Of a stretch of 64,000 nt of DNA, positions 1 to 64,000 are shown piece by piece (positions within the stretch are counted from its first letter, which is position 1; the number at the start of each line of letters is the position of its first letter). The stretch is taken from assembly GCA_045863395.1 (NCBI GenBank), contig BTVJ01000001.1:128001-192000 (forward strand). Direction: 5' to 3'. Below the pieces are notes generated by a model. The model saw only the letters and a program-made list of their open reading frames with translations. It was not told where the DNA came from and ran no database searches. The position numbers were made by a program, and so were the translations under genes. The DNA is from Myxococcales bacterium. Its GTDB lineage: Bacteria > Myxococcota_A > UBA9042 > JABWCM01 > BTVJ01.

Positions 1-425
1 CGGGTTACACGACAGTGCGACGAGAGATGCGCTACGGGGAGTCGAGCCGCTGTGACCTCTGCTTGCTCGACGACACACGCCCGCCGTGTTGGGTGGAGGT
101 CAAGAACGTCACCCTCGTCGAAGGGCGCACCGCGCTGTTTCCCGACGCCGTGACCGCGCGCGGCACCCGCCACCTCGGCGAGCTCACTGCGCAGGTGGCT
201 GCCGGCTGCCGAGCCGCGATGCTCTACGTCGTCCAGCGGACGGACGCGGAGGCCGTCGCGCCGGCGGACCGGGTGGACCCCGCCTATGGCCACGCGCTGA
301 GGAGCGCGGCGGCTGGCGGTGTCGAGCTGTACGCCATCCAGGTTCGCCCGACACCCGAGGGTCTGGTCATCGAGCGGTGTCTTCCCGTGACAACTCCGCT
401 GTTGAAACATGGGACCGATGCGTGA
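1..425 (+). CDS. sfsA: DNA/RNA nuclease SfsA (sugar fermentation stimulation protein A), 5'-truncated by window edge
   Basis: Motifs SRCDLCL, WVEVKNVTL, FPDAVTARG.RHL and DPAY match the SfsA C-terminal PD-(D/E)xK domain. The frame is open from position 3. Confidence 0.9.
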   Translation, partial: GYTTVRREMRYGESSRCDLCLLDDTRPPCWVEVKNVTLVEGRTALFPDAVTARGTRHLGELTAQVAAGCRAAMLYVVQRTDAEAVAPADRVDPAYGHALRSAAAGGVELYAIQVRPTPEGLVIERCLPVTTPLLKHGTDA

Positions 426-1602
426 GATAGATCAGGCGATTCAGGGGGCTCCTGACATCAGAAGGCCGCCCAGTTGGGCGACAGGTGAAAAATTGACGAA
501 CTCGACCAGGATTGCCACGCCAGATTCCCTGACCCGACTCACTGCCGCGGCAGTCGACGCCTTCGAGGCGCGTCGCAACGCTCTGCTTGCGGACGCCGCG
601 CGGCGGATGATGGAGCGGGACGACATCGCCGCCCTCTCTGGCGACGCTCCAGCCCGCGCCCTGCTCGACAGCCACCGTCAACACGCCGCACTGCTGCGAA
701 GCACGCTGGCCGGCGGGGACGCGGATCTGCTGGCGCGCGTGCTGCCCTGGGCCTACAGGGCGCTGCACGCCAAGGGGCTGTCCTATGACTTCCTCGGGGA
801 GCAGCTCGCATGCTGGCAGCAGACGGTCCAGCAACAGATGGTCGCGGAGCACGCGGCGCCAATCCTCTCGCTGTACACCTGGCTGCGCGCCATCCACCCC
901 CAGGTGGCGGCCGCCGCCGAGAAGCTGCCAGCGCCACGCCGGTCAGACTCCACGACGGACGGGGCGCGCGCCAAGCTCTTCGCCGGGCTGCTGGAGGGGC
1001 GCGCCGACCGCTGTCTGGCCGTGGGTGAGCAGTTCACCGCCACCGCCGCGGACCTGACCACGTTTCTGACCCATGTGGTTCAGCCGACCATCGTCGACGT
1101 AGGGAAGCTCGCCGAGCACGGTCAGCTCACCGCCGCGCGTGAGAGACGCGCGGCGAACATCCTGTCCCAGACCCTCTCGGTCCTCTATACGCGCGTGGTC
1201 GTGCCCGACGGCCGCGTGGGCCTCGCCATCGTGGCAACCGCGGTGCGCGACGCGCGTGATCGGCCCGACTGGATGATGGCGACGTTCCTCGAGGCCGACG
1301 GCTGGCGGGTCACGTGTGTCGATGGCGGCTCGCCGGCAGACACTCTCAGCATGACGGTGCGGGACCTCCGCCCGCACCTGCTGACCATCCCGATGACCGG
1401 ACCCCACGAGGTGGCTGCCGTCGCGAAGGCCATCAAATCCGTGCGCTCCCACAACAAGGCGCGCGCTCCTCAGATCCTGGTCGGCGGCATGGGCATGCAC
1501 GTGCCTCAGGGCGATCTGGACAGCCTGGGCGCCGACGCCATCTCGACGGACTACCAGGACGCCGTCCTGACCGCTCGCCGCCTGCTGAATATCGCCGCCT
1601 GA
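409..1602 (+). CDS. Cobalamin-binding-fold protein (helical N-domain, four-helix cap, Rossmann B12-binding domain) with degenerate ligands; start uncertain
   Basis: Segments VVQP.IVDVGKL..GQLT, MMATFLEADGWRV, ILVGG and LGADA fit the CarH/MetH-type B12 module, but the ExHxxG and W-x9-EH motifs are altered. Confidence 0.7.
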   Translation: MGPMREIDQAIQGAPDIRRPPSWATGEKLTNSTRIATPDSLTRLTAAAVDAFEARRNALLADAARRMMERDDIAALSGDAPARALLDSHRQHAALLRSTLAGGDADLLARVLPWAYRALHAKGLSYDFLGEQLACWQQTVQQQMVAEHAAPILSLYTWLRAIHPQVAAAAEKLPAPRRSDSTTDGARAKLFAGLLEGRADRCLAVGEQFTATAADLTTFLTHVVQPTIVDVGKLAEHGQLTAARERRAANILSQTLSVLYTRVVVPDGRVGLAIVATAVRDARDRPDWMMATFLEADGWRVTCVDGGSPADTLSMTVRDLRPHLLTIPMTGPHEVAAVAKAIKSVRSHNKARAPQILVGGMGMHVPQGDLDSLGADAISTDYQDAVLTARRLLNIAA

Positions 1603-1628
1603 TCCCCCGGCCGAGGGGCCGGCGGTCG

Positions 1629-3260
1629 TCACGCCCTCTCTGAGAAGTGCGCCTCCAGGACCGCCCGCGCCGTCTCGACGCCGTCGATCGCGCTGGACAC
1701 GATGCCGCCCGCCCAGCCCGCCCCCTCGCCGGTCGGGTAGAGGCCCGGCAAGGACGTCGACTGGCGGTCCGGACCACGCAGGATCCGCACGGGCGTCGAT
1801 GTCGTGGTCTCGACTCCCACCAGCACTGCCTCGTTGGTCAGGAACCCGCGCAGCGAGCGGTCGAGCTGGCGGGCGCCCGCGCGCAGTGCCTCGACGACGG
1901 GCCCGGGCAGCGTCCCGCCGAGGTCCGCCGGAGTCAGCCCGGGCCGATAGCTCACACGCCGCGGCAGGTCGGCGCTCGGCCGCCCCGCCACGAAGTCGGC
2001 CAGTCGCTGTGCGGGCGCCCGGTAGCCCCCCCCTCCGAGGCGGTACGCCCGCGCCTCCCACTCGCGCTGGAACGCGATGCCTGCCAAGGCCCCGTGGGCT
2101 GCCAGATCCCCGGGAGCCTCAATCCAGAAGTCCGCAGGCTCCACGGTGACCACCAGCGCCGCGTTGGCCCAGGGGGAGCCCCGGTTCGAGTTGCTCATGC
2201 CGTTGACGTTCAGGTGATCGAGCTCGGTGGGGGTCGGGATGATGTAGCCGCCCGGGCACATGCAGAAGCTGTAGACGCCGCGGTCGCCGACCCGGCACGA
2301 CAGGAAGTACTCCGCGGCCTCGACCCCGGGGGCGCGCCGCACTGGGCCGAGCTGCACCTCGTCGATGAGCGCCTGGGGGTGCTCGACCCGGGCGCCGATG
2401 GCGAAGGGCTTGGGCAGGAGCGCCACCCCCTGCGCCGCGAGCTCCCGGTAGGTCTCCCGCGCGCTGTGGCCCATGGCGAGGATCACCGGCGCCCCGCGCA
2501 GCTCCTCGCCGCCCGCGAGGACCACCCCACAGGCAGCTCCGTGCTCCAGCAGCAGCCGGTCGACCCGCGCCTGGAAGCGGACCTCCACGCCCCGGTCGAT
2601 GAGCCAGGCCCGCAGGGCCTCGAGGATGGCGTAGAGGCGGTTGGTCCCGATGTGCGGGTGCGCAGCGGTCAGGATGTCGCGGGTCCCGCCGAAGGCGACG
2701 AGGCGCTCGTAGACGTGGCGCACGAGCGGGTGGTGCTTGCGTGTGTAGAGCTTGCCGTCCGAGTAGGTGCCCGCGCCGCCCTCCCCGAAGCAGAGGTTGG
2801 ACTCGGGGTCCAGCTCGCCCTTGCGGCGGAACCGGCGCACGTCCAGGTGGCGCTCCGAGAGCTGCTTGCCGCGGTCCAGCAGGATGGACGGGACGCCCCG
2901 CTCTGCCAGCGTGAGGGCGGCGAAGAGCCCCGCGGGCCCCGTGCCGACGATGATCGGGCGCTCCCCGCGGTGCGGCGCCCGAACGAGCGGTGGCGCGGTC
3001 CCGAAGTCCGGCAGCAGGCGCGCCTCGGCGTCCGCCAGGGCGGCAGCGCGGGCGGCCTCCTCCCCGACCCGCCACACGGTCGCCGAGCACACCCACCGGG
3101 GCTGGTGACGCTTGCGCGCATCCAGGGAGCGCCGCGTCAGGTCCGCACCGAGGAGCGCCGCCGCCCGCACTCCGAGGCGCGCCGCCGCCGCTCGCAGCAG
3201 CGCCTCGTCCAGGTCCTCGAACCCGAGAGGGATCTCCAGGCCGTTCAGGTGCTCAGGCAT
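1629..3260 (-). CDS. FAD-dependent oxidoreductase (uncharacterised FAD-dependent dehydrogenase family)
   Basis: IIVGTGPAGL Rossmann motif, FGEGGAGTYSDGKL, FCMCPGG, VNGMS, GEGAGWAGGIVSSAIDG. The ATG at 3260 overlaps the mutY stop. Confidence 0.88.
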   Translation of the reverse strand: MPEHLNGLEIPLGFEDLDEALLRAAAARLGVRAAALLGADLTRRSLDARKRHQPRWVCSATVWRVGEEAARAAALADAEARLLPDFGTAPPLVRAPHRGERPIIVGTGPAGLFAALTLAERGVPSILLDRGKQLSERHLDVRRFRRKGELDPESNLCFGEGGAGTYSDGKLYTRKHHPLVRHVYERLVAFGGTRDILTAAHPHIGTNRLYAILEALRAWLIDRGVEVRFQARVDRLLLEHGAACGVVLAGGEELRGAPVILAMGHSARETYRELAAQGVALLPKPFAIGARVEHPQALIDEVQLGPVRRAPGVEAAEYFLSCRVGDRGVYSFCMCPGGYIIPTPTELDHLNVNGMSNSNRGSPWANAALVVTVEPADFWIEAPGDLAAHGALAGIAFQREWEARAYRLGGGGYRAPAQRLADFVAGRPSADLPRRVSYRPGLTPADLGGTLPGPVVEALRAGARQLDRSLRGFLTNEAVLVGVETTTSTPVRILRGPDRQSTSLPGLYPTGEGAGWAGGIVSSAIDGVETARAVLEAHFSERA

Positions 3261-4386
3261 CCACACTCCCCGCCTCTGCGGGCGTCGACTGGTCCACGGC
3301 GACGGCCAGCGCCTTACGGGTCATGGACGCGACGCCAAGCCCGGTGAGCTCCCCCGCGGTCACCCACCGGTGCGCAACCCAAGGCGACGCCACCTGCGGC
3401 TCGCCGCCGAGGGTAGCGCCGTGGACCGCGATTCGCAGGCGCCGGTGGGAGAGCACGTGCTCGAAGGCGCCCACCCGACCGCCGAGTTCCACCGGCGCCC
3501 CGAGCCCCGCGGCGAGGGCGACCGCCACCGGAACCTGCTCCGGCGTGCGCTCGAGGCGTGGCGGGTGCTGGGGGAGCTGCCACAGCCCTCCGAAGAGACC
3601 CGCCCCGTCGTTCTGGACGAGCAGCACCCGCCCAGCCCGCCGAAAGAACGCCGCGACCACATCGACTACCACCGGCGGCGCGGCCCGCCCTTTGACGGGG
3701 CGCTCCATGACGGTCCCCCGCGCCAAGGCGAGACAGCGCGCCGCGACGGGGCAGGTAACGCAGCCAGGCGAGCTCGGCGTACACACCAGCGCCCCCAACT
3801 CCATGAGCCCCTCATTGAGGGCCCTGGGCTCCGCGGGCGGCACCAGCGCCCCCGAGAGCGCCCAGAGATGGCGCCGCACTGGTGCCCTGCCCACGTCCCC
3901 TTCCACGTCGAACAGCCGGGACAGCACGCGGATCACGTTGCCGTCGAGCAGCGGCACGGGCACCCCCCACGCGATGGACGCGATGGCCGCCGCCGTGTAC
4001 TCGCCGACGCCCGGCAGCGCCAGGAGCTCTCGCGGGTCCCGGGGGACGACCCCGCCGTGGCGCTCGACCACGAGCCGCGCGCCCGCGTGCAGGTTGCGCG
4101 CCCGGGCGTAGTACCCGAGGCCCGACCAGTGCGCCAGGACGTCGTCGAGGGGGGCCTCCGCGAGGGCCTGCACGGACGGGAAGCGCGCGACGAAGCGCTC
4201 GAAGTAGGGAAGCACCACGTCGAGGCGGGTCTGCTGGGCCATGATCTCTGAGACCCAGACCCGGTACGGGGATGGGTCCTCGCGCCAGGGGAACGAGCGC
4301 CGGGAGGCGAGAAACCACGCGACGATGGCGTCGCGGAGCGCGCGTCTCGTGTCAGGGTCGGGCAGCGGGTACGCAATGGGGGCCAT
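3253..4386 (-). CDS. mutY: A/G-specific adenine glycosylase MutY
   Basis: PWR...PYRVWVSEIMAQQT, WSGLGYYARARNL, HhH motif LPGVGEYTA, LDGNV.RV, Fe-S motif C-x6-C-x2-C-x5-C and a NUDIX-like C-domain. Confidence 0.96.
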   Translation of the reverse strand: MAPIAYPLPDPDTRRALRDAIVAWFLASRRSFPWREDPSPYRVWVSEIMAQQTRLDVVLPYFERFVARFPSVQALAEAPLDDVLAHWSGLGYYARARNLHAGARLVVERHGGVVPRDPRELLALPGVGEYTAAAIASIAWGVPVPLLDGNVIRVLSRLFDVEGDVGRAPVRRHLWALSGALVPPAEPRALNEGLMELGALVCTPSSPGCVTCPVAARCLALARGTVMERPVKGRAAPPVVVDVVAAFFRRAGRVLLVQNDGAGLFGGLWQLPQHPPRLERTPEQVPVAVALAAGLGAPVELGGRVGAFEHVLSHRRLRIAVHGATLGGEPQVASPWVAHRWVTAGELTGLGVASMTRKALAVAVDQSTPAEAGSVDA

Positions 4387-4476
4387 GGGCGGAGGACCAT
4401 ATCACAGGCGCTGGCCGCGAGCACACGCCCTCGACCCACCGTTGCATGGCCGCCGGAGGGCGGGCAGGATGGGCCC

Positions 4477-4977
4477 ATGCGCGCTCTGCTCTCAGCACTG
4501 CTATTGGTCGGAGCCTGCCGCTCGGAGCCGCACCCTGCGGACCGCGCGACGACCCCGGAGCACTTGACGCCACGACCATCGCCGACCTCGGCTCCACCGT
4601 CGGGCACGGGCGACACCCTCGACGGAGCAGAGCCGAGGACACCCACCCCACCAGTCGAGGTGCCACGCGACGAGGCCCCCGGCTGCACCATGGAGCGCAT
4701 CCGCGCCGTCGTCGCACCACGGCTCAGCGCCGTGAAGGCCTGCTACCGCGCCGCCGCTCAGGCGGATCCATCGGTGCGGGGGCGCCTGTCCGTAGAGCTG
4801 GGAATCGAGCGGGACGGCCGCCTCCTGAACCGCAGCGTCCACCAAAGTGAGCTGCCCCTCGAGGTGAACGCGTGCGTCATCGCGGCGCTGGAGGGGCTGC
4901 GCTTCCCTGGGCGCTTCGACACGCCCTGCGTCGTGGTCTACCCGTTCGTGTTCTCCGCGGGCCCGGCCGCCCGCTGA
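4477..4977 (+). CDS. Lipoprotein with AgmX/PglI-like (TonB-C-like) C-terminal domain
   Basis: Lipobox LVGAC, Pro-rich linker, then IRAVV...VKACY...GRLSV...C.I..L..LRFP...YPFVF. Confidence 0.75.
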   Translation: MRALLSALLLVGACRSEPHPADRATTPEHLTPRPSPTSAPPSGTGDTLDGAEPRTPTPPVEVPRDEAPGCTMERIRAVVAPRLSAVKACYRAAAQADPSVRGRLSVELGIERDGRLLNRSVHQSELPLEVNACVIAALEGLRFPGRFDTPCVVVYPFVFSAGPAAR

Positions 4978-4991
4978 CCGATCAGCGCCCG

Positions 4992-5141
4992 TCACTGCGA
5001 GGCGTCCACGTCTCCGACCACGTCCCCGGAGCCAGCAGCGTCCGTGGCGGGGCTCCAGCTCGTCACCGTGCGCTCGTCTGCCCCCGGATCGCATGCCCCG
5101 ACCAAGAGCGCGAGGCCGAGCGCCCGCCACAGCCCGATCAC
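4992..5141 (-). CDS. Putative 49-aa small lipoprotein
   Basis: GTG start overlaps the upstream stop (GTGA) and follows AGGAGG. Hydrophobic signal with lipobox LVGAC, then an acidic tail. Confidence 0.5.
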   Translation of the reverse strand: MIGLWRALGLALLVGACDPGADERTVTSWSPATDAAGSGDVVGDVDASQ

Positions 5142-6859
5142 GCCCTCCTCCTGCGCCTGAGCCCCAGGAGCGCGATCCACAGGGCGCCTGCCCCGCCGCC
5201 GGTGGAGCCGCAGCCGCCATCCCCATCGCTGCCCGGGTCCACGGGCGTGGGGACCTCGCCCACATCCTCCCCGCCCGCGTCCTCACCACCCGCCCCTGCG
5301 TCCGGGGCCTCCGCCTGGCAGCTCAGCCCCTCGTCGACGATGCCGTCGCAGTCGTCGTCGAGCCCGTTGCAGGTCTCCTGGTTGCCCGGGTAGAGGTCCT
5401 TGTCGAGTGGCGCACAGTCCCCGATGTCGGGCACCGGGTCGCCATCCTTGTTGGCGTCGCACACGTCGCCGAGACCGTCGCCGTCCGTGTCCAGCTGTTC
5501 GGGGTTGTAGTTGTTCGGGCAGTTGTCCACGACGTCCTTCACGCCGTCCTTGTCCTTGTCGTCCGTGACGCCGCTGGTCTCGTCGCACACGTCCCCGATG
5601 CCATCGCTGTCCGTGTCCTTCTGGTCGAGGTTCGAGTGCTCGGGGCAGTTGTCGCGCAGGTCGGGCACCGTGTCCTTGTCCCCGTCCAGCACCGGATCCA
5701 CCCCGTCCGGCCCGCCGTAGGGACCCATGTCGCTGCGGGTCTTGTCCTTGTCCTTCAGGGTCGGGTCCCCGGCGTCCACCATGGGGCTCTTCGGGGAGTG
5801 CTCGTAGGCCCCGGGAGCACACGAGTCGCTCGCGACGAGCAGCGGGTCGGCCCCGAGAATCACTCCGGTGCCCTCCGGGTCGGGCAGAGCGGCGCCGTCA
5901 CCGTCGACGACGTGCGCGGGGCCATTTCCGTGGAACAGGCTGTACGTGACGGTCATCGTGCCCCCCGCAAGGGAGACGGCCCCACCGTCAACCCCGTCGA
6001 AGACCGCGTTGCGGACTGCGACGTTGGTGGAAGGCCCGACCACGATGCCACCGCCACTCCCGCTCGTGATGCCGATGTTCTGCAACGCCACCGGTCCGCC
6101 CGCTCCGGCGACGCTGGAGAGCCACATGGCCCCACCGGCCGGCGCAGTGCCATCGACGAAGAGGCTGGCAACCACATCGAGCGTGCTCTGCTCCACCGCC
6201 ATCCCCCCGCCGGCCTCGCTGGCCGACCCACCACAGAAGAAGGCCCGCTTGACGCTCACCTCGGCCGTCTCGGCGTAGATCGCGGCGCCCTTGGCTGCCC
6301 CGTTGTCCAGGAACCGGTCCCCGTCGACCAGGAGCTTGCCCGTCTCCACGTAGACCGCCCCGCCGTCCGCCGCGTGATTGCTCGCGAAGGTGTTGCCGAG
6401 GAGCGTGATCTGCGACTGGGCCGCCGCCCAGAGCGCGCCCCCCTGGATGGGCTGCTCCGTGGTGCCGTTGCTCTCGAAGCGGTTGCCCTCCAAGGTCACG
6501 ATGGCGTTGGTGACGCGCACCGCCCCCGCCGCGGCCCCAGAGAACCGGAACCCCCGGATCAGCGTCCCCGCCGCGCCCGGCGACGAGATGGTCAGGATGG
6601 TGGGCGGCCCCGTGACCGTCGTCTTGTCCGGCCCCTCCAGCGCAATGAGCTTGACGATCTTCTTGTCGAGCTTCAGCTCCTCTTCATAGACGCCGGGCCG
6701 CACCTCGATGGTGTCACCATTGGCCGCCGACGCGATCGCCGACGTGATCGACGTGAAGTCGGCCCCGGCCTCGTTCTTCTGGTCGACGACCCAGGTCTTC
6801 GCCGTCGCGACGGACGACAGACAGAGGCCAACTCCGAGCAGCGGAAGCCACGTTCGCAT
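5138..6859 (-). CDS. Surface protein: parallel beta-helix domain, thrombospondin type-3 repeats, Cys/Asp metal-binding motif and MYXO-CTERM-like anchor
   Basis: AGGAGG before the ATG at 6859; signal peptide; DFTSITSAI..A..GDTIEVRPGVYEE; DxDxDG..D..DNCP repeats; C-terminus GGC-x-hydrophobic-RRRRR. Confidence 0.85.
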   Translation of the reverse strand: MRTWLPLLGVGLCLSSVATAKTWVVDQKNEAGADFTSITSAIASAANGDTIEVRPGVYEEELKLDKKIVKLIALEGPDKTTVTGPPTILTISSPGAAGTLIRGFRFSGAAAGAVRVTNAIVTLEGNRFESNGTTEQPIQGGALWAAAQSQITLLGNTFASNHAADGGAVYVETGKLLVDGDRFLDNGAAKGAAIYAETAEVSVKRAFFCGGSASEAGGGMAVEQSTLDVVASLFVDGTAPAGGAMWLSSVAGAGGPVALQNIGITSGSGGGIVVGPSTNVAVRNAVFDGVDGGAVSLAGGTMTVTYSLFHGNGPAHVVDGDGAALPDPEGTGVILGADPLLVASDSCAPGAYEHSPKSPMVDAGDPTLKDKDKTRSDMGPYGGPDGVDPVLDGDKDTVPDLRDNCPEHSNLDQKDTDSDGIGDVCDETSGVTDDKDKDGVKDVVDNCPNNYNPEQLDTDGDGLGDVCDANKDGDPVPDIGDCAPLDKDLYPGNQETCNGLDDDCDGIVDEGLSCQAEAPDAGAGGEDAGGEDVGEVPTPVDPGSDGDGGCGSTGGGAGALWIALLGLRRRRRA

Positions 6860-6893
6860 ACGATCCTCCTTGGATGACACGCGCCAGGGGGGC

Positions 6894-6921
6894 ATTGTAG
6901 GGTCGCGGGCCGCCGATTCAA
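6894..6921 (-). promoter_or_regulatory. Putative sigma-70-type promoter for the MYXO-CTERM gene
   Basis: Minus strand TTGAAT-16 nt-TACAAT, about 35 nt upstream of the start codon. Confidence 0.45.
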
Positions 6922-7403
6922 CTGTCGCCGGCGTCCTCCCCCGAGCCGTCGAGCTGCCGGAACCGCACCCTCCCTCCATCGGGGGTCAGCGCCTCCCACC
7001 GGCCGCCCCCGCCCTCGAGCACCCGCAGGCACCCCTCGATGCCGACCCAGTCGGGGGCCCCCTCCTCGGCCAGCACCCTCCGCACCGCCGGCAGCACCGT
7101 CCGCAAGAGCCGGCTGCCGAGCCACACCTTGCCCCGGTAGCCGGGCACGCCGCGGGCGTAGGGGCAGTCCTGGGCGAGCAGGCCCGCTGCGAGCGCCTCG
7201 TCGGAGGTGTGGCACCAGGGCGCCACCTCCAGCCGCTGCTCGTAGACCCCGCACCGGAACGTCGCGCCGGACCTGAGCAGGTGCTTGCAGTGGAGGCCAG
7301 GCACCGCCACCGCCAACCCGTTGATCGGCACGGCGGCGTGGCAGCTCGTGCCGCACCGCCTGCACAGCGCCTCGTGCACCGGGTCCGTGGTCCCTCGCGA
7401 CAT
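6918..7403 (-). CDS. YcgN/YkgJ-like cysteine-cluster (Zn/Fe-chelating) protein
   Basis: The Cys pattern CRRCGTSCH...HCKHL...CGVYEQR..VAPWC...CPY is typical of CxxCxxCC-family proteins. Confidence 0.65.
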   Translation of the reverse strand: MSRGTTDPVHEALCRRCGTSCHAAVPINGLAVAVPGLHCKHLLRSGATFRCGVYEQRLEVAPWCHTSDEALAAGLLAQDCPYARGVPGYRGKVWLGSRLLRTVLPAVRRVLAEEGAPDWVGIEGCLRVLEGGGGRWEALTPDGGRVRFRQLDGSGEDAGDS

Positions 7404-7601
7404 GCGCCCTACCCTACGCCAAAGGGCGCATCCTGTGCTAGACTCGCCCGCTGGCGGGCGGATGAAACCCCACCGGCTTGACGGTTGAACTCCCGCGCGC
7501 AGTCCTGCGGACACGCGCTGCATGGGCCAACCCTGCGGCCACCGGACGCAGGAGCCCCGCGGGCAGGGGTCCCACGCCGTCCATTCGACGAAAGGCAGGC
7601 G

Positions 7602-7915
7602 ATGTCCGACTCCGAGAACCCGAACGTCGAGCGCGGCCTCGCGACCAAGGATCGCCCCGAGGTCAAGAAGCCGCGCATGTACAAGGTGTTGCTGCACAAT
7701 GACGACTACACCACCATGGAGTTCGTCGTGCACGTCCTGATGCAGTTCTTTCGGAAGAGCGAGACCGAGGCCACGCAGATCATGCTGACCGTCCACCACA
7801 AGGGCGTCGGCGTGGCGGGCGTCTACACGCGGGACACCGCGTCCACCAAGGCGACCCAGGTCATCGAGTACGCGCGCGAGAACCAGATGCCCCTGATCTG
7901 CACCGTGGAGCCAGA

Positions 7916-7919
<4 letters not shown>
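7602..7919 (+). CDS. clpS: ATP-dependent Clp protease adaptor ClpS
   Basis: [41 protein letters not shown] overlap with clpA. Confidence 0.97.
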
Positions 7920-10171
<2,252 letters not shown>

Positions 10172-10211
10172 TCCTGGCCGCTGCCCCCCGAAGCGAGCGG
10201 AGCCCGTTGTT

Positions 10212-10240
10212 TTGACACTGGAACCCCGGGGTGGCATCAT
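10212..10240 (+). promoter_or_regulatory. Putative sigma-70 promoter for pilMNOP
   Basis: TTGACA-17 nt-CATCAT with a TG extension; implies a leader of about 165 nt. Confidence 0.55.
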
Positions 10241-10410
10241 CGCTCGGCATCCGGACGTGCCACCGCCCCGCTGCAGCTCGCGATGCGCTCGGCGGTGGCT
10301 GCGATGTGTTAGAGTGTGTGCGGCTCCTGCGTCATCTTCCCAGTGGCGCGCATCCAGAGGAGGCGCGCTCCCATTGAAGGCGACCTGACCGCCACAGAAG
10401 GGCGATCCGC

Positions 10411-11469
10411 ATGGCGAGTGGCAAGAACGCGATCGGGCTGGACATCGGGTCTTCGTCCATCAAGATCATCCAGCTCAAGGAGACGTCCAAGGGCGTCCAC
10501 CTGCTGAGCTTCGACATGGCGCTCCTCCCGCCTGACGCGGTGGTCGACGGGGCCCTGATGAACTTCACTGCCATCGTCGAGAAGATCCGCGAGCTGTGCG
10601 CGGTGAACAAGATCCGCAACAAGGAGGTGGCCCTGTCGGTCAGCGGCCACAGCGTGATCATACGCAAGATCAGCCTGCCCGAGATGACGCCCGACGAGCT
10701 GGACGAGCAGATCCAGTGGGAGGCCGAGCAGTACATCCCCTTCGACATCAAGGACGTGAACGTCGACGTCCAGATCCTGAACCCCAAGGCGGGCCAGGGC
10801 CAGATGGACGTGCTGCTGGTCGCCGCCAAGAAGGACGTGATCAACGACTACGTCAACGTGGCCAGCGAGGCGGGCCTGCGCTCCGTGATCATGGACGTGG
10901 ACACGTTCACCATCCAGAACATGTTCGAGCTCAACTACGGCTTCCCGCCCAACGAGACCATCGCGCTCATCAACATCGGGGCGTCGGTGATCAACATCAA
11001 CGTCATCGCCAACGGCATGACCACCTTCACGCGCGACATCTCCATGGGCGGGCAGATGCTGACCGAGGAGATCCAGAAGCACCTGAACGTCGGCTATGAG
11101 GAGGCGGAGCACTACAAGACGGGCGGCGAGGGCACGATCAGCTCCTCGTCCATCTATCGCGAGGTGCAGAAGCTGGCGGAGCGGGTCAGCGAGACCCTGG
11201 TCACCGAGATCCAGCGCTCCTTGGATTTCTTCGCGGCGACGACCATCAACGCCGACATCTCCAAGATCTACCTCTCGGGCGGCTCGTCCCAGATCCCCGC
11301 CCTGATCCGCTCCCTGGAGCGCCGGCTGGAGGTCCCGGTGGAGCTGGTCAACCCGTTCAAGAACATCATCATCGATCCGAAGAAGTTTGACCTGGACCTG
11401 CTCCAGCGCATGGCGCCGGCCGCCGCGGTCGCCGTTGGCCTTGGGCTTCGGAGGCATGACGACAAATGA
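10411..11469 (+). CDS. pilM: Type IV pilus assembly protein PilM
   Basis: IGLDIGSSSIK, WEAEQYIPF, VLLVAAKK, INIGA, EIQRSLDFF, LSGGSS, AVAVGLGLR (FtsA/actin-like). Confidence 0.96.
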   Translation: MASGKNAIGLDIGSSSIKIIQLKETSKGVHLLSFDMALLPPDAVVDGALMNFTAIVEKIRELCAVNKIRNKEVALSVSGHSVIIRKISLPEMTPDELDEQIQWEAEQYIPFDIKDVNVDVQILNPKAGQGQMDVLLVAAKKDVINDYVNVASEAGLRSVIMDVDTFTIQNMFELNYGFPPNETIALINIGASVININVIANGMTTFTRDISMGGQMLTEEIQKHLNVGYEEAEHYKTGGEGTISSSSIYREVQKLAERVSETLVTEIQRSLDFFAATTINADISKIYLSGGSSQIPALIRSLERRLEVPVELVNPFKNIIIDPKKFDLDLLQRMAPAAAVAVGLGLRRHDDK

Positions 11470-11492
11470 TCGGGATGGTCGGGATGCTGGCG

Positions 11493-12158
11493 ATGATCAA
11501 GATCAACCTGCTCGCGGCGAAGACGCGGAAGCCGGTGACGGGCGGCCGCAGCGTCCTCGCGCTGTTCCTCCTGCTGCTGCTGGCGGAGGGCGCCGGGCTC
11601 TATGTCTGGTACGACGCGGTCGACGAGCGCGTCAAGGCGGAGAACGCCAAGATCAAGGACCTGGAGGAGAAGGTCGCCGAGCTCAACAAGGTCAAGGCGA
11701 AGATGGAGGAGCGCGAGCAGAACAAGGCCACGCTCGCGAAGCAGAACATCGTCTTCGAGGAGCTCAAGTACGACAAGGCGGGCCCCGCCAACATGCTCCT
11801 GTTCCTGACCTACGTGGTCACGAAGAAGGAGGACAACGTCTACAACCAGGAAGAGATCAAGGCCCAGGAGGACGCCGGCTGGGACATGTCCTGGGACCCG
11901 GACCGGCTCTGGATCACCTCCTTCGACGAGAAGGACAAGGAGGTGAGCATCAAGGGCCGCGCGATCTCCCACGAGGACGTCGCCCAGTTCTACTCACGCC
12001 TGTCGTCGTCGGTCTACTTCTACGACGTGCAGCCACAGGTCCAGGAGCGAAAGTTCAACACCGATCTGGACGTGAAGTTCGTCGAGTTCGCTGTGGACGC
12101 GAAGGCCAACTATGACACCGAGGGCGTCCCGCAGGTGGCGGCGGCTGCGCCGAAATAG
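11493..12158 (+). CDS. pilN: Type IV pilus assembly protein PilN (alternative start at 11466)
   Basis: N-terminal MIKINLL PilM-binding motif, one TM helix, coiled coil, P..LWITSF core; follows pilM. Confidence 0.88.
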   Translation: MIKINLLAAKTRKPVTGGRSVLALFLLLLLAEGAGLYVWYDAVDERVKAENAKIKDLEEKVAELNKVKAKMEEREQNKATLAKQNIVFEELKYDKAGPANMLLFLTYVVTKKEDNVYNQEEIKAQEDAGWDMSWDPDRLWITSFDEKDKEVSIKGRAISHEDVAQFYSRLSSSVYFYDVQPQVQERKFNTDLDVKFVEFAVDAKANYDTEGVPQVAAAAPK

Positions 12159-12215
12159 CGGCCCGGTCAGCGGACCCGCGCCACCGAGACGCGCAAGGGG
12201 CCGCCAGGAGAGAGC

Positions 12216-12956
12216 ATGGATCGGTTTGACGCACTGCCGCTGCAACAGAAGCTGCTCCTGCTGACGGGGATCCTCCTCATGGTCGCGGGCGCCGCCTGGT
12301 TCTTTGGCATCTCCCCTCTCGAGGCGAAGGTCGGCGGTGCGAAGGGCAAGCAGAAGAAGCTCTCGCAGGACCACCAGGCGCTCGCGCAGTACCGCCAGAA
12401 GGAGAAGCTGGCAAAGCTGGACGAGGAGGAGCAGAACGAGATCGCGAAGATCGAGGAGAACAAGAAGCAGCTCCCCACCGAGGACCAGCTCCCCGAGTTC
12501 ATCCAGTCCATCAAGTCCGACGCAGACGTGGCGGGTCTCGAGATCATGAAGTTCGATGTCGGCAATCGGGAGCTGGAGGACTACTACGCGAGGGTCCCCG
12601 TCAGCATCCGTGTCATCGGGACGTCGCAGCAGCTCATCACCTTCCTCAAGACCCTGGCCGAGCCGAACCGGCGCATCGTCAATGTGGCGAACCTGCGCAT
12701 CAGCCGCATCTCGTCGAACAACACCAAGCTCCAGACCCTCATCGGCGAGACCGACGAGATGCGGGCGCTGCGAAACCTGGCAAAGACCCGGGCGCTGACG
12801 CCCCAGGAGTCGCGGGCGCTGAAGATCGTCGAATACGAGGCCAACAGCAAGCTGGCGCTCATCCAGGCGGATTTCACGGCGTACGCGTTCAGCTACACGG
12901 GCGAGCCCGCGCCCGCCGACTCCAAGAAAAAGAAGAAGGCGAGGAAGGCAAAGTGA
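12216..12956 (+). CDS. pilO: Type IV pilus assembly protein PilO
   Basis: TM helix, coiled coil, QLP...QLPEF, GLEI.KF, YYARVPVSI, RRIVNV.NL.I; GGAG RBS. Confidence 0.88.
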   Translation: MDRFDALPLQQKLLLLTGILLMVAGAAWFFGISPLEAKVGGAKGKQKKLSQDHQALAQYRQKEKLAKLDEEEQNEIAKIEENKKQLPTEDQLPEFIQSIKSDADVAGLEIMKFDVGNRELEDYYARVPVSIRVIGTSQQLITFLKTLAEPNRRIVNVANLRISRISSNNTKLQTLIGETDEMRALRNLAKTRALTPQESRALKIVEYEANSKLALIQADFTAYAFSYTGEPAPADSKKKKKARKAK

Positions 12957-13660
12957 GGCTGCCACTGATTGTGCGCTCCATGCGCCAGGTGATGGTGATC
13001 GCCCCGCTCGCCCTGGGGATCACCGTGGTGCTCGCCGGGTGTGGCGACGACTCCGGCCCCAAGATGACCGGATCCGGTCCCCCGCAGCGGCCTGGTGGCC
13101 CTCCCAAGCGGGACGCCGGCGCCGGAGCGGCGCCCGCGGCGACGGCCGTGGTGAAGGTCCCGAACCCTCGGTGGGAGACGCTCAAGCCCTACTTCGACAA
13201 GTTCATCAACCAGCCGCTCCAGACCCACAAGGACACGTTCCGAGACAACCTGGTCAAGCACGTCCCCAAGGTGGACCTCCCGGCCCTGCAGGCGCCTCCC
13301 GAGGAGCTCCCCGCCGTCGAGGAGGTCGCGCCGGCGGTGGACGAGGTCACGGCGGGACCCCTGGAGCGGTACGGCACCACCGAGTACCAGCTCGTCATGA
13401 TCCTGAGCGGCACGGTGGTGCCCAAGGCCGTGGTCATCGACCCCATCGGGAACGCGTGGGTGGTGAACAAGGACAATCGGTTCGGCAACAAGAACGGCAT
13501 CGTCCAGAACATCACGCAGTACGCCATGATCATCCAGGAACCGGAGCGGGACGCGCCCATCGAGAAGACCATCAAGCCCGCCATCTTCGACGTGGCCGTC
13601 GACATCATGACCAGCGGCGACGGGGACCAGCGGCTCACGGCGGCCCCCATCGTCCGCTGA
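12953..13660 (+). CDS. pilP: Type IV pilus assembly lipoprotein PilP
   Basis: Lipobox LAGC; PLERY..TEYQLV.I.SG...PKAVV.DP.G...G...G.V..I; GTGA overlap with pilO. Confidence 0.88.
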   Translation: MRLPLIVRSMRQVMVIAPLALGITVVLAGCGDDSGPKMTGSGPPQRPGGPPKRDAGAGAAPAATAVVKVPNPRWETLKPYFDKFINQPLQTHKDTFRDNLVKHVPKVDLPALQAPPEELPAVEEVAPAVDEVTAGPLERYGTTEYQLVMILSGTVVPKAVVIDPIGNAWVVNKDNRFGNKNGIVQNITQYAMIIQEPERDAPIEKTIKPAIFDVAVDIMTSGDGDQRLTAAPIVR

Positions 13661-13666
13661 CGCCGC

Positions 13667-14455
13667 CTACGGCGCCTGCGCGGGCTGGAGCTCCTGCTTG
13701 CGCAGCTCCTGCTGGCGGGGCTGCACGGCCGCCCACTTCCACCCAGACGGGGGCTCCGTCTCGTAGCCGCGGGGGCAGGCGTCGAAGCCCGGGTCGTCCG
13801 CCATCAGCACCACGTCGCCGCCGTCACCCTCGCGCCAGCACAGGCGGGACGTGCGGTACGCGAACACCGCGGCAGGGCTGACGGTGAAGCTGTTGGTCTC
13901 GCCGAGCCGCGTGGTCAGCGTGATGTTGCCCGACTCGGAGAGCAGGCCCGTGACGTCCAGGTTCGCCGTCGTGTTGCGGAGCACCTCGTAGTCGACCACC
14001 ACGGCCGCCCCCGTGACGAGGCGGGTCAGGCCGCGGTTCTTCTCGATGTACTTCTGACACTTGGGGGACATTCCCTGGCGGAGCCGCTCCGTGAGCTCCA
14101 CGGGGTTCACGGAGAAGATCAGGAGGGACATCTTCTCCAGCTCCTCCCGGGTGTAGCCGAGCGCGGCGCCGATGCTCGACAGGGTCGCCTTGTCGCCGAA
14201 GGCCGTCAGGACCGCCTTGATCTGTGGCATCCGGGCGTCGACGCTCGCGTCCACCTCTCGGACACCGCACTCCGACAGGAAGGCCCCCCGCTGGAACGCG
14301 TAGTCTGAGGTGTCGCCCTTGATGCCCACGTTGCCGAGCTGCGCCTGCATGGCAGCGTTCTTGCGGAAGGGCACGTTCTGATAGGCGAACCACGGGCCGC
14401 CGCAGCCGGCCGTCGCTGCGATCAGGGCCGCCAGGATGGCGATTCGTCCGCTCAC
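13667..14455 (-). CDS. Hypothetical lipoprotein with possible gasdermin-like beta-rich fold
   Basis: GGAG RBS and GTG start, lipobox TAGC, strong GC3 coding bias. The fold call is inference (see findings). Confidence 0.7.
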   Translation of the reverse strand: MSGRIAILAALIAATAGCGGPWFAYQNVPFRKNAAMQAQLGNVGIKGDTSDYAFQRGAFLSECGVREVDASVDARMPQIKAVLTAFGDKATLSSIGAALGYTREELEKMSLLIFSVNPVELTERLRQGMSPKCQKYIEKNRGLTRLVTGAAVVVDYEVLRNTTANLDVTGLLSESGNITLTTRLGETNSFTVSPAAVFAYRTSRLCWREGDGGDVVLMADDPGFDACPRGYETEPPSGWKWAAVQPRQQELRKQELQPAQAP

Positions 14456-14527
14456 GTGTCACTCCGGCGCGTTGTGGGTCGCGGCGTGTCGACGCCTTCG
14501 ACCGGGAGGCCCGCATTGGGGAGCCGC

Positions 14528-14538
14528 TATGCTATAAC
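14528..14538 (+). promoter_or_regulatory. Putative extended -10 element for the OmpA-domain gene
   Basis: TG-c-TATAAC (overlapping TATGCT) about 40 nt upstream of the ATG at 14580, in a GC-rich context. Confidence 0.4.
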
Positions 14539-14579
14539 AAAGCGCCGGCTCCGGAAACCACCGCCAGGAGGCCCCGCTC

Positions 14580-16781
14580 ATGAGCTCCGCGCGCCGCCTG
14601 GCGGTCGCCCTGCTGTCCCTGCTCGTCGCGACGGAGGCATCGGCCGCCTCGCTGGGCACCGTGCTGGACGCCGCGCCCTGGTCCCGGGCGCGCGCCCTGT
14701 CCGTCTCGGTGCTCGTGGAGGGGCGGGAGCCCCACGGAGAAGGAGACGCCGCGCTGGTCGCCCAGGCTCGCGCGGAGCTGCTCACGGCGGCGCGACCGCG
14801 GCGAGTGCGCCTGGATCTCCTTGGACACACCGCTCCCCGGGCCCGCTTCTCCCGACTGCTGGAGCTGAACCTGGTGCCCGTGGGGGGAGGCGCCCGCTTC
14901 GTCGTGGACGCGACGTACTACGACCTGGTACCACGCCCCGAGGGTGGCTACCACGCGACTGGCCGCACCATTCGCCCCGCAGCCGGCGGCGCGATGACGA
15001 CGCGTGTGGAGATGGCCTTGTCGCCACCTCCTCCCTCGGACCGGGCCGCAGCGCTGGCCACGCACGAGCAAGCGCTGCGGGACCGGGCGGCGTCCAGAGC
15101 CCACAGGACGCGGGCCCTCGTCGTCAACGGCGAGTTCTCGGAGGCGCCGGGTGATCGTCGTGGCGTCGCCGGCCTCCCTACCACGCGAGAGAGCCTGGAG
15201 GGCTTGGTTCTACGAGCGTTCGACGACGAACTGGCTCCATTTGCCCTCATCTACGCGGAGAGCGCCTACAACGTCCGAAATCGCTTCGTCGAGACCGTGG
15301 ATCGCATCTCCGAGGCTGCCGATGGTGCCCTGCCCGAGTGGTGGGACGGACGCCCCCCAGAGGGGGTGCGGCGGCTCCGGGCCACCGACGAGACCATCGA
15401 GGAGCGCCCCTGGTACGCGACGGACGGCCCGCGCTGGGCCCCCTACTGGGAGCGCGTCGGGCCCCGCCGGGAGGCGGTGGTCGCCGCCATGGAGGAGTTC
15501 GTCGACGGGGGAGGGCTGCTCGTCATGGAGGACGAGCACTGCGGAGAGGAGCCGCTCGCCGGCATCGTCCCCCTGCGCTGTGTGGAGCAGGAGGAGCCGG
15601 CGCGCATCGATCTCCGCCCCGCTGACGGCAGCGCCCGCCCCGAGCGGGTGAGCGTCCGGTCGGCGCTCTGGAGCCGCATCTCCTCCCAGGAGCCCGACGC
15701 GACGTGCCAGCCGCTGGTCGTGGCCGAGGACCGGCGCCGCTGGCCAGAGCCGCTGGCGGTGCGCTGCGACCGCCCCGAGGGAGGCATCGCCCTGTTCACG
15801 TCCTTCCACGCCGACGATCTGGCGCGGGACGGCGCTCTGGCCCAGGCACTGTATGGGGGCGGCGCGACCCCCTCCGCGCTCGAGGCCGCGCTCATCGACG
15901 CCCCGCTCTCGGGGCCCGCGCTCCAGGCGGTCCGGCCGGACGGCAGCCTCGTGACGCCCGTGGTCGTGGACCGAGCTGCGGTGCGCCTGGGCGAGAACGC
16001 GACGGCGGCCGAAGGCGAGCCCGCGCTGGACCAGCGTGCCTCCCTCGGCATCTACGTGGACGCCGGGGAGCTCGGCTACGCGCAGGTGGGCTTCCGCAAC
16101 GGCCCGCTGCGCGCCGAGCTGCGCGCGCCCAACGGGGCCGTGGTCGCGGCGCGCGAGGCCAGCACGGGGCCCCTGCTGCTGGACCTGCACGGCCGCCCGA
16201 GAGGGCTCTACGAGCTCCGCCTTGCCGGGACGGGCTCCGTCACGGTACAGCACCTGTCGACGGTCCCGCGGCAACGCTGGACGGGCGCCACCGTGGCGGC
16301 GTGGGGCGCGCAGCGAACCGACGCGGTGGTCATCGACGGGTTCGCGCGGGGCGCCGCGGGCCTGCCACCCGGTGCGCTCGGGCGCCTCCCCACCGAGGCG
16401 GCGACCCTGGCGCGCCTTGCCATGCCCACAGAGGGGGCGGTGCTGGTCATCGAGGGGCACACTTCGGAGGACGGGAGCGCCCGCGCCAACGCCAGGCTCT
16501 CCCTCCGCCGTGCTGCGTGGGCCGCCGGGGTGCTGGCGAGCGCGCTGGAGGCGGCGACGGGGACCGCCTGCACCGTAGACGGCCGGACGTGTGCCTCGTG
16601 GGCCAGGAGCCTCACTCGCGAGGACGCGGAGACCGACGCGGTGCTCCGCCTCGGCAACGCCCCACTCCGCGTCTCCCTCCGCCCCCTCGGAGCCGCAGCC
16701 CCCCGGGACGTCTGCGGGCCCCGGGACGAGCCCTGCCTCCAGCGGAGCCGGCGCGTGGTGGTGTGGCTCTCCCGCCAGTGA
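14580..16781 (+). CDS. Secreted multidomain protein with C-terminal OmpA-like domain
   Basis: AGGAGG RBS, signal peptide, central EFVDGGGLLV (GATase-like fold), C-terminal IEGHTSEDG...N.RLSLRRA ... RSRRV. Confidence 0.65.
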   Translation: MSSARRLAVALLSLLVATEASAASLGTVLDAAPWSRARALSVSVLVEGREPHGEGDAALVAQARAELLTAARPRRVRLDLLGHTAPRARFSRLLELNLVPVGGGARFVVDATYYDLVPRPEGGYHATGRTIRPAAGGAMTTRVEMALSPPPPSDRAAALATHEQALRDRAASRAHRTRALVVNGEFSEAPGDRRGVAGLPTTRESLEGLVLRAFDDELAPFALIYAESAYNVRNRFVETVDRISEAADGALPEWWDGRPPEGVRRLRATDETIEERPWYATDGPRWAPYWERVGPRREAVVAAMEEFVDGGGLLVMEDEHCGEEPLAGIVPLRCVEQEEPARIDLRPADGSARPERVSVRSALWSRISSQEPDATCQPLVVAEDRRRWPEPLAVRCDRPEGGIALFTSFHADDLARDGALAQALYGGGATPSALEAALIDAPLSGPALQAVRPDGSLVTPVVVDRAAVRLGENATAAEGEPALDQRASLGIYVDAGELGYAQVGFRNGPLRAELRAPNGAVVAAREASTGPLLLDLHGRPRGLYELRLAGTGSVTVQHLSTVPRQRWTGATVAAWGAQRTDAVVIDGFARGAAGLPPGALGRLPTEAATLARLAMPTEGAVLVIEGHTSEDGSARANARLSLRRAAWAAGVLASALEAATGTACTVDGRTCASWARSLTREDAETDAVLRLGNAPLRVSLRPLGAAAPRDVCGPRDEPCLQRSRRVVVWLSRQ

Positions 16782-16786
16782 ACCGG

Positions 16787-17221
16787 CTACACGTACTTCT
16801 GCATGACGCCGGCGAGAGCGGGCACCGACTCCTCCACCTGCGCCTTGGCGCTCGGGCGGAGCTTCTCGTAGAGCTTCTTTGCGGTGGTGTGCTTCGTGCG
16901 GGAGGCGCGGGCGTCGGTCACCTCGAGGAGGGCCTCGGCGACGGGGCCCCGCTGGCGCGACAGGTGGGCCTCGAACGTGCCAGCCGCCGCCCATGAGGCG
17001 TAGAAGGGCTCGAGCTTGGCGATCCACTCGTCGAGGAGCGCGTCGACCACGCCCGCGATGAAGCCCGGCTTCAGGGCCTTGACCGTCTTGTAGGCGCCCT
17101 TGATGGCGAGGCCGCTCAGGCCGCCCTTCTTCGCCACCTCGGAGTCGATGAGCGCCACGCAGTCGTCAATCACGCGGGCGCGCTCGGGTTGCTTCGTCAC
17201 CTTGTCTGCCAGGGTAGCCAT
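16787..17221 (-). CDS. Conserved hypothetical helical protein (DUF6918-like)
   Basis: DCVALIDSEV..KGGLSGLAIKGAYK.VK..KPG, AEALLEVTDARA, YEKLRPSAK; AAGGAG RBS. Confidence 0.7.
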   Translation of the reverse strand: MATLADKVTKQPERARVIDDCVALIDSEVAKKGGLSGLAIKGAYKTVKALKPGFIAGVVDALLDEWIAKLEPFYASWAAAGTFEAHLSRQRGPVAEALLEVTDARASRTKHTTAKKLYEKLRPSAKAQVEESVPALAGVMQKYV

Positions 17222-17305
17222 GTGTGCGCTCCTTTCCATGTCTCGGTGGCGCGGGAGGGTAGCAGAGGCGGCGCGAGCCCGCCAGGGCGACGGGCCGTCA
17301 CGGTG

Positions 17306-18610
17306 TCAGGGCGTGTGGACCACGTCCACCGCAGCCTCCAGCGCCACACCGCCGGCCGTCAGCGGAGTGGCCCCGCCGACGAGGATGGCCGTGTCCTCGC
17401 TCATTCCGATGCTCCGGTGGCCGAAGCGGGCTGGGAAGAGGGCCACGCCTGCCTGGGCGCTTACCTGTCCGCCCGTCTTGCCGATGACCTCCGTCTTCGA
17501 CACCGCGAGGCCCATGGCGTCGAGGCCGCCGCTGACCAGCACGCGCCCGCCGACGAGCGTCGCTGCCTGGTGGTACGCGCGCGCGCTGTCCAGGCGGAAG
17601 TTGGCCGTCGGCGGGGCGAGCCCGGTGCCCGTCTCGGTGCTGATCACCTCGATGCGCGGCTCCAGGGCCGTCCGGGCCTTGTTGGTGTAGCCCCCGGTCA
17701 CGTACACGACCCGCGTGACGGGATCGTAGGCCAGGGCGTGCCCCACCCGCCCGCCAAGCGCCAGGCTCTGGGGGATCTTGCCGTTGGGGAGGAACGCGCC
17801 CGTCTCCCTGTCGAAGACGTCGATGGCGCCCACGGTGGAGTCCTCGTCTTCGCCTCCCACCAGGAAGGTGTAGTAGCCCTCCACGTTGACGGCCCGGTGG
17901 TTCCAGCGGGGGCCGACGGCGATCGAGCCGACGCGCTTGACCCCCGCAGGGCTCCAGACCTCGTAGCTGACCCGCGCGTCGCCCTCCCCTCCAGCCACCA
18001 GCGCGAAGACTTCGCCCTTGCCATCGGCGTTCCGGTAATCGAGCAGCGACGCGGTGTGACCGACCCGCGGGCGGCTGAGCCCAGGCATGGAGCCCACCGC
18101 CTGGAAGTCGCTCTGGGCGATGCGGAACACCTCCACTGCGCTCGACACGGAGGTGACCCCGGAGACCTGGGTGTAGCCGCCGAACACCGCGATACGGTCC
18201 GCGTCCGGGAACAACAGCGCCTCGTGGCCTGTGCGCGGGTAGTACAGCGTCTGGGGGCTCGCCGGGTCGCTCGCCAGAGCCGTGACCTGGCCCGTCGCGG
18301 GATCGTAGATCTCGACGGTGTCGAGGATGGTCTCCATCGCCTCGGGTCGGCCCTCCGCGACCGCGCGCGCGTCGGCGTCCTTCTTCGGGATGAACCCCCC
18401 GATGATCACGATGCGCCCGTCACCGAGGACCGTCGCCGTCGCCCCCACGCGGCCCTGGGTCATCACCCCCTTGACGGAGGCCGAGCCCGGGCCCACCTCC
18501 ACCCCCGGATCGCCGGGGACCGGCGGCGAGTCCGGCGACACGGCATCCCCCTCACACCCGGCCACCACGAGGGCCAGCCCCAACCAATACAGACATCGCG
18601 CGCTCGGCAT
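17306..18610 (-). CDS. Kelch-repeat beta-propeller lipoprotein
   Basis: Lipobox VAGC; about six repeats of R..H.A..L.DGR.LV.GG...VE.YDP type; GGAGG RBS. Confidence 0.85.
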   Translation of the reverse strand: MPSARCLYWLGLALVVAGCEGDAVSPDSPPVPGDPGVEVGPGSASVKGVMTQGRVGATATVLGDGRIVIIGGFIPKKDADARAVAEGRPEAMETILDTVEIYDPATGQVTALASDPASPQTLYYPRTGHEALLFPDADRIAVFGGYTQVSGVTSVSSAVEVFRIAQSDFQAVGSMPGLSRPRVGHTASLLDYRNADGKGEVFALVAGGEGDARVSYEVWSPAGVKRVGSIAVGPRWNHRAVNVEGYYTFLVGGEDEDSTVGAIDVFDRETGAFLPNGKIPQSLALGGRVGHALAYDPVTRVVYVTGGYTNKARTALEPRIEVISTETGTGLAPPTANFRLDSARAYHQAATLVGGRVLVSGGLDAMGLAVSKTEVIGKTGGQVSAQAGVALFPARFGHRSIGMSEDTAILVGGATPLTAGGVALEAAVDVVHTP

Positions 18611-18722
18611 GCACCGCCTCCGTGACGAACACACTTCTACCAGCACTTCCGGGCGCGGGCCACTCGGCGCATTGATTTTGGGACGCCCTGGGGGTATGAC
18701 CGCGCGACCGGAGGTGCGGATC

Positions 18723-19478
18723 ATGGAGTTGAAGGACAAGGTCGTTCTGATGACCGGGGCGTCCAGCGGCATCGGCCGCGCGGTCGCCGTGCAGTTGGGG
18801 GTGGAGGGCGCCAAGGTCGCCTTGGTGGCCCGCCGCGAGGACCAGCTCGACGAGGTGGCGCGGGCGGTGCGGGCCGCGGGGGGTGAGACGCTGGTGCTCC
18901 CCGCGGACGTGTCGGACCGGGAGGCGGCGGCGCAGGTGGTGGACGCTGCGCAGCGAGAGTGGGGGCACATCGACACGGTGATCGCCAACGCGGGCGTGGG
19001 CGTGACCCGGCCCGCGCACAAGCTGCGCATCGACGACGTGGAGGCCATGATCCGCGTCAACTACCTCGGGGCGGTCTACGTCGTGCTCTCCGCGCTCCCG
19101 CAGATGGTCGAGCGGAAGAGCGGCCACCTGGTCGGGGTGTCCAGCCTCGCGGCCTACCGCGGGCTCCCCGGCTCGGCGGGCTACTCCGCGAGCAAGGCGG
19201 CGCTCAGCGCCTTCTTCGAGAGCCTGCGCGTCGATCTGCGCCCCCACGGCATCCTCGTGACCACGGTCCACCCGGGCTTCGTGCGGACGCCGATGACGGA
19301 CAAGAACAAGTTCCCCATGCCCTTCCTCATGGACGTGGACACCGCCGCGCGGATCATGGTGCAGGGCATCAAGGCCGGACGCAGCGAGGTCAACTTCCCG
19401 TGGCAGCTTGCGGGAATCATGACGGCCGTGCGGCGCTTCCCGAATCTGCTCTTCGACCGTGCCTTTCCGAAGAGTTAG
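18723..19478 (+). CDS. Short-chain dehydrogenase/reductase
   Basis: TGASSGIG, NAG, VSS, YSASK catalytic motif, PGFVRTPMT; GGAGG RBS. Confidence 0.93.
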   Translation: MELKDKVVLMTGASSGIGRAVAVQLGVEGAKVALVARREDQLDEVARAVRAAGGETLVLPADVSDREAAAQVVDAAQREWGHIDTVIANAGVGVTRPAHKLRIDDVEAMIRVNYLGAVYVVLSALPQMVERKSGHLVGVSSLAAYRGLPGSAGYSASKAALSAFFESLRVDLRPHGILVTTVHPGFVRTPMTDKNKFPMPFLMDVDTAARIMVQGIKAGRSEVNFPWQLAGIMTAVRRFPNLLFDRAFPKS

Positions 19479-19502
19479 CCGCTCGATTCGGATCACCGGC
19501 CG

Positions 19503-19531
19503 TTGACCCCCGGCCGGACCCCTGCTACACC
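19503..19531 (+). promoter_or_regulatory. Putative sigma-70 promoter giving a leaderless nfeD transcript
   Basis: TTGACC-17 nt-TACACC with TG extension, 6 nt before the ATG at 19538. Confidence 0.5.
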
Positions 19532-19537
19532 CGAGGC

Positions 19538-21085
19538 ATGAGCCGCAACGCGCGAGTCGTGCTCTTCATCGCCCTCCTGGCCGCAGGGCTGCCCGGCCTG
19601 CTCGCACCCGCGACGGCGGAGCCCGAGGCGCCACTACCACGCCGCGGCCTCGACGACCCGACGAGGGCGGAGGCCGGGCGCCTTCCGCGGAGAGACACTG
19701 CCGCGGACCCGGCGCCAGCGTTCGGCCCCAGCACCCGCGAGATCCCGTTCACGGGTGGCGCGGGCAAGGTCGTGCTCCACATCCGCATCGACGGCACCAT
19801 CGACCTCGGCCTCGCGCCCTTCGTGCAGCGCGTGGTCGAGGCGGCGGGCAAGCGCCCCGAGGTCCTCGCCATCGTGACGGAGATGGACACCCCCGGCGGA
19901 CGCGTGGACGCGGCCGTGCGCATCAAGGACGCGCTGCTCGAGTCCAAGAAGCCGACGGTCGTGTTCATCCACAGCCAGGCGATCAGCGCCGGCGCCCTCA
20001 TCGCCTACGCCCACGACTTCATCGTGGTGTCGCAGGGCGCGACCATGGGCGCGGCGACCCCCATCCAGCTCGGGCAGGGGGGCGAGGCCCAGCCGGTGGG
20101 CGAGAAGGTCGTCTCCTACATGCGCGGGGTCATGCGCTCCACGGCGGAGGCCAAGGGACGCAACGGGGACGTCGCCGAGGCCATGGTGGACGCGACCCTC
20201 GAGGTGCCGGGGGTCAGCGCCAAGGACAAGCTCCTGACCCTCGACCGGACCAAGGCGCTGGCCATCGGCGTGGCCGATCTGCACGCCGAGTCGCTGGAGG
20301 AGGTGCTCTCGGCGATGCGCCTCGACGGCGCGACGGTCGAGGAGCTCACGCCCAACTGGGCGGAGAACGTGGCTCGAGTGCTGACCGACCCCGTGATCTC
20401 CGGCATGCTGATGACCTTCGGCTTCCTGGGGCTGCTCATCGAGCTCTACACCCCGGGCTTCGGCATCGCGGGCATCATCGGGCTCACGGGGCTCGTCCTG
20501 TTCTTCCTCGGGCACTACATCGTGATGCTCGCCGGCCTGGAGGAGCTTCTCCTGCTGTTGGCGGGCCTGATCCTGCTCGCCCTGGAGATGTTCGTCATCC
20601 CGGGCTTCGGCATCGCGGGCATCCTCGGCATCGCCGCCGTCGGTGTCGCGCTCGTGCTCATGCTGACAGGGCTCCCCGTCGAGGTGAGCTGGGAGGCCGG
20701 AATGCTCACGGAGGCCATCGTCACGGTGCTGGTGTCTTTCGTCGCCACCGTGGTGCTGCTCGTGCTGTTCACGCGCTTCTTCCCGCGCACGCGGGCGTCC
20801 AGGCGGCTCGTGCTGGGCACGACCATGGCGCAGTCGGACGGCTACCAGTCCTTCGACGACGCGTCGGCGAGCCGCCTGCTCGGGCAGAGCGGGCTGGCGC
20901 TCACGATCCTGCGCCCGTCTGGTCGCGGGGACTTCGGCGGACAGCAGCTCGACGTGGTCACCCGCGGCGAGTTCGTGAGCCCGGGCACCCCCATCGAGGT
21001 CATCAAGGTCGAGGGCGCCAACGTCATCGTGCGCGCCTGCCAACCCCACAGCGGGGAGCAGCCCCCAAAGGAGACCACCCCATGA
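19538..21085 (+). CDS. nfeD: Long-form NfeD membrane-bound serine protease
   Basis: [14 protein letters not shown] (catalytic Ser), GAATP, GEK, TM bundle with PGFG repeats, C-terminal OB fold LRPSG...DV.T.GEF. Confidence 0.92.
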
Positions 21086-22107
21086 CACCCCTCCTCGCGC
21101 AGGCCATGACCCCGGAGGCCAGCATCAGCGTCGCGCTGATCGCCGGGCTCGTCTTGATCGGGCTCATCTTCTTCTTCTACTTCGTGCCCGTGCGCCTCTG
21201 GATCGCCGCATGGAGCTCCGGGGCGCCCGTCGGCATCATCACGCTCATCGCCATGCGGCTTCGGCGCGTGTCGCCCGCCGCCATCGTCAACCCGTTGATC
21301 AACGCCACCAAGGCGGGGCTCGGACTGTCCACGGACCAGCTCGAGAGCCACTACCTGGCCGGCGGTCGGGTCAACGAGGTGGTCATGGCGCTGATCAGCG
21401 CCAACAAGGCCAACATCCAGCTCGACTTCAACAAGGCCGCGGCCATCGACCTCGCCGGGCGCAACGTGCACGAGGCCGTCCAGATGAGCGTGAACCCGAA
21501 GGTGGTCACGACGCCGCGGGTCTCGGCGGTCGCCAAGGACGGCATCCAGCTCGTGGTCATGGCGCGGGTGACCCTGCGGGCGAACATCGACAAGCTGGTG
21601 GGCGGCGCCGGGGAGGAGACCATCGTCGCCCGCGTGGGCGAGGGCATCGTGTCGACCATCGGCTCTGCCGAGAGCTACGAGAAGGTGCTGGAGAACCCGG
21701 ACATCATCTCCAAGACCGTGCTCTCCAAGGGCCTGGACGTGGGCACAGCCTACCAGATCCTCTCCATCGACATCGCGGACGTGGACGTCGGTGAGAACGT
21801 GGGCGCCAAGCTCCAGACGGAGCAGGCCGACGCGGACAAGCGCATCGCCCAGGCCCGCGCGGAGGGGCGCCGCGCCATGGCCGTGGCGGAGGAGCAGGAG
21901 ATGGCGGCCCGCGTCAAGGAGATGCGGGCCCGCGTCATCGAGGCGGAGAGCAAGATCCCGCTGGCCATCGCGGAGGCCTTCCGCAGCGGCAACCTCGGCG
22001 TCATGGACTACTACAACCTGAAGAACATCCAGGCGGACACCCAGATGCGGAGCGCCATCGGCACCCCGGAGAGCGGCCGGAAGGACAACCAGGATGAGCA
22101 GGCCTGA
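21082..22107 (+). CDS. floA: Flotillin-like protein FloA (YqfA family)
   Basis: [64 protein letters not shown] overlap with nfeD. Confidence 0.94.
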
Positions 22108-22242
22108 GCCGAAGCCCGTTGAGGCGGACGTGCGGGACCTGCGGCGGCGTCTGGTCCTTGCCGTGGTGCTCGGGCCCCCGCGCGCCCTGGCGCCGGTGCT
22201 TGGGCGCCCGCTCCCGGCGGCGCCACGGCCGGGTGGGCCCCG

Positions 22243-22701
22243 ATGAGTCCCCTCGGCAGCGAGCCGGCCCTGGTGCTGGCTGGGTTTGACGTCGATGACC
22301 TGATCACCATCGCGATCCTCCTCCTCTATGTGCTGCCCAACATCATCAGCGCCATCCGCAAGCGCCTGGCCCCAGAGACGGAGGCGCCACGCGAGGAGGT
22401 CCCGGAGGAACAGGCTGACCCGCTCGAGGCGCTGCGCCGGCGCATAGAGGAGCTGACCCGGGGCATCGAGGCCCGGCAGGCGCCGCCGGTCCAGGCGGTC
22501 GAGGCGGTCGAGGCGCCGCCTCCCCCGCGCTCCGAGCGGGTCCGTGAAGAAATGCCGCCTCCCCCCGTCGTTGGCCGCCGCTCGCGCCCCGGTCACGCCG
22601 AGGCGCTCACCGCGGCCGACGTCCGAGCCGCCGTGATCACACGGACGGCGCTGCTGCCGCCGCCCTCCGTGAGAGCAGCCCCCTGGCGACGTCACATCTG
22701 A
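22243..22701 (+). CDS. Hypothetical membrane protein, third gene of the nfeD-floA operon (YqfB-like position); start uncertain
   Basis: N-terminal TM, low-complexity middle, C-terminal DVRAAVI...LL.PP resembling the nfeD-floA partner proteins. Confidence 0.55.
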   Translation: MSPLGSEPALVLAGFDVDDLITIAILLLYVLPNIISAIRKRLAPETEAPREEVPEEQADPLEALRRRIEELTRGIEARQAPPVQAVEAVEAPPPPRSERVREEMPPPPVVGRRSRPGHAEALTAADVRAAVITRTALLPPPSVRAAPWRRHI

Positions 22702-22736
22702 CTGCACCGGGCGCGACGCGCCCTTGAGAGGACCCC

Positions 22737-23672
22737 ATGACTCGGCGCACCCTGGCCCTCCTGACCCTCGCGCTGCCCGCGCTGCTCACGATAGCACCTG
22801 CGCACGCGGCCCCGCTCAACGACCTCTTCGACCGCCTCCCGACCGGCGCCCGCACGGCCATCGCCATCGACGTGGCGGCCTTGCGGGCCTCCAAGCACTT
22901 CAACCAGGTCATCGCGGTGCTGGAGTCGGTCGACGAGGTGCGCTCCGTGCGCCTCGGGCCCGACTCGGGCCTGAGCCCTGCCACAGACCTCGACGCCATC
23001 GCCATGGTCGTCATGCTGGACGGCCGCGGCGTGGCCGCGGTGCGAGGAAAGAAGCTCGACGCCAAGAAGGCCCGCACCTACCTGACGAAGCGGGGCAAGG
23101 GCAAGCTGGACGAGCGCAAGGTAGACGGCGGCGTCATCCTCCAGAGCGCGGGCGGGCCGTCCGTCGCCTTCCTCGGCGACCAGATGGCGTTGGTCGGCCC
23201 GAGCGACCTGGTGGGGAAGGCCCTGGGAGTGAAGCCCGGCAAGCGGGAGCCGGTGCTCCGCGCCGGCAGCCTGGCGTACCTGCACAAGGCGGCGCCCAAG
23301 GACGCGCCCTTCTGGGCCATCGGCGCCACCCAGGTCGCGGACCGGGAGCGGCTCAAGAAGGCGGGCCGAACCATCGTCGCGGGCGTGGCCAACTACTCCG
23401 TGCGCGGCGACCTCGGGTCGGACCTGACGGTGACCACCACCGCAACCTGCACATCAGAGAAGGCCTGCACGACCCTCGGCGAGTCCATCGAGGGCAAGCT
23501 GAACGAGCTCAAGTCGGCCATGACGCTCAAGCTGCTGGGCGTGGCCGCGTACCTGGACAAGGTCTCCCTCGCCCAGAGCGCGGACAAGCTGACGCTCAAG
23601 GTGGACCTCGACGACTCGTCGCTCGGCGTGCTCCTCGCCGTGGGGCCGCGGCTCTACAAGGCGTTTCGCTGA
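22737..23672 (+). CDS. Hypothetical secreted Lys-rich protein
   Basis: GAGG RBS, signal peptide ending AHA, strong coding bias; no function recognised. Confidence 0.7.
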   Translation: MTRRTLALLTLALPALLTIAPAHAAPLNDLFDRLPTGARTAIAIDVAALRASKHFNQVIAVLESVDEVRSVRLGPDSGLSPATDLDAIAMVVMLDGRGVAAVRGKKLDAKKARTYLTKRGKGKLDERKVDGGVILQSAGGPSVAFLGDQMALVGPSDLVGKALGVKPGKREPVLRAGSLAYLHKAAPKDAPFWAIGATQVADRERLKKAGRTIVAGVANYSVRGDLGSDLTVTTTATCTSEKACTTLGESIEGKLNELKSAMTLKLLGVAAYLDKVSLAQSADKLTLKVDLDDSSLGVLLAVGPRLYKAFR

Positions 23673-23687
23673 CCGCTTCCTGTCGCG

Positions 23688-25502
23688 CTAGAGAGCGGGC
23701 ACGGAGGGCTCCTCACCAGGGACCTTCGACGTCTTGGAGTCGTCGCCCACGGCTGGAACCGAGAAGGTCCCGGAGCCGACGACCGGGACCTCGGTCTCCC
23801 GTCGAGGGGGCAGGCCGGGCTCGCGCTGTTCGCTCGGTTGCGGCTGTGCGTCACTTGCAGGCGGCGCCGGAGCCACCATCGACGGGCCACCCTGCCGACC
23901 CCTGCCAGACCGCCGCCCTTGCAGCGCTGACTCCGACAAGGGCCCAGCAGCCTTCGCCGCCGACGCCGAGCCCTGCGTCGGAGCGTCGTCCGTAAACACC
24001 GGCGACAGGTCGATGGTCAACCGCGCCTCCTGCGCCCCGTCCGCCACGCGCAACGGCATTGGGGCGGTGACGGTCGTGCCAAGGCGGAAGCGGACGCTAT
24101 AGGGCAGCGCCGCGGCAGGCACGTTGAGGACCAGCGGCGTGAGCCCCATGGACGGGCCGTCGTCGCGGGCGTCGGCGGCGAGCACGTCGAGCTGGGTCGG
24201 CACCGTGTGGAGGTCGATGTGCACCAGGGCCACCGCCGCAGGCTGGGGCGCTGGCGGAGGATCGACGAGTGGAGCAGCAGCCGGCTCCGCAGACGGCACC
24301 ACTTGAGGCGCGATGTCCGGGCCGGCCGGCGCGGCGGCGGGCGCCCCGCGCGTCTCTGGCGCGGTCGACGCCTTGATCGTGATGGCCTCGCCGCTGGGAG
24401 CACCGCCGGGTCCTGTCTCGGGACGCGGAGCCCCCGACAAGGCGGCGCCAGACTCCGGAGGGGCGGGACCGGCAGCCTGCTCGCGCCCGAGCCCGTACCA
24501 GAGGGCCGCGCCGGCAAGGAGCGCGGCGAGGCCTCCCAGGGCAACTGCCGCCGGCTTCATCCGCCGCGGAGTCGCGACCAGTGGCTCCTCCCGCGTCCGG
24601 CCCGTCAGGTCCAGGCTCCTGGCCACGCGGTCCAGATCGGCCGCCATGGCCTCGGCGCTCTGGTAGCGGTCATCCGGCGCCTTGGCCATGGCCTTGCGCA
24701 GCACCGGCCAGAGCGCCTTGGGGCACACGTCGCGGCCGAGCTGCGGTGGCGCCTCGTTGACGTGCTTGTAGAGGACCGCCATGGGGTCGGCGCCGAGGAA
24801 GGGGTACTTCATGGCGAGCAGGCGGTAGAAGATCACGCCGAGGGAGTAGATGTCGGCGCGGTGGTCGACCCGCTCCCCGGCGATCTGCTCGGGCGGCATC
24901 GTCTTCGGGCTGCCCAGGATGAGGCCCGTCCGCGTGAAGCGCTCCTCCTCGCCCAGCTCGTCCTCGGCCAGGATCTTCGCGATCCCGAAGTCGAGCACCT
25001 TCACGATGTCCCGTGAGAGTCCGCGCGAGACCAGCATGAGGTTCTCGGTCTTGAGGTCGCGGTGGACGATCTTGTGGGCGTGGGCGAGCGCCAGGGCGTC
25101 GAGGGTCTGACGCACGATGGAGACGGCCTCGGCCGCCGAGAACGCGCCCGCCTCCTTCAGGCGGGCCGACAGGGTGCTGCCCTCGACGTACTCCATCACC
25201 ATGTACGGGATGCCCTCGTGGGTGCCGTACTCGTACATGTCGACGATGTTGGGGTGGCGGAGGCTCGCTACGAGCCGCGCCTCCTGCTCGAAGCGCTGGA
25301 CGACGGCCGGCGTCAGGCGGTCGCCCACGTTGAGGAACTTGATCGCCACCTCGCGGTTCAGCGTCGTCTGACGAGCGGCATGGACGGTGCCCATGCCCCC
25401 GCGGCCGATGCGGCGCCCTACCACGTACCTCCCACCGACGAGCGCGCCCTCCAGAGACCCGGGCTCCTTCGGAACAGGTGGGGGCTTCATCTCGTGGCTC
25501 AT
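23688..25502 (-). CDS. Membrane Ser/Thr protein kinase (Hanks type)
   Basis: IGRGGMGTV, VAIK, HRDLKTEN, VKVLDFG, PPEQ, DIYSLG; TM helix and Pro/Ala-rich extracytoplasmic tail; GGAGG RBS. Confidence 0.93.
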   Translation of the reverse strand: MSHEMKPPPVPKEPGSLEGALVGGRYVVGRRIGRGGMGTVHAARQTTLNREVAIKFLNVGDRLTPAVVQRFEQEARLVASLRHPNIVDMYEYGTHEGIPYMVMEYVEGSTLSARLKEAGAFSAAEAVSIVRQTLDALALAHAHKIVHRDLKTENLMLVSRGLSRDIVKVLDFGIAKILAEDELGEEERFTRTGLILGSPKTMPPEQIAGERVDHRADIYSLGVIFYRLLAMKYPFLGADPMAVLYKHVNEAPPQLGRDVCPKALWPVLRKAMAKAPDDRYQSAEAMAADLDRVARSLDLTGRTREEPLVATPRRMKPAAVALGGLAALLAGAALWYGLGREQAAGPAPPESGAALSGAPRPETGPGGAPSGEAITIKASTAPETRGAPAAAPAGPDIAPQVVPSAEPAAAPLVDPPPAPQPAAVALVHIDLHTVPTQLDVLAADARDDGPSMGLTPLVLNVPAAALPYSVRFRLGTTVTAPMPLRVADGAQEARLTIDLSPVFTDDAPTQGSASAAKAAGPLSESALQGRRSGRGRQGGPSMVAPAPPASDAQPQPSEQREPGLPPRRETEVPVVGSGTFSVPAVGDDSKTSKVPGEEPSVPAL

Positions 25503-25522
25503 CGGGCCTCCGCGGGCTCGAA

Positions 25523-26296
25523 TCAGAAGGAGCCCTGCGCGGCGACGCCGAACCAGTCTGCGCCCCCTGTGGGCAGCGCGGCCACCGGCTCGCCGTCGCC
25601 GAGCGCGAAGAACAGGACCGTGCCGGTGACCACGCTCGCCAAGCCGACTCCCAGCGTGATGTCCGTGACCAGGGCGTAGGTGCGGACGCTGTCCTGGTGG
25701 CTCTCCTGGTCGCTGCGCGCCGTGGCCTTGCCGAACTTGTCGTACTCGTCGAGCGCCAGACCCCCGAAGACACCGGCGGTCACCAAGGCCGCCCCGCCGA
25801 TGCCGATGAGCGTCCATTCGAGGGCGCGGCTGCGGCTGGCAGAGGGTTGGCGCGCCGAGATGCCAGGGTCGGGCGCGTCGTCGGCGACCGGCACGCGGAC
25901 CGGCGAGCGCCCGGGATCCTGCGCGGCACGCAGCGCCATCTCGTCGCGCAGCGCCTGGAGGTGCTTGAGCGCCCGCGTCCGCTCGCTCGCCTCGCTCCCG
26001 GGGAGCGCCAGGAACCGCTCGAAGGCCGTGATCGCCTCCTCGTTCCGGCCGAGCTTCTCAAGGCACCGCGCGACGTTGAACACGAGGTTTGGGACCTCGC
26101 GAATCGCACGGGCCGCCTGGAATGCCTCCAGCGCCTCGGCGAAACGCTCCGCCGTGAACGCCTCGATCCCCACCCCGACGTGGCGCTTGAACGCCTCCTC
26201 CCTGGCGTCCTCGGGCCCAGAAGGAGCTTGGGCCGAGGCCATGGGCGCAGTCGCCACCACGAGCCCAAGGACGCATGCGCGCATCAACCCGTGCAT
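25523..26296 (-). CDS. Secreted/membrane TPR protein (myxobacterial TPR/PEGA-type)
   Basis: Signal peptide, TPR P.LVFNVARCLEKLGR.EEAI..FERFL, C-terminal hydrophobic hairpin ending QGSF; GGAGG RBS. Confidence 0.82.
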   Translation of the reverse strand: MHGLMRACVLGLVVATAPMASAQAPSGPEDAREEAFKRHVGVGIEAFTAERFAEALEAFQAARAIREVPNLVFNVARCLEKLGRNEEAITAFERFLALPGSEASERTRALKHLQALRDEMALRAAQDPGRSPVRVPVADDAPDPGISARQPSASRSRALEWTLIGIGGAALVTAGVFGGLALDEYDKFGKATARSDQESHQDSVRTYALVTDITLGVGLASVVTGTVLFFALGDGEPVAALPTGGADWFGVAAQGSF

Positions 26297-26426
26297 GTCA
26301 CACTGCCTCCTTGTCCGGCGAAGTGCGCTCCACCGAAGCCGCTCACCGGGGGAGCCGACCCGGCGAAATGGGGCGACGACTCCGGCCCCTCGCCCGGACG
26401 CATCGGAGCCCGCCGGTCACGGGGGC

Positions 26427-27680
26427 TCACTTGTCCCCCGGGCAACTGCCGGGCACGACACCAGGGGTCGGCTTGCCATCGACGTCGTCGCCGACCACGC
26501 CCTGCACGAACCAGCACATGCGGAGCAGCTCGGCGTCGGTGAACTGCTTGCCGGCGCCGAGCCGCTCCTTCCCCGCCGTGTCCTTGATGGGGCCCGGGAA
26601 GGGGAGCTGCTGTCCCTTCACACCGGGCTCCGCCAGCTTGGGGATGAGGCCCTCGATCTCCAGCCGCGTGGCGGTGGGGACGATGTCCGTGTTCATCTCC
26701 GAGAGGTAGACGATGCTCTCCTTCGGATCGCTCTTCATCTGCTCCCAGATGGGGTCCGTCGAGTCCCAGGTGCCGTCGACCATCTGCCCCAGAATGCGGG
26801 CGAGGAGGGGCCCCCAGTTCCAGTACGCCGACGCCATGCAGGTCTTGGGGGCAAATTTGCAGCTATCGGGGTTGTCGTAACCGATGGAGTACACCGGACC
26901 GCCGTCGCTCGCCTTCAGGGTCGACGACACCTCCAAGGGGACGGTGGTGTCGGTCGAGCCCAGGATGATGTCGGCGCCCGCGTCGACCAGCGCCTTGGTC
27001 GCAGCGGCCTCCTCGTCGGGCGCGAACCACGCGTTGACCCACCGCACGTGCACGACGGCGTCCGGGTTGACGGCGCGCACGCCCATGGTGAAGGCGTTGA
27101 TGTGCCGCACGGTCTCGGGGATGACGACCGGGCCCACGATGCCGATGCGGTTGGTGCGCGTCATGCGACCGGCGAGCTGCCCGGCCATCCACTTCACCTG
27201 GTACATGCGCCCGAAGTACGAGCCCAGGTTCGGCGACGTGACGAAGCCCGAGCAGATGAGAAATTGCGCTCCCGGGTTGTTGGCGGCCTTGCTCTGCACG
27301 GGGACCAGGAAGTCGTAGCTTGTCCCGACGATGACGTTGTGTCCCTGCTCCAGCAGGTCGTCGATCACGGCCGGGGCGTCCACCGCGCTGACGGAGGGCG
27401 CAAAGCTGGTCTCGATGCCCGGGACCTTCGACTCCAGGTACTTGCGGCTCAGATCGTGGGTGAGCGTCCACCCGTGGTCACCCACCGGGCCCACGTACAC
27501 GAAGCCCACCTTGGGCGGGCCGGAGAGCTTGCCGGTCCCAGCCGCGTCGCTGGAACCAGCGGCGGTGTCGACCTGGGCCTTCGTGTCCTGGTCGCTGTGG
27601 ATGGTGGGGTCGAGCAGCAGAGAGCAGCGGACGGTCGACAGCGCCAAGCAACAGAGCAGGATCCCTCTAGACGTTGCCAT
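26427..27680 (-). CDS. BMP/PnrA-family substrate-binding lipoprotein
   Basis: GFVYVGPVGDHGWT..H, FGRMYQ...AG.LAG.MT.TN.IG, INAF..G, WF.P..E; signal peptide with Cys. Confidence 0.9.
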   Translation of the reverse strand: MATSRGILLCCLALSTVRCSLLLDPTIHSDQDTKAQVDTAAGSSDAAGTGKLSGPPKVGFVYVGPVGDHGWTLTHDLSRKYLESKVPGIETSFAPSVSAVDAPAVIDDLLEQGHNVIVGTSYDFLVPVQSKAANNPGAQFLICSGFVTSPNLGSYFGRMYQVKWMAGQLAGRMTRTNRIGIVGPVVIPETVRHINAFTMGVRAVNPDAVVHVRWVNAWFAPDEEAAATKALVDAGADIILGSTDTTVPLEVSSTLKASDGGPVYSIGYDNPDSCKFAPKTCMASAYWNWGPLLARILGQMVDGTWDSTDPIWEQMKSDPKESIVYLSEMNTDIVPTATRLEIEGLIPKLAEPGVKGQQLPFPGPIKDTAGKERLGAGKQFTDAELLRMCWFVQGVVGDDVDGKPTPGVVPGSCPGDK

Positions 27681-27852
27681 TCTGCTTGCTCCGGTCCCGA
27701 TCTGGCGGCTCACTATCGCACACGACGGAGTCCCCGACAACGACCCAGTGAGGGGTTCGGCACATCGGGACCCGCACTCCGCGCCCCTGGCCGATGGCGT
27801 CACCCCGGCGCCACCGGGTCGCTGGTGCGGCATCAGGTGGCACACGGTGGAA

Positions 27853-28632
27853 CTAGCCCTTCTGTGCCACGACCACCACGTCCCACGACCAGGGTGCCAA
27901 GGCCGCGACATGCACGACCGGGCGGCGCCGCAGCAGGCGCTTGATGCCTGGGGCGTGGAGGTGGCAGTCGAGGTGCGTGCGCCACAGGCCGGCGGCAGCG
28001 AGGGCCGCGTCGACGGGAGCGAGGGTCCGCAGGGCGTGCGCGTGGAAGCTGGTTCGCGGTGGGGGAAGCCGAAGGCGGACCACGGCGCCGGCGACCCTGG
28101 AGACATCGAGGGCGTAGCGGCCAAACGTGTGGAAGGCGAGGCGACCGCCAGGCGCCAGGACCCGCGCCGCCTCGGCGATGGCCGCGCGGGGCTCCAGGTG
28201 GGCGAAGACCCCGAAGCCCGCCACCACCGCGTCGAAGGCGCCGGCGCGGAACGGGAGGGCGAGGGCGTCCGCCCGCAGGACGGTGTGGCCGCGCCCGGCA
28301 GCCACCGCGAGAGATCGGGCAGAGAGGTCCACCCCCACCAGGCGCTCGACCCGCGGCGCGAGCAGGTCGAGCAGCCGCCCGAAGCCGCAGCCCAGCTCCA
28401 GGGTCGTCGGGCCCGCAGCCTCCAGCAACGGCGCGTCGATGGCCTCGAAGCGCCGCGGATCGCGCGCGGCCTTCCAGAGAGCGCCATCGAGGAGCCCATC
28501 ATACTCCGCGCCGAGGCCCGCCTGCACCGGGTCGGGGCGAGCCTGCCCGCAAGGGCACGGCGCCTCTCCGTTCCACGGCGCGCGGCAGGCGGAGCAGACG
28601 AGCAGCGCGCGGAGCCAGTCGGGGTGGGCCAT
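27853..28632 (-). CDS. Class I SAM-dependent methyltransferase with N-terminal Cys knuckle
   Basis: LELGCGFG, GVDLS, ADALALPF..GAFD, RVLAPGG; N-terminal CSAC...CPC. Confidence 0.85.
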   Translation of the reverse strand: MAHPDWLRALLVCSACRAPWNGEAPCPCGQARPDPVQAGLGAEYDGLLDGALWKAARDPRRFEAIDAPLLEAAGPTTLELGCGFGRLLDLLAPRVERLVGVDLSARSLAVAAGRGHTVLRADALALPFRAGAFDAVVAGFGVFAHLEPRAAIAEAARVLAPGGRLAFHTFGRYALDVSRVAGAVVRLRLPPPRTSFHAHALRTLAPVDAALAAAGLWRTHLDCHLHAPGIKRLLRRRPVVHVAALAPWSWDVVVVAQKG

Positions 28633-28748
28633 GTCCGAATCGTAGTGTAACCCGAACCGACGATGCACGTTTTTGTGACGCACCGCGCAACCGATTACCA
28701 TGCTCGGGCCGCGCACCCTGCGGCTCCAGTACCCCGCCCGGAGGCCCC

Positions 28749-30092
28749 GTGGGAATCACCATCGTCCAGAAGAGCGACCTCTCCCGCCCGAAGAAGCGCA
28801 ACGCGCGCGTCGCGCTCGTCCTCGCAGGCGGTGCCATCAGCGGCGGCGCGTTCAAGCTGGGCGGGCTGATGGCGCTCAGCCACTTCCTCCAGAACCGCCG
28901 CGTCACGGACTTCGACATCTACGTCGGGCTCTCCGCGGGCGCGTTCCTGGCCGCCCCCCTCTCCGCGGGCATCCCGCCCGAGGAGCTGATGCGCAGCCTC
29001 ACCGGCGAGAGCGAGAAGATCACCCAGTTCCGCCCATGGGACTTCTACGTGCCCAACTACAAGGAGTTCGTGGGGAAGCCGGCCAAGCTGCTCAAGGACG
29101 CCGTCGCCTTCGGGCCGCAGGCCGCCGGGGTCATCTGGCGCTACGTGGCCCGCCACTCGCGCGAGCTGCGCGCGCTGGGGCGCCGCTTCGCCGAGGCGCC
29201 CACCACGCTGAACCTGGAGCGCCTGCTGACGCCCGTCATCCGGGAGGTCCTGCGCTCGAGCGACCTGCCCCACGGCTTCAGCTACCTGCCCGCGGGGCTG
29301 TTCGATAACGCGCGCATCGAGAAGTTCATCCGCAAGAACCTGGAGCGAAACGGCCTGCCCAACAACTTCCGCCTGCTCCACCTCGACCGAGGGAGCTCCC
29401 TCTACATCAGCGCCACGAACCTGAACACGGCCCAGGGGGTGGTCTTCGGCCACGACGAGGACACGTCGGCGACCATCAGCGAGGCCGTTCAGGCGTCCAC
29501 CGCCATCCCCGGCTTCTTCAAGCCGGCGCGCATCAACGGCGTGGACTACCTGGACGCTGGCGTGCGCAAGACCGCCAACATCTCGACCGCCGTGCGAAAA
29601 GGGGCGGACCTGGTCATCGCCTACAACCCCTTCCGGCCCTTCGCGAACTTCTATGCGGAGGGGCTCTTGGGTGGGTTCCGGAGCATCGGCGACATGGGCA
29701 TGGTCACGGTGCTCAACCAGGCCTTCCGCATGCTGCTCCACTCCCGCCTGCGCCTCGGCATCGAGAAGCTGCGCCTCGACAACAACTTCCGGGGGGACGT
29801 GATCCTCATCGAGCCGACCGAGACCGACTCCAAGTTCTTCGAGATCAACCCGCTCGACTTCTGGAAGCGCGCCGACGCGGCCGAGCACGGCTTCATGAGC
29901 ACCAAGGAGAGCCTGGAGCGGCACTACCCGCAGCTCGTCCGAATCTTCCGCGCCTACGACCTGGACGTGAGCCTGGACAGCATGCGGGAGGCCGCGGCGG
30001 CCATCCGCACGACGGAGCCCGACGACGACGCGCTGCTCACGCTGCTCGAGCCCCGCCCCGTGCCCAACCAGCCGCTGCGCGTGGTCCGGTAG
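28749..30092 (+). CDS. Patatin-like phospholipase/esterase
   Basis: LVLAGGAISG, GLSAG nucleophile, AS.AIPGFF.P, DAG; GGAGG RBS and GTG start. Confidence 0.9.
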   Translation: MGITIVQKSDLSRPKKRNARVALVLAGGAISGGAFKLGGLMALSHFLQNRRVTDFDIYVGLSAGAFLAAPLSAGIPPEELMRSLTGESEKITQFRPWDFYVPNYKEFVGKPAKLLKDAVAFGPQAAGVIWRYVARHSRELRALGRRFAEAPTTLNLERLLTPVIREVLRSSDLPHGFSYLPAGLFDNARIEKFIRKNLERNGLPNNFRLLHLDRGSSLYISATNLNTAQGVVFGHDEDTSATISEAVQASTAIPGFFKPARINGVDYLDAGVRKTANISTAVRKGADLVIAYNPFRPFANFYAEGLLGGFRSIGDMGMVTVLNQAFRMLLHSRLRLGIEKLRLDNNFRGDVILIEPTETDSKFFEINPLDFWKRADAAEHGFMSTKESLERHYPQLVRIFRAYDLDVSLDSMREAAAAIRTTEPDDDALLTLLEPRPVPNQPLRVVR

Positions 30093-31610
30093 TCAGCCCA
30101 GGCGCTTCGGCGCGTCCCCCATGGTCGGCATGACGAACTCGGCGCCCGCGCGGATCCCCGTTGGCCAGCGCCCCGTCACGGTCTTGAGCCGGGTGTAGAA
30201 GCCGACGCCCTCGGCGCCGTAGACGTTGCGGTCGCCGAAGAGGGAGCGCTTCCAGCCGCCGAAGGAGTGGAAGGCCATGGGGACGGGGATGGGCACGTTC
30301 ACCCCGACCATGCCCACCTGGACGCCGTTCACGAAGGCGCGGGCGGCGTCCCCGTCCCGGGTGAAGATGGCACCGCCGTTGCCGTACTCGTGGTCGTTGA
30401 CCAGCCGCAGCGCCGACTCGAAGTCCGGGGCACGGACCACGCAGAGCACGGGCCCGAAGATCTCTTCCTTGTAGATGCGCATGGTCGGCGCGACGTGGTC
30501 GAAGAGGCACCCGCCCAGGAAGAACCCCTCCTCGCAGCCCTCGACGCGGATGCCCCGGCCATCCACCAGCAGAGAGGCGCCCTCCGCGACTCCCGTGTCC
30601 AGGTACGAGCGCACCTTCGCCAGGTGCTCGCGAGTGACCAGAGGGCCCATCTCGGCGCCCGGCTCCGTACCGGTGGCGACCTTGAGCGAGCGCACCCGGG
30701 GGATCAGGCGCTCGACGAGCACGTCACCGATGGGCCCCACCGCGACGGCCACTGAGATCGCCATGCAGCGCTCCCCCGCCGAGCCGTAGGCGGCGCCGAT
30801 GAGCGCGTCCACCGCCTGGTCCAGATCCGCGTCCGGCATGACGATCATGTGGTTCTTGGCGCCGCACAGCGCCTGGACCCGCTTCCCGTGCGCGGTCCCC
30901 GTCCGGTAGATGTGCTCGCCGACCGCGGTGGAGCCCACGAAGCTGATGGCGGCGACGTCCGGGTGGGTCAGCAGGCCGTCGACGGCCACCCGGTCCCCGT
31001 TGAGCACGTTGAGCACGCCGGGGGGGGCGCCCGCCTCGTGCAGCAGCTCGGCGACGCGCATGGGGCACGACGGGTCCTTCTCGCTGGGCTTGAGAACGAA
31101 AGTGTTGCCGCAGGCGATGGCCAGGGGGAACATCCAGAGGGGCACCATGGCGGGGAAGTTGAACGGGGTGATGCCCGCGCACACGCCGACCGGCTGGCGG
31201 ATGGACCAGGAGTCGATGCCGCGCCCGACCCCCTCGGTGAAGTCCCCGCGCAGCAGGTGTGGGATGCCGCAGGCGAACTCGACCACCTCGATGCCGCGGG
31301 TGACCGAGCCCCGGGCGTCGTCCACGGTCTTGCCGTGCTCGGCGGTCACGAGGTGCGCCAGCTCGTCCCGGTGCTGCTCCAGCAGCTCGCGGAAGCGGAA
31401 CATCACCCGCGCGCGCTGGAGCGGCGGGGTCGCAGCCCAGCCCGGGAGCGCCTCCCGCGCCGCGGCGACGGCGGCGTCGATGTCCGCCTGGTCGGCGAAG
31501 GCCACCTGCGCCGCGCGGCGGCCGGTGGCTGGGTCGTAGACGTCCCCGCGACGGGCACTTTCTGCGACGGTGCGGCCACCGATCAGGTGACCGATCATGC
31601 GCTCACTCAT
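30093..31610 (-). CDS. mmsA: CoA-acylating methylmalonate-semialdehyde dehydrogenase
   Basis: [60 protein letters not shown]. Confidence 0.95.
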
Positions 31611-31698
31611 GGGTCCTCCTCCAAATCGGCCGCACAAGGGGCGACCGCGGTGAGCGTGCCCCAAGGGCGGCAGGATCTCAAGAGGAGGAGCGCGCGGA

Positions 31699-32457
31699 TC
31701 AGCCTGCGAGCAGCACCGGCGTCGTGCAGAGGTGCAGCACGCGGCTCGTCGTGCTCCCGAAGATGCGCTCGCGGAGCCAGCTCCGGCCAAAGGCCCCCAT
31801 CACGATGAGGTCGGTGTCCTTGCCCTCGGTCTCCATCCACCCAAGGATGACGTCGCTCGGCTTGCCCGGCGTCCAGTAGTGGCCGACGGCAACGCCGCGC
31901 TCTCTGGCCATGCCCTCGATCTCGGTGAACAGGCGGTCCGCCATGTTCTCGTCGGAGGTCACGGTCATGACCGTCGCCTCCCGGAAGAGCGCAGGCGCCA
32001 GGTTCCGCAGAGCCCAGCTCGCCGCCGCCCGGGACTGGGGGCTGCCGTTGTAGGCGATCAGCGGGCGGGCGAGCTCCGTGACGGACTCGGTCACCACCAG
32101 GGTCGGGCAGCTCACGTTGCGGACGACGTCCATGGTCGTCGCGCTGACCGCCACCCGGGTGTCGCGGGTCGCCACCTTCGTGTGGTTGCGCAGCAGCACC
32201 AGGTCGGCATTCTGCGCGGCCTTGACGATGCCCTGGACCACGCCACCCTCCAGCCTGTGGATGGTCGCGGCGATGCCCGCATCGCCCAGGCGCGCGCGCG
32301 CCTCGTTGATGCGCGCCTCGGCGAGCAGCTCGCTGCTGCTCTCGCGGACGTGGACGAGCTCCACGTCGCAGCCCGCCCGCGCCCCCACGTGGCAGGCCAT
32401 GTCGACGGCCATGAGGCTCGCCGGCTCATGGTTGATCGGGACGATGATGCGCTTCAT
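31699..32457 (-). CDS. Tandem-domain universal stress protein
   Basis: IIVPI...DLVLL...CPTLVV, then LIAYNGS...[21 protein letters not shown]. Confidence 0.88.
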
Positions 32458-32529
32458 GTGATGCCTCCACCGTGGGTGCACATACATCAACAGCGTAGGC
32501 GGGAGCAGGCTGGCGGCAACAGGCGGGGG

Positions 32530-33252
32530 CTACAGGTTGCGATGGGCCATCCGGATGCGGACGAGATCGGCCGCCATGCGAGCGCTGTCCCGGATGGCGT
32601 TCACGCGGGTGGCGGGGTCGTCGATCCACACGACGGGGACCTCGGCGATGGTATAGCCGAGGCGCCGTGCGACGTAGAGGGCCTCCACGTCAAAGCCGAA
32701 GCCGGGCGTCGTCACGCGGGCGAACACGTCGCGCGCCACCTCGCGACGGAACAGCTTGAAGCCGCACTGGGTGTCGACGATGCCCGGCAGCACGATGGCC
32801 TGGACCATGCGGTTGAAGACCTTGCCCATCCACTCGCGGTAGATCGGCTGGTGGCGCAGGATGCGGGCGCCCTGTGTGGCGCGCGAGCCGATGACCACGT
32901 CGTGGGTCGAGATGTGCGGCGCCAGGTGGTGGAGCTCCTCCATGGGTGTAGACAGGTCCGCGTCCGTCATGAGCAGGTGGTCGCCCTCCCCGTCCAACAT
33001 GCCGCGGCGCACACTCCACCCCTTGCCCCGGTTGCCGGGGTTGCGCACAATCCGCACCTGGTGGGTGTGCTGCATGCGGCGCGCGACCACATCTGTGGTG
33101 CTGTCGGTCGAGCCGTCATCCACTACGAGGATCTCATAGTCCCGGATGTTCTCCGCGAGCCACGCGATGATCCGGTCGAGGGTTGGGCCGATGCGCTCGG
33201 CCTCATTGTAGGCCGGGATGACGACCGTCAGCTTGCGGATGGAGCGAATCAT
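32530..33252 (-). CDS. GT2 glycosyltransferase (dolichyl-phosphate beta-glucosyltransferase-like)
   Basis: VVIPAYNE, VDDGSTD, NRGKG, DADLSTP, DTQCGFKLF, FDVE, EVPV.W. Confidence 0.92.
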   Translation of the reverse strand: MIRSIRKLTVVIPAYNEAERIGPTLDRIIAWLAENIRDYEILVVDDGSTDSTTDVVARRMQHTHQVRIVRNPGNRGKGWSVRRGMLDGEGDHLLMTDADLSTPMEELHHLAPHISTHDVVIGSRATQGARILRHQPIYREWMGKVFNRMVQAIVLPGIVDTQCGFKLFRREVARDVFARVTTPGFGFDVEALYVARRLGYTIAEVPVVWIDDPATRVNAIRDSARMAADLVRIRMAHRNL

Positions 33253-33310
33253 CGGAGCACGGGTACCCCAAGGCGTGGTCACTGTCAACACGACCCCACG
33301 AGAGGCGCAG

Positions 33311-33946
33311 ATGAGTGAGTCCAGCCGGGATCACACGGAGGTGGAGCTCAAGCTACGGCTCAACGAGGAGGCCGACTACGAGCGGCTGCGAGCCTGCCTG
33401 GGGCCTCCGGTGGAGACGGTGGAGCAGGTCAACCACTACTTCGAGGCGGCGGGCGACGGCCTGCGGGCGGCGGGGGCGATGCTGCGGGTCCGCGAGGGGG
33501 ACGGACCACCGACGGTGACCCTCAAGGTGCGCGCCCGGCTGGCGGAGGGGGTCCTGGAGGCGCGGGAGGTGGAGGCGTCCCTCGACGCCGGGACGTGGGA
33601 GGAGATCCGTCTGGGCGCGCGGGGCATGGAGAGCCTCGACGTGGCCCCGGTGCGGGTCGCGGTCGACTTGCTGGGGTCACCGGCGCGCTTGGAGGTGCAG
33701 GGGACCATGCGGAACCGGCGCGAGCGCCATACGATGGGCGGGCGCGTGCTGGAGCTGGACCGGACGGAGCTCCCGGACGGTACGCGGGACTTCGAGGTGG
33801 AGGTGGAGACCGACGATCCGGCAGATACGCGACAGGCAGTGGAGGCGCTCCTCCGGTCCTGCGGCGCGGGCTGGACGGAGCAGACCCAGTCCAAGTACCA
33901 GCGGTTTCTGGAGCACCTGCCGGTTGGGGGGGGGCGGGACCTGTAA
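33311..33946 (+). CDS. CYTH (triphosphate tunnel metalloenzyme) domain protein
   Basis: EVELK (ExExK), QVNHYF, LRVR, TLK, ELD.T, EVEVE, SKYQR. Confidence 0.9.
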   Translation: MSESSRDHTEVELKLRLNEEADYERLRACLGPPVETVEQVNHYFEAAGDGLRAAGAMLRVREGDGPPTVTLKVRARLAEGVLEAREVEASLDAGTWEEIRLGARGMESLDVAPVRVAVDLLGSPARLEVQGTMRNRRERHTMGGRVLELDRTELPDGTRDFEVEVETDDPADTRQAVEALLRSCGAGWTEQTQSKYQRFLEHLPVGGGRDL

Positions 33947-34024
33947 CCACTGCCTGCGGGGGCCCCGCTTCGCCCTGGGAAGCCGGAGAGCGCACGTCGT
34001 AGAGTGCTCCTCCGGGAGACGACC

Positions 34025-35119
34025 ATGAGACGAAGACACATCGAGGACCAGAGGTCGCAGGGGAGGCGCGCGCTGGCCGTGCTGCCCGTCCACTACCCGA
34101 AGGAGCTCCTCACGGCGCTGGACATCCTCGCCGTGGAGCTCTGGGGGCCCCCGGGCCCGCCGCGGGGACCGGGCGCGGGGCGGGTCCAGGCCTATGTGTG
34201 CCCGGTCGTCCGCAACGCCACGGCTTTCATCGAGGCGGGGCACGCGGACGGGGTGGACGGGCTGCTGTTCCCGCACACCTGCGACTCCGTCCAGGGGCTG
34301 GCGACGCTGGCGGCGGACTTCGGCCTCACGCGCAAGCCCTGCTTCACGTTCATCCACCCGAAGGGCGAGGACCGGCCCGCGCTCCGCACCTTCCTGCGGC
34401 GGGAGCTGCGGGCCTTCGCGGACCGCCTCGGCGCCTGGGTGGGGCGGCGGGTGGACGCCGACTCGCTGCGGCGGGCGATCGGGCTGCACCGGCGCATCGA
34501 CGCGCTGCGGGCTCGGTTGCTCGACGAGAGGCGCACCGTGGGGCTGACCGACGCAGAGCTCTATGGCGTACTGCGGCGGGGCGAGTGGCAGTGGCCCGAG
34601 GCTCACCTGCAGGAGCTGGAGGCCGCGGTTGGGACGATCCGCGATGAGACGACACAGCGCGGGGTCCCCCTCTTCGTGACGGGCTATGTCCCCGAGCCCG
34701 CGGGGCTCCTCTCACACCTGGAGGACGCGGGTGCCTTCGTAGCCGCCGACGACTGGGCGGCGGTGGGGCGGCGGGTGGTCCGGTGGGGGGAGCGCCCGCT
34801 CCCCGAGGATCCCTGGGACGCCCTCGTGGAGCTGCGGCTGGCGTCGCCGCCGTGCTCGACCCAGGGGGCGGACCAGGCGCGGCGCATAGACCACCTGGAG
34901 CGGCTGTATCTCGGCTCCGGCGCTCGCGGGGCAATCCTTCACATGATGAAGTTCTGCGAGCCCGAGCTGTTCGACCTGCCGGCGATTCGGCGCCGTTTCG
35001 AGCGCATGGGTGCCCCGGTGCTCGTGCTGGAGACCGAGCTGGAGGGTGAGCTCAGCGGGCAGGCGCTGACCCGGCTCGAGGCCTTCGTCGAGATGGTGGG
35101 CCGAAGGAGGGCGGCATGA
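34025..35119 (+). CDS. 2-hydroxyacyl-CoA dehydratase family subunit (HgdB/HadC/BcrC-like)
   Basis: Fe-S ligand Cys in YVCPVV, HTCDS and KFCEP; C-terminal TRLEAFVE. Confidence 0.88.
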   Translation: MRRRHIEDQRSQGRRALAVLPVHYPKELLTALDILAVELWGPPGPPRGPGAGRVQAYVCPVVRNATAFIEAGHADGVDGLLFPHTCDSVQGLATLAADFGLTRKPCFTFIHPKGEDRPALRTFLRRELRAFADRLGAWVGRRVDADSLRRAIGLHRRIDALRARLLDERRTVGLTDAELYGVLRRGEWQWPEAHLQELEAAVGTIRDETTQRGVPLFVTGYVPEPAGLLSHLEDAGAFVAADDWAAVGRRVVRWGERPLPEDPWDALVELRLASPPCSTQGADQARRIDHLERLYLGSGARGAILHMMKFCEPELFDLPAIRRRFERMGAPVLVLETELEGELSGQALTRLEAFVEMVGRRRAA

Positions 35120-36438
35120 TCCGCAGACTCCAGTTCGAGGCGGTGGGGAGAGTGGTCGGGCCCGCGCTCATGGAGATCGAGCACTGGCAGTCGGTGCTGC
35201 GGCGCAAGAGGCGGGGGCGCTCCCCGGCGGGGAGCAAGCTGTTCGGGCCTCCGATGGAGTCCCTGCGCATGCTGAAGGACCTGATGACCCGGCACTACCT
35301 CCAGGGGCGCTACGCGGACGGCGCGGTCCCGGTCGCCTGGGTCACGAGCGGCTTCCCCGTGGAGATCCTGCGCCCCCTCGGGTTCTATACCATCTACCCC
35401 GAGAATCACGCCGCGCTGTGCTCGGTGAAGCGCATGGTCCCGGAGCTGTCGGATCGCGTCGAGAGCATGGGATATTCGAGAGACCTGTGCGGCTATGCGC
35501 GGGCCGATCTCGGGTCCGTGATGTCCGGCGAGACTCCCGTCGGGCGCCTGCCCAAGCCGGACCTGCTCTGCTGCTGCACGAACATCTGCCAGACCGTGCT
35601 CGGGTGGTATCGGAACCTGGCGTCTCACTTCGGCGTCCCCCTGGTGCTCATCGACACTCCCTTCGTCTACGGGTCGTCCCCCGAGCACGCCCAGCAGTAT
35701 GTGCGCGACCAGGTCGCCGAGGCCGTGAGAGTCGCCGAGGGAATCGCGCGCAAGCGGACGGGCCACGACGACTATGCGACGTCCCTGGAGCTCGCCCGCG
35801 AGGGGACCCTGCTCTGGAAGGAGTGCCTGCTGACGTCACAGGCGCGCCCGGCGCCGTGGACGGGCTTCGACCAGTTCTTCCACATCGCGCCCATCGTGAC
35901 CATGCGCGGCACCAAGGAGTGCAACGCCTACTACCGGCACCTCCTCGACGAGCTGAGAGACCGGGTGAGCCGGGGAGTCGGGGGGATCACCGACGAGCGG
36001 CACCGGCTCTTGTGGGACAACCTGCCCATCTGGTTCGGGGTGAAGGATCTGGCGACGACGTTTGCGGAGCGCGGCTTCAACTTCGTCTGCACCACCTACA
36101 CCAACGCGTGGGCTGAGGCCGGCGAGCGCATCGACCCGAGCGACCCGGACGGCTCCGTGGCCGCGTCCTACACCTACATCATCCTGAATCAGGATCTGGC
36201 GAACCGCCTGTCCCTGATGACGCGCCTCGCCGCGACCTACGGGGTGGACGGCGCGGTGCTCCACTCCGACCGCTCCTGCAAGCCCTACTCGATCGGTCAG
36301 ATCGACCTGAAGGACAGGCTGGCGCGAGCCGCCGGCATTCGGGTGCTCATCCTCGAAGCCGACCACGCGGACCCGCGGGCCTGGGCGCCGGAGCAGTCCG
36401 AGAATCGCCTGACCGCCTTCATGGAGACCTATCAGTGA
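35116..36438 (+). CDS. 2-hydroxyacyl-CoA dehydratase family subunit (HgdA/HadB/BcrB-like)
   Basis: YPEN, DLCGY, LPKPD, NICQT, RSCKP, D..DPR, RL.AF.E; ATGA overlap. Confidence 0.88.
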   Translation: MIRRLQFEAVGRVVGPALMEIEHWQSVLRRKRRGRSPAGSKLFGPPMESLRMLKDLMTRHYLQGRYADGAVPVAWVTSGFPVEILRPLGFYTIYPENHAALCSVKRMVPELSDRVESMGYSRDLCGYARADLGSVMSGETPVGRLPKPDLLCCCTNICQTVLGWYRNLASHFGVPLVLIDTPFVYGSSPEHAQQYVRDQVAEAVRVAEGIARKRTGHDDYATSLELAREGTLLWKECLLTSQARPAPWTGFDQFFHIAPIVTMRGTKECNAYYRHLLDELRDRVSRGVGGITDERHRLLWDNLPIWFGVKDLATTFAERGFNFVCTTYTNAWAEAGERIDPSDPDGSVAASYTYIILNQDLANRLSLMTRLAATYGVDGAVLHSDRSCKPYSIGQIDLKDRLARAAGIRVLILEADHADPRAWAPEQSENRLTAFMETYQ

Positions 36439-37196
36439 GCGCGGTGGCCATCGGCGTCGACGTGGGCAGCACCACCTTCAAGGCGGTGGCCGTCGACCGG
36501 GACGGCCGCGTACTGTCGCGCATCGTGGAGCCCACGGACCCGCGCATCGAGCGGCAGGCGGAGCGGGTGATTCCAGCGCTGCGGGAGCAGGCCGGGGCGT
36601 CCGCCGCGTGCCCGGTGGGCGCAACAGGGTACGGTCGAAAGCGGATCGCGGCGTCGCGCCGCGTGACGGAGATCACCTGCCATGCGCTCGGCGCCTGGCA
36701 CGTGATCAGGCGCCCCTCGCTGCTCATCGACATGGGCGGTCAGGACACCAAGGTCATCCGCATCGGCGACGGCGGCGAGGTGCTCGACTTCGCCATGAAC
36801 GACAAGTGCGCGGCCGGCACGGGGAGATTTCTCGAGGTGATCCTGGGGCGCCTGCTGGTCCCCTACGCCGAGGTCGCCGCGCAGGTGCAGTCTGCAGGGC
36901 GGACAATCCCCGTGTCGAGCACCTGCACGGTGTTCGCGGAGAGCGAGGTGGTCTCCCTGGTGGCGCAGGGCGAGCCCGTCGAGGGCATCCTCAAGGGACT
37001 CCACGTCGCGCTCGCCTCCCGGGTCGTCTCGCTGGCCGGCCGCATGGTGGGCGAGCTCCCGGTGCTCATGAGCGGCGGAGTCGCCCTGAATGGGGCGATG
37101 GTCGCCATCCTGTCCGAGTCTCTCGGGCGCCGCGTGGACGTGGTGGCAGACCCGCAGGTCGTCGGGGCGCTGGGGGCGGCGCTGTCCGTGGTGTGA
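36435..37196 (+). CDS. CoA-substrate-specific enzyme activator ATPase (HgdC/HadI-type)
   Basis: GVDVGSTTFK, ATGYGR, EITCH, DMGGQDTK, MNDKCAAGTG, STCTVFAESE, GGVA.N; GTGA overlap. Confidence 0.93.
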   Translation: MSAVAIGVDVGSTTFKAVAVDRDGRVLSRIVEPTDPRIERQAERVIPALREQAGASAACPVGATGYGRKRIAASRRVTEITCHALGAWHVIRRPSLLIDMGGQDTKVIRIGDGGEVLDFAMNDKCAAGTGRFLEVILGRLLVPYAEVAAQVQSAGRTIPVSSTCTVFAESEVVSLVAQGEPVEGILKGLHVALASRVVSLAGRMVGELPVLMSGGVALNGAMVAILSESLGRRVDVVADPQVVGALGAALSVV

Positions 37197-37341
37197 GCGT
37201 TCGGCGCAGTGAGCACCACTGCTCCCGTGCCGGCAGGCGCGCCGAGTCATGGAAGCCACCCAACGACACGCGAGATTGCCGGAACGCGGCCCCAGCGCAG
37301 TGACGCCGCCGATGGAATCGGTCCCGGGCCGACGCGCCGAG

Positions 37342-38190
37342 CTACTGATACAGGTGGTTGCTCTGCTCGGCGGTGGGGAGCATGTGCATGCCGAGGTAGG
37401 TGAAGACGATGGCGAGGAAGCCGACGACCGTGATGATCGCGCCGGTGCGGTCGCTGAAGCCGCGGGTGTAGCGCAGGTGCAGGTAGGCCGCGTAGACGAG
37501 CCAGCTCACGAGCGCCCAGTTCTCCTTCGGATCCCACACCCAGTAGTCTCCCCACGCTGCCTTCGCCCAAATGGCTCCGATCACCAGTCCGACCGTCAGC
37601 AGCACGAACCCCAACTGGATTGCCCGGTGCATGAAGCCGGCGAAGTTGGTCTCCGTGTCGGAGCCCGACGCGGTGCGCATCTTCAGGAGCGCGTTCGGCT
37701 TGAAGAGGTGGAGCACGGCCGCGATGAACGCGAAGAAGAGCGCCGCGTAGCCCACGAAGTAGACCATGACGTGGGGGATGAACCACGGGCTCTGGAGCGC
37801 GGCTGGCAGATTGACTATCTCTGCGTCGGATTTGTAGACGGCGTAGCCGTAGATCAGCCAGACGAATCCAGCCGTCAGGAATCCAAACCAAGCGATTCGG
37901 TAGTATCTCTCGACCAGGACATACAGCAGCGCCGTACACCACGAGAACAGCAGCAGCGACTCGTACAGGGTCTTGAAGGGCGGCCGGTCCGCCTCGATCC
38001 AGCGAACGACGATCAGCGCCGTCGCCATGATGAACGCGAGGGAGAAGAGGATTGAGCCGAGCTTGCGGAGCGCCTCGCCTCCCTTCTTCAGCACGACCAG
38101 GCCGTAGGTGCCGGCGACCAGGGGGAAGAGCCCGAAGGTGGCCAGGAACAGGGCACTCTGGTGCCCGAGACTCTCGAAGAACGCGGTCAT
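37342..38190 (-). CDS. ccsA: Cytochrome c biogenesis protein CcsA/ResC (system II)
   Basis: P...LYESL, PALQSPW..PHV, WWD domain WGDYWVWDPKENW, YLH. Confidence 0.92.
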   Translation of the reverse strand: MTAFFESLGHQSALFLATFGLFPLVAGTYGLVVLKKGGEALRKLGSILFSLAFIMATALIVVRWIEADRPPFKTLYESLLLFSWCTALLYVLVERYYRIAWFGFLTAGFVWLIYGYAVYKSDAEIVNLPAALQSPWFIPHVMVYFVGYAALFFAFIAAVLHLFKPNALLKMRTASGSDTETNFAGFMHRAIQLGFVLLTVGLVIGAIWAKAAWGDYWVWDPKENWALVSWLVYAAYLHLRYTRGFSDRTGAIITVVGFLAIVFTYLGMHMLPTAEQSNHLYQ

Positions 38191-39842
38191 GCCGTCACCT
38201 CCACCTCGCGCACCTGGGCGCGCGCCACTGCACTCCTCTCCCACCACGGCTTCCAGTTGCGCAGCGCGATGGTGTGGACCACACCCGCGATCAGCGCCCA
38301 CAGGCCGAAGGTCACGATGGCCAGGCCCGGGTCCTTGACCACCTCGATGCCGCTATAGCTGGGGTTCTTCGGGTCGAAGTTCGACTGATAGAAGGCGTAG
38401 CCCTCGAAGTACATCGGGTGATTCACCCGAATCTCCTCCGTCTGGACCTCGGTGCCGTTCCGAACCACGGTCAGCGTGCTGCGGTAGTTCTTGATCATCT
38501 CCGGCTTCTCCCGGTAGACCAGCACCCGCCCGCCGCCCAGGTCGATGGGCTTTGGATTGGCCGCAACCAGCAGCGCCGTGTCGACCTTGCCGGACGGCCA
38601 GCGCACCTCGACCTCCGCGGCCGGGTTGAGCCCCTCGCCGTCTCCCTCGGCAAGCTCCGTGGGCCCAGGCGTCATGGCGTACTTGAGGCCGGCGGTGTTT
38701 CCGTGGGCCACGTCCCGCAGCTCCTTGCGGCCGAACAGATAGGCCGTGGACTCCTTTCCATCGGGCTCGGTCACGACCACGGCTACGGCCGGGTTGTTGG
38801 GCTGGTCCGAGCGGCTGTAGACCCGGCGCGACTCCATGTCGATGACGAAGTCCGGGAAGTAGTCCTCGATCAGCGCCTTGCGCCCGTCGGGCAGAATCAC
38901 CGTCTCGCCGAGGGCGACCTCGCGGTCCACTCCGTCGGGCATGGTCAGGATGTGCCTGTCCGGGGCCGTGTTGCGCCGGACCAGGTTCTTGTAGAGCTTC
39001 GTGACGGTGACGGACGTGCTGCTCTTGCCGCGCGCAGCGCCCACCGTTGCGCCCACCTCGGGCTCCTGGGCGATGACCACCTTCCACCCGTCCGTGTTCG
39101 GAACCTCCTCGTAGGTGTAGAACTTGTACTCGGGGTCGTAGTGGTCGAGCTCGAAGCGGTCGAGGCGCACCCGGAAGTCCATCTGCACGAGCTCCGATGG
39201 CTTGTCGCCCTTCTCGTTGGTCATGTACGAGTCCGCCGACTGCCCGACCACCAGGTGCATCATGCCGCGCTTGCCGGTCAGCGACCCGATGAGGCCGCCG
39301 CCCAGAATCAGGAGCACGCTGATGTGCGATACCAGGAGCCCCATGTGCCTCCACTTCTTGAAGGACACGCGGCGCCGCCACACGGTGATGCCAGACGCCA
39401 GAGCCAGCAGGAAGAGGATGAACGCGAAGGGCAGGCTGTGGAAGACATCGTCCAGGTGCAGCGCCAGCAGGACCGGCGCCGCCGCGCCGTAGCGCTCCCG
39501 GATCACCGCCTCGCCGACCTCCTGAAGCACCACCGTCCCGAGGACGGTCATAAGCATCAGCGCGACGAGGACCACCACCGCGGCGTCCGCGGAGGCCAGG
39601 TAACGGTAGATGCGCTTCCAGGACAGGAACACGAAGGAGCCCACGACCACCGTGGCGCCCAGCGCGATGAGCAGGAGCTCGAAGAGGGAGGCGCCGGCGC
39701 CTCGCCCCGTCTCGAGCAGCGTCTGGGTCCCGGCCGCTGCGAGCAGCAGGAGCCCGAGGCCCGCGGAGATCACGCCGTAGGAGGCCTTCTTCTTCGGCCT
39801 GGCGTGGTCCTCTGACTTGACCGTGTTTCGTGTGTTTGCCAT
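38187..39842 (-). CDS. resB: Cytochrome c biogenesis protein ResB/Ccs1 (system II)
   Basis: LGTV..Q, L.DVFHS..F, G..VSH, YRS.L, IRVNHP...GY.FYQS, KDPG; ATGA overlap with ccsA. Confidence 0.88.
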   Translation of the reverse strand: MANTRNTVKSEDHARPKKKASYGVISAGLGLLLLAAAGTQTLLETGRGAGASLFELLLIALGATVVVGSFVFLSWKRIYRYLASADAAVVVLVALMLMTVLGTVVLQEVGEAVIRERYGAAAPVLLALHLDDVFHSLPFAFILFLLALASGITVWRRRVSFKKWRHMGLLVSHISVLLILGGGLIGSLTGKRGMMHLVVGQSADSYMTNEKGDKPSELVQMDFRVRLDRFELDHYDPEYKFYTYEEVPNTDGWKVVIAQEPEVGATVGAARGKSSTSVTVTKLYKNLVRRNTAPDRHILTMPDGVDREVALGETVILPDGRKALIEDYFPDFVIDMESRRVYSRSDQPNNPAVAVVVTEPDGKESTAYLFGRKELRDVAHGNTAGLKYAMTPGPTELAEGDGEGLNPAAEVEVRWPSGKVDTALLVAANPKPIDLGGGRVLVYREKPEMIKNYRSTLTVVRNGTEVQTEEIRVNHPMYFEGYAFYQSNFDPKNPSYSGIEVVKDPGLAIVTFGLWALIAGVVHTIALRNWKPWWERSAVARAQVREVEVTA

Positions 39843-39990
39843 GTCGTCCCTCGCTCTCCGGCGGCCCATCCCGGCCGCGCTCGTCGAGGCCCCGCGGGCC
39901 CCAGGCCCCCCTCCCATCTCCCTGGGGGGGGCTCGCGGGCATTCTTGCCCATGCGGACATGCACATCCAGAACTAGCGGACGACCTCCAC

Positions 39991-40026
39991 CGTTTACGGT
40001 TACGTTAACGTTGACGCTCGGTGAAC
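39991..40026. repeat. Degenerate hexamer tandem repeat (GTTNAC-like units)
   Basis: cgtttac-ggttac-gttaac-gttgac...gtgaac in the spacer between the response regulator and resB. Confidence 0.5.
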
Positions 40027-40038
40027 GGTCGCTCCGGC

Positions 40039-41355
40039 TCAGCCGAGGCCGTACTCGCGGAGCTTGTCGTAGAGGGTGCGGAGCCCGATCCCGAGCCGCT
40101 CGGCTGCTCGCCGGCGGTGCCCCCCCGTAGCCGCCAGGGCCTGGCGGATGGCCTCCCGCTCCAGTTCTCGCAAGGATCCCGCAGCCGGCCCTGCCGGCGT
40201 CACGGAGGCCCCGAGCGACAGGTCGGCGACCCCGATGCGCGGCGTCAGGGCCACGATTGCCCCGCGCTCCAGCGCGTTGGCCAGCTCCCGCACGTTGCCG
40301 GGCCACGGGTGGGCCAGCAGCGCCGCCTTGGCCGCGTCGTCCAGCACAAGGCCAGGGCGCCCGAGGCGCGCCGCGATGCGCCCGAGGAGGTGGGCGGCGA
40401 GCGGGAGGATGTCGCCGGGCCGCTCTCGCAGCGCGGGCAAGCGCACCGGGAACACGGAGATGCGGTGATACAGGTCCTCGCGGAAGCGGCCCTCCCGGAG
40501 CTCCAGCGCCAGATCCTTGTTCGTGGCCGCCACGAGGCGGATGTCCACCACCAGCGTGCGCGTCCCCCCGACGCGCTCGAAGCGGCGCTCCTGCAGTACG
40601 CGCAGCAGCTTGGCCTGCAGGTGGGGCGCGATCTCGGCCACCTCGTCGAGGAACAGTGTCCCGCCATCCGCCAGCTCGAAGCGTCCGCGACGCTGAGCCG
40701 TTGCGCCAGTGAACGCCCCCTTCTCGTGCCCGAACAGCTCGCTCTCGAGCAGGCTCTCGGACAACGCGGCGCAGTTGACGGCCACGAAGGGGCCACCGCG
40801 GCGCGGGCTCGACCGGTGCACGGCGCGCGCTGCGACCTCCTTGCCCGTGCCGCTCTCGCCGACCAGCAGCACCGTGGCATCCGTCGCCGCGACCCGGTCG
40901 AGCTGCGCCGTAACGGCCACCATGGACGGGTCCCAGGCCATGAGCCGGTCCGGCTCCCCGTCCCGCCGCTCCTGGTGCGCATCTGCCAGCCGTCGTCGCT
41001 CCACGCCCCGCGCCACCGTCAGCCGCAGCTCGTCCGGGCCGCTGAGAGGCTTTGTCAGGTAGTCGAAGGCTCCGAGCTTCATGGCCTCCACGGCGGTCGC
41101 GACCGTCCCGTGGGCCGTGAGGACGACAATCTCCATCTCGGGCCAGGACGCCCGCGCCCTGCGGACTACGTCCATGCCGTCCATCCGCGGCATCTTGAGG
41201 TCCACCACCATGAGGTGGAAGCTCTCCGCCTCCAGGCGGTCGATGGCCTCGCGCCCGTCCGCCGCCTCGACGACCGCGTACCCCACGTCGCTCAGGGCCT
41301 CGGCGAGGAAGCTGCGGATGCCGTCCTCGTCGTCCACCACCAGGATGCGCTCCAT
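40039..41355 (-). CDS. Sigma-54-dependent response regulator (NtrC/ZraR/AtoC family)
   Basis: REC domain (VDDE, DLKMP), [39 protein letters not shown] and Fis-type HTH. Confidence 0.96.
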
Positions 41356-41359
41356 GGGG

Positions 41360-42616
41360 TCACTCCGCGGGGACGACGACGCGCATCACGGCGCCGCCGT
41401 CCGGGTGGTTGAGCGCCTCCACACGGCCACCGTGACTCTCCACGATGCGCCGCGCCACCGCCAGACCGAGGCCCGTGCCGTGGACCCGCGTCGTGTGGAA
41501 GGGCTCGAAGATCTGCGCCACCTCGGCGGGGTCGATGCCGGGACCGCGGTCGCGCACCTCGAAGGCGACCCCTCGCCCCTCCTGGCGCACGATCAGATCG
41601 ACGGCCCCATCCACCGCAGACGCCTGGGCCGCGTTGCGCAGCAGGTTCACGAGCACCTGCTCCATGCGCACGTGATCGAGCGCGATCACCGCCACCGGCT
41701 CCTGCGCAACCAACCGCACACGGGGGTCGTCCACCTCGGCGATGGCGGCGCGGGCCACCTCCACGGGATCGACCGGCCGCCGATCCACGCTCCCCGACCG
41801 CGCGAAGGACAGGATGTGCCCGCTGAGCTCCTCCAGGCGGACGGCTTCACGGACGATGAGCTCCGCCTTCCGCCGGCCCGGCTGCTCCGGCTCGAGCTTC
41901 TCCAGGAGGAGCTGCGCGTGCCCCTTCAGTGACGCAAGCGGGTTGCGGATCTCGTGCCCCAGGACCGCGGACATCTCCCCGAGTACGGCGAGCTGGCGCT
42001 CCCGGGCCAGATCGGCCTCGAGACGGTCCGCACGACGCCCGAGGCGCCACAGCACGAGAGAGGACGCGAGCAGCGCCAGGGCCACGACGGCAGAGACCAC
42101 CAGCGCGGTGGCCGCCCGTTGTCCGATGGCGCGCGCCTCGGGGGGGTCGAGCTCGATGACGAGCGCGGGGCGGGCAGCGCCTCTTGGCCCGCGCCAGGGG
42201 CGACCGAACGGACCCCGCGGGGGCGGCTTTACGACGAAGCGATAGCGCCCCCCTCCCAGAGCCACGGGGTCGGCCAGCTCCTCCTCATCCCCACGCAGGG
42301 CGGGCAGCGGCCCCCCAAGTGCCTGCCCGCCCTCCGCGAGGACGCGCCCACCCGGGCGAACCACGGCGACGTACCGCAACCCCCGATCTGCGAGCTCCTC
42401 GACGAGGCCCCCCAGGGTCTCGCTCGAGGGGGGCCCCCCGGCCAGCTCCCGCCGGATGGAGTCGGCCAGGTCGAGGGCGCGCCCCCGGACGAGGGCGAGA
42501 GAGGCGTCGCTGGACGCCACCCACCCGGCGATGGCCGTCCAGAGGAGCCCCACCCCGAGGAGCACCGCTACGACGAGCAGGCCCCAGCGGGGGAGCGAGC
42601 GGGAGGCGGCAGCCAT
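41360..42616 (-). CDS. Membrane sensor histidine kinase (ZraS-like)
   Basis: Two TM helices, HEIRNPL, NLLRNA, DRGPG, FEPF.TT, GTGLGL. Confidence 0.93.
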
Positions 42617-42625
42617 CGGTGTGGC

Positions 42626-43138
42626 CTACTCCTGGGCGTCGGCACCGCCCGGCGCGAACGGACAGTCCGGGTTGCCGGGGCCCGGGCCGAAGCCTCCCGG
42701 GCCACCGAAGCCCGGGCCGAAGCCGCGACCGCCCCGACCGAAGCCCTTGCGGTCCATGCGCTCCGCCGCCTTCGCGCGCTGCTCGGGGGTGAGGATCGCG
42801 TGCACGGCGAGCCGGTGGTCGATGTGGGCCACCTGGAGCTTGGCACGCACGGCGTCGATCTCCGCGTGCAGCCGCAAGATGGCGGCCCGGTCCGGCGCGT
42901 CCACCTTCCACAGCTCCAGCATCTGCTCGTGGAGCGCCTTCAGGTCGTCGTGGAGCGGCTTGGTCGCAGTCTTCATCTGCTGCTTCAGCGTCGACACCTG
43001 CTCCAGCTGGGCCGCCGAGAGGCCCAGGTCCTTCAACATGCGCTCGCCCATGCGCCCGGGCCCGCGGGCGATGGCCGCCGAGGCGAACAGGAGCGCGACG
43101 ATGGCGAGCAGGCCCGCGATGACGTGTGATCTCTTCAT
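42626..43138 (-). CDS. Spy/CpxP/ZraP-family periplasmic protein
   Basis: Signal peptide, LGLSAAQ and ILTPEQR (LTxxQ) motifs, Gly/Pro/Phe tail; GGAGG RBS. Confidence 0.88.
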   Translation of the reverse strand: MKRSHVIAGLLAIVALLFASAAIARGPGRMGERMLKDLGLSAAQLEQVSTLKQQMKTATKPLHDDLKALHEQMLELWKVDAPDRAAILRLHAEIDAVRAKLQVAHIDHRLAVHAILTPEQRAKAAERMDRKGFGRGGRGFGPGFGGPGGFGPGPGNPDCPFAPGGADAQE

Positions 43139-43188
43139 GGTCTTTCCTCCGCTTGGTTGTCGAACCTCGAACACGCCCCAACGGAGTC

Positions 43189-43203
43189 GCAAGGCCCGTG
43201 CCA
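43189..43203 (-). promoter_or_regulatory. Sigma-54 (-24/-12) promoter of the spy/zraP-like operon
   Basis: Minus strand TGGCAC-GGGCC-TTGC, an exact consensus about 50 nt upstream of the start, in an operon encoding a sigma-54 activator. Confidence 0.85.
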
Positions 43204-43300
43204 CCGCACGCGCCCGCGCCTGACCACGAGAATCTATCCTGGATTCAGTGAGTTGGAAAGCCGGAGAGTCAACGGAGGGGGCGACGAAGGGTCATGGCGC

Positions 43301-43335
43301 GTGCGGTTGTGGCACCGGGAGTGCGAGATCCGCAC
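43301..43335. promoter_or_regulatory. Putative tandem enhancer (UAS) for the sigma-54 activator
   Basis: GTGCGgttgtGGCAC (43301-15) and GTGCGagatcCGCAC (43321-35), a 20-bp period, about 100-130 bp upstream of the -24 element. Confidence 0.55.
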
Positions 43336-43345
43336 TCCCCCGGGG

Positions 43346-44812
43346 CTACTGGCCCGTCTTGAAGACCAGGGACTTGAGGTTGTCGGAGAGCTCGTCCAGG
43401 ACGACCTCCTCCGCCAGGAACTCGTGGCACATATCGCAGTCCTGGCTGAGCGTCTTGCCCTCCTTGGTGGCGTGCTCATCGTCGTGGCAGCGGAAGCAGC
43501 CACGCATGTCGCCGTCGCCGCCGCGATGCCCGAGGTGGGTCGGGTAGGTGTCCCAGCCGATCTTCATCTTGGGCCAGATGTTGCGCCGATAGAGCTCCGC
43601 CATCCCCGCGGCGGCCTTGTCCAGCTTCGCGGCGTCGGGCTTGGCGTCGGGGTACTGCGCGTCATAGGCCGCGGCGAGCTCCTTCCGGTACTCCGCCTCG
43701 ACGGTGTCCCGGTCCCGGTCCTCGCGCAGGAGGATGGGCTCCGCGAGAGCGCGCAGCCACGGGGTCCCCGCGTCGAGGAGGCCGCTCTCGAACGCGAAGT
43801 TCAGCGCATAGGCCGGGGCGCCATCGTAGTTGTGCGTCGGGCGGTTGTGGCAGTCGATGCAGTCCATGGTCCGCGACTCCTTCGCGGCGCCGCCCTTCCC
43901 CTCCGGCGGCAGGTACTCGGCGACCACCTCGCCCCCCTTGAGGACGGTGACCTTGCCGATCTGCTCCCGCTTGTCGTCCAGCGCCTCGTAGCGGACCTCG
44001 ATGTCCGAGCGCACGTGCCAGTGGATGCCCTCCAGCTCTCCCGTCTTCGGGTTGCGCCCGCCCACCTTCAATACGAACAGGTTGACCTCCGCCGTGTTTG
44101 CCTCGTCCGCCTTGTAGTGCATGCGGTGGGTGACGCGGTTGCCGTGGAACTTCTCGGTCCAGTGGCACTCCTCGCAGGTGTCCCGCGCCGGGCGCAGGGT
44201 GTGGACCGGGGCCGGGATCGGGCGACTGAAGTCGTTGGTCATCACCCCCCACACCTGGCGCAGGCCGTCGATCTTCGCCTTGACCGCCCAGGACGCGCCC
44301 TCGCCGATGTGGCACTCCACGCACGCGACGCGGGAGTGGGGCGAGCGCAGGTAGGCCTCGTACTCGGGCGCCATCACCTCGTGGCACACCGTCCCGCAGA
44401 ACTTGGGGCTGTCCATGAACTGCGCAGCCTGCTGCCCGGCGCCGCCGAGGATGACGATGTTGACCACCGTCAGCACCCCGACGAACAGGGCGCGCCGCCG
44501 CAGCGTCCTGCTGCCGACGACGGTGCCCATGGCGGCGAGCAGGGAGTCGCCCCCCGGCTCCTGAGCGGCGATGCGCTTGCGGTAGACGAAGAGGCCGAGG
44601 GGGATGAGCCCGAGACCGAGCAGGAACCCGAAGGGGAGCACCAGCAGGATGAACGCCAGCGCATAGGTGTTGGTCGTCGGGGCCACGAACTGCTGCGCCA
44701 GGGCGAACAGCAGCACGCAGCCGATGACCGTGGTGATCACGACGCCAAGGAGGCTGATCCAGTTGCTCCACAGCCGTGGGAGCCAGTTCGCGATACGTCC
44801 CATCTGTTCCAT
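43346..44812 (-). CDS. NapC/NirT-family membrane-anchored multiheme cytochrome c (about 6 hemes; alternative start at 44803)
   Basis: Three N-terminal TM helices; heme motifs CGTVCH (CX3CH), CVECH, CEECH, CIDCH, CFRCH and CDMCH; SP.FC and SPH motifs. Confidence 0.9.
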   Translation of the reverse strand: MEQMGRIANWLPRLWSNWISLLGVVITTVIGCVLLFALAQQFVAPTTNTYALAFILLVLPFGFLLGLGLIPLGLFVYRKRIAAQEPGGDSLLAAMGTVVGSRTLRRRALFVGVLTVVNIVILGGAGQQAAQFMDSPKFCGTVCHEVMAPEYEAYLRSPHSRVACVECHIGEGASWAVKAKIDGLRQVWGVMTNDFSRPIPAPVHTLRPARDTCEECHWTEKFHGNRVTHRMHYKADEANTAEVNLFVLKVGGRNPKTGELEGIHWHVRSDIEVRYEALDDKREQIGKVTVLKGGEVVAEYLPPEGKGGAAKESRTMDCIDCHNRPTHNYDGAPAYALNFAFESGLLDAGTPWLRALAEPILLREDRDRDTVEAEYRKELAAAYDAQYPDAKPDAAKLDKAAAGMAELYRRNIWPKMKIGWDTYPTHLGHRGGDGDMRGCFRCHDDEHATKEGKTLSQDCDMCHEFLAEEVVLDELSDNLKSLVFKTGQ

Positions 44813-44986
44813 CCCTGATGCGCGAGCGCGCCTTGCTCTGACGGGCACCTCCCCGGTGCCGGCCCGGGTCCCGCCCGAGGTGCGCCATGGATTAGCACAA
44901 CCGGATGCGGAAGTGTCGTGCCATGACGCACCGGGTCATGCTTTGGGTTACACGCCGGTCGCACCACGGGAGGCTCCCCCGCGCTT

Positions 44987-46978
44987 CTACTGCGGGGTGA
45001 AGGTCGGATCTACGTACCCGGGCGCGATGTCCCACCCTCCAGCAGATCCGGAGCGCGGCTGGACCACGGGCCCCGGGCCGATGGTTGCGACGCGCCAGAG
45101 ATCGAGCGACGTGAGCTCCGTCGCCACCTCCAGCGTGAGCTCGCCCTCGACCCACACGCGCACGGTGGCCGTGGACGGCCCGAACCCGTTGTCGTCCCAG
45201 TAGTGCACGCCGATCCGGTAGACGGCGCCCGCCTCGAGCTGCTGGAAGCTCAGGCTCTCGGGCCCCGCGCCATCCACGTCGTCGCGCTCCAGCGTCGCCG
45301 GCCAGGACGGGGTCGGGTTGAACCAGAAGCAGTCGTAGGGGACGTTGAACCACCCGTCCGGCTCGCCGTCGCCGTCGACGTCCGGGCCCGTCGCCTGCGG
45401 GTGGAGCACGTGCAGATCGAGATCCGCCCCCTTCTTGAAGCCCGTGTCGCTCTGGTCCGAGTCCCCCGGTGTGTCCCAGGTGACCTCCACGTAGATCAGG
45501 GCGGCTGGCGCCACGACCACCTCCAGCTCAGTGGGGGCGCAGCTCTCCAGGCCCGCGTCGTCGGTGACGGTCAGCGAGAACCGGTAGACCCCGGCCACGT
45601 CGACGGTGAAGGTGGGGGCGACCACGTCGGGCGACGGCTTGAACACGCCGTGGCTGCCCGGCGGCTCCACGACGGCCCAGCTCCACCCGAGGATCGCCGC
45701 GTCGTGGGGGATGCTCTTCGCGCCCGAGAGCTGGAGCACCGTCTGCGGCTTGACGGCGGTCCCCTCGACCACCGTGATCACGGGCTTCGGGCACTGGCCC
45801 TCCAGGTCGCAGGGCTGGCCGTTGGGGCGGTACACGCAGCCGCCGTCGCACGAGTCGTCGGTGCAGGAGAGGCCATCGTCGCACACCACGGGGGGCGCGC
45901 CCGCGCACACCCCCGCCGCGCAGGCTCCGTCGCCCGTGCAGAGGTCGCCGTCGTCGCAGCCCTTCCCCTCGTTGGTGGGCACCCGCACACACAGGGAGTC
46001 CGCCCCGCACGAGTCCGCCGTGCAGGAGCTGCCGTCGTCGCAGGAGTCAGGGACCGCTGGATCGCACCAGTCGGCGGCAGCGGCGACCAGAATGGCGACC
46101 GCCGCCTCGTCCGTCGCCCTTCCATCTGACACGGTGACGCGGGCAAGCAGAGACGTGGCGACCGGGAGCGCCGGCGCCTTGACGCGGATGCGGCTGCCGT
46201 CCCCGACGAGATCCTCGACGGCCAGCGTGAGCTCTGCGCCGGTGCCCTCGTCCACGAAGGTCCAGGTGAAGGTGAGGGTGTCCGCCGGGTTCGGGTCCGT
46301 CGACGCCTCCGCGGACAGCTCGATCTCGTCGCCCACCTCAGCCTGGGAGATGCTGGCCACGGCGTCGGCTACGGGCGGCTCGTTGACGGAGTTCTGCACG
46401 GTCACCTCCATCGTGTCCTCCGACGAGGCGCCGCCCGGCGCGCTCAGCGTGAGGCGGAAGGTCAGCCGCGTGTCCTCCAGCACCGCGGGAGCATCGAACC
46501 GCACCGTGCCCGCGACGACGCCGTCGCCCTTGCCGCCGGAGACGGGCTCCAGGACGGCGACGGCACCCTTTGGCACGGAGCCGACCAGCTCCCACGTGAA
46601 CGTCGGGTCGTCGCCGATGACGAAGCTGCCGTTGGCGCTCAGCGTGACCACGTCTCCCTCGCCCACCTCCAGGTCGTCGCCCGCGTAGGCATAGCCAGGC
46701 GGAAGGACCGGCTCGCAGCCGCCCTCGACGCACGCGCGGTCCGACGTGCCCGGCTCACACTCGGTGTGCTGCGCACAGGCCTTCAGGCACACGTTGTCAC
46801 GGCAGATCTGGCCGCTCGGACAGTCCGAATCCGTGGCGCACGTCGCGGAGCAGAAGCCGCCCACGCACACCTGGCTCGGCGGGCAGTCAGCGTTGCCTTG
46901 GCAGAGGCCGCCAACCTTCAGGGGACCGTCCTCGCACCCGACGAGCAGGGCAAGGGCGAGCAGGGTCACGGTACGCAT
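44987..46978 (-). CDS. Cys-rich lipoprotein with PKD/Ig-like domains and a C-terminal DLDLH (YfaP/DUF2135-like) domain
   Basis: Lipobox LVGC; C..D.DCP.GQ.C repeats; AG.D..V.EG..V.L and NEPP.A.A PKD-type domains; CDDG..CT.DSC repeats; DLDLH...DD.DG.GPE. Confidence 0.8.
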   Translation of the reverse strand: MRTVTLLALALLVGCEDGPLKVGGLCQGNADCPPSQVCVGGFCSATCATDSDCPSGQICRDNVCLKACAQHTECEPGTSDRACVEGGCEPVLPPGYAYAGDDLEVGEGDVVTLSANGSFVIGDDPTFTWELVGSVPKGAVAVLEPVSGGKGDGVVAGTVRFDAPAVLEDTRLTFRLTLSAPGGASSEDTMEVTVQNSVNEPPVADAVASISQAEVGDEIELSAEASTDPNPADTLTFTWTFVDEGTGAELTLAVEDLVGDGSRIRVKAPALPVATSLLARVTVSDGRATDEAAVAILVAAAADWCDPAVPDSCDDGSSCTADSCGADSLCVRVPTNEGKGCDDGDLCTGDGACAAGVCAGAPPVVCDDGLSCTDDSCDGGCVYRPNGQPCDLEGQCPKPVITVVEGTAVKPQTVLQLSGAKSIPHDAAILGWSWAVVEPPGSHGVFKPSPDVVAPTFTVDVAGVYRFSLTVTDDAGLESCAPTELEVVVAPAALIYVEVTWDTPGDSDQSDTGFKKGADLDLHVLHPQATGPDVDGDGEPDGWFNVPYDCFWFNPTPSWPATLERDDVDGAGPESLSFQQLEAGAVYRIGVHYWDDNGFGPSTATVRVWVEGELTLEVATELTSLDLWRVATIGPGPVVQPRSGSAGGWDIAPGYVDPTFTPQ

Positions 46979-47125
46979 CGGGGGCTCTCCATGGGTGCGA
47001 GCGGTGAACAGCACACCGTTACCACGTTCGCGCGCGCGGCTCCACGGGAGAGGGCCTGACGAGCGCGCGAGAGGCGCCCGGACGGCCCGCACCCACCACC
47101 GGTGAGGAGATCGAGCGTGGACGGA

Positions 47126-48211
47126 TCAGCGGCGGAGCGCCCACGCCCGCAGCAGGTGATCGGCGATGACCAGGCAGGCCATGGCCTCGACGATGGGCAC
47201 GGCGCGCGGGAGCACGCACGGGTCGTGGCGCCCCTTCATCTGGAGCACCGTCTCTTGGTGCGGGGCCACCGTCACGGTGCGCTGGGGCTGGAAGTGGGTC
47301 GCCACGGGCTTGAAGGCCACGCGCATGGTCACGGGCATGCCGTTGCTGATCCCCCCCTGGATGCCACCGCTGTGGTTGGTCTCGGTGACCACCCGCCCGC
47401 TCGCGTCCACCGCGAAGGGGTCGTTGTGGGCGGTGCCGCGCATGCGGGCCCCGGCAAAGCCGCTGCCGCTCTCGAAGCCCTTGGCCGCGGGGATGGACAG
47501 CATGGCGCGGGCGAGCTCCGCCTCCAGCTTGTCGAAGACCGGGTCGCCCAGGCCCGCGGGGACCCCGCGCGCAACGCACCCGACCACGCCGCCCACGGTG
47601 TCCCGGTCTTTGCGGGCGGCCTCGATGGCCGCGATCATCGCCGCCGCGGCGACGGGATCCGGGCAGCGCACGGGGGTCGCGTCCACGGCGTCGCTGGTCA
47701 CCCCGAGGGGGTCCACCCGGGCGTCGACGCCGCCAACGGCCTCCACCCACGCGATGACCTCGATCCCTTCAGAGGCGAGCAGCGCCCGCGCGACAGCCCC
47801 GGCCGCCACGCGCCCCACGGTCTCCCGGGCGCTCGCCCGCCCGCCGCCGCGCCAGTCGCGCACCCCGTAGCGGGCCTCGGTGGTGAAGTCAGCGTGGCTC
47901 GGGCGGTAGGCGGTCCGCAAATCTTCGTATTTGCTGGAGTCCGCATCCTGGTTGCGCACGAGCAGCGCGATGGGGGTGCCGAGGGTCACCCCCTCGAACA
48001 CGCCGCTGAGGATCTCGACGGCGTCGGCCTCACCACGCGGTGTGACCAGCCGGCTCTGACCCGGGCGCCGGCGGTCCAGGTCCCGCTGGATGAGCGCAGG
48101 CGTCACGGGCAGCCCGGGCGGGCACCCGTCCAGGACGCAGCCCACCGCCGGCCCGTGGGACTCCCCGAAGGTCGTGACCCGCAGCAGGCGCCCGAGGCTG
48201 CTCCCGCTCAC
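47126..48211 (-). CDS. aroC: Chorismate synthase
   Basis: [56 protein letters not shown]. Confidence 0.97.
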
Positions 48212-48927
48212 GCCCGCCTCTTCCGCAGGATCACGAGCAGGAAGCCCCCGAACCTGCGGAGCGGCGATGCGCTCGCCGCCCTCTCCACCGCCTCGACGGC
48301 CGCCCCAACGACCGGCAGATTGAACAGGGCCGCCAGAGGGGCGATGACCCGAATCCCGCCCACGTCGACGAGCTCCACGTCGGCGGGCAGCAGGGCCCGC
48401 AGGTCCCCGAGGGAGTCGTAGCGGGTGTAGACGTGCTCGTCAGTGGTGCCGGCGGCGACCTCCTGCGCGGGCTTGAGGCGCTTGACCAGGTACCGGAGGC
48501 TCTGGCGGTTGTAGTACTCCAGCACCAGGTGTCCGCCCGGCTTCACCACGCGGGACAGCTCCGCGAGGGCCGCCCGGGCGTCCTCCACGTGGGCGAGCAC
48601 CTTGAAGGAGCACACGGTGTCGAAGGTCGCGTCCGGGAAGGGGAGCTCCAGCAGGCTCGCCTGGACGACCTGGTGGCCCCGCTCGCGAGCGCGGCGCAGC
48701 ATGCCGTGGGACAGGTCCACCCCGACCAGCGAGCGCGCGAGGGGCTTGAGGCGCTCCAGGATGAGCCCGGTGCCGCACCCCGCCTCCAGCACGCTCTTGC
48801 CCCGCACGTATGGCTCGACGGTGCGCGTCTCCATCTCGTCGAGGAAGACGTGGTAGCCCTCATGGCGCTGGTCCTCATAGCGCTCGCTGAAGGCGTCGTA
48901 GTAGCTCCGCGTGTCGCGTCGGGTCAC
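48208..48927 (-). CDS. Class I SAM-dependent methyltransferase
   Basis: [37 protein letters not shown] overlaps on both sides. Confidence 0.9.
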
Positions 48928-50036
48928 CTGCGCACCTCGTCGTAGATGTCTTCGTAAGCGGCGGCCATGACCTGAGCGGACCACCGCGCAAATACAGCCT
49001 GCCGCCCGGCCTCGCCCATGACGCGCAGGCGTTCGGGCGCATCGAGGAGGCGCCCCAGGGCCGTGGCAAGGGCGACGGGATCCTTGGGCGGGACGGCGAC
49101 GCCCCAGTCGTCGCGCCCCCCAAGCACCTCGACGAGCGGCTCCACGTCGGCGACGACCAGCGGGACCTGCTGCGCCAGGCACTCCAGGAGCACGAGCGGC
49201 AGGTCCATCTTGGCGTAGAGGCTCTCCGCGGGCATCGTCGAGAGGTCGGACGCGGCGATCAGGCCCTCCATGTCGTCGACCTCGTGCAGGAACGTGACGT
49301 CCGCCGCAACGCCCGCGGCCCGGATCGCCTCCCGCACGCGGCCCTCGACGATGCGGGAGGCCTCCTGCTTGATGCGGCAGGCGTACACGAAGTGGGCCGC
49401 GCGGCCGGCGAGCACCCGCGGGATGGCCTCGGCGAGCACCGTCGCCGCGCTGGAGTACTGGTAGTCCCCGGCGAAGAGGATCACGGGTCGATCCAGCGGC
49501 AAGCCGTGGAGCGCCCGGACCTCGGCGCGGTCCTCGCGGAGCGCCGGCACCGGGATGCCAGGAGGCACGTGCACGACGCCGCCCACCCCGGCCCCCTCCA
49601 GCATGCGCCGGTTGTAGGCGCTCAGCGCGACGACGCGGTCCCCAAAGCACAGGCGCGCGACCCCCTCGTAGGTGAGCGGCGAGCTGGAGACGGTCTGGAC
49701 GGTCGGCCGGCGGCGGAGCGCGGTCACGAGGCGAGCCACCGCGGACGTGCGGGGGTTCGGGGCGAAGAAGTAGTGGTGGATGGCCGCGCCGTCCGGCCGC
49801 AGCAGGCGCAAGAGGACGCGGAGGTTCTGCGCGACCCCCGGCGAGTAGGACCCCGCGTCCCCGTAGACGGCCTCCGCCACGCAGTCCGTCCCTGGCGGCT
49901 CGGCGCCGCGGGTGGTCATCACGTGGTAGGTGTACCGGGAACCGAAGCGGGCCACGTCGCGCACGATGTTCTTGCCGCTGTCGTTCCACGGGGGGACGAC
50001 GGGCTTCGAGACCAGCAGTACGCGCGGTCCGGTCAA
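48924..50036 (-). CDS. GT4 (GT-B fold) glycosyltransferase
   Basis: VPPGI, ILFAG, V.FL, P.VLLE.LA..VP.VVADV, G..VPP.DP.ALA.AL, MGEAGR; GGAG RBS and TTG start. Confidence 0.88.
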   Translation of the reverse strand: MTGPRVLLVSKPVVPPWNDSGKNIVRDVARFGSRYTYHVMTTRGAEPPGTDCVAEAVYGDAGSYSPGVAQNLRVLLRLLRPDGAAIHHYFFAPNPRTSAVARLVTALRRRPTVQTVSSSPLTYEGVARLCFGDRVVALSAYNRRMLEGAGVGGVVHVPPGIPVPALREDRAEVRALHGLPLDRPVILFAGDYQYSSAATVLAEAIPRVLAGRAAHFVYACRIKQEASRIVEGRVREAIRAAGVAADVTFLHEVDDMEGLIAASDLSTMPAESLYAKMDLPLVLLECLAQQVPLVVADVEPLVEVLGGRDDWGVAVPPKDPVALATALGRLLDAPERLRVMGEAGRQAVFARWSAQVMAAAYEDIYDEVRR

Positions 50037-50055
50037 TGCTCGGCTCCTGACCCTG

Positions 50056-50274
50056 TCAGACAGGCTCGACCCTCACGAGAGGTTCCCCCTCGGTGACCGA
50101 CTGCCCCTCCTCGACCAGGATCTCCACGATGACGCAGTCTTCGGGGGTCTCGATGGGCACCTCGTCGTCCATGGACTCGAGGATGATGATCGGGGTCCCC
50201 TCCTCCACCTCGTCGCCCTCCTCCACCTCGATCTTGTAGACGGTTCCGGTAACGCGCGTCGTGATCTCGTCCAT
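50056..50274 (-). CDS. Stand-alone biotinyl/lipoyl-carrier-like protein lacking the modified lysine
   Basis: 72 aa; G.V.KI.V.EGD.V.EG..I.ILESMDDE..I..P...I.EILV.EGQ.V..GEPL; GAGGAG RBS. Confidence 0.85.
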   Translation of the reverse strand: MDEITTRVTGTVYKIEVEEGDEVEEGTPIIILESMDDEVPIETPEDCVIVEILVEEGQSVTEGEPLVRVEPV

Positions 50275-50372
50275 CTCCTCGTCCTTCCCTGGTCGTCGAG
50301 CGGGCCTTCGGGCCCGCGGCGCCGGCCATCCTGGAGGCTCCAGGCTGCTCCCGGCGTTGCTCGCGGCGCGGC

Positions 50373-50387
50373 GCAATGCCAATGCCA
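50373..50387 (-). promoter_or_regulatory. Putative sigma-54 promoter upstream of the carrier-GT4-methyltransferase-aroC operon
   Basis: Minus strand TGGCAT-TGGCA-TTGC (GG-N10-GC with TTGC). Confidence 0.6.
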
Positions 50388-50509
50388 AATCTCCGCGAGG
50401 AAGTCCAGAACGTTCGCGCGACCGGCGTCGCGGGCCCGGACCGTGTGCGCAGCACGGTGGGGCCGCTCTCGCTGGATGAGGCGCCCCGCGCGAGCTAGAA
50501 TGCGCGGCC

Positions 50510-51568
50510 GTGTCACCCTACCCCCCGAGCAGCGCGTGGTCCTGGGTCGACGCCGACGCCCCCGGCGTGTGGCGCTACGCGGCGCGCGTCGGCGTGGAGG
50601 TGCCAGGCCCGCAGCGCCTCCACCTGGGCGAGGGAGGGACTCCCCTGCGGCCCCTGAGCGACGCGATCCTGGCGCTTCGGGAGGACCTCTCCCCCAACGG
50701 CTCCCACAAGGACCGTAGCCTCGTGGTGCAGGTGTCGGCCTGGGCTGCCCGAGGCGCCCGCACGCTGGTGCTCTCTTCGTCGGGGAACGCGGCCATCGCT
50801 GCGGCAGCCGCGTGTCGGGTGGCGGGGCTTCGCCTGGTCGCCCTGGTGTCCCCGCTGACGCCGCCGGCGAAGGTCGCCGCAATCGCCCGGTGGGGCGCCG
50901 CCATCGTCCGCAGCGACCGCGCGCCTGGCCTGTGCCGCGAGCTGTCCCTCGCCCTCGGGGCGCCGGACATCCGCCCGTCCGTGGACGACCTGGCCCTGGC
51001 CGGCTACCGGACGCTGACCTTCGAGCTGGCTGAGCGCCAGGTCCCCTGCGATGCGGTCTTCGTCTACTCCACGTCGGGCAGCACCCTCTGTGGCATGGCG
51101 GAGGGCCAGCGCGCATTGCGCGACGCCGGCTTCAAGGGCGTCCTCCCAACCCTTCACGCGGCGCAGGCGGGCGGAGGCGCACGCCTCGCAGCGGCCTTCG
51201 GTTACACCCCGCCCGCAGCACCCCAGGATCGCAGCGTAGTGCGGGATCTTGGCGCGAAGCACTCTCGACGCCACGGCGACACCGTCCGCGCGATCCGGGG
51301 CTCTGGCGGTGCCGCCTGGCACGCAACGGACGGCGCGATCCTCGCTGCGCGCGAGTGGCTGCTCGACCGGGGCGTCCACGCGGGCCTGGAGAGCGCCTGC
51401 GCCGTGGCGTGTGCGCTCCGCGCGGTCGACGCAGGGGCGGTCCGGCACCCGCTGGTCCTCCTCAGCGGCCACTACGGCCATGAGGACAGCGAAGCTCCCG
51501 AGGTCATCGCTGCGGACACGGTCGCCGAGGCCCTGCCCGCCCTCGGGCGGGCGGGGGTGCTCCGGTGA
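50510..51568 (+). CDS. PLP-dependent enzyme, fold type II (threonine synthase-like)
   Basis: LGEGGTPL, PNGSHKDR (PLP Lys), SSSGNAA, GYRTL.FEL. Confidence 0.85.
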   Translation: MSPYPPSSAWSWVDADAPGVWRYAARVGVEVPGPQRLHLGEGGTPLRPLSDAILALREDLSPNGSHKDRSLVVQVSAWAARGARTLVLSSSGNAAIAAAAACRVAGLRLVALVSPLTPPAKVAAIARWGAAIVRSDRAPGLCRELSLALGAPDIRPSVDDLALAGYRTLTFELAERQVPCDAVFVYSTSGSTLCGMAEGQRALRDAGFKGVLPTLHAAQAGGGARLAAAFGYTPPAAPQDRSVVRDLGAKHSRRHGDTVRAIRGSGGAAWHATDGAILAAREWLLDRGVHAGLESACAVACALRAVDAGAVRHPLVLLSGHYGHEDSEAPEVIAADTVAEALPALGRAGVLR

Positions 51569-52905
51569 GCGCTCGGGAGCTCCTCGCCAGGGCGCTTGCC
51601 GGGCGCCGCGTGGCCTGGGTGGCACCCGACGTGGGGCGCACGCTCGGGCTGGCGCGCCTTCTGCCCGATCCGGTGGTCCTCTGCCACGACGCCATGGGCG
51701 CCGCGGTGGACATGCCCGTCCACGAGGTCCAGGCCGACCCAGCAGGAGATGATTTCCAAGGATCCCTGTCGATTCTGAACGATCCCTCCGCACAGAGGTT
51801 CATCAGACATCACAGGGTGACCGATCTCGTCCTCTTCAAGGTCAACGCGCGCATCATCTCCCTCGCACGCGACCTTGGCCTGCGCGTACTGGCAGGAGAT
51901 CCCGCAGTCGCGCAGCGCTTCGAGCACAAGCTGCACTTTGCTCGCATGCTTCAGGCGCTCTCCCTCCCGGCTCCGCCCACCCTGCTGTTCGACGGCCCCA
52001 TGCCCTCGTGGTCGGAGGCGGCGCGAGAGCTCGGCGAGGCCATCGTGGTCCAAGGAGCCCGGGGGCACTCGGGGCAGAGCACCCACCTGGCACGCAGCGA
52101 GGTGGACTACGAGCACGCGCGAGCCCGGCTGAGCGGACGAGGCGCCCGCCTGACGACGCTCGTGGAGGGCGTCACGCTGACGATCAACGGCTGCGCGGCC
52201 GAGGGCTCAGCCCCCGTCGGGCGCCCATACATCCAGCTCACGGGGATCCCTGGCGCGACCCCCCACGCGCTCGGGGCCTGCGGCAACGCCTTCGAGGGGG
52301 ATCGGCTCGGCGCGCCCGCCCTGCGCGCCGCGGCGGAGCGCATCGGTGTCGCTCTCAGCAGCGCCGGATATCGCGGCATCTTCGGCGTGGACGCGGTGCT
52401 GGACGCCCACGGAGCCATACACGTCATCGAGGTCAACCCGCGCATGATCTCCGGGTCGTCCCTCGAGGCGCTGCTCCAGAGCAGCGCCGGGGTCCCTCCG
52501 GCGGCGGCGCATGTGCTCGCGGTCCTTGGCGCGGAGCTGCCCCCGTCTCTGGCGGGTCCACCAGTGACCGGGGGCCAGATCGTCATCTACAGCCCCCACG
52601 ACGCACCGTGCCGGGTGGTCGCCGCCCCACCTGCGGGCCGCTATCGCCTCGATGGCGCCTCGCTCCACCGGGTGGATGGGCAGGTCGACCCCACCGGCTG
52701 CGCCCAGGACGAGGTAGTCCTCCTCGCCCGGTCCCCGGGGAGGGCCGTGCCTCCAACTGGCGAGATCGCCCGGGTCCAGACGACGCGGAGTCTCCTCGAT
52801 GAGCGGGCCACCGCGGACGCCCTCGTCGAGCGGTTGATCGCCGCGACTACCGCGGCCGTGCGCTTGGGTGGCCCGGGTCAGGCCGCGGGCAGGCGCTTGC
52901 GGTAA
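51565..52905 (+). CDS. ATP-grasp domain protein
   Basis: FEHKLHF, VVQ...GHSGQST, YRGIFGVD.V, VIEVNPR; GTGA overlap with the PLP enzyme. Confidence 0.82.
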   Translation: MSARELLARALAGRRVAWVAPDVGRTLGLARLLPDPVVLCHDAMGAAVDMPVHEVQADPAGDDFQGSLSILNDPSAQRFIRHHRVTDLVLFKVNARIISLARDLGLRVLAGDPAVAQRFEHKLHFARMLQALSLPAPPTLLFDGPMPSWSEAARELGEAIVVQGARGHSGQSTHLARSEVDYEHARARLSGRGARLTTLVEGVTLTINGCAAEGSAPVGRPYIQLTGIPGATPHALGACGNAFEGDRLGAPALRAAAERIGVALSSAGYRGIFGVDAVLDAHGAIHVIEVNPRMISGSSLEALLQSSAGVPPAAAHVLAVLGAELPPSLAGPPVTGGQIVIYSPHDAPCRVVAAPPAGRYRLDGASLHRVDGQVDPTGCAQDEVVLLARSPGRAVPPTGEIARVQTTRSLLDERATADALVERLIAATTAAVRLGGPGQAAGRRLR

Positions 52906-53852
52906 CGTCCCGCGAGGATCTCGAAGTACTCGGGAGACCGCGCAAAGCGCTGAAGGTGGTGGGCCCGCCACACCGCGAAGGGGTGGGTAGCCTGCATGCC
53001 CATCCAGAACGACATGGCCTTGCCCACGAAGCTCTGCTCCTCCTCTTCCTCGAGGCGCGCCGCCTGCTCCATGAACGCCTCCACGGACAGGGCGGCGCCA
53101 TAGCGGCGGCTCCCTCCCGCGAGCTTGAGCAGGGTGCGGATGCTGGTGTCGAGGCTGCCTGTGACCAGCAGCTCGCCCCGGTCCGCGCTCAGCTCGCTCG
53201 ACCGCGACCACTCGAGGAGGGCCAGGCGCATAGGCGTCAGGATGGCTCGCCCCCCAGGGACGAGCCCCCCGAGCACCGACGCGCCGAGCGCCGCGACCAG
53301 GATGGCGGCGGTCCGGTACAGGGCATGGCTGCAGAGCCAGTGCGTCAGCTCATGCCCCATGACGCCGAGCAGCTCGTCCTCCTCCAGCAGGTCCAGGAGG
53401 CCTGACGACACGGCCATGACCGGTGCGTCCACGCCGAGCAGGTAGGCCTGGGGGATCGGTGACTGGTAGAGGAACAGGTCGGGGAGGCTCGCGACCCCGA
53501 GGCGTGCGCCGGCGCGCTCGTAGAGGCGCAGGAGCTCGGGGAGCTGCCCCTCGCCGATGCGCACGCAGGTGGACAGGTGGAGGATCCGCCCGCGCCGGTC
53601 TCCCACCTCGCCGAGGAGGCGCTTGAGCACGCTCTCCACCCCAGGGATGTGCCGCAGGGCAGACAGGGCCTTGCGGTCGAGCGGGTGGACGAACTCGTCC
53701 GCGTCGATGTCGGTCAGCGGCTCCTCAGGACCGCGGAACATGCGGCCGCCACAGCCACCGCACCGGACGCGCTCGGGCGCAGCGGACGCCCGGTCCACCT
53801 CCACGCGGTTGCGCTTGGCACAGGACGAGCACTCGATCTCGAAGCTCTTCAT
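52878..53852 (-). CDS. M48-family zinc metalloprotease with N-terminal Zn ribbon
   Basis: CSSC..NRV...RCGGC, F.HPLDR.AL, GHELTH (HExxH), W.R.SELSADR, THP..V.R. Confidence 0.88.
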   Translation of the reverse strand: MKSFEIECSSCAKRNRVEVDRASAAPERVRCGGCGGRMFRGPEEPLTDIDADEFVHPLDRKALSALRHIPGVESVLKRLLGEVGDRRGRILHLSTCVRIGEGQLPELLRLYERAGARLGVASLPDLFLYQSPIPQAYLLGVDAPVMAVSSGLLDLLEEDELLGVMGHELTHWLCSHALYRTAAILVAALGASVLGGLVPGGRAILTPMRLALLEWSRSSELSADRGELLVTGSLDTSIRTLLKLAGGSRRYGAALSVEAFMEQAARLEEEEEQSFVGKAMSFWMGMQATHPFAVWRAHHLQRFARSPEYFEILAGRYRKRLPAA

Positions 53853-53896
53853 GGAAGCGGAGAGTACCAGGATTGGAGGGGAGATGCGTAGAGGAG

Positions 53897-54042
53897 AGTC
53901 CAAGGTGTCGAGAGAGGCGGCGACCACCTCCCCATGAACCCCAATCCCGCACCCAGCAGCAAAGGATTGAGGAGAAGCCGCCGTGCACATCCACCTGCCA
54001 ATGAAAGTCAGGGAGTGTGACCACCGCGCTCTCTCGACACGG
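53897..54042 (-). ncRNA. Candidate sigma-54-dependent structured small RNA or leader RNA (long rod-like hairpin)
   Basis: Perfect 12-bp inverted repeat (53905-16 with 54029-40), extended inward by a stem that pairs fully only with G-U on the minus strand; starts at the predicted sigma-54 +1. Confidence 0.55.
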
Positions 54043-54053
54043 GACTGAGAAGA

Positions 54054-54068
54054 GCAACCACCGTGCCA
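54054..54068 (-). promoter_or_regulatory. Sigma-54 (-24/-12) promoter
   Basis: Minus strand TGGCAC-GGTGG-TTGC(T), an exact consensus; AT-rich IHF-like tract at about 54099-54125. Confidence 0.75.
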
Positions 54069-54256
54069 CACCGCCTCGCCTCCGCCTCAGGCGACCACAA
54101 GCCAATGAGATCAAAGACAAATACAAGCTCCACCGCCGGACGGTGGGGGCGCCCCCCGCGCCCGCCCACCCAAGCCTGAGCCTGACATCCGTGTCCAACC
54201 ATGATCTGAATGTCACTGGCCGCGCCGAGTCCTTGTCGGCCTCCAGCCAAGCCCCT

Positions 54257-56455
54257 ATGATGGGACGCAGGACTGGGAGACTACGCGCCTTGACCACCGG
54301 CCCCCCCGCGATTGACGGCCACCGGCCCGTCATCCAGGACCAGGAGCAGGAGCTGCGCCGCGCACTGGCGGAGTTCACGCTGCTCCTCGTCCGGACGATG
54401 ATGCAGGCGTCCTACTACGCCCCCGACCACCCGGCGCACCAGCGCGGCACCGCCCAGGCCTACGATCTCCTGCGGCCGCTGCTCGGGCAATCCAGTGAGA
54501 TCGTGTTCGTGACGGGCTCCCTCAACGACACCTCCGATGTCCAGGTGGACGGAGTCCTGGCAGAGCCCGTGGGTGTGACCAGCCTCCTCCAGTCAGCCAT
54601 GGGCGAACACTTCGTCGCCAAGTTCCTGGAGTATTTCGAGCGCAACGAGCTGGTCTCGTTCTCCATCAAGCACCACATCGAGAAGGAGGAGTTCAATCGC
54701 TTCATGGGCGCCGTCGTCGAGCGACGGCTGGACATCGGCGAGGACCAGCCCCGCGAGCGGCGGCTGCCCTTCGACGAGATCCTCCAGCAGGTGGGCGTGG
54801 TTCACATCGGCGTCATGTGCCGCGACGAGATCGTCGGTGGCAAGCGCCGAATCCCGTGGGCCGTGCGGGTGGCGCTGAGCCGGCTGCGCAAGGACCTGCA
54901 GATGGTGCCTCTGTACTGCCGGGCGTCACAGAGGGAGCTGCACGAGGTCAAGTCCATGCTCGTCCAGGACGTCATCCGCCCGCTCAGACGGGTCGATCTC
55001 ATGCGGGAGCTGCTGCTCAACGCAGACCTCATCTCGCTGGAGATCGCGGAGGGCGCGTCCATCGACGTGGATACAGAGATCGTCCGAAACATGCACATCG
55101 ACATGGCCGCCACGGTGGCGAGCCGCCTGGCGGAGGAGCTGATCGCGCTGCGTGGAGGGACACCGCCCCTTCATCATAGCTTCGGCTCGGTGGAGCTGCT
55201 CGAGCAGCGCCTCGTGTGCTCGGTGTACCAGATCGTCGGGCACTTCTTCCGCACGGGCGCTCGCTACGACATGGCGCTGGTGCGCTCGCTGTTCGACCAG
55301 AAGGTCCTGGACATGAAGGAGCTGCCCGCAGAGGCGCGGCGCGCAGTCCAGGTCGAGCGCTGGACGGACCAGTTCCTCCATGACCCGCGGGCTCACCTGG
55401 AGCGGCTCGCTGCCATCACCTCCGAGGGGCCTTATGCCGAGCTGCTGACGGTGATGAGGCTGATCTTCGGGCAGCTGGTGCCGCGACGCAAGTGGCGCGA
55501 CGCGTTGCTGATCGTGCAGGCCCTCGATCGGCAGCACCGGGAACGCCTCCCGCCCTTCCCGGAGCGGACTGCGCTCCTGAAGGCGGCGCTGGACCGCATG
55601 TGTGCCGAAGACCAACTCCGGCCCGTGGTCGCGGTGTTCACGTCCACGTCCCGCGAGGACCGGGGAACCGTGCTGCGCATCCTCTCCACGCTCGGTGTCG
55701 AGGCCGTCCCGTTCATGCTCGAGGCGCTGCTGCTGTCGGACGACGCCGCGACCCGCAGGGACCTGTGCACGGCCATCGAGCAGATGGGCAAGCCGGCAGG
55801 GCGCTATCTGCTCATGGAGGCCGAGTCCTTCAATCACAAGTGGCACTTCTACCGGAACGTGGTGATGCTCCTGGGCCGCCTCCGCTATGAGGAGGCCGCC
55901 CCGGCGGTCGCCCGCCAGCTCGCTCACTTCCACCCGCGGGTGCGAGAGGAGGCGGTGATCGCCCTCGCCCGCATCCAGCGACGCAACGCGGAGCCGCTGC
56001 TGATCCCGCTGCTCCGAGACCCGGATCCGGCCGTCGTCCGCAGGGTGGTCAGCTCCCTGCGCACCCTTCGCTCGCGGGACCCGGCGCTGCTGGAGTTCCT
56101 CCGGGAGACGGTGGTGGCGAGCGGGGTGGCGGGCTCTGACCAGGGGGTGGCGGCCGCGGCCATCCGCGCCCTCCGGGACATGGGCAACATCGCCTTCCCA
56201 GAGGGTGAGACCGCTGAGACGCTGCTCCTCGGTCTCCTGGAACCTGGCCGCCGGCGCCTGTTTCGACGCACGGCGCGGGCGCCTGGGGAGCTGCGCGCCG
56301 CCGCGGTGGAGACGCTCGGCGCCATCGGAACGACCCTATCGCTCGCCGCGTTGCAGCGGCTGGCGGCCACTGATCCCGACATGAAGTCCCAGGTGAACTC
56401 CGCCCTGGATGCCCTCGGCCGGCGCCTCGGCGCGCGGAGCGGCCAGCCCACATGA
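54257..56455 (+). CDS. HEAT-repeat protein (start uncertain)
   Basis: N-terminal YYAPDHP motif; C-terminal HEAT repeats (RNVV.LLGRL, HPRVREEAV.AL, LL.DPDPAV, LRAAAVETLGAIG). Confidence 0.75.
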   Translation: MMGRRTGRLRALTTGPPAIDGHRPVIQDQEQELRRALAEFTLLLVRTMMQASYYAPDHPAHQRGTAQAYDLLRPLLGQSSEIVFVTGSLNDTSDVQVDGVLAEPVGVTSLLQSAMGEHFVAKFLEYFERNELVSFSIKHHIEKEEFNRFMGAVVERRLDIGEDQPRERRLPFDEILQQVGVVHIGVMCRDEIVGGKRRIPWAVRVALSRLRKDLQMVPLYCRASQRELHEVKSMLVQDVIRPLRRVDLMRELLLNADLISLEIAEGASIDVDTEIVRNMHIDMAATVASRLAEELIALRGGTPPLHHSFGSVELLEQRLVCSVYQIVGHFFRTGARYDMALVRSLFDQKVLDMKELPAEARRAVQVERWTDQFLHDPRAHLERLAAITSEGPYAELLTVMRLIFGQLVPRRKWRDALLIVQALDRQHRERLPPFPERTALLKAALDRMCAEDQLRPVVAVFTSTSREDRGTVLRILSTLGVEAVPFMLEALLLSDDAATRRDLCTAIEQMGKPAGRYLLMEAESFNHKWHFYRNVVMLLGRLRYEEAAPAVARQLAHFHPRVREEAVIALARIQRRNAEPLLIPLLRDPDPAVVRRVVSSLRTLRSRDPALLEFLRETVVASGVAGSDQGVAAAAIRALRDMGNIAFPEGETAETLLLGLLEPGRRRLFRRTARAPGELRAAAVETLGAIGTTLSLAALQRLAATDPDMKSQVNSALDALGRRLGARSGQPT

Positions 56456-58788
56456 GCCCACCCGCCCTCGGGGACCGGGACGCCGCCGCCATCGCCGCCG
56501 GCCTCACCGCCGTCGCGGTCGCCTTGTCGGGCCCGCTCTCGGGCGACACGCTGTTCGTCGCGGACTTCTCCTACATCCACCACCCGCTGCTCAAGTGGAG
56601 CGCCAGTCAGCTCGCGACGGGAGCGCTTCCCGCCTGGAACCCGGACGTGGGCCTCGGGCTCCCGCAGCTCGCCAACCCCATCCTCGGGACGCTGTACCCG
56701 CCGTGCTGGCTGCTTGCGTTCCTTCCGGTCACGACGGGCCTCAACCTGCTGCTCGGGGCCCACGTCGCGCTTGCGCTTGTCACGGCGTGGCGCCTCCTCC
56801 GCGCCCTCGGCGCCCCCGCGTGGCCCGCGCTGCTCGGCAGCGCGGCCTTTGCCCTCGGGGGCCCGCTGCTGTCCTCCCTCATGTACGGCTACCCGGTGCT
56901 CGCCTGGGCGTGGCCGGCACTGGCGGCGGAGGGCGGCGTGCGGCTGGGACGGGAGGCCTGGCAACGGCCCATGGCGCTCATCGCGCTAGGGACCGGCATG
57001 TCGCTCCTCGCGGGCGACCCGATGGCCTGCGGCGTCGCAGCCACCCTCGCGCTCCTGCTGGCGGGACCGGCGAGCAGCGACGGGGGAAGGCGGCGGCGAG
57101 GTGCGCTCGCGCTCGGGGGAGTAGCGCTCGGCCTCGCGCTGGCCGCGGCTCAGATCGCCCCGACCCTCGCCTTGCTGCCCCACTCGGTCCGTGCAGCCTC
57201 GGACGCAGGCGCCGCCGGCACGTGGTCCTTCTCGCCCGAGAGGCTCCTGGGCTTCGTCCAGCCTGCGCACTGGGGACGGCAGTGGCCCGAGCTGTCCTAC
57301 TGGGGGTGGTATCTCTCGGAGACCCGGCTGAACGACGGCAACTTCTTCTACCCGAGCCACTTCATCGGGGTCGTGCCCCTGCTGCTGGCGCCGCTGGCGG
57401 TCGCCGCGCCCGCGACGCGCCGCCTCGCCGTCACGCTGCTGCTGGCGGCCGCCGTGGCGCTCGTGCTGTCGTTTGGCCGAAATCTGCCGCTCCACGGGTG
57501 GCTCCTTGAACACCTGCCCGGCTTCGGCGCCTTCCGCTACCCGGAGAAGTGGGTCCTCCCGGCGACCCTCGCCCTCGCGCTGACGGGTGGACTCGGCCTC
57601 GCGAAGCTCGGGCGAACCCACGACGGCGGCACGTGGGCCGCAGCAGCGCTCGCTCTCCTGGCCCTCTGCGGCAGCATCGCGGTGCTCGCGGCCGATGACG
57701 CTCTGCGCGCCACCATCGGGGCGCGGTCGCCCGTGCCCAACGTGGAAGCTGCGCGCGCGGCGCAGATCACGGGGGCGATCCTGACGGGTGTGGCCGCCGC
57801 CACCGTGCTCGCTGCCATGGTGATGAGGCGGGCGCGCCCCTACGCACCGACAGGTCTGGCCCTCGTGGCCCTTGCGGAGGTTGTCGCGGGAAACTGGGGC
57901 CTGGCCCCGTCGGCGCCTGCTGACCTGTTCGACGCGCCCGCACGCACGATGGTCCTGCTGAACGGCGCGGGCGGCTCGCCGGCCGACCGCGTGGAGCGCC
58001 ACGACGGGCTCAACCGGGTGGCCCTCCACAAGGACCTGCAGGGCCTCACCGAGCGCTACAGGAGCCAGCTCGCAACGTTGCGTGCCAACGCTGTGCTGGA
58101 GGCGGGGCGCAAGCGCGTCGGCGCCGAGACGCCGGCGCGCCTGGCCCACGCCGTGCAGCCCGAGGACTGGCTGTGGGCTGATCCTGGCCGGGCTGCCCCA
58201 ATCCTCGGGGCGGAGCTGCTGCTGGTGGCGGGTGAACGGCCGCCGGCGTCCGTGCGGGCTGACCCGTCCCTCGGTCCGCGCGGTGCGATCCCGGAGCTCG
58301 GCCTCGTCGCCCTCGCTCCAGCGCGCTCCGTCCTGCCGGACCTGTTCTGCGTGGCGTCCGTCTCGCCCACATCGACCGCGGACGTTCGGGCCCGCCTCCT
58401 CACACTGGACCCGTCGCGCTCGGCGGTCGTGGAGCCCTCTCACACCCTTGGACCCGCGGCTTCACTCGACGCCCTGGCCGCCGCCACCCCGTCAGACGCG
58501 TGGCCCTGCGCGCGCTGGACCGCGGAGCCCGGAGCCTTCCACATCGACGTCACGCTGGAGCGCCCGGCCCTGCTGGTGGTCCGCGACTCGTGGGCGCCGG
58601 GCTGGGAGGCAGATGCCGACGAGGCGCTCCCCATCGTTCGAACCTATGGCAGCCTCAAGGGGATCCCGCTCCCCGCTGGCACCCACCGCGTGGAGCTGCG
58701 CTATACAGCGCCCGGTCTGCTGCCCGGGGCGGTGCTCAGCGGCCTGGCGGCGCTGGGCCTCATCGCACTCTGGTGGAAGAAGCGGTAG
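56452..58788 (+). CDS. YfhO-family polytopic membrane protein (putative GT-C glycosyltransferase)
   Basis: G.LP.WNP..GLG.P.LANP, LYPP, FRYPEK, many TM helices, DSW.PGW.A and LPAG.HRV.LRY.P; ATGA overlap. Confidence 0.85.
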   Translation: MSPPALGDRDAAAIAAGLTAVAVALSGPLSGDTLFVADFSYIHHPLLKWSASQLATGALPAWNPDVGLGLPQLANPILGTLYPPCWLLAFLPVTTGLNLLLGAHVALALVTAWRLLRALGAPAWPALLGSAAFALGGPLLSSLMYGYPVLAWAWPALAAEGGVRLGREAWQRPMALIALGTGMSLLAGDPMACGVAATLALLLAGPASSDGGRRRRGALALGGVALGLALAAAQIAPTLALLPHSVRAASDAGAAGTWSFSPERLLGFVQPAHWGRQWPELSYWGWYLSETRLNDGNFFYPSHFIGVVPLLLAPLAVAAPATRRLAVTLLLAAAVALVLSFGRNLPLHGWLLEHLPGFGAFRYPEKWVLPATLALALTGGLGLAKLGRTHDGGTWAAAALALLALCGSIAVLAADDALRATIGARSPVPNVEAARAAQITGAILTGVAAATVLAAMVMRRARPYAPTGLALVALAEVVAGNWGLAPSAPADLFDAPARTMVLLNGAGGSPADRVERHDGLNRVALHKDLQGLTERYRSQLATLRANAVLEAGRKRVGAETPARLAHAVQPEDWLWADPGRAAPILGAELLLVAGERPPASVRADPSLGPRGAIPELGLVALAPARSVLPDLFCVASVSPTSTADVRARLLTLDPSRSAVVEPSHTLGPAASLDALAAATPSDAWPCARWTAEPGAFHIDVTLERPALLVVRDSWAPGWEADADEALPIVRTYGSLKGIPLPAGTHRVELRYTAPGLLPGAVLSGLAALGLIALWWKKR

Positions 58789-58791
58789 GGT

Positions 58792-61050
58792 TCAGAAGCG
58801 GTCGTGGACCTCCGAGGCCTTCCGCCGGAGCTCCTCGTCGCCCTCGTTCTTGATGAACTCCCGCAGGGGCTTGACCACGTTGTCCTGTCCGAGCCGTCCG
58901 AGCGCCTCGATGGCGAGGAGCTTCAGCTCTCGCGAGTCGGAGAACAGAGCCCGCGCGATCCCCTCCGTGGCGTTGGGGTCCTTGGTCTCCGCGAGGCCGT
59001 CGATGGCGGCCTTCTGAATCTCGACATTCGGGTCGATGACCGCGCCGCTCAGGCCCGTGACCACCCGCTGATCCTTGATGGGGCGCATCCCGCGGATGGC
59101 GGCCAGCTTGACCTCCGTGTCCTGGTCATAGAGCGCGTTGAGGTAGACCTCCAGCACCTTCTCCTGATCCTCCGGCTGGGCGGCAGCGACGATGGCCCCG
59201 ATCACGGCGCGCCGCACCTCCGGGCGTCCGTACTGGACATATTGGAGCAGCGCGCCCAGCCCCGCGTGGAGCTTCTGCTGCCCGATGCCCTCGGCCGCCG
59301 CCTCCTTGACGCCGCTGTCCGAGTCGCCCATCAGCGCGATGAGCGTCTCTCCGGCCGCCGGGTTCTTGGCCCAGCCCATGGCGGTGGCGACCTGAGCGCG
59401 GATCTGGGGATCCGGATCCGCCTTCAAGGCGAGGAGCTCGCTCGCCACGCCCTCGTCCTTGACCCGCGCGAGGGCGAAGGCCGCAGCCTTGCGTGTGGCC
59501 GCGTCTTGGGAGCGGAGCTGCTCCTTGAGGGTGATGACCACCGCCGTGTTGCGGCCGTCGTCGGCGAAGCGCGCGAGGGCCCGGATGGCGAGGGGCGCGA
59601 CGCCCGTCCCGGAGCGGGCCTGGGCGATGACGGCGTCCTGGGTCATCCCCTCCAGGATGGCGACGGCCGCCTTCTCGGCGAGCGCGGCCTCCTCGCCGGA
59701 GCGCCCCGCCAGCGCCCCGAGCGGCTCGACGGCCCGCGCGTCACCGATGGCGCCAAGCGCAGTGATCGCTGCCTTGCGCAGCTCCGCCTCCGGGCTGCCG
59801 AGCGCCGCGACCAGCGCCTCCACCCCCGCCGCCACCTTGCGCTCGCCCAAGGCGCCCGCGGCTGCGACGGCGTCGGGCGCCTTGCCATTGCCGACCAGCC
59901 ACGCGAGGCCACGGGCCGCCGCGGCACCCTGCTGCCCGGCGAGCGCCTTGGCGAGCTTCTCCTTCGCGTCCGGCTGCACGTCCTCCCGCGCCAGCCCCTG
60001 CTCCATGGCCTCCGCGCTGCCGAGGGTCAGGATTCCGTTGAGGGCCTCCACCCGGATGTCCACCGTGGGGTGTGTCAGCACGGCGACGAGCGCCGGGGCG
60101 ACCCCAGGGTTCTTCGAGGCAACCAGCTTGCGCAGGGCCCCGATGACCACGCCATCGTCCTTGTCGGAGAGCTTGTCGATCTCAAGAAAGTCCGCGAACT
60201 TGCGGTTTCCCGCTGCCACCAGGATCTTGACCGCGGCGGTCTTCACCGCAGGGCCCGCCCCCGACTCCACGACCTTGGCGAGGGCATCTGCGACGCGAGG
60301 ATCGCTCTTCTGGTCGGCCAGGGCCCCAACTGCGGCCTCTTGGACCGCCGGGTCAGCGTCGGTGAGCAGGGGGAGCGCGATGGCGGCCACGTCGGGCACG
60401 CCGAGCGACTTGAGCCCACCGAGGACCCGGACCCTGGCTGCGCCCGGCGCCGACGGGTCGAGGCCCGCGAGCGCCGCGCCCTGGGCCCCCTTGTCACCAC
60501 GGGCCAGGCGCTCCCTGAACTCCGCGACGGTCACCAGCGTGGCCGCGTCCAGACGCACGGAGGCCCCCTCCCAGGCGCCGGGGGGCAGCGCCTGCCATGC
60601 AGAGAGGACGGGGGCGAAGATCGGGAGAGACACCGCATCGCGCCCCACGGGCGCCTCGCCCCGCGCTGGCACCTTCAGAGTGCGGAGCCCGTGAAGCGCC
60701 AGAGAGGCCCACACCTCGTCGATGGTCGTCTGCAGGACCCCGTCCTCGAGGCCCGCCACGTCCAGGGTGGCGCCCCCGCCGGTCGCGAAGTCTGCCGCGA
60801 GCTGCACGGTGGCCGCGCCATACTGCTGGGGCCGCGCCGCCTTGAGCTGGGCGAACACGGCCATGGCGCGGTCGGCAGGGGTTGCGCCCGCCCCCTCGAA
60901 CACGCGAGGGACCAGAGCCAGCGTCACGGCGCCACCAGACTGGACGGGCTCTGCCGTGTAGTAGACGAGGGGGTCCGCGGACGCCCCCGTCGCGCATAGG
61001 AGCACGAGCGCACACGCCCGAATCGTGGTCTTGATGATTCCGTAATTCAT
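58792..61050 (-). CDS. Secreted HEAT-repeat protein
   Basis: Signal peptide ending ASA, followed by more than 10 PBS-lyase-type HEAT repeats (e.g. LTDADPAVQEAAVGAL, DPDPQIRAQVATAMG). Confidence 0.8.
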   Translation of the reverse strand: MNYGIIKTTIRACALVLLCATGASADPLVYYTAEPVQSGGAVTLALVPRVFEGAGATPADRAMAVFAQLKAARPQQYGAATVQLAADFATGGGATLDVAGLEDGVLQTTIDEVWASLALHGLRTLKVPARGEAPVGRDAVSLPIFAPVLSAWQALPPGAWEGASVRLDAATLVTVAEFRERLARGDKGAQGAALAGLDPSAPGAARVRVLGGLKSLGVPDVAAIALPLLTDADPAVQEAAVGALADQKSDPRVADALAKVVESGAGPAVKTAAVKILVAAGNRKFADFLEIDKLSDKDDGVVIGALRKLVASKNPGVAPALVAVLTHPTVDIRVEALNGILTLGSAEAMEQGLAREDVQPDAKEKLAKALAGQQGAAAARGLAWLVGNGKAPDAVAAAGALGERKVAAGVEALVAALGSPEAELRKAAITALGAIGDARAVEPLGALAGRSGEEAALAEKAAVAILEGMTQDAVIAQARSGTGVAPLAIRALARFADDGRNTAVVITLKEQLRSQDAATRKAAAFALARVKDEGVASELLALKADPDPQIRAQVATAMGWAKNPAAGETLIALMGDSDSGVKEAAAEGIGQQKLHAGLGALLQYVQYGRPEVRRAVIGAIVAAAQPEDQEKVLEVYLNALYDQDTEVKLAAIRGMRPIKDQRVVTGLSGAVIDPNVEIQKAAIDGLAETKDPNATEGIARALFSDSRELKLLAIEALGRLGQDNVVKPLREFIKNEGDEELRRKASEVHDRF

Positions 61051-61110
61051 GGAAGTCCTTGTGATCTCACCGATGATGAGGCGGGAGTCTGTCGCTCGGG
61101 CGAGGCCGTG

Positions 61111-62532
61111 TCAAGGCGAGACCGTGACCAGCGGGCGGAGCTGCTCCATGGTCTTCTCGCCAATGCCCTTCACGCTGCGGAGCTGATCCACAGAGGAGAA
61201 ACGGCCGGCCTGTGCGCGGAACGCGAGGATGGCGCGCGCCTTGGCCGGCCCGATGCCCGGGAGGCTCGTCAGCTCGCTCTCGGTCGCCGTGTTGAGGTCC
61301 ACGAGCCCGCTGGCGCTGGCCTTGGGCGCCTTGGGCGCGGCGCCCTCCGCCGGGCGGGTCTCTGCGCCGGGAGCGGCACCGCCGCCGCCTTGCACGCCGC
61401 CGCCGATGCTCACCATCGGTCGGATCGCCTCCATGGTCTTGGCGCCGATGCCCTTCACCTTGGTCAGATCGTCGACGGAGCGGAAGGGCCCGTTGGCCGC
61501 CCTGTGGGCCACGATGGCCGCGGCCTTGGACTTGCCGATTCCAGGCAGCTTCGTCAGCTCGGACTCCGACGCGGTGTTGATGTCGATGCCCCCACCGTCG
61601 GCGACGGGCGGCGATGGCGTGCCAGCGCCGGAGGCCGGCCTGGCCCCCGGATGGGCGGCGACCAGGGACCAGGACTTGCCGTCGGTCTGGAGCACGACCT
61701 CCCCGTCCGTATCGGTCCGCAACACCGCGATGCCCGCCTTCTCGAGCTTCCGCAAGGTCGGAGGCGCGGGGTGACCATAGCGGTTGCCTGCGCCGACGCT
61801 GATCACGGCGGCCGCAGGATGCACCGCGTCGAGGAACGCTGCGGTCGTGGAGTGCTCGCTGCCGTGGTGCGCGACCTTGAGCACCTCGCACTGGAGCGGG
61901 ACGTCCTGCGTCCCGAGCACGCGGGCCTCGGTCTCCGCCTCCGCGTCGCCGGTCAGCATCACGTCGACGTCACCAGCGCTCAGCTTGATGACGAAGGAGT
62001 TGGCGTTGGGATCGGACCGTGTCCCGGCCAGCAGCGGGTCCTCGGGAGAGAGGAACTGGAGCTCCGCGTGGGCCCCGAGCCGCACCTTGAACCCCCGCCG
62101 CGGCTGACGGTAGCGGACCGCCTTCTTCTCGATGGTCTCCAGCAGGGCCGCGTACATGGCCGTAGTGTGGGCAAAGCCCGGGTCGAGCACGAGCTTCACG
62201 GGGAAGGTCTCGACCAGCACCTTGGCGCCACCGATGTGGTCCGCGTGTGCGTGGGTCAGGATGAGCGCATCCAGCGCGGTGATCCCCAGCGCGCGCATCC
62301 GATCGATCATGGCGCCACGCGCCTCCGGGGGCCCAGCATCGACCATGACGGCCTTGTCGTCGGCCGTGCGGATGAGGAAAGCATCCCCTTGCCCGATGTC
62401 GAGGAAGTGGACCGTAACGGTCGGGCTCTTGACCGTCTCGACGCGCGGCGCGAGCGGCGCGGCAAGCCCGAGCCCGGTCAGCATCAGGGTGGTGGCGGCA
62501 ATCAGGCCCAGGACACGGCTCAGCTTGTGCAT
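61111..62532 (-). CDS. Secreted ComEC/Rec2-type metallo-beta-lactamase-fold nuclease fused to two ComEA-type helix-hairpin-helix domains
   Basis: FLDIGQGDA, THAHADHIGG, TGDAE, KVAHHGS, NRYGHP, RTD..G; two INTA...L..LPGIG...A.AI...F.SVD.L..VKGIG domains. Confidence 0.9.
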   Translation of the reverse strand: MHKLSRVLGLIAATTLMLTGLGLAAPLAPRVETVKSPTVTVHFLDIGQGDAFLIRTADDKAVMVDAGPPEARGAMIDRMRALGITALDALILTHAHADHIGGAKVLVETFPVKLVLDPGFAHTTAMYAALLETIEKKAVRYRQPRRGFKVRLGAHAELQFLSPEDPLLAGTRSDPNANSFVIKLSAGDVDVMLTGDAEAETEARVLGTQDVPLQCEVLKVAHHGSEHSTTAAFLDAVHPAAAVISVGAGNRYGHPAPPTLRKLEKAGIAVLRTDTDGEVVLQTDGKSWSLVAAHPGARPASGAGTPSPPVADGGGIDINTASESELTKLPGIGKSKAAAIVAHRAANGPFRSVDDLTKVKGIGAKTMEAIRPMVSIGGGVQGGGGAAPGAETRPAEGAAPKAPKASASGLVDLNTATESELTSLPGIGPAKARAILAFRAQAGRFSSVDQLRSVKGIGEKTMEQLRPLVTVSP

Positions 62533-62626
62533 CGGCGCTCTCCGCGTAAATGCGGCATCTGCCAGCGCGGAGTCACCGACGCCAGCGTGAGCCGGTTCGC
62601 GGCCGCCGCTTGGGCCGCGGCCGGCG

Positions 62627-64000
62627 TCAGGGTGCGGAGTCGAGCACGAGCCGCGGAGCCCGCGCACGCAGCTCGGGGTGGCTCGGAAACCGGGCGCTCA
62701 GCTCCCGAAACAGGGTGGTGGCTTCACCGTCGAACCCCTGCTCGATATAGAAGTCGAGTTCACGCAGCTCCTCGCGAAGATCCGCCCCCTCGACCGCCGC
62801 AGCAAGCAGCTCGGCCGACACGCGGGGATCGACCATGGTCGCCTCGTCCTCCGCGGAGCCGATGTCCTGCTCCTGGTCGTCTGCCTCGAAGGGAAGCTCG
62901 TGCGGGCGCGCGTCCGCCTCCAAGGTGGCAGACGAGATCACCTCCGCAGGGTCGGCCCCGGACGACGTGCTGTCCTTGCGGATGATGACGGGCGCTCCAT
63001 GCTCGTCCGCCTCGAAGGGCAGCTCTCCTTCGTCCACTTCGTCGTCGCTCGGTGCTGCTCGACGCGCCTGCGCGGCCAGTGGGCGAACGCCGCTGTCCGG
63101 GGGACGGGGCACCAGGCGAAGTCGCGGCGGAACGAGCGGAGGCGGTGCCGCCGCCGTGTCCTCCTCGAGGCCGAAGCCTGGCTCCTCGTCGGGGTCGATC
63201 TCCTCGACGTCGACCTCCCCGGACGGCTCGTCACCGGGGAGCTCGTCGAACACGATCTCGGTGTTCGTGCCCGCGCCCCTCGTCGCCCGCAGCGCGGCCT
63301 GCGCGTCCCGGTCGTCGGGGTTGAGGTCGAGCACCCGGCCCATCATCTCTTGATACTCGCGGGTCAGCCCGCTCTCCTCGTAGATGTGCGCCAGGTCCTT
63401 GAGCACGGCGATGGCCTTGTGCACCTGCCCGAGCGACTCGAACGCCTCCACGAGCATCTCGAGGACCTCGGTGTCGCGCGGGCGGGCCCGGAAGCAGGTG
63501 TGCAGCCGCGGCAGGGCCCACTGCGGGAGGTCACGCTTCAGGTAGCCCTGGGCGAGCTCCTTGCAGATGTCGAAGTCGTCCCGACGGTGGTAGAGCAGGC
63601 GCTCGCCGACCTTCAGGGCGTCGTCGATCAGGCCGCGCTGCCTCATGGCCGCGAAGACCTGGCGGAACTGGGTCACGGCCTCCTCGATGCGGCCCGCAGC
63701 CGAGTACGCCTCCGCGAGCTTGATCCGGTCCACGAGGTTCTCGGGCTCGAGCTCGAGCATCTTCCGGATGACGTGGAGCTTGTCGAGGGTGCGACCTTGC
63801 TGATCGAGCAGGATCACCGCCTCGTGATACTGGTTGACCGCGTCGGCCAGGCCCAGGTGCTGGTAGGTCTGGGCCAGGAGCAGGTGCACGTCCGGGAGCT
63901 TCGGATCAATCTTGAGGATCTGCTTGTAGACGGCGACCGCCTTCAGTAGGAAGCCCTGCTCCGCGTAGTGCTTGGCAACGGTGACGAACACGTCGCAGGC
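62627..64000 (-). CDS. TPR protein resembling the N-terminal region of myxobacterial SgmX, 5'-truncated by window edge
   Basis: VA..Y...GF.LKAVAVYKQILK.DP, L.PEN...RIKLAE.Y, L..CF.A.PRD.E.L..L; acidic linker; E.DFYIEQG...EA helix; frame open to 64000. Confidence 0.72.
   Translation of the reverse strand, partial: ACDVFVTVAKHYAEQGFLLKAVAVYKQILKIDPKLPDVHLLLAQTYQHLGLADAVNQYHEAVILLDQQGRTLDKLHVIRKMLELEPENLVDRIKLAEAYSAAGRIEEAVTQFRQVFAAMRQRGLIDDALKVGERLLYHRRDDFDICKELAQGYLKRDLPQWALPRLHTCFRARPRDTEVLEMLVEAFESLGQVHKAIAVLKDLAHIYEESGLTREYQEMMGRVLDLNPDDRDAQAALRATRGAGTNTEIVFDELPGDEPSGEVDVEEIDPDEEPGFGLEEDTAAAPPPLVPPRLRLVPRPPDSGVRPLAAQARRAAPSDDEVDEGELPFEADEHGAPVIIRKDSTSSGADPAEVISSATLEADARPHELPFEADDQEQDIGSAEDEATMVDPRVSAELLAAAVEGADLREELRELDFYIEQGFDGEATTLFRELSARFPSHPELRARAPRLVLDSAP

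Follow-up and report, generated by a model that had tools for sequence, protein, structure and literature searches.

The window analysed here, a stretch of 64,000 nucleotides, carries on its minus strand a gene for a 262-residue protein with a predicted gasdermin fold and the N-terminal signature of a lipoprotein (Table 1). The open reading frame at 13667-14455 is a real gene with native codon use. Its GC3 is 0.95 and its codon-adaptation value of 0.81 is similar to those of clpA, pilM and pilN (0.82-0.83), compared to 0.33 and 0.22 for the two frames that overlap it, and the plus strand across the same positions contains a stop codon. Translation begins at a GTG codon, and no sigma-70 promoter or terminator pattern was found for the gene. 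Contigs from RNA libraries (sludge, wastewater) covered parts of it in three of four runs. As DNA carry-over is possible, and one of the covering contigs is a flat 6-kb contig spanning all genes, this coverage does not establish transcription. The host genome, from a sludge bacterium (8.8 Mb, 71% GC), is 97% complete, and no 16S primer site was found in the assembly. Its phylum is probably Myxococcota, as two related loci carry this label and a protein from a genome of the same phylum (L009) is identical to one labelled Myxococcales at NCBI. A recent horizontal arrival of the gene was rejected because its codon use is native. A viral origin was also rejected, as the 262-aa protein had no match in BFVD under E 0.001 and none in phages. 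A plasmid collection searched with a relative (P0023) gave no match.

Table 1. Features of the 262-aa protein gene and its immediate neighbours (positions in the window).
Feature	Position	Strand	Remarks
pilP-like gene	12953..13660	+	end of pilMNOP run; convergent, 6-nt gap; context only
Gene of the 262-aa gasdermin-fold lipoprotein (P0001/P0002)	13667..14455	-	single copy in genome
Free variable tail (residues 240-262)	13670..13738	-	helix here; relatives have an acidic tail or none
Residues 206-238, last hairpin and loop	13742..13840	-	putative Cys206-Cys227 disulfide; within the fold and one predicted oligomer face
SFTVSPAAVFAYRTSRL (residues 189-205)	13841..13891	-	aligned to late gasdermin strand
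Finger 2 (residues 157-193)	13877..13987	-	amphipathic beta pattern kept
Core strand RLVTGAAVV (residues 145-153)	13997..14023	-	profile-aligned to gasdermin (Y/F)VVT strand
Cys133	14057..14059	-	putative disulfide partner of Cys63
Finger 1 (residues 76-110)	14126..14230	-	three helices in model; no beta alternation in clade A
Cys63	14267..14269	-	putatively paired with Cys133 in a disulfide; restricted to clade A
Signal peptide (residues 1-17) and lipobox TAGC	14402..14455	-	SPase II rules; Cys18 putatively the lipidated first residue
Probable ribosome-binding site GGAG	14462..14465	-	6 nt upstream of GTG start
733-aa ORF	14580..16781	+	divergent; weak C-terminal OmpA-like match; context only

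A sequence-only reading had described the neighbouring 733-aa frame as an OmpA-domain gene. The divergent arrangement holds, but the OmpA match covers 39 residues at E 6.6e-5 and scores 23.6 bits, under the cut-off of 27.2. No relative examined has an OmpA-like gene beside it, and a functional link is not supported. The 733-aa protein looks exported, and its remaining 600 residues have no Pfam or NCBIfam family. Reads from related strains show many differing sites in 14600-15030, whereas the gasdermin-like gene has far fewer. On the other side, the pilMNOP run (window 10411-13660) has no pilQ directly after it. The 262-aa protein gene, which follows pilP in the common place of pilQ, was considered as a secretin substitute, and this was rejected because a PilQ-like secretin (G000:C1:196340-201166, a frame of 1608 codons) is encoded on this contig at a distance of about 55 kb, adjoining a PilB/GspE-like ATPase gene. 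No relative examined is flanked by pil genes.

A sequence search returned six close relatives, the 262-aa protein itself included, then 29 representatives, one of them spurious (P0010, a 4220-aa repeat protein, was dropped as a spurious match), and more were found by profile. None of the relatives carried an informative name. Fragments P0013, P0016, P0018, P0026 and P0029 were used in profile A2 and kept out of the tree and the conservation counts. The counts below refer to 59 rows (18 in clade A, 24 in group B, 17 in clade C), which are not independent because near-copies are included (P0059 and L009 are identical). The tree of these rows was a quick version, midpoint-rooted and without a bGSDM outgroup, so that no direction of evolution is readable from it. 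Clade A, which contains the 262-aa protein, had an SH-aLRT support of 100 and a branch length of 1.38. The group B rows are lipoproteins that do not form a single clade. Clade C (support 98) lacks both the lipobox Cys and the tail, and its full-length rows have SPase I-type leaders, as judged by eye. Clade A rows range in charge from +2 to -20 (neutral to acidic), and 16 of the 17 clade C rows are strongly basic (+22 to +47). Gly44, Arg145, Tyr200, Trp207 and Asp220 are common to all three groups, with Arg145, Tyr200 and Trp207 nearly invariant.

The family was present in 10 of the 401 genomes sampled from the phylum and in none of the 106 other genomes sampled from the class. A clade A gene occurred in one of the 401, the host genome itself; that search otherwise gave one weak group B match. 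The family is probably much larger than the sampled rows, as the ESM Atlas holds unnamed clusters of 88-285 members, mostly Pseudomonadota, with feature scores of 0.95-0.96; one of these was auto-named putative lipoprotein. L002 and L003 are near-identical loci labelled Myxococcota and Bdellovibrionales, so that one label is probably wrong. The clade C members (L007-L011, L031, L032, P0059-P0063 and P0065-P0071) come from Myxococcota and are secreted, with Gly/Ser/Thr-rich fingers; they look better pore-former candidates than the 262-aa protein. L034:1495-2205 (-) encodes a 236-aa family member that has no evident signal peptide, lacks the Cys tail and matches Pfam Gasdermin at E 0.0056. It is a possible cytoplasmic form, and no protease was seen beside its gene.

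A survey of gene neighbourhoods, which the sequence-only reading had proposed, revealed no protease partner. Catalytic protease families were absent from all 37 flanking ORFs at 19 related loci, where flanks were often ≤1.5 kb and several loci were close kin; one ORF encodes a non-catalytic Lon substrate-binding domain. Nor did these ORFs include a recurring small partner that could be a candidate immunity protein, and no mobile-element or defence-island setting was seen at the loci examined. Neighbours vary by lineage (cytochrome oxidase subunit IV, FHA, metallo-beta-lactamase-fold, DsbA-like, TetR, AraC and acyl-CoA ligase, among others), and clade A genes lie among housekeeping genes. Elsewhere in the host genome, four caspase-family (C14) genes and CHAT genes are found on other contigs, unlinked to the 262-aa protein gene. 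Three of the four caspase-family genes (G000:C75:7654-8337, C39:13863-14261, C84:28458-28919) have signal-peptide-like N-termini by eye, and their products are possibly exported. A search for canonical bGSDMs at E 0.001 found none in this genome, none in 301 genomes of the phylum and none among the controls; having matched no control either, it is uninformative on bGSDM absence.

The N-terminus of the 262-aa protein has the features of an exported lipoprotein. The lipobox T15-A-G-C18 comes after a hydrophobic stretch, which bears out the TAGC motif and the mature length of about 245 aa given by the sequence-only reading (Cys18, 245 aa). A simple lipobox pattern matches 226 of the 4047 coding-like ORFs in the same genome (5.6%), so that a single match means little and the real support is conservation. 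A lipobox-type Cys is present in all 18 clade A rows, and 20 of the 24 group B rows have a Cys at this column, with three of the other four gapped. From this we infer that the protein is exported and lipidated.

The mature chain contains four further Cys residues (63, 133, 206 and 227), as had been noted before. Cys63 and Cys133 occur together in 18/18 clade A rows and in 0/24 group B rows. Cys206 and Cys227 occur together in 18/18 clade A, 23/24 group B and 0/17 clade C rows, and the one group B exception, P0024, has lost both. Since the members of each pair occur together, two disulfides, 63-133 and 206-227, probably stabilise the protein.

An AlphaFold2 model built from 39 alignment rows had a pLDDT of 89.6 and a pTM of 0.85. 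When it was compared with 48,161 solved chains, ranks 1 to 13 were all gasdermins (Z 5.3-8.1), led by GSDMD (Z 8.1, rmsd 3.9, 149 residues aligned; Z 8.2 in another comparison), with Runella bGSDM at Z 7.5 and RCD-1 at Z 7.2. Below these came cytolysin-type chains (Z 4.0-5.0) and one more bGSDM (4.6), and the first unrelated chain scored 3.2. The first Foldseek match was Vitiosangium bGSDM (E 6.7e-4), with a TM of only ~0.3. The model of a group B relative again placed gasdermins at ranks 1 to 13. Thus the twisted beta-sheet core of gasdermins is present in the predicted fold, and gasdermins rank above MACPF/CDC structures. On the scale of this search a Z of 7-8 is the typical best for models without a clear match, and such middling values mean that the gasdermin call needs evidence from sequence.

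This evidence came from the relatives. The 262-aa protein alone gave no gasdermin match in Pfam (PF04598 included), PDB or PADLOC and nothing in NCBIfam, and the clade A profile had no gasdermin match in PDB. Searched against PDB, however, profile A1 had GSDMD and GSDMA3 as the best seven of its 11 matches (best E 0.0032). Profile A4, built from the relatives without clade A and hence without the 262-aa protein, matched mouse GSDMD at E 1.4e-4 and the 262-aa protein gene at E 1.3e-31, and profiles A3 and A4 aligned end to end with a probability of 99.8. Relative P0070 scored 29.2 bits on Pfam Gasdermin PF04598 (cut-off 25), and P0065, P0059, L032 and L034 scored under the cut-off. Earlier, the resemblance had been called motif-level only. 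The structure search and the profiles of the relatives carry it further. Together they uphold the proposal of an exported lipoprotein with a gasdermin fold, in which export is read from the conserved lipobox, and we consider gasdermin ancestry very probable. As a lead only, ESM Atlas feature matches to Bact_GSDM scored 0.84-0.86, under the bar of 0.9. A Trypco2-dominated cluster (PF19631, 76% of members, 265 aa) scored 0.85 against both the 262-aa protein and P0023, also under 0.9, and a link between Trypco2 and gasdermins is possible.

The core motifs noticed before, RLVTGAAVV and SFTVSPAAVFAYRTSRL, are both in place (Table 1). In the model, Cys18 is followed by a small beta-hairpin where gasdermins have the alpha-1 thumb helix. 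Two amphipathic beta-hairpin segments had been proposed, and the second stands. Finger 2 has a beta/helix moment ratio above 1 in 18/18 clade A, 20/24 group B and 17/17 clade C rows, and its column tests in clade A gave p=0.006 and 0.051. The first is not supported for the 262-aa protein and its clade. Finger 1 is three helices in the model, and its ratio exceeds 1 in 5/18 clade A rows, compared to 17/24 in group B and 10/17 in clade C. The beta column test for clade A gave p=0.76, and helical periodicity was also non-significant alone (p=0.11). Pro77 is present in 15, Phe86 in 18 and Gly100 in 17 of the 18 clade A rows, and Phe86-Gly87 is conserved. These features make insertion of finger 1 less likely, but the helical signal is non-significant and bGSDM fingers themselves start as helices, so that finger 1 may still insert. 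In four group B proteins (P0020, P0028, P0032, P0034), strand 1 of finger 1 looks helical and strand 2 keeps the beta pattern. The midpoint-rooted tree places them beside clade A, with a weak support of 28, and they are a possible intermediate stage.

The C-terminal part differs from what the sequence-only reading had described, namely a tail of about 50 aa, for which the short inhibitory peptide of bGSDMs was the model. A segment of 57 aa follows the RL motif, but its first ~30 residues superpose on the gasdermin body and only 240-262 are free. Residues 206-238 superpose on parts retained in the active GSDMD and GSDMA3 pore protomers (residue 236 corresponds to chain residues 241 and 233) and map to the gasdermin N-domain, although model residues 224-225 also align with residues 257-260 of the C-terminal peptide of full-length bGSDMs. 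Clade C chains end just past the equivalent of Asp220. Most of the supposed tail therefore probably belongs to the fold and is pinned by a disulfide, which makes a cleavable inhibitory peptide doubtful.

In oligomer modelling, three copies of residues 19-241 scored 0.76, compared to 0.00 for the best of three controls. In calibration 20 of 30 proteins solved as one-chain pairs came up to this mark, as did 1 of 23 solved as single chains, a comparison only roughly valid for three copies and a custom alignment. The runs agreed in at least 94% of contacts, with partner pLDDT of at least 85. The contacts form two non-overlapping faces and give an open head-to-tail chain, the arrangement that part of a ring should have, although the pass possibly stems from likeness to solved gasdermin rings. 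The predicted interface showed no excess conservation (0.55 and 0.57, compared to 0.55 elsewhere), and the trimer formed with 206-241 in place. Of the two strands of finger 2, one (162-168) lies on one face and the other (190-198) on the opposite face, so that a continuous sheet made from finger 2 alone would be possible; we regard this as a lead. In the literature that we compared, no such one-finger ring is described for gasdermins.

How does the protein compare to known systems? The bGSDMs (PDB 7N50, 7N51, 7N52, 8SL0; Z 4.6-7.7) have the same fold and a similar size, and helical proto-fingers are seen in both. Alignments start at model residues 15-18, which are of low confidence, against bGSDM residues 1-2, which would put Cys18 at the place of the N-terminal Cys of bGSDMs. 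In the available part of one study (10.1101/2023.04.20.537723), the palmitoylated residue of Vitiosangium bGSDM is Cys4 and bGSDM fingers arise by the refolding of helices. The bGSDM alpha-1 helix, as far as it is described in the available sources, carries the palmitoyl Cys, where our model has the beta-hairpin after Cys18, and the lipids would differ too (lipoprotein diacylglyceryl here, S-palmitoyl in bGSDM). Unlike the cytoplasmic bGSDMs, the 262-aa protein has a conserved signal peptide and lipobox, conserved Cys pairs, no neighbouring protease and no clear cleavable C-terminal peptide. The PADLOC bGSDM profile PDLC02986 did not match it at E up to 1 and matched 1 of 39 family rows (E 0.0007). 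Being exported and without a protease neighbour, the protein is not a bGSDM.

The recently reported pyroptolysins are 325-400 aa long and have a C-terminal cytolysin-type, Ig-like sterol-sensing domain (10.64898/2026.10.05.756811, available text). As far as that text goes, they share with the 262-aa protein a gasdermin fold outside the cell (putatively so in our case), a solitary gene, no protease and an origin in environmental Gram-negative bacteria. Unlike them, the 262-aa protein has a mature chain of 245 aa, and as its model contains no cytolysin domain it is not a pyroptolysin. In the available main text of the preprint (10.64898/2026.10.05.756811) the terms 'lipoprotein', 'disulfide' and 'secret-' do not occur, and signal peptides are mentioned for neighbours only. 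The N-domains of GSDMD, GSDMA3, GSDME, Trichoplax GSDM and RCD-1 gave the best structural (Z up to 8.2) and profile matches. Trichoplax GSDM and RCD-1 consist of the N-domain only and are cleavage-independent, according to the available part of PMC12547243. Animal and fungal gasdermins differ from the 262-aa protein in being cytoplasmic without a lipobox anchor, and GSDMD and GSDMA3 carry large inhibitory C-domains.

The closest precedent for a possible mode of action is the CDCL proteins of Bacteroidota, beta-barrel pore formers with SpII signals that act between bacteria (PMC11169675, PMC11952106, available parts); some antibacterial SpII-type CDCLs have no immunity gene (PMC11169675, available part). 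They share the SpII signal with the 262-aa protein and differ in their CDC fold (Z 4.0-5.3 here, under the gasdermins), their length of about 350-550 aa and their paired genes. In addition, as described in the available texts, CDCLs have an N-terminal propeptide that is cut by surface proteases. With its single-copy gene, its 262 aa and its gasdermin fold, the protein is not a CDCL either. Its mode of action might nevertheless be that of a CDCL built on a gasdermin core. We found no paper on exported gasdermin lipoproteins in openly searchable full text, although subscription papers or the pyroptolysin supplement could list some.

The reading that we prefer, at a probability just short of even, is that the protein is a pore effector that forms rings and acts on other cells. 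It draws on the predicted fold, the profile chain to gasdermins, the trimer pass, the amphipathic finger 2 and the refolding of helices known from bGSDM fingers. It would be exported and anchored in the envelope through its N-terminal lipid, as the lipobox suggests, and its disulfides would form in the periplasm. It would be carried on the surface or in vesicles and face outward, and on a suitable membrane its subunits are predicted to pack laterally in head-to-tail order and so build arcs or rings. By analogy with known gasdermins, finger 2 would insert into a foreign membrane, be it that of prey, a competitor or a grazer, and finger 1 might do so too if refolding is possible. The lipid may act as a membrane primer, the role of the palmitoylated N-terminal Cys in bGSDMs. 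The brake would be the folded helical finger 1 together with the disulfides, released on the target membrane, which seems likelier than a cleavable tail. A target outside the producer is favoured by the patchy spread (10/401 phylum genomes and 0/106 of the class, typical of conflict genes), the solitary genes, the existence of basic, secreted relatives, and the precedents set by pyroptolysins and CDCLs. Against this reading are the remodelled finger 1, the neutral to acidic charge of clade A, the housekeeping neighbours and the lack of an immunity gene, of a mobile-element context and of phage or plasmid matches. The middling Z and TM values, the missing direct sequence match, the beta-hairpin in place of the thumb helix and the ordinary conservation of the predicted interface also count against it.

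A second explanation, which we consider unlikely but the main rival, draws on the same remodelled finger, the neutral charge and the quiet surroundings of the gene. It holds that clade A proteins are tamed gasdermins, forming a non-lytic ring or a narrow channel from finger 2 only in their own envelope, with finger 1 locked as helices. Such a ring might serve as a scaffold, in vesicle shedding or as a small conduit. Clade A is a well-supported branch (SH-aLRT 100) that has a Cys pair to itself and whose finger 1 is helical and contains Pro; at contact level the trimer forms with finger 1 unextended and with the finger 2 strands on opposite faces; and the gene is single-copy, with native codon use, housekeeping neighbours and no immunity gene. 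Envelope housekeeping, however, fits poorly with one clade A gene in 401 phylum genomes and none in 106 relatives of the class. In addition, the fingers of bGSDMs normally refold from helices into strands (10.1101/2023.04.20.537723, available part), the helical signal of finger 1 is non-significant (p=0.11), and finger 2 residue pairs are absent among the contacts listed.

It is improbable that the protein is instead a gasdermin that kills its own producer from the periplasmic side, waiting in the envelope in oxidised, folded form until a phage enters, the envelope is damaged, the protein is reduced or an exported protease acts on it. The available part of PMC12547243 describes Trichoplax gasdermin as locked by disulfides and activated once these are reduced, but those disulfides link subunits. 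Self-killing would fit the four caspase-family genes on other contigs, of which three look signal-bearing at the N-terminus, and the failure to find a canonical bGSDM in this genome, but that search had no match anywhere at E 0.001 and so does not establish bGSDM absence. Defence-island and protease neighbours are lacking, and the soluble secreted relatives of clade C point outward. Least probable of all is a monomeric lipoprotein of gasdermin ancestry or topology that binds or adheres without membrane insertion or ring formation; the middling Z values, the TM of ~0.3, the lack of a direct sequence match and an interface that is not extra-conserved would suit it, but it sits badly with the independent sequence chain to gasdermins, the amphipathic finger 2 that has been kept and the trimer pass.

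A wider proposal is distinctly speculative and improbable: exported single-domain gasdermins would be protease-independent pore weapons of myxobacteria and other bacteria and the outward-facing ancestor of bGSDMs, which would have lost the signal peptide and turned the lipoprotein Cys into a palmitoylated one, with the clade A ring perhaps built from one finger, or two membrane strands, per subunit. In the available part of earlier work, gasdermin self-killing has likewise been proposed to descend from toxins aimed at other cells (10.1101/2023.04.20.537723).

What would such a family mean for the biology of gasdermins? To our knowledge, gasdermins were held to act solely from inside the cell. 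The only exception that we found, the pyroptolysins (preprint of October 2026), depends on a borrowed cytolysin domain, according to the available text. If gasdermin domains occur on their own with lipoprotein or secretion signals, the fold has been turned outward a second time, and independently. The family makes both the question of a toxin origin and that of the lipid on the N-terminal Cys of bGSDMs testable with small natural proteins. It also offers a natural series, from the basic, secreted clade C without Cys pairs, through group B lipoproteins with one pair, to clade A lipoproteins with two pairs and a helical finger, which serves the question of how a gasdermin stays off without an inhibitory domain.

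Follow-up and report, generated by a model that had tools for sequence, protein, structure and literature searches.

A probable sigma-54 RNA gene with a predicted closed-rod fold between an M48 peptidase gene and a HEAT-repeat gene in a Myxococcales genome

The region between an M48 peptidase gene on the minus strand and a divergent HEAT-repeat gene in a Myxococcales genome carries an exact sigma-54 promoter box followed by a 30-pair closing stem, and is probably a stand-alone, uncatalogued sigma-54 RNA gene. The box and the stem had been pointed out in an earlier note on this DNA and both are confirmed here, the strongest control being a scan for closing stems at 477 relaxed sigma-54 boxes. 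The window, that is, the whole stretch of DNA that was analysed (64,000 nucleotides), is C1:128001-192000 of a genome of 8.77 Mb with 71% GC that is 97% complete. This genome is the sole member of its own family in the collection, and its order has two further genomes. The stretch occurs in metagenome runs from bioreactors, wastewater, aquatic sites and sludge. The nearest relatives are known as proteins alone, namely the M48 peptidases P0002 and P0003 (84% and 73% identity), and two M48 homologs at 40% identity bear Myxococcota names. The features discussed below are collected in Table 1.

Table 1. Features of the rod RNA element and its surroundings (positions are those of the window)
Feature	Position	Strand	Basis
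Zinc-ribbon M48 peptidase gene, likely leaderless	52878..53852	-	Pfam PF01435; closest homologs start at the same place
C-rich, G-poor tail (24 C and 6 G in 52 nt) where Rho might load; extended -10 at 53869-53861	53853..53904	-	rho present
Predicted 136-nt closed rod RNA, both ends putative	53905..54040	-	fold and pair probabilities; offset-14 stem as in C71; RNA-library contig ends at 54027 and 54025
3' arm of closing stem	53905..53934	-	pair probabilities
10-mer identical to the genome's own 6S, 40 versus 42 nt from the 3' end	53935..53944	-	word comparison
Inner 10-pair hairpin hiding the CU-rich stretch	53939..53972	-	competing folds 1.1 and about 4.8 kcal/mol higher
Predicted 36-nt 5' loop with little structure, possibly a bubble or display region	53973..54008	-	fold
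5' arm of 30-pair closing stem (12+11+7 pairs, two single-base bulges)	54009..54040	-	pair probabilities
7-nt direct repeat, 5' copy (3' copy 53922-53928)	54019..54025	-	junction of X15 97-nt circular contig
Sigma-54 -24/-12 promoter box	54053..54068	-	sequence; one of 21 exact boxes genome-wide
AT-rich tract, possible IHF site or U-rich tail of an upstream hairpin	54101..54125	-	partial match to the IHF consensus
CCACCG-N5-CGGTGG palindrome, some 90-105 nt ahead of +1, which may be an activator site or an insulating terminator	54130..54146		terminator-like
Divergent sigma-70-type promoter of the HEAT-repeat gene	54233..54261	+	RNA-library contigs begin at 54277 and 54278
HEAT-repeat protein gene, putative TTG start	54290..56455	+	Pfam PF13646; class homologs

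The promoter box matches TGGCAC-N5-TTGCT exactly on the minus strand, at 54068-54053, as had been claimed. Exact TGGCAC-N5-TTGCW boxes occur 21 times in the 8.77 Mb, compared with 4.5 expected from base composition, and the genome encodes rpoN and 45 matches to sigma-54 activators. Transcription had been placed at about 54042, at the foot of the stem; a start at the stem foot agrees with our analysis, and the exact position is more probably G54040, where the stem begins, because both long stems of this kind in the genome, the present one and that of an element on contig C71, begin exactly 14 nt past their boxes. The AT-rich tract reported upstream is present (about 54125-54101, 64% AT), and its match to the IHF consensus is partial. 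The palindrome further upstream occurs in eight copies in the genome, and this copy alone lies near a sigma-54 box. The promoter region itself (54080-54042) has a degenerate direct copy at 53999-53964, inside the RNA; in shuffling experiments 3 and 1 of 2000 shuffles equalled its score, and one of 20 other promoters scored nearly as high. This internal stretch was considered as a sequence mimic of the box and rejected, since a sigma-54 weight matrix scores it no better than shuffles (796 of 1000).

The fold of the minus-strand RNA is largely the one that had been described. Folded from 53895 to 54046, the minus strand reaches -80.1 kcal/mol (z -5.09), which none of 200 shuffles equalled, and over the wider range of 53850-54050 the minus strand gives a z of -2.83 versus -1.43 for the plus strand. 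The first helix, said to pair perfectly, has 12 pairs (54040-54029/53916-53905) with a pairing probability of 1.0; the second, with its three G-U pairs, has 11 (54027-54017/53927-53917, probability 0.88); and the third has 7 (54015-54009/53934-53928, probability 0.68). The argument that G-U pairs indicate the strand also holds, in that the outer stem contains four such pairs, which speak for the minus strand. The apical part had been read as a stem with a CUUCUCCUC loop, which is not the favoured fold, its energy being about 4.8 kcal/mol above the minimum. Most of the CU-rich stretch is base-paired, with GGGAUUGGGG at a probability of 0.81 and with GGGGAGGU at 0.18, and it is paired in both of the best folds, which are 1.1 kcal/mol apart. 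An intrinsic terminator was sought downstream of the stem and none was found.

Closing stems of at least 30 pairs were found at only two of the 477 relaxed sigma-54 boxes genome-wide, this element with 30 pairs and the C71 element with 38, and both start at offset 14. The next-best stem among these boxes has 19 pairs, and a stem of 28 is seen at none of 4196 random positions. The C71 rod (G000:C71:22772-22979, minus strand; L285:3773-3980) is also uncatalogued, is flanked by genes for an ArsA-like ATPase and an M16 peptidase, and folds at -127 kcal/mol compared with -91.6 +/- 4.6 for shuffles. It resembles the present element in its near-identical box, its offset-14 stem with terminal helices of 12-13 and 11 pairs, its long 5' loop and its 3' hairpin, and in being followed by a zinc peptidase gene with its own -10. 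It differs in its length of 180 nt, its longer stem and the presence of a Shine-Dalgarno (SD) sequence with a 48-codon Arg-rich ORF, and the likeness between the two inner sequences is at the level of chance (1136 of 2000 shuffles as good).

Many dispersed copies, as expected of a REP or MITE-like DNA palindrome, would have counted against an RNA gene, and blastn of the genome found the element in a single copy. A MITE or REP palindrome was also rejected on the grounds that the G-U pairs break strand symmetry and that the genome's 169-nt palindromic repeat family differs in sequence. The element is the 11th of 52 long stems genome-wide, and several of the higher ones belong to this unrelated family. 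These MITE-like repeats, of about 169 nt and with CTAG ends, lie at G000:C45:60242, C38:67681, C46:60858, C3:95291, C2:89154 and C7:130257, and further long stems of 160-182 nt may represent other such families. Another long stem, at G000:C2:224570-224691 on the minus strand (L287), is a 122-nt AT-richer hairpin with 35 pairs. Two classes of RNA were also considered and set aside. SRP RNA (RF00169) has no match at the locus, and the genome's SRP RNA is on C94. A protein sponge of the CsrB/RsmZ or CrcZ type would be expected to carry repeats, and the element has three GGA words and no repeats; Hfq and CsrA were sought in the 97%-complete genome and neither was found, which removes the usual sponge targets.

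Four RNA-labelled runs were compared as contigs, of which X19 (from a related strain) and X20 have no cover of the RNA and give no evidence. The contigs of X11 and X15, which belong to two studies, break off at 54027 and 54025, 13-15 nt inside the predicted sigma-54 start, and begin again at 54278 and 54277, about 10 nt inside the predicted divergent sigma-70 start. This gap pattern fits two divergent transcripts. We take it as a weak hint of expression, since it comes from RNA-library contigs, a G-rich stretch in the gap may drop out and the libraries may contain DNA. In the X11 study the share of sampled words present was 0.86 in two DNA runs versus 0.77 in two RNA runs; in the X15 study the shares were low and uninformative. 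The X15 run also gave a record of 127 nt, which corresponds exactly to a 97-nt circle (53929-54025) plus a 30-nt overlap, at a depth of 6.55 in one run, and this circle closes at the 7-nt direct repeat that flanks both sides of the helix. One of the eight equivalent junction registers gives a 2-nt 3' overhang, a typical signature of RNase III. The record would suit a precursor in which cleavage across the stem is followed by ligation to a stable circle of about 97 nt. We regard such a circle, or a decoy for a protein other than polymerase, as rather unlikely: the record is an RNA-library contig from a single run, X11 shows no such joint, and template switching by reverse transcriptase explains the junction equally well because it lies in a direct repeat present on both sides of the helix.

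The earlier note had also raised the possibility that the RNA is a regulatory leader of the protease gene, and this claim is weakened by our results. The M48 gene is probably independent of the RNA and transcribed from its own leaderless promoter, because it has its own -10 at a spacing that is enriched and some homolog loci share this layout without a sigma-54 box. The extended -10 sits 8 nt ahead of the M48 ATG, and such elements are enriched 6-8 nt before ATGs (5.1-6.6 versus 0.2-0.9 per 1000, with crude gene calls), the spacing seen at M48 giving 5.1 versus 0.2 per 1000 ATGs. The same leaderless layout is found at 4 of 27 M48 homolog loci, and a sigma-54 box upstream at 0 of the 27, some of which are truncated. 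In addition, the closing stem does not reach the M48 start, and downstream of the C71 rod the M16 gene carries a -10 and an SD of its own. It therefore seems unlikely that the stem belongs to a structured 5' leader of a sigma-54 M48 transcript, in which it would stabilise the mRNA or lock an upstream ORF. We retain this reading because a 28-codon upstream ORF (53935-53849) ends in an ATGA overlap with the M48 start and because the X11 contig is unbroken from 54027 through M48, where a contig does not equal one transcript. The M48 ATG has no SD, no terminator follows the stem, and the C71 sister rod likewise precedes a zinc peptidase gene, all of which would agree with a leader.

A structure conserved in relatives had been looked to as support for the RNA, and searches by DNA similarity, pattern, model and synteny turned up no homolog. 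In blastn searches of 60 relatives the only matches were of at most 43 nt. A promoter-plus-motif pattern matched one of 107 class genomes, which is the element's own genome, and one of 401 phylum genomes; a motif-only pattern gave noise; and a three-motif pattern matched 4 of 401 phylum genomes, the three other loci being without a sigma-54 rod. A single-sequence covariance model run on 107 class genomes gave a best other match with an E of 0.126, and its alignments are unconvincing. Among metagenome contigs there were 95 pattern loci, and none with z <= -3 exceeded 16 long-range pairs, compared with 33 here. Phage and plasmid collections held no match, apart from one viral 19-mer that is attributed to chance. 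As for synteny, no divergent sigma-54 box was found at 29 HEAT homolog loci (29 of 55 other matches) and no rod at 29 M16 homolog loci, and 15 distant M48 loci added nothing.

Sigma-54 boxes of relatives were also folded, for 52 of 80 and about 60 of 103 entries chosen by eye after dropping those with an obvious SD and ATG. In this partial, hand-picked sample the best closing stems have 25, 24, 22 and 21 pairs, and shorter closed rods with unrelated inner sequences follow sigma-54 boxes at L319:1501-1710 (G042), L382:300-465 (G001) and L395:300-462 (G040). At two further loci, L381 (G001:C96:4659 onward) and L384 (G001:C137), sigma-54 boxes are followed by arrays of short repeats. The element could also be a decaying remnant, for instance of a 6S duplicate or a tandem duplication at this site, whose transcript would have no function. 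We consider this quite improbable. The failure to find a homolog in the 106 other class genomes or 400 phylum genomes searched and the degenerate copy of the promoter region within the RNA are in line with decay, but the exact promoter box, the near-perfect stem, the strand-favouring G-U pairs and a second element of the same geometry on C71 are not, and, as the genome is alone in its family within the collection, close homologs would fall outside the sampling.

The likeness to 6S RNA suggested in the earlier note is weakly upheld as ancestry or function only, and fails as family membership. No Rfam match, to 6S or to Pxr, was found at the element, and a search with RF00013 at E<=10 gave none. 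With a class-specific model from 25 class 6S RNAs the element scores 4.9 bits, which places it about 84th among the 224 matches in 20 kb, and an nhmmer profile from 25 class 6S RNAs does not pick it up. A GGAAGCC-type motif (present in 23 of 25 class 6S RNAs) and a CCCAC-type motif (25 of 25) are absent. The element is therefore not a member of the 6S family. The genome's canonical 6S lies at C14:69618-69805 (61.5 bits), and nine weak or partial RF00013 matches in class genomes are ordinary 6S RNAs or noise.

In its predicted architecture the element is like 6S/SsrS (RF00013), including second copies such as B. subtilis 6S-2: the 5' end pairs with the 3' end to close a rod, the centre is unpaired, and the helix that closes the bubble is similar; by eye, its loop-closing helix resembles the bubble-closing helix of the Rfam 6S consensus. 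It is shorter, at a predicted 136 nt between putative ends compared with about 187 nt for 6S and about 160-200 nt for 6S rods in general, and its closing stem is nearly perfect. In place of a two-sided central bubble and a long apical arm it has a one-sided 36-nt loop and a hairpin of 10-14 pairs, and a fold retaining a 6S-like inner helix costs 8.6 kcal/mol. Class 6S genes have a sigma-70-type -10 upstream, whereas the element has a sigma-54 box. Besides the 10-mer (Table 1), a 5' 8-mer of the element also recurs in register in the genome's own 6S. None of the 24 other class 6S RNAs has a 10-mer in common with the element. With criteria set post hoc, a 10-mer of the genome's own 6S at the same 3' distance occurs in 299 of 38132 overlapping intergenic windows, and such a 10-mer together with a 5' 8-mer, both common to the own 6S, in 9 of 38132. 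Global alignment gives a z of 3.5 with the own 6S, whereas none of the other 24 class 6S RNAs exceeds 1.9, as local duplication predicts. Whole-length alignment to 6S is equalled by 6-32 of 2000 shuffles of the candidate in three scorings and by 2 of 2000 in a fourth; depending on the scoring, 118-491 of 6000 real intergenic windows score as well. These sequence comparisons provide modest evidence that the element may be a lineage-specific, shrunken duplicate of the genome's 6S.

The likeliest single mechanism, which we put forward tentatively, is that the RNA serves as a 6S-derived decoy for RNA polymerase. Lineage-specific duplication and shrinking of the genome's 6S would have given rise to the rod RNA gene. 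An enhancer-binding activator would switch the sigma-54 promoter on, transcription would begin at G54040, and the transcript would end by Rho or by read-through and then be trimmed back to the stem, its closed ends making for a stable RNA. Together with the 36-nt loop and the short inner hairpin, the long stem may offer polymerase an open-promoter-like shape, so that the RNA, predicted to bind RNA polymerase, would act as a signal-controlled decoy. In favour of this, the ends pair from the predicted +1 with no intrinsic terminator after them, and such pairing of the ends is more usual in stable protein-bound RNAs, 6S among them, than in base-pairing sRNAs. Against a 6S decoy, the loop is one-sided and rich in G. 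The C71 rod shares the element's layout and lacks the 6S words, so closed sigma-54 rods need not derive from 6S. Loss of the apical arm would be compatible with polymerase binding, since a B. subtilis 6S-1 truncated to the bubble with two short arms is reported to go through the cycle in vitro all the same (PMC8876501). A precedent is provided by Ms1 and CoRP, which PMC11077062 describes as lineage-restricted structured RNAs, missed by the 6S model, that bind polymerase. These actinobacterial RNAs are larger, at about 300 nt for Ms1 and 516 nt for CoRP.

A narrower possibility is a decoy specific for the sigma-54 RNA polymerase, itself made from a sigma-54 promoter. We judge this improbable; it would amount to negative feedback on a network of about 45 activators and one sigma factor. 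If this were the case, the short inner arm might suit a -24/-12 rather than a -35/-10 geometry. A Pseudomonas RNA called 'AS1', of roughly 150 nt, is said to bind the sigma-N holoenzyme, and in size and sigma-54 link it would be like the element. Literature searches found no description of the element's RNA or of AS1. Known 6S RNAs act on the housekeeping holoenzyme (PMC8876501).

If the RNA is such a sigma-54-specific decoy, the element, the C71 rod and the rods L319, L382 and L395 would form a class of signal-gated polymerase decoys. A 6S offshoot under a sigma-54 enhancer would link polymerase sequestration to a specific signal, and, if it is the sigma-54 polymerase that is bound, alternative holoenzymes would have decoys of their own. 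On the rival readings too, the genome has two uncatalogued sigma-54 RNAs of unusual closed geometry in a host with no detectable Hfq or CsrA.

The element might instead be an Hfq-independent base-pairing RNA or a sponge, the closed rod being its stable or precursor form, which we regard as possible though doubtful. By the first route, a switch or an RNase III cut would bare the CU-rich anti-SD stretch, which would block ribosome sites as Pxr does; by the second, bared G-rich strands would soak up C-rich sigma-54 sRNAs. There is precedent in Myxococcus, where a sigma-54 promoter is predicted for pxr, whose RNA occurs in a long and a short form (PMC5684412), and where Pxr and MXnc1 base-pair close to SD sequences with no need for Hfq (bioRxiv 10.1101/2025.09.11.675593). 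The two folds within 1.1 kcal/mol of each other and the RNase III encoded in the genome would allow such exposure, and a C-rich sigma-54 RNA, L403 of genome G040, formed the best duplex of 17 tested (-59.0 versus -39 to -54), as the second would have it. However, the anti-SD stretch is paired in both of the best folds, and starts with at least 9 complementary bases number 13 compared with 43 +/- 26 for shuffled flanks, which is no enrichment, so the anti-SD-like loop proposed in the earlier note is not borne out. No member of the L403 family was found in the element's own genome. Among intergenic partners, sought as exact complements and as G-U-tolerant duplexes, none stands out and the top match of the latter search reads as coding sequence, and the duplex with a sigma-54 sRNA on C38 is no better than shuffles.

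Pxr itself had been named as a sigma-54 sRNA of myxobacteria. According to PMC5684412 and bioRxiv 10.1101/2025.09.11.675593, Pxr of Myxococcus xanthus has a predicted sigma-54 promoter, an upstream enhancer region, a CU-rich stretch and a host without Hfq, all as in the element. To judge from its exact box, the element shares a sigma-54 promoter with Pxr; it has neither a match to RF01812 nor the three stem-loops of that family, and Pxr was not found in the genome. Other apparent small RNAs with sigma-54 promoters were seen in the course of this work. One apparent family in the class is C-rich (L403, L407, L342, L354, L326, L327 and L328), and a second has a conserved anti-SD word between two hairpins (L410, L418, L396 and L357). 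The sigma-54 small RNA on C38 (G000:C38:59630-59802, minus strand; L286) has exposed anti-SD loops and a terminator.
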